NCBI GenBank assembly: GCA_029858305.1
Contig: JAOUFI010000075.1
Coordinates: 1-11,100 of the forward strand
Direction: 5' to 3'
Origin: Candidatus Thorarchaeota archaeon
GTDB lineage: Archaea > Asgardarchaeota > Thorarchaeia > Thorarchaeales > Thorarchaeaceae
DNA: 11,100 nt
A model generated the notes under the pieces. The model saw only the letters and a program-made list of their open reading frames with translations, did not search any database and was not told the DNA's origin. Of the stretch, positions 1 through 11,100 are shown one piece after another. A program made the translations under genes and the position numbers. Within the stretch, counting starts at the first letter, position 1. The number at the start of each line of letters is the position of its first letter.

Positions 1-2
1 AC

Positions 3-1298
3 CCAGTACTCCCAGGAGCAGTTATACGTCCAGCAAATGCAGCAGAGGTTTCTGAAATTCTAAAAGCCGCTAGTAATTATAATGTACCAGTAACTGCAAG
101 ATCTGGAGGCTCTAGCCTTCAAGAAGAGGCAATCCCGGAACCTGATGGTCTAGTTGTTGAACTGATGCGACTCACTGAGATCACTCTCCACAAGGAACTT
201 CGCTCCGTAACAGTTGGTGCTGGTGTGACCTATGGGATGCTAGAGAAAACACTCAAAGATAACAACCTCTTCCTCCCCGTCTATCCAGAATCAGCACTTG
301 TCTGCACGGTAGCTGGTAATGTTGCGGTGAATGGTGCAGGTCCTGGTTCAAGCGGATTTGGGTGCACAGGAGAGCTTGTGCTCGGAATGGAGGTTGTCCT
401 ACCCGATGGAAGAATTATCCAAACTGGCTCAGAAGCCAATCCGAATGCGCCTGGACCATTTCAGAGGTATGCCTTTGGACCAGATCTTACAGGAGTGTTC
501 ATTGGTTCCCTCGGGAGCTTTGGAATAATAACCAAGGTTTCCATGAAGACCTTTAGAAGATACGAGTATTTTGAGCACAATACCTTTGGTTTTGATACTC
601 ACAAACAAGCAGAGCAATTCTTGGTTGCTATCAAGAATCACGATATCAATGGTATCTTTACATCTCTATATGAAGGGCCAGTGCTCGAGATGTTCATGGA
701 CATGATTGGGGATGAACTTGGTATCCCGAAATATGAGTGGCCTTTCCGAACAGTGTCTATGACTATAGGCCGAATCAGAGAGGACATGGCAAGGAGTGAT
801 GGCGAATTAGCAAAGAAACTCTGCGAGGAGAATGGGGGTCATGTGATTGGGATCGTGGAACTCCCGAAGAGTGAATGGGAGGGAAGACTCTGGTTCTTTG
901 TTCGCGCCTGTTATGTTCACGGATGGCACTGGAGGACTCTGTATCACCACCAAACACCGACGAATGCACATCGATCCGTCGAAGAGATACGGAAGGCCAT
1001 GGACAAGTATGGTATTCTTGGACACACCGCAGGCTTTCAGGTTGGTCACTCCTCCTTCAACGCATATCCGCACCTCTACTTCGATCCACAAGACAGGGAG
1101 GATGAGCAGAAGGTCCGTGATGCTCACAGGGAACTTGCCTCAACCCTATTCAGAACGGGAGCAGTACCATTCAAGTTAGCCGAATATTGGAAAGACGCCA
1201 TTGAAGGGATGGATACCTACATGGCATTTCTTGGGCTTGTGAAGAAGACGATTGACAGCAATGGAATCATGAACCCACGAGTTCTGGGAGGTCTCTGA
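3..1298 (+). CDS. FAD-binding oxidoreductase, GlcD/FAD-linked oxidase (VAO/PCMH) family; 5' truncated by the window edge
   Basis: The frame is open from position 3 (PVLPGAVIRPANAAEVSEILKAASNYNVPVTARSGGSSL), a typical FAD_binding_4 start, so the ATG at 165 is internal. Further family motifs: VTVGAGV, TVAGNVAVNGAG, VLGMEVVLPDG, GPDLTGVFIGSLGSFGIITK and C-terminal KKTIDSNGIMNP. Confidence 0.9.
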   Translation, partial: PVLPGAVIRPANAAEVSEILKAASNYNVPVTARSGGSSLQEEAIPEPDGLVVELMRLTEITLHKELRSVTVGAGVTYGMLEKTLKDNNLFLPVYPESALVCTVAGNVAVNGAGPGSSGFGCTGELVLGMEVVLPDGRIIQTGSEANPNAPGPFQRYAFGPDLTGVFIGSLGSFGIITKVSMKTFRRYEYFEHNTFGFDTHKQAEQFLVAIKNHDINGIFTSLYEGPVLEMFMDMIGDELGIPKYEWPFRTVSMTIGRIREDMARSDGELAKKLCEENGGHVIGIVELPKSEWEGRLWFFVRACYVHGWHWRTLYHHQTPTNAHRSVEEIRKAMDKYGILGHTAGFQVGHSSFNAYPHLYFDPQDREDEQKVRDAHRELASTLFRTGAVPFKLAEYWKDAIEGMDTYMAFLGLVKKTIDSNGIMNPRVLGGL

Positions 1299-1300
1299 CA

Positions 1301-2464
1301 ATGACTGATGTTGATATGGATGAATTGATGGAAAATCTTGCACAGTGTCGAAGATGCGGCATATGCCGAAATGCAGTCTATGAAGATAGGGGTTTCAATG
1401 GAGTTTGCCCAGTCTGGAAAAATTCCTCTGGTTTTGAAACCAGCTTCATGCGTGGGAGACTACAGGTAGCTATCGCTCTTCTTGAAGGAAGACTTGAGAA
1501 GACAGCAGAGAACGCAGAGTCACTCTACACATGTACACTCTGTGGCAATTGTACTGCAATATGTGCTGCTGAATTTGATCCTACACGCTGTCTTGAAAAT
1601 GTTCGAGAAATCCTTAATGAGATTCCTAACGAATCTCGGGATGAAATTGCAAAGAAGATACAGATTTACAATAATCCGTATTCAGAGAATAATAGTTCAC
1701 GGCGTAGTTGGGCTGTTGACATTGGTTTTGATATCCCAAGCACAGGAGAAGTGCTCTATTTCACAGGTTGCACAGCTGGCTTGAAATTGCCTGAAACAGC
1801 GAAATCCACAGCTCATGTATTGAGGGCTGCAGGAGTCGATTTTGCAGTCTTAGAGGATGAACCGTGTTGTGGTAGTGTTATGATACGTACAGGAAGAAGT
1901 GACAGTGCTAGGGAAAATGCAAAACGGGTTCTTGAGAAGATCAGGAACTCTGGTGCAGAAACCGTTATTGTTTCCTGCGCTGGATGTCTAAAAACTCTTC
2001 GAGAAGATTACAACGAACGCTTTGGCTTGGACATGCCTAAAGTCTTGCATGTGATTGAATACCTCCTGCCGATGATTCAGAATAAGAAATTGAAACTGAA
2101 ACCTTTTGAAAAACCTGTTAAGATATCTTGGCACGATCCCTGCCACATGGGCAGAGCTCTAGGAATCTATGAAGAACCTCGAGAGATTATCAGGGCAATC
2201 CCTAATGTTGAACTAGTCGAAATGGATACGAATCGAGCTGCAACAATGTGCTGTGGAGCTGGTGGAGGATTACGGTCGTATGATGGAGAGATTGCAAAGA
2301 AAATTGCGTCTGATAGAATCAAGAGTGCACAAGAAATCGGAGCTGACATTCTCGCAACAGCTTGCCCGTTCTGTGAACATAATCTGAAGGATGGCGCAGA
2401 ACGAATAGAAAGCAAAATCAAAATAGTAGACATCCTAGACCTACTTTCTCAACAACTCGAATGA
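1301..2464 (+). CDS. (Fe-S)-binding protein, GlcF/HdrD-like: 4Fe-4S dicluster plus two cysteine-rich CCG domains
   Basis: Ferredoxin-type motifs CRRCGIC...CP and CTLCGNCTAIC. CCG domain 1: YFTGC...EPCCG...SCAGC. CCG domain 2: WHDPCH...CCGAGGG...TACPFC. Only 2 nt separate it from the oxidoreductase stop, so they are probably co-transcribed. Confidence 0.92.
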   Translation: MTDVDMDELMENLAQCRRCGICRNAVYEDRGFNGVCPVWKNSSGFETSFMRGRLQVAIALLEGRLEKTAENAESLYTCTLCGNCTAICAAEFDPTRCLENVREILNEIPNESRDEIAKKIQIYNNPYSENNSSRRSWAVDIGFDIPSTGEVLYFTGCTAGLKLPETAKSTAHVLRAAGVDFAVLEDEPCCGSVMIRTGRSDSARENAKRVLEKIRNSGAETVIVSCAGCLKTLREDYNERFGLDMPKVLHVIEYLLPMIQNKKLKLKPFEKPVKISWHDPCHMGRALGIYEEPREIIRAIPNVELVEMDTNRAATMCCGAGGGLRSYDGEIAKKIASDRIKSAQEIGADILATACPFCEHNLKDGAERIESKIKIVDILDLLSQQLE

Positions 2465-2471
2465 AAAATAT

Positions 2472-2520
2472 GGAATCCAACAGGCAAGTGATTGAGTAGA
2501 ATTGTTAATGGATTCCTTTT
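2472..2520 (+). terminator. Possible terminator hairpin between convergent genes
   Basis: Inverted repeat GGAATCCA (2472-2479) / TGGATTCC (2509-2516), followed by TTTT and preceded by AAAAA (2464-2468), in the convergent intergenic gap. Confidence 0.35.
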
Positions 2521-2545
2521 CGCATGTCAATCTGTGAGTGTATTT

Positions 2546-3001
2546 CTATATTGGGCTTAAGAACCACATTCGGTAGGTCTCATAAAACAAGAGAGCAATG
2601 GTTGATAAGACCACAAACAAGAACAGGATGTCCTTCCCATCCGGCGGCATAGACATGAAGAACATCACATACGGCACAAGAATACAGACTAAAAAAGATG
2701 CTAAGAACACAAAACGTGGCAGAAAATGTCTGCCCAACTGAACGAACAAGCTAAGTGAACCTACCCGCACATCTTTCTTGATTGAGTATTCTCCAAATTC
2801 ATCTTTTTTGATTAGATTAGCATCCATAAGTTTGGCAAGATGATGGATGACCAAGCTAGGACTCGAAAAATTTAGAATGTGTTGTATATCTCGCATCCGC
2901 ATTGAATCACGTGTAAGGAGTAATGCATACACCTTCATAGTCTTACCATTGAGCAACTCGGCTACTTGCTTGTCATCAATTCTATTGGACATTTTTTTCA
3001 C
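2546..3001 (-). CDS. Winged-helix (ArsR-like) transcriptional regulator with two C-terminal transmembrane helices
   Basis: N-terminal wHTH (KTMKVYALLL...MRMRDIQHILNFSSPSLVIHHLAKLMDANLIKKDEFGEYSI), then hydrophobic segments FVFLASFLVCILVPYVMFF and ILFLFVVLSTIALLFY. Start is GTG 3001 or ATG 2992, with a GGAG RBS-like motif overlapping the upstream gene's stop. Confidence 0.8.
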   Translation of the reverse strand: MKKMSNRIDDKQVAELLNGKTMKVYALLLTRDSMRMRDIQHILNFSSPSLVIHHLAKLMDANLIKKDEFGEYSIKKDVRVGSLSLFVQLGRHFLPRFVFLASFLVCILVPYVMFFMSMPPDGKDILFLFVVLSTIALLFYETYRMWFLSPI

Positions 3002-3007
3002 CCACTC

Positions 3008-3871
3008 CTATTCCAATGATTGCTGCCGGCTCACAACATAAATCACACTAAGAATAATCGTTCCCAAGATAAATGGTATCGCTGTAATTGGGAGAATCAT
3101 CATTCTTTCCTCGATACTTGGAGTATTAGTGTCAATACTATCATCATCAGCTGATTGTATAACTTGAGTGAATTGAATTGTCACAGAATCTGTTCCAAAT
3201 TGCAAATCATCCATTGATGATGCTTCAAAGATATACTCGATGATCCATTCATCATCAACTAGAGTAAAATTCACTCCAAGAGCAAGAGTAGTTGGACCAC
3301 AGGCAAAGTTAGTTCCATCTTTGAAATATACCTTGAGTGTATGAAACTCGAGAATAAATCCAGCCATTGTTAAATTGTTCAAGTCACTCTCGCGAATGTA
3401 TCCAATATGCATGCCAAATTTCGAGTCAGAATCCCATTCTACAGAACCAGAGCTTGCTGATGCAGATGCAGTTCTATTTTCCCAATCATCGTACAATCTA
3501 GTTTCTCCAAGGTATGCAAAAGAATAATACTTGAGTTCATCATAACCAATTCCAACGGCATCTGTTTTGTTGAACCCATTATGTATCTGTAACCTCTCAG
3601 TAAATACACCCATTGGAAAATCGATTGTATCATTTAGAAATCCGAATTCGAGGTTTCCAACGATTTGGGTTCCCTGCGAGCCACTGTCAATTATAATTGT
3701 TAAAGGAGCGGTAGGAAGACCTGTCCAATGCACATAGTCTTTAGGTTCATCATCAACGATTTGTGGTTGTTCTGAAAATATTGCCGCAATAAGAACTATT
3801 GAAGCAAGAAGTGCTGCAATAATTACTACAGTTACGAGTATCCTGCGAATATCTCTATTATATCGTTGCAT
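3008..3871 (-). CDS. Hypothetical membrane/surface protein with N- and C-terminal transmembrane anchors
   Basis: 287-aa ORF with an N-terminal hydrophobic helix (ILVTVVIIAALLASIVLIAAIF), an acidic, probably beta-rich middle domain containing five N-x-T sequons (NDT, NKT, NRT, NLT, NFT), and a C-terminal helix (ILPITAIPFILGTIILSVIYVV). Confidence 0.75.
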   Translation of the reverse strand: MQRYNRDIRRILVTVVIIAALLASIVLIAAIFSEQPQIVDDEPKDYVHWTGLPTAPLTIIIDSGSQGTQIVGNLEFGFLNDTIDFPMGVFTERLQIHNGFNKTDAVGIGYDELKYYSFAYLGETRLYDDWENRTASASASSGSVEWDSDSKFGMHIGYIRESDLNNLTMAGFILEFHTLKVYFKDGTNFACGPTTLALGVNFTLVDDEWIIEYIFEASSMDDLQFGTDSVTIQFTQVIQSADDDSIDTNTPSIEERMMILPITAIPFILGTIILSVIYVVSRQQSLE

Positions 3872-3883
3872 GAATATCCCTTG

Positions 3884-3914
3884 AGAATAACATGATACAT
3901 TTTGTATTTATTCT
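3884..3914. promoter_or_regulatory. Imperfect inverted repeat over the likely promoter of the 3871-2546 operon (candidate operator)
   Basis: AGAATAA-catg-ATACA-ttt-TGTAT-TTATTCT. It overlaps a minus-strand TAAATA box (3905-3910) about 35 nt upstream of ATG 3871. Confidence 0.3.
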
Positions 3915-4017
3915 ATTCATTGAAATCAGGTTTTTAGTTCATTATGTAGTTATTCAATTCGTTGAATATTTAGTAAACACAGGACAATATGTGTTCTTAG
4001 AGGTGTAGAAGAAGTAG

Positions 4018-4257
4018 TGGACGAAGGCCAACAGCCTATATTTAGGGCCCATTTTGGGGCTCGAGGTCCACCCTCTCTTTTCTCTTTAAGCATGAGTGGT
4101 GCTCGCTAAACACACTGTTCTGGTATCTCCCTGAACCTTTTCGGTGAGAGACGAATCTCCGACGTCGGGACATTCGTATAGACCTGTTCAGTGCATCTGC
4201 GCCGTTCCCACGACTACCGACGACGCACGGAGCAACATGGTGTCGGCCAATCGTCCA
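4018..4257 (-). ncRNA. Candidate structured non-coding RNA (~240 nt) of unknown family
   Basis: The 5' and 3' ends pair (UGGACGA-UU-GGCCGACA / UGUUGGCC-U-UCGUCCA) and enclose seven further helices. Eight G-U wobbles form on the minus strand only. GC is about 54% by hand count versus about 22% at 3901-3960. A TATA-like TTTATG lies 25-30 nt upstream and a pyrimidine-rich tract follows the 3' end. Confidence 0.6.
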
Positions 4258-4377
4258 ATAAATACATACGTAAAATATCAACATAAACTCTTCCTCCGCA
4301 ACAACAAACATCTAACTATTCTATATCAATAGAATAGTATATAAGAGAACGACAAGAAATGACCAGAAGAACCAGAG

Positions 4378-5454
4378 GTGGCACTATTGGACGGAATTAA
4401 AGTTGCTATTGTTGGAGTTGGAAATGTCGCAAGCGCTCTAGTCCAAGGAGTAGAGTACTATAAAGATGCAAAAACGGATGGAGATGTGCCCGGACTTGCG
4501 CATCCAGACTTCGCAGGGTTCCATGTGAGAGATATTGAGTTTGTTGCAGCTTTTGATGTTGCAGACACGAAGGCCGGATTTGACCTTTCTGAAGCAATCT
4601 TTGCGAAACCCAATAATGTGATGCGATTTTCAAAGGTCCCAAAGACTGGGATCAAAGTTCAGAAAGGACCTCTGCTTGATGGCGTCGATAAAATATTGAA
4701 AGCACTTGTTAGTGTATCAAATGCTCCAGATGCAGATGCTGTTCAGGTGCTACGTGAATCAAAGGCGGAAATCCTGCTCAATCTCTTACCAGGCTCAGCA
4801 GAAGAGGCGACAAAGTACTATGCACAGGTAGCTCTTGATGCGGGGTGTGCATACATCAATGGAACCCCAATTCCAATCGCATCCGACCTTGAATGGAGCA
4901 AGAAATTTGAAGAGAAAGGAATTCCACTCGTTGGTGACGACATTCAAGACCAACTTGGCTCAACTGTTTTACATCGTAGTATTCTCCAACTCTTGGTAGC
5001 AAGAGGTGTGAGAGTAGATAAGAGCTATCAGCTCGATGTCGGCGGTGGTGCAGAGTCTCTCGACTCACACTACAGAGGCAGAATGAGAAAGAGAGGCGTA
5101 AAGAGTGAAGCTATTAGCCAAGATCTCCCCTATGACGCACCTCTCGTCGCGGGTTCATCAGATTATGTAGATTTCATGGATAATGCCCGTGATTCGTTCT
5201 TCTACATTAATGGTCGTCAATTCGGTGGTGCACCTATTAAGATCGATATCAGAATGGAAGTCACAGATGGCCCTAATGCAGGTCCAATTCTGCTTGATGC
5301 AATAAGAGGCACAAAATTGGCTTTAAAGCGAGGAATTGGAGGTTCACTTGAATCAATATCAGCATATGGTTTCAAAATGCCGCCAACTCCTACGACTATG
5401 TACAGAGCAGAACGTTGGGTTGAAGAGTTCCTCTTAGGAAAAAGAAAACTCTAG
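4378..5454 (+). CDS. ino1: myo-inositol-1-phosphate synthase family protein (divergent active-site motifs)
   Basis: IKVAIVGVGNVASALVQGVEYY, DIEFVAAFDV, DLSEAIFAKPNN, YINGTP, GIPLVGDD, SDYV, DGPN and final FKMPP are characteristic of archaeal/actinobacterial MIPS. Start is GTG 4378, or TTG 4387 with GAGGTG as its RBS. Confidence 0.88.
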   Translation: MALLDGIKVAIVGVGNVASALVQGVEYYKDAKTDGDVPGLAHPDFAGFHVRDIEFVAAFDVADTKAGFDLSEAIFAKPNNVMRFSKVPKTGIKVQKGPLLDGVDKILKALVSVSNAPDADAVQVLRESKAEILLNLLPGSAEEATKYYAQVALDAGCAYINGTPIPIASDLEWSKKFEEKGIPLVGDDIQDQLGSTVLHRSILQLLVARGVRVDKSYQLDVGGGAESLDSHYRGRMRKRGVKSEAISQDLPYDAPLVAGSSDYVDFMDNARDSFFYINGRQFGGAPIKIDIRMEVTDGPNAGPILLDAIRGTKLALKRGIGGSLESISAYGFKMPPTPTTMYRAERWVEEFLLGKRKL

Positions 5455-5459
5455 GAAAT

Positions 5460-5864
5460 CTAGCTGTGAGCTTTCTCGTACTCTTCTAGAAGTGTCTTTA
5501 GGTCATCCAGATTGGAGAACACTGAGAACTCTGTTTCCGCTCCAATCTCCTGGAGAATCTCATTGAAAGCAATGATGCTTTCATAATCAGTTTGGAAAGT
5601 AGCTTTTGCTTCTTCAGTTGTCGCTTTTGGATCATATACAACAATCCGATTCTCAGGCTCGAAGTTGACAACGATACTGCGGTCCAAGTACATTACTTTC
5701 TTGCATTTCGGACATTGAACTCGATTGGCCTTTCCAATCTTCAAGGCCTTGATAATCTCACGGTCTTCTGAGAGATCGATATGTTCTATCACTTGAGTCT
5801 CGAAGACGCTCTTGCACTTCTCACACTTGATCTCTGCTATACTTGTTCCGGTCAAACTAGTCAC
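5460..5864 (-). CDS. CpXC domain-containing (probable zinc-binding) protein
   Basis: IKCEKCKSVFETQVIEHID...GKANRVQCPKCKKVMYLD...IVVYDP matches the CpXC layout (CxxC, about 33 aa, CPxC). An alternative TTG start at 5855 follows an AGGTGA RBS. Confidence 0.75.
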   Translation of the reverse strand: MTSLTGTSIAEIKCEKCKSVFETQVIEHIDLSEDREIIKALKIGKANRVQCPKCKKVMYLDRSIVVNFEPENRIVVYDPKATTEEAKATFQTDYESIIAFNEILQEIGAETEFSVFSNLDDLKTLLEEYEKAHS

Positions 5865-5957
5865 CTAGAATTAGCGTGAAAGTCTTTTCCTATTCACTTA
5901 AGATTTCCGTAGTAGGTATTAATAATGAAGTTATCCATTTGCACAACGAAAATGGTC

Positions 5958-6593
5958 TTAGTTTTCCATTTTCCCTGATTCATTCTCATCATCATCAAAA
6001 ATCTCTGTTTCGAGGATATCCTGAAGCATATCTGACTCTTTGCCCTCAGTCTTTCGTTTTAATAAGAATCCAGTAATTAATGCAGTAAGAGCAATTGAAG
6101 CTAATACTATAGGCATTGACTCGAAATAGCTACCGACACTGTATCCTATCAATGCACCTATGACTGTGACTGTTACTTTTCCAATAAAATAGCTAAATAG
6201 GAATTTTACAGGACTATATCTCGCAAAACCCACATATACAATGAGCGGATCATCAGGGACTGGAGATGCTGCGGCAATAAAGAGAGCTATAGCTCCCCAT
6301 TTTTCAACCCTCTGTTTCTCAGAATCTAGTGAAGCTAGACGTTCATCGGAGAGAACAGCCCGTGATCCTCGGACAACAAAGAAATGTATCAATTTAGCGG
6401 TAGTAGCTGAAATTGCGACAACAATGCCAACAATGAAAGGATTAAAACTTGGTAAAAGTAGCATTGCTGCACCTGCGAGGACCATGTTGCTTGGGCTTAG
6501 AAATGGGATCATATTAATTATGAAACAAACAATCAGAAGGCCAAAATAGCCTTGACTAATCATATCACTAATGAATAGAATGATGTCTTGCAT
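5958..6593 (-). CDS. DedA/VTT (SNARE-associated Golgi protein-like) family membrane protein
   Basis: Multiple hydrophobic helices, with NMIPFLSPS and LFIAAASPVPDDPLIVYVGFARYSPVKFLFSYFIGK typical of archaeal VTT-domain proteins; acidic C-terminal tail. Confidence 0.8.
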   Translation of the reverse strand: MQDIILFISDMISQGYFGLLIVCFIINMIPFLSPSNMVLAGAAMLLLPSFNPFIVGIVVAISATTAKLIHFFVVRGSRAVLSDERLASLDSEKQRVEKWGAIALFIAAASPVPDDPLIVYVGFARYSPVKFLFSYFIGKVTVTVIGALIGYSVGSYFESMPIVLASIALTALITGFLLKRKTEGKESDMLQDILETEIFDDDENESGKMEN

Positions 6594-6642
6594 CTACAAA
6601 ACACCCAAATTGAATGAAAGTGACGACAGAGTGCTTCCTATC

Positions 6643-7065
6643 CTAAACATCGACTTTCTTAATTATTACCCTTTGAACTCCGTCTAAGACATTGAGAGAA
6701 CTCTCAAGCTCGCTCAAATCAGAACTGAGTTGGTTGGGATTGAAATAGCACTCGTAAAAACAACGTGTTCCTCGAAGACAAACTCCTGTGGAGAATAGCA
6801 AATCGACCAATCCTGCCCTCTTAAAAATCTGAGATAGTTTTGTGAGAAAATCATTACTTAATTTTCCAATCTCAAGACTCAAGAAGAGGACCTCGTCACT
6901 ATCTAGAGGAAAAATCTTGATGAGACGATCTTTGTGCACTAGCACCATTAGACCACGATCTGTTCCCATTGCATTCTTGAATGAAGTCGGAAATTTGACC
7001 GACTCGCCTTCACTGAATAAAAGTACTCTTCCAGCTGTTGCTCCTTCATAGGAATCCTCTGACAT
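6643..7065 (-). CDS. Putative regulator: AbrB/SpoVT-like N-terminal domain plus C-terminal ACT-like domain
   Basis: The N-terminal EGESVKFPTSFKNAMG...LMVLVHKDRLIKIFP resembles a swapped-hairpin domain. The C-terminal LSLEI..LSNDFLTKLSQIF...LSELESSLNVLDGVQRVII has the beta-alpha-beta-beta-alpha-beta ACT pattern. A GGTGA RBS lies 4 nt before the ATG. Confidence 0.55.
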   Translation of the reverse strand: MSEDSYEGATAGRVLLFSEGESVKFPTSFKNAMGTDRGLMVLVHKDRLIKIFPLDSDEVLFLSLEIGKLSNDFLTKLSQIFKRAGLVDLLFSTGVCLRGTRCFYECYFNPNQLSSDLSELESSLNVLDGVQRVIIKKVDV

Positions 7066-7223
7066 CTAATCACCGCGCGCCCTATTCTTTTCTCCGTAGG
7101 GAAATCCTGTTTATGAATGCATCCAAAACTCGAATATAAAAGCATCTAGTGTTTGATACATAATACTATACTAATGATGGTGCTCCTTTTCAATGTCTAT
7201 GAGTGACTATAAAATGAATCAAG

Positions 7224-7484
7224 TTGAAACTTACAGAAGATGAACGAACAGCTTTCTCAAAATTTAGAGATGTCTCAGAGCTCAGAATCCAGTTTCAATG
7301 TGAATACAGATTCTATCTCATGCAACAGAGAAACAAAGTGATGACTGAGGCAAGTATTGGCGGCACAATGCTACACAATCAAGTACTACCGTGCGAATTC
7401 GACGAGTCTCCAGCTCATAGCTGGATATCTTTTGGGATCATCATTCTGATTGTTGTTATTGGTATCATGTGGATAGTATGGTGA
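7224..7484 (+). CDS. N-terminal half of a split Cas4/Exo5-like nuclease, with C-terminal transmembrane helix
   Basis: DVSELRIQFQCEYRFYL...MTEASIGGTMLH matches the Cas4/Exo5/AddB N-terminal S..(Q)..C..r..L....T.a...G...H segment, including the first Fe-S Cys. It ends in WISFGIIILIVVIGIMWIVW. TTG start; an in-frame stop at 7215 limits upstream extension. Confidence 0.7.
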   Translation: MKLTEDERTAFSKFRDVSELRIQFQCEYRFYLMQQRNKVMTEASIGGTMLHNQVLPCEFDESPAHSWISFGIIILIVVIGIMWIVW

Positions 7485-7488
7485 TGAA

Positions 7489-8151
7489 ATGTATCAATTA
7501 CTGAATATTCTAGCATTTCTGCTTCTCATTACTACTATAGCTTTCATAGGACTCATCAGATCCAACACCATTCATAGAAGGACTTCGCGCATCCTTAGAA
7601 AAGCACAAAACGCTCCTTGGAATCTTGTCGAGTTCACCCGATTACATCCAAGTCAGTGGAATAGGCGTGAGTATTACCGATTCACAGAAGAACCAGTGAG
7701 GTCTTTTGCCCATCGATATAATGGAAGATTTGATACAGCAATTCTACATTGGGAAGAGGCTGCAGTTTTGGATCTCATGATTGAGTACAAGTTCCCGGTT
7801 AGATATTTACCAAAAAAGATGAAGGAAGAGGATTACTTTCAGACAGGCCTTTATTCTCTGGCTCTAGCAGAATCAGGGATATCATGCAGCTCAACAAAAC
7901 TCGTTACAGTATACTGCTTGCAAGATGTTGCGAAAAGATGTATTCATGACAAATTGAAGAGGAATTGTTGGCACTGCGAACATGGGAGAGTCTTTGAGAA
8001 AAGATTCAATCCTGATACTATCCAAAAACATCTGAAGATGCTCGATGAAGTATGGTACAAAAAACGTCTACCGAAAGCAACACCATCAGAAACGAAATGT
8101 AAACCATGCTCTTTTTCTAAAACTGGGGATTGCAATTACTCAGTAGTATAA
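7489..8151 (+). CDS. C-terminal half of a split Cas4/Exo5-like PD-(D/E)xK nuclease, with N-terminal transmembrane helix
   Basis: N-terminal signal-anchor (LLNILAFLLLITTIAFIGLI) followed by basic residues. RecB-type motifs GRFD, IEYK and QTGLY (QxxxY), and C-terminal KCKPCSFSKTGDC supplying three Fe-S Cys. GGTGA RBS at 7480-7484. Confidence 0.8.
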   Translation: MYQLLNILAFLLLITTIAFIGLIRSNTIHRRTSRILRKAQNAPWNLVEFTRLHPSQWNRREYYRFTEEPVRSFAHRYNGRFDTAILHWEEAAVLDLMIEYKFPVRYLPKKMKEEDYFQTGLYSLALAESGISCSSTKLVTVYCLQDVAKRCIHDKLKRNCWHCEHGRVFEKRFNPDTIQKHLKMLDEVWYKKRLPKATPSETKCKPCSFSKTGDCNYSVV

Positions 8152-8174
8152 TTATAGACTGAAAAGCATAGACC

Positions 8175-8180
8175 TTAATA
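8175..8180 (+). promoter_or_regulatory. TATA-like box for a probably leaderless transcript of 8206-8622
   Basis: TTAATA lies about 26-31 nt upstream of ATG 8206, with purine-rich GAAAAG further upstream and no RBS before the ATG. Confidence 0.35.
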
Positions 8181-8205
8181 CGCCCACGCACAGAATGACA
8201 ATATC

Positions 8206-8622
8206 ATGGCTCGAGACTTGATGAAACTTCTGACACAAGTAATAACTGCAAAGAGAGACCTAAAACAGATCTACTATACAAGTAGAAATAAAGAATCCAA
8301 ACTGGATGCAAAAGAGTTAGTGGCAGCAGTGATTGGAGTGCAGAAATTATTGGAGGACCTAATCGACCTGAGTCGAAAGAGAAGAATTGCTAAGAAAGTG
8401 CTAGATGACAGAAAAGCTGAGTTGACGATCAGAAGGTGGTCAATGGGTTTACCAAAGCGTGTTAAGGATTTTGTTGAAAAGGCGAAAAATCTTGAGCAGC
8501 AGCATCTAACGAAGTATTGTGAGTCATTATTGCAGTACATTACCTCTATCGGTGAAGAGCTGGCAAAATGGATTGAGGACATTACCACCCTGGCAGAGAT
8601 ACCAAAGCCGCCCCGCGGTTAG
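8206..8622 (+). CDS. Hypothetical all-alpha (helical bundle/coiled-coil) protein
   Basis: 138-aa ORF with amphipathic heptad-like helices, a basic middle (SRKRRIAKK) and a Pro-rich tail (IPKPPRG). No family recognised. Confidence 0.75.
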   Translation: MARDLMKLLTQVITAKRDLKQIYYTSRNKESKLDAKELVAAVIGVQKLLEDLIDLSRKRRIAKKVLDDRKAELTIRRWSMGLPKRVKDFVEKAKNLEQQHLTKYCESLLQYITSIGEELAKWIEDITTLAEIPKPPRG

Positions 8623-8637
8623 ATATTTCAGACGGTC

Positions 8638-9717
8638 TTAATATCGCAACCGCGCAGCAATCCCACCAAATGCCTTTAGTTGTGTACCTGACTCTGTTTG
8701 ATTTGAAAAAACGAGTAGCTCAGAGCCGTATTGGGATACATCTTCATAGATCGTGTCAATTTGATCTGCAAGGTCTTCAGTGATTAAAAGTGTCTGTACA
8801 CGTCCAATCTTTAGAGCATCAAATACCTCTTTTTTGCCGTAGGTTACTGTGTTTAGGCCTTTCATGAGATCTCCCATGAATGCATCCCATGCTTGACGTT
8901 CAGCATAAATCTCGGTTTCCTTCATAATTCTAGATGCATCTTTCATTGCCTGATAGAGACCTGTTTCATCGATTATACTCACAGGAATGATTGTTTCTAC
9001 TATCTTATCACGAAGTCTGTAGTCAAGGTCTCCCTTTTCGAGGAATTCCTGACATCGGATAGTGTTTCCTCCTAGCACAATTGCATCCACATTTTCAATT
9101 TTATCAATTAGTAATTCTGCCATGAGTCTACCAACATATTTGAAGAACTCTTGCATCTTTTCCTCTCGAATTCGAAGATACCTGTTTGCACTCTGTCCAC
9201 CGGCTCTTGTCTTACCAATTATGTAAAAGTCCTCATCCCGGATAAGCTCCATGTGCTTGCCACGAAGATAACCTATCGTAACTTTTCCTCCTTCTATGAG
9301 AACTATAACGACAAGACTCTTTGGCTGAGTCATATTCTCAAGTTCTTCAGTAATAAACTCGCGACCACAAGTGTAAACGAATTGAGAAATGGGAGATGGT
9401 GGAACAACCATCTCGCGAATTGCTCTACCAGTTCCGCCCTCTTCCTCGATGCCAAAAAAGAACGCTAATCCTGTTGGAGGCAGAGTGTTTATCTTTGTTA
9501 ATTCACTGAGAATCGCTGTTAGATTATCTGCTACGTTTTTCCTGTTTGCTTTACTCTTTATGTTGTCGGCACCAGCTAATTCGGTCTTCACAAAGCTAGT
9601 CACATCAGTAAGACTCTTTGTGGGAGGAATATATAATGTGGTGAATGAACTGTGTCGTCCCTGGTAAGCTTTCAGCTGCTCTACTTTGCGTTTTAGCTTT
9701 TGACGTTCAACAGACAT
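8638..9717 (-). CDS. prf1: Peptide chain release factor aRF1 (eRF1 family), compact form
   Basis: NIKS (ADNIKSKANR), YxCxxxF (YTCGREF), GGQ (TRAGGQSANRY) and C-terminal FGGIAARLRY. The likely start is ATG 9717 (MSVERQKLK; 359 aa) preceded by AGGTGA, rather than TTG 9774. Confidence 0.93.
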   Translation of the reverse strand: MSVERQKLKRKVEQLKAYQGRHSSFTTLYIPPTKSLTDVTSFVKTELAGADNIKSKANRKNVADNLTAILSELTKINTLPPTGLAFFFGIEEEGGTGRAIREMVVPPSPISQFVYTCGREFITEELENMTQPKSLVVIVLIEGGKVTIGYLRGKHMELIRDEDFYIIGKTRAGGQSANRYLRIREEKMQEFFKYVGRLMAELLIDKIENVDAIVLGGNTIRCQEFLEKGDLDYRLRDKIVETIIPVSIIDETGLYQAMKDASRIMKETEIYAERQAWDAFMGDLMKGLNTVTYGKKEVFDALKIGRVQTLLITEDLADQIDTIYEDVSQYGSELLVFSNQTESGTQLKAFGGIAARLRY

Positions 9718-9847
9718 CTTCTTCACCTTCAATGGGTTGCGGTTACTGATTTCATCAAAAATCAGAGGCGGCAATCAACTGCCAAGTGAATCCCAAGATT
9801 GAGTATATTTTAACATTGTGTCATAGCTCCGACTGAAAGACGACAGA

Positions 9848-9854
9848 TTAAAAA
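9848..9854 (+). promoter_or_regulatory. TATA-like box of the pheS transcript
   Basis: TTAAAAA preceded by purine-rich GAAAGACGACAGA; it would place a start site near 9875-9880, just before the structured leader. Confidence 0.3.
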
Positions 9855-9893
9855 GGAAGACCTAGTAGGTCATTTTAATCAGGTGAAGGACGG

Positions 9894-9926
9894 ATGGATA
9901 ACCGCCAATTTATTATGCTCCATTGA
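9894..9926 (+). CDS. Possible 10-codon upstream ORF (MDNRQFIMLH) in the pheS leader
   Basis: AGGTGA (9881-9886) lies 7 nt before ATG 9894; TGA at 9924-9926; one Phe codon. Confidence 0.25.
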   Translation: MDNRQFIMLH

Positions 9927-10005
9927 GAAGGAGCCTTCAATCATCATTTTACAAAACGTGCGGTTTATCGGTCCAAGTCACAAGATGCAGGAGTTTTGAG
10001 CAACC

Positions 10006-11100
10006 ATGACTGAACAACTGACAGAGGGAGAAAGAATAATTCTTAGGGGTATTATCGAATTAGGGAACAGAGTGCCAGCCTCTGAGGTTGCTGATTTTAC
10101 AAAGCAAAAGAATGAGAGAGTAGTTTCCATTCTAAATTCCCTTGCTAGTAGAGGAATCATAAAACTTGAAACTCGTGAGATTACCTCGTACACCCTCACT
10201 GATGAAGGCAAGGAATATGCGAATGAAGGACTTCCTGAGACTCGATTAATCAAAGCCATTGAAGAACTTGGAGGAACTGCTGGTGTTGATGAAGCTGTAG
10301 CACGATCAGGATTGTCACCCAAAAGCAAAGGTATTGCATTGAACTGGGCAAAACGTAATGGATGGGTGACAATATCAAAACAAGAAGATACCACAATCCT
10401 ATCTAGCGTGAAAAGTGATGTTCAATCACCTGTTGCTAAAGCGCTGAATCTCATTGCAGAACATAAGGAGAGAGGAAGTCAGATTGACAACACAACCCTA
10501 AGACAATTAATCGAAAGAAATCTAGTGAATGAAGCTATCATAAAAAGTGTTGAAGCTGAAATATCTCAGGAATATACAGACATTATCGAGGAGCTACTCA
10601 GCGGGTCAATGGGCGAAATTGGAGACCTTACTCCTGAGATTTTGGCAAGTGGATCGTGGAAAGGAAAATCATTCAGGCCCTATAATGTCGGTATAGCTCC
10701 GGTCTACGTCAATTATGGGAAAAAACATCCATACGCAGAATTCAATGATTGGTTAAGAGAAATCATGGTGGGATTAGGCTTTACAGAATGGTTTGGTCCC
10801 TATGTTGAAACTGAGTTTTGGGGCCATGATACTCTCTTTGTTCCTCAAGATCATGTGGCACGTGAAGTTCAGGATCAGTTCAGAGTCGCCTCCCCATACA
10901 GCCATGGTCATATTCTAGATACTAAGTACTATGAATTTGTGAAGAGGGTTCACGAAGATGGGGGTGATACAGGGTCAAAGGGATGGGATTGGCCATATAG
11001 CAAAGAGATTGCTACAAGGCTTTGCCTTAGGCCACACACGACTCCCGTATCGATGAGATATCTCTACGAACATCGAGAGAGTCCACAAAAGATGTTCATC
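10006..11100 (+). CDS. pheS: Phenylalanine--tRNA ligase alpha subunit, archaeal type; 3' truncated by the window edge
   Basis: Missing from the ORF track because there is no stop in the window. Translation from ATG 10006: MTEQLTEGERIIL...YTLTDEGKEYANEGLPE...WAKRNGWV...LTPEILASGSWKGKSFRPYNV...GKKHPY...GLGFTE...FVPQDHVAREVQD...HEDGGDTGSKGW...LRPHTT. Confidence 0.95.
   Translation, partial: MTEQLTEGERIILRGIIELGNRVPASEVADFTKQKNERVVSILNSLASRGIIKLETREITSYTLTDEGKEYANEGLPETRLIKAIEELGGTAGVDEAVARSGLSPKSKGIALNWAKRNGWVTISKQEDTTILSSVKSDVQSPVAKALNLIAEHKERGSQIDNTTLRQLIERNLVNEAIIKSVEAEISQEYTDIIEELLSGSMGEIGDLTPEILASGSWKGKSFRPYNVGIAPVYVNYGKKHPYAEFNDWLREIMVGLGFTEWFGPYVETEFWGHDTLFVPQDHVAREVQDQFRVASPYSHGHILDTKYYEFVKRVHEDGGDTGSKGWDWPYSKEIATRLCLRPHTTPVSMRYLYEHRESPQKMFI

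Follow-up and report, generated by a model that had tools for sequence, protein, structure and literature searches.

Few large RNAs combine an intricate fold with strong support from covariation, and those of known function, such as RNase P RNA, SRP RNA, OLE and the HEARO/omega RNAs, mostly do sophisticated jobs. RNase P RNA, whose CR-I and CR-V consensus elements are joined by helix P4, is nearly universal. The Hgc RNAs were found by base-composition screens as GC-rich islands of noncoding RNA (ncRNA) in AT-rich archaeal genomes. OLE, raiA, ROOL and GOLLD are orphan large structured ncRNAs of bacteria: conserved, covarying intergenic structures that are restricted to particular lineages, carry their own transcription signals and have a complexity that suggests a ribonucleoprotein (RNP) or higher-order function, the function itself not being known at discovery. 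Asgard archaea, the source of the RNA described here, are the closest known relatives of eukaryotes. Orphan large structured bacterial ncRNAs are treated in a preprint (bioRxiv 10.1101/2024.12.08.627333).

The RNA considered here is encoded in an 11,100-nt stretch of DNA from Candidatus Thorarchaeota (contig JAOUFI010000075.1, positions 1–11,100; hereafter the window), which belongs to a genome assembly of 3.04 Mb in 205 contigs that is 88.9% complete. Positions 4017–4257 of the minus strand constitute an independent, single-copy gene for a structured ncRNA of about 240 nt. An earlier, sequence-only reading had drawn a structured RNA on the minus strand at 4018–4257, and the covariance model of the family, R1, places it at 4017–4257 on that strand, with a full-length match to model positions 1–243 (226.1 bits). 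The whole ncRNA, ~241 nt, begins with the closing stem’s first base and ends with CGUCCAC. The GC island remarked on in the sequence-only reading is evident as well, with 50% GC in 4000–4299 and 30–37% in 3800–4099, just downstream. Its choice of strand, which relied on G-U pairs, is supported both by the eight G-U pairs that the window RNA forms under the family consensus structure and by the model matches to the RNA family, all of which fall on the minus strand of the locus. The predicted minimum free energy on this strand is −91.9 kcal/mol (z = −3.78), a value equaled by none of 200 shuffled sequences, which answers the concern that the fold might be no better than that of shuffled controls; for the plus strand, z is −2.14 and 6 of 200 shuffles equal the value.

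The Thorarchaeota RNA defines a new RNA family without a match among the known ones and is probably a new cellular RNA. A search of the whole window with Rfam 15 at the gathering score returned no family, nor did a search of the RNA in 12 divergent homologous loci. At the relaxed threshold of E ≤ 10, the only hit in 3850–4420 was a 13-bit match to SNORD75 at 3993–4029 on the plus strand, so that no family was found on the RNA strand. These nulls at the locus and in the 12 homologous loci support the new ncRNA class that the sequence-only reading had listed among its alternatives. ARAGORN predicted no tRNA or tmRNA genes in the window. No C/D or ACA boxes and no tandem G-A motif were seen by eye in the consensus, and no Rfam snoRNA model matched the RNA strand. 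A Y RNA/Ro60 reading was considered and set aside, since the Ro60 TROVE protein (PF05731) was not found in the RNA’s own genome (88.9% complete). In the portion of the literature open to full-text search, no structured RNA specific to Thorarchaeota was found to be described. The family is real and well supported, was previously unannotated and is confined to Thorarchaeota.

In several respects, the RNA resembles archaeal RNase P RNA (RF00373, type A), which likewise stands alone as a single-copy RNA, a few hundred nucleotides long, with multiple helices, a closing stem that joins its ends, long-range pairings and invariant unpaired nucleotides. The sequence-only reading had gone further and suggested a very divergent RNase P/MRP-like RNA. 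The likeness is one of loose topology only, in that a closing stem is followed by a hairpin and then by long-range helices. RNaseP_arch, RNaseP_nuc, RNaseP-T and RNase_MRP were all without a match at E ≤ 10 in 3850–4420 and in the 12 homologous loci, and the genome carries a canonical RNaseP_arch RNA at another site (C44:45535–45873; 157.1 bits against a cut-off of 84), which settles the question, raised in that reading, of whether an ordinary rnpB exists elsewhere. The proposed P4-like helix, a long-range pairing of GUCUAUA with UAUAGGC (4177–4183 with 4034–4040), is paired in 45.9% of cells across 68 homologues, compared with 44.2% after shuffling. BLAST of the RNA against the genome’s own rRNAs, RNase P RNA and SRP RNA gave a best score of 22.3 bits, which 36 of 100 shuffles matched; similarity to the RNase P RNA is therefore no more than chance, and mimicry of, or antisense pairing with, any of these RNAs was rejected on the same grounds. 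Unlike RNase P RNA, the Thorarchaeota RNA is limited to one archaeal family and is lost in one genus of it, and it exists beside the genome’s own canonical RNase P RNA. Membership in the RNase P/MRP family is refuted, and even a very divergent relative is highly improbable.

Archaeal SRP (7S) RNA (RF01857) is comparable in size, presumed abundance class and rod-like pairing of both ends. The SRP RNA of this genome, however, is located at C50:9890–10201 (95 bits; cut-off 96.5), and RF01857 has no match at the locus. The resemblance to Hgc RNAs lies in the GC island within an AT-rich intergenic region and in a putative archaeal TATA box upstream; in contrast to them, the Thorarchaeota RNA matches no Rfam Hgc family, has far more covariation support and is distributed more widely, at the class level. 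It shares with OLE, raiA, ROOL and GOLLD all of the traits listed above. It differs from them in matching none of those families that are in Rfam, in being archaeal (Asgard) and, at ~240 nt, in being shorter than OLE, ROOL and GOLLD. Furthermore, a test for palindromic kissing loops, as a route to multimers, was negative for the Thorarchaeota RNA (seven six-mers versus 4.8 expected from shuffles), and dimerization through the hairpin-C palindromes CUGCAG, GACGUC and AAAUUU was discarded as a candidate for want of enrichment over shuffles.

The RNA family is present in most members of one archaeal family, Candidatus Thorarchaeota (Asgard). In a DNA search, 22 of the 27 other genomes from the same genus, plus one from a second genus, proved to carry the RNA at 69–88% identity, and 24 copies were aligned after exclusion of a contig-end fragment (L011) and a 36-nt chance match (L028). 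R1, which was built on this 24-sequence alignment and has 243 positions and 62 pairs, made one full-length match in each of 68 of the 87 genomes of the class, representing 15 of 17 genera, and matched 22 of the 24 high-quality genomes (≥90% complete, ≤5% contaminated). The RNA is single-copy in its own genome and in every matched genome, a second match in one of them (G020) being a contig-end fragment. The two high-quality genomes that lack it come from genus g10 and family f2, in which 0 of 4 genomes and 0 of 1 genome, respectively, were matched. A model search with filters off found no RNA beside the synthase gene described below in two g10 genomes (G036, G079) or in the f2 genome (G037), and in G036 the genes that flank the RNA elsewhere stand 125 nt apart. 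Its absence from all four g10 genomes indicates that the RNA is dispensable in at least one lineage.

Searches beyond this family were carried out with models and with a motif pattern. Among 151 genomes of the phylum searched with R1, nothing credible appeared in the 124 outside the family, the best matches being fragments of 12–14 bits. A core model, R2 (174 positions, 45 diverse members), by which distant homologues keeping only the P1 rod or hairpin F would be missed, gave three weak matches in the same 124 genomes, none of them credible; the best, at 26.9 bits, falls within a 279-aa open reading frame (ORF) and has no alignment to the central 122 positions of the model. When 185,579 species genomes were scanned with a motif pattern, 26 stretches matched, of which 24 were archaeal and two bacterial. 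The archaeal stretches are labeled Thorarchaeota (18), Promethearchaeota (3), Hermodarchaeota (1) and uncultured archaeon (2). The bacterial stretches were dismissed as chance, having no model match, and so was the one pattern match in viral contigs, which lies inside an ORF and likewise has no model match.

The RNA fold is strongly supported by covariation. On the 24-copy alignment, RNAalifold predicted 60 pairs, of which 20 carried compensatory changes. In alignment A3, which fits 68 sequences to the model, pairing holds in 92.8% of cells, versus 78.8% after shuffling and 39–50% in slid controls, and compensatory change occurs in 51 of 62 pairs and in 560 cells compared with 162 in shuffled alignments, levels reached in 0 of 500 shuffles; these pair counts are inflated by the fitting of A3 to the model structure. 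For this reason, the count was repeated on 24 sequences, mostly from one genus, that MAFFT had aligned without regard to structure. In this alignment, 97.1% of cells are paired versus 93.1% after shuffling, and compensatory changes affect 21 pairs versus 9.1 and 82 cells versus 24.3. Covariation scores of single column pairs are swamped by phylogeny. Candidate tertiary helices among the unpaired columns, for example GUUCA with UGGAC, involve invariant bases only.

The fold is closed by a long rod, P1, which brings the two ends of the RNA together, and P2 encloses hairpin A. Stem B, together with hairpins C and D, forms a three-way junction, with hairpin E adjoining P2, and the rest consists of hairpin F and two unpaired elements, the conserved ACCUCGAG and a linker of the AAGUCUU type. 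All features are on the minus strand, and their coordinates were obtained by mapping the consensus to the window. The 5′ strand of P1, GGACGA plus an extension, occupies 4239–4256 and pairs with the 3′ strand, UCGUCC plus an extension, at 4019–4035; its helices are 95.3%, 97.7% and 89.5% paired in the 68 sequences, and compensatory changes are seen in 12 of 14 pairs. Hairpin A (4198–4227) is variable in sequence and retains its pairing, with 87–89% of cells paired and compensatory changes in 10 of 10 pairs. The two strands of the long-range stem B, at 4182–4195 and 4111–4124, enclose hairpins C and D, and again 10 of 10 pairs are compensatory. Hairpin C (4152–4176; CGAAU-G-UCC…GGA-G-AUUCG) is paired in 99.1% of cells, and the outer helix of hairpin D (4128–4149; UCUC-ACC…GGU-(UCA)-GAGA/GGGA) in 100%. 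Hairpin E (4068–4099) consists of CCACUC and GGGUGG around an A-rich loop containing AYGUUCA, and it is 93–96% paired with mostly one-sided variation, C or U facing an invariant G. Hairpin F (4048–4059; CCC…GGG) is 92.7% paired with compensatory changes in three of three pairs, and it is missing in 3 of 24 sequences of alignment A1/A2. The fold was also counted as having two three-way junctions.

Helix P2 pairs UGCUC at 4230–4234 (family consensus GCUCC) with GAGCA at 4100–4104 (family consensus GGAGC). It was chosen by RNAalifold on a cropped alignment and is 90% paired on alignment A4. At least 5 bp can be formed by 63 of 67 sequences, and the mean duplex energy is −9.2 kcal/mol compared with −5.1 kcal/mol for shuffled strands, with 39 of 67 sequences significant. 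Variants of the pairing include GCUCU/AGAGC, GCUCA/UGAGC, GCUCG/CGAGC and AGCUUCAC/GUGGGGCU. RNAalifold had initially placed a GAG/CUC helix at the base of hairpin E; this helix was dropped in favor of P2, since its duplex energy (−7.4 versus −5.8 kcal/mol, 8 of 67 significant) is barely above that of shuffles, and its displacement leaves ACCUCGAG (4060–4067) unpaired. Support for P2 and hairpin E comes largely from invariant bases or one-sided changes.

Eight helices had been drawn by hand in the sequence-only reading, and five of these are present in the covariation-supported consensus: the closing stem, CGAAU/AUUCG, CCACUC/GGGUGG, CCC/GGG in its consensus form, and UCUC-ACC/GGU-GAGA, the last with a 3-nt bulge in the consensus. 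Three are not conserved across the 68 homologues. In addition to the P4-like helix discussed above, these are the register GUGCGUC-GUCG/CGGC-GAUGCAC, paired in 54.6% of cells versus 52.8% after shuffling, and GUGUUU/GAGCAC, with 52.1% versus 49.6%. Bases of the three unsupported helices belong instead to hairpin A, stem B and P2, the latter having been missed.

The region of the RNA is noncoding. The spacing between two invariant anchors, taken modulo 3, is divided 30/12/25 among the three classes, and each reading frame is open in at most 15 of 67 sequences. An 89-aa ORF at 4042–4311 overlaps the RNA on the same strand, and gene content just downstream is variable, both of which might be taken to suggest a small protein gene or a mobile element. 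The frame is not conserved, however, and Pfam gives no match for the ORF. Nor is the 240-nt stretch a dispersed repeat, since the genome contains it only once, and the MITE mentioned as an alternative in the sequence-only reading is opposed by this single copy and by the absence of flanking direct repeats. The RNA is also syntenic in position and single-copy wherever it was matched, and it was not recovered from viral contigs. Both the mobile-element and the protein-gene readings are refuted, their remaining probability being negligible.

When the 60 nt preceding the RNA were aligned for 66 loci, a conserved TATA-like box was apparent, TTTATG in the window (family CTTATG), at 4281–4286 on the minus strand, corresponding to −29 to −24 relative to the start of P1; the sequence-only reading had given it as 4282–4287. 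A purine-rich, BRE-like stretch precedes it. Judging from position and conservation, this box is probably an archaeal promoter. A pyrimidine-rich or T-rich tract, also recognized in that reading, lies directly 3′ of the closing stem (4000–4016, minus strand; 66 loci), where the tail that follows CGUCCAC is C/T-rich, for example CTTCTTCTT or CTTTTT. By its position and conservation, it is likely a terminator.

Expression was explored in metatranscriptomes. Each of 24 RNA runs contained a small share of the stretch, and the contigs of four of them, from four studies, were examined. These contigs lie within 4047–4246, apart from one that reaches 4323, and transcript ends, strand and level are invisible in contigs. 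The flanking genes were without contigs in the four runs, although absence of contigs is not proof of silence. Summed word depth was ~2000 in one run, and adapter sequence follows two contig ends. Presence of the RNA in RNA libraries is hinted at by these contigs alone, carry-over of DNA being possible. The contig that extends to 4323, which is of low depth (3.8) and overshoots the proposed 5′ end by 66 nt, speaks against the relative concerned having a sharply defined 5′ end and, by the same token, against the favored explanation given below. The features that mark an independent archaeal ncRNA gene are present here as a promoter-like box with a pyrimidine tail, covariation, noncoding character and, weakly, RNA contigs (contigs only).

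The genomic context of the RNA is conserved in most loci on its 5′ side. A divergent gene for myo-inositol-1-phosphate synthase, assigned by Pfam, is found upstream in 62 of 68 loci, its start being a median of 122 nt from the RNA 5′ end. Downstream, 58 of 68 loci have a convergent CCG/4Fe-4S gene, at a median distance of 78 nt, and gene content between it and the RNA 3′ end varies across loci. In the two closest relatives, nothing intervenes; in 24 loci of the same genus, a gene for an RGG-tailed, SSB-like OB-fold protein lies on the same strand ~179 nt downstream; and in the window, this position is taken by genes of 287 and 151 aa, encoding a membrane protein and an ArsR/TrmB-like regulator, which are found in 0 of 67 other loci. 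The idea that the 3′ side serves as an integration site for variable genes was tried and rejected, as no repeat of the RNA 3′ end was found.

This arrangement bears on the proposal, made in the sequence-only reading, that the RNA is a cis-acting leader of the membrane-protein operon or, in more general terms, a leader or riboswitch of whichever gene follows on the same strand. The 287-aa membrane-protein gene does start 146 nt downstream on that strand, and the SSB-like gene occupies a comparable place in the 24 same-genus loci. The downstream gene differs from locus to locus, however, and so the RNA is not the leader of a downstream operon; the window’s own downstream genes are not shared by any other locus, and the next gene is mostly the CCG/Fe-S gene on the opposite strand. 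The pyrimidine tail directly after the closing stem also argues against a leader, as do the contigs, which stop at 4047 or beyond, short of the downstream gene, with the reservation that contigs cannot show transcript ends. A cis-regulatory role is accordingly very improbable.

Several elements are kept in sequence to an extent that base pairing does not explain. The internal purine-purine mismatch of hairpin C (4171/4157) occurs in 63 of 68 sequences, as GG in 48, AA in 8, GA in 4 and AG in 3, and the GAAU of the same hairpin is exact in 63 of 68. The 3-nt UCA bulge of hairpin D (4132–4134) is present in 66 of 68. The unpaired ACCUCGAG contributes ACCUC to an 11-nt block, GGGUGGACCUC, which is exact in 47 of 68 sequences. 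These elements, along with the size of the RNA, its two three-way junctions, its probable promoter and its likely abundance, are best accommodated by an RNP scaffold. Our best guess, to which we assign a probability of roughly 0.55, is that the RNA is a stable, fairly abundant scaffold of an RNP that acts in trans and is made from its own promoter. Transcription would begin near 4257 from the TATA/BRE-type promoter and would end in the pyrimidine tract after 4017, and the purine-purine mismatch of hairpin C, the UCA bulge of hairpin D, GGGUGGACCUC and the AYGUUCA loop may be contact surfaces for protein or RNA partners. Against an RNP scaffold, no RNA-binding gene is consistently adjacent to the RNA among the loci, inspection of the RNA found no K-turn or other known protein-binding motif, and the RNA is not universal in the family, being absent from all genomes of genus g10.

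The exposed ACCUC suggests another way in which the RNA might act in trans, as a regulator that pairs with mRNAs through this or other loops, with the fold serving to stabilize the molecule. ACCUC coincides with the core of CACCUCC, the anti-Shine-Dalgarno sequence of 16S rRNA, and the 16S rRNA of this genome ends in GGATCACCTCCT. The placement of ACCUC in a conserved unpaired linker and the putative promoter and terminator are also in keeping with such a regulator. Nevertheless, five bases are far too short for a call, and sRNAs rarely retain at least seven covarying helices across a family. Pairing with the start of the divergent synthase mRNA was considered and rejected: conserved complementarity is lacking, with a mean z of −0.21 and z < −2 in 1 of 62 loci. 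Regulation by base pairing is therefore considered unlikely.

The invariant junction nucleotides could alternatively form the active site of a catalytic RNA, such as a ribozyme, that belongs to a new class. The size of the RNA, its multi-junction architecture and its many invariant unpaired nucleotides recall RNAs with sophisticated functions, and, since no known ribozyme family matches, any such activity would be new. The metatranscriptome contigs, for their part, reveal no substrate, cleavage-site signature or processing junction, and a catalytic RNA has to be reconciled with the loss of the gene in one genus. Catalysis seems distinctly unlikely. A bolder reading, which we regard as possible and advance only tentatively, holds that the RNA may be the RNA subunit of an undescribed RNP machine, or else a new ribozyme, that arose in Thorarchaeota, with GGGUGGACCUC, the UCA bulge and the purine-purine elements as its core. 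If so, Thorarchaeota would possess a lineage-specific RNA of a structural complexity like that of SRP and RNase P RNAs. Given the kinship of Asgard archaea to eukaryotes, an RNA that is lineage-wide and probably abundant offers a concrete target for biochemistry and cryo-EM. In addition, the covariance model now annotates the RNA gene in 68 genomes and eliminates false ORF predictions, the 89-aa frame at 4042–4311 among them.

Downstream of the RNA, an SSB-like OB-fold protein of 165 amino acids is encoded in a matching locus (L022:788-1282, minus strand of that locus; PF21473, E 5.8e-11). In 24 loci of the genus this gene follows the RNA in the same orientation, at a distance of ~179 nt, and the C-terminal tail of its product is rich in RGG/RG. 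Because such a combination of OB fold and RGG tail could allow RNA binding, this protein is a possible but unproven candidate partner of the RNA. The window itself is without this gene; there, the convergent CCG/Fe-S gene is separated from the RNA by two inserted genes on the minus strand (window 2546-3871). The first encodes a 287-amino-acid product with no Pfam match, and the second a 151-amino-acid product with an ArsR/TrmB-like HTH. BLASTP against the 67 other loci gave no match to either protein, and no repeats were found flanking the inserted pair. The stretch past the 3' end of the RNA appears to be a hotspot of gene gain.

On the opposite side of the RNA gene, a perfect palindrome, ACTATTCTAT-TGAT-ATAGAATAGT, is located between the RNA promoter and the divergent myo-inositol-1-phosphate synthase gene (window 4315-4338), and in many genera its half-site ATAGAATAGT is again present upstream of the RNA. 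The palindrome may represent the synthase promoter, or an operator common to the synthase and RNA genes. A single low-depth metatranscriptome contig covers window positions 4176-4323; it belongs to a relative, with 8 differences over 148 nt. This contig begins 66 nt before the predicted RNA start and could reflect a precursor, an antisense transcript, or DNA carry-over.

The RNA gene was absent from all four genomes of genus g10, both between the CCG/Fe-S and synthase genes and elsewhere. These two genes share one direction in this genus and, in genome G036, are separated by a gap of only 125 nt (L108 1375-1501). Either a clean loss or an ancestral state would account for this arrangement. A partial second copy of the RNA, seen in one genome, sits at the extreme end of a short contig (G020:C292:1-162) and probably reflects duplication in the assembly or strain variation, not paralogy.

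The SRP RNA of the window's own genome (G000:C50:9890-10201) scores 95 bits, slightly below the Rfam gathering score of 96.5, and would escape standard annotation.
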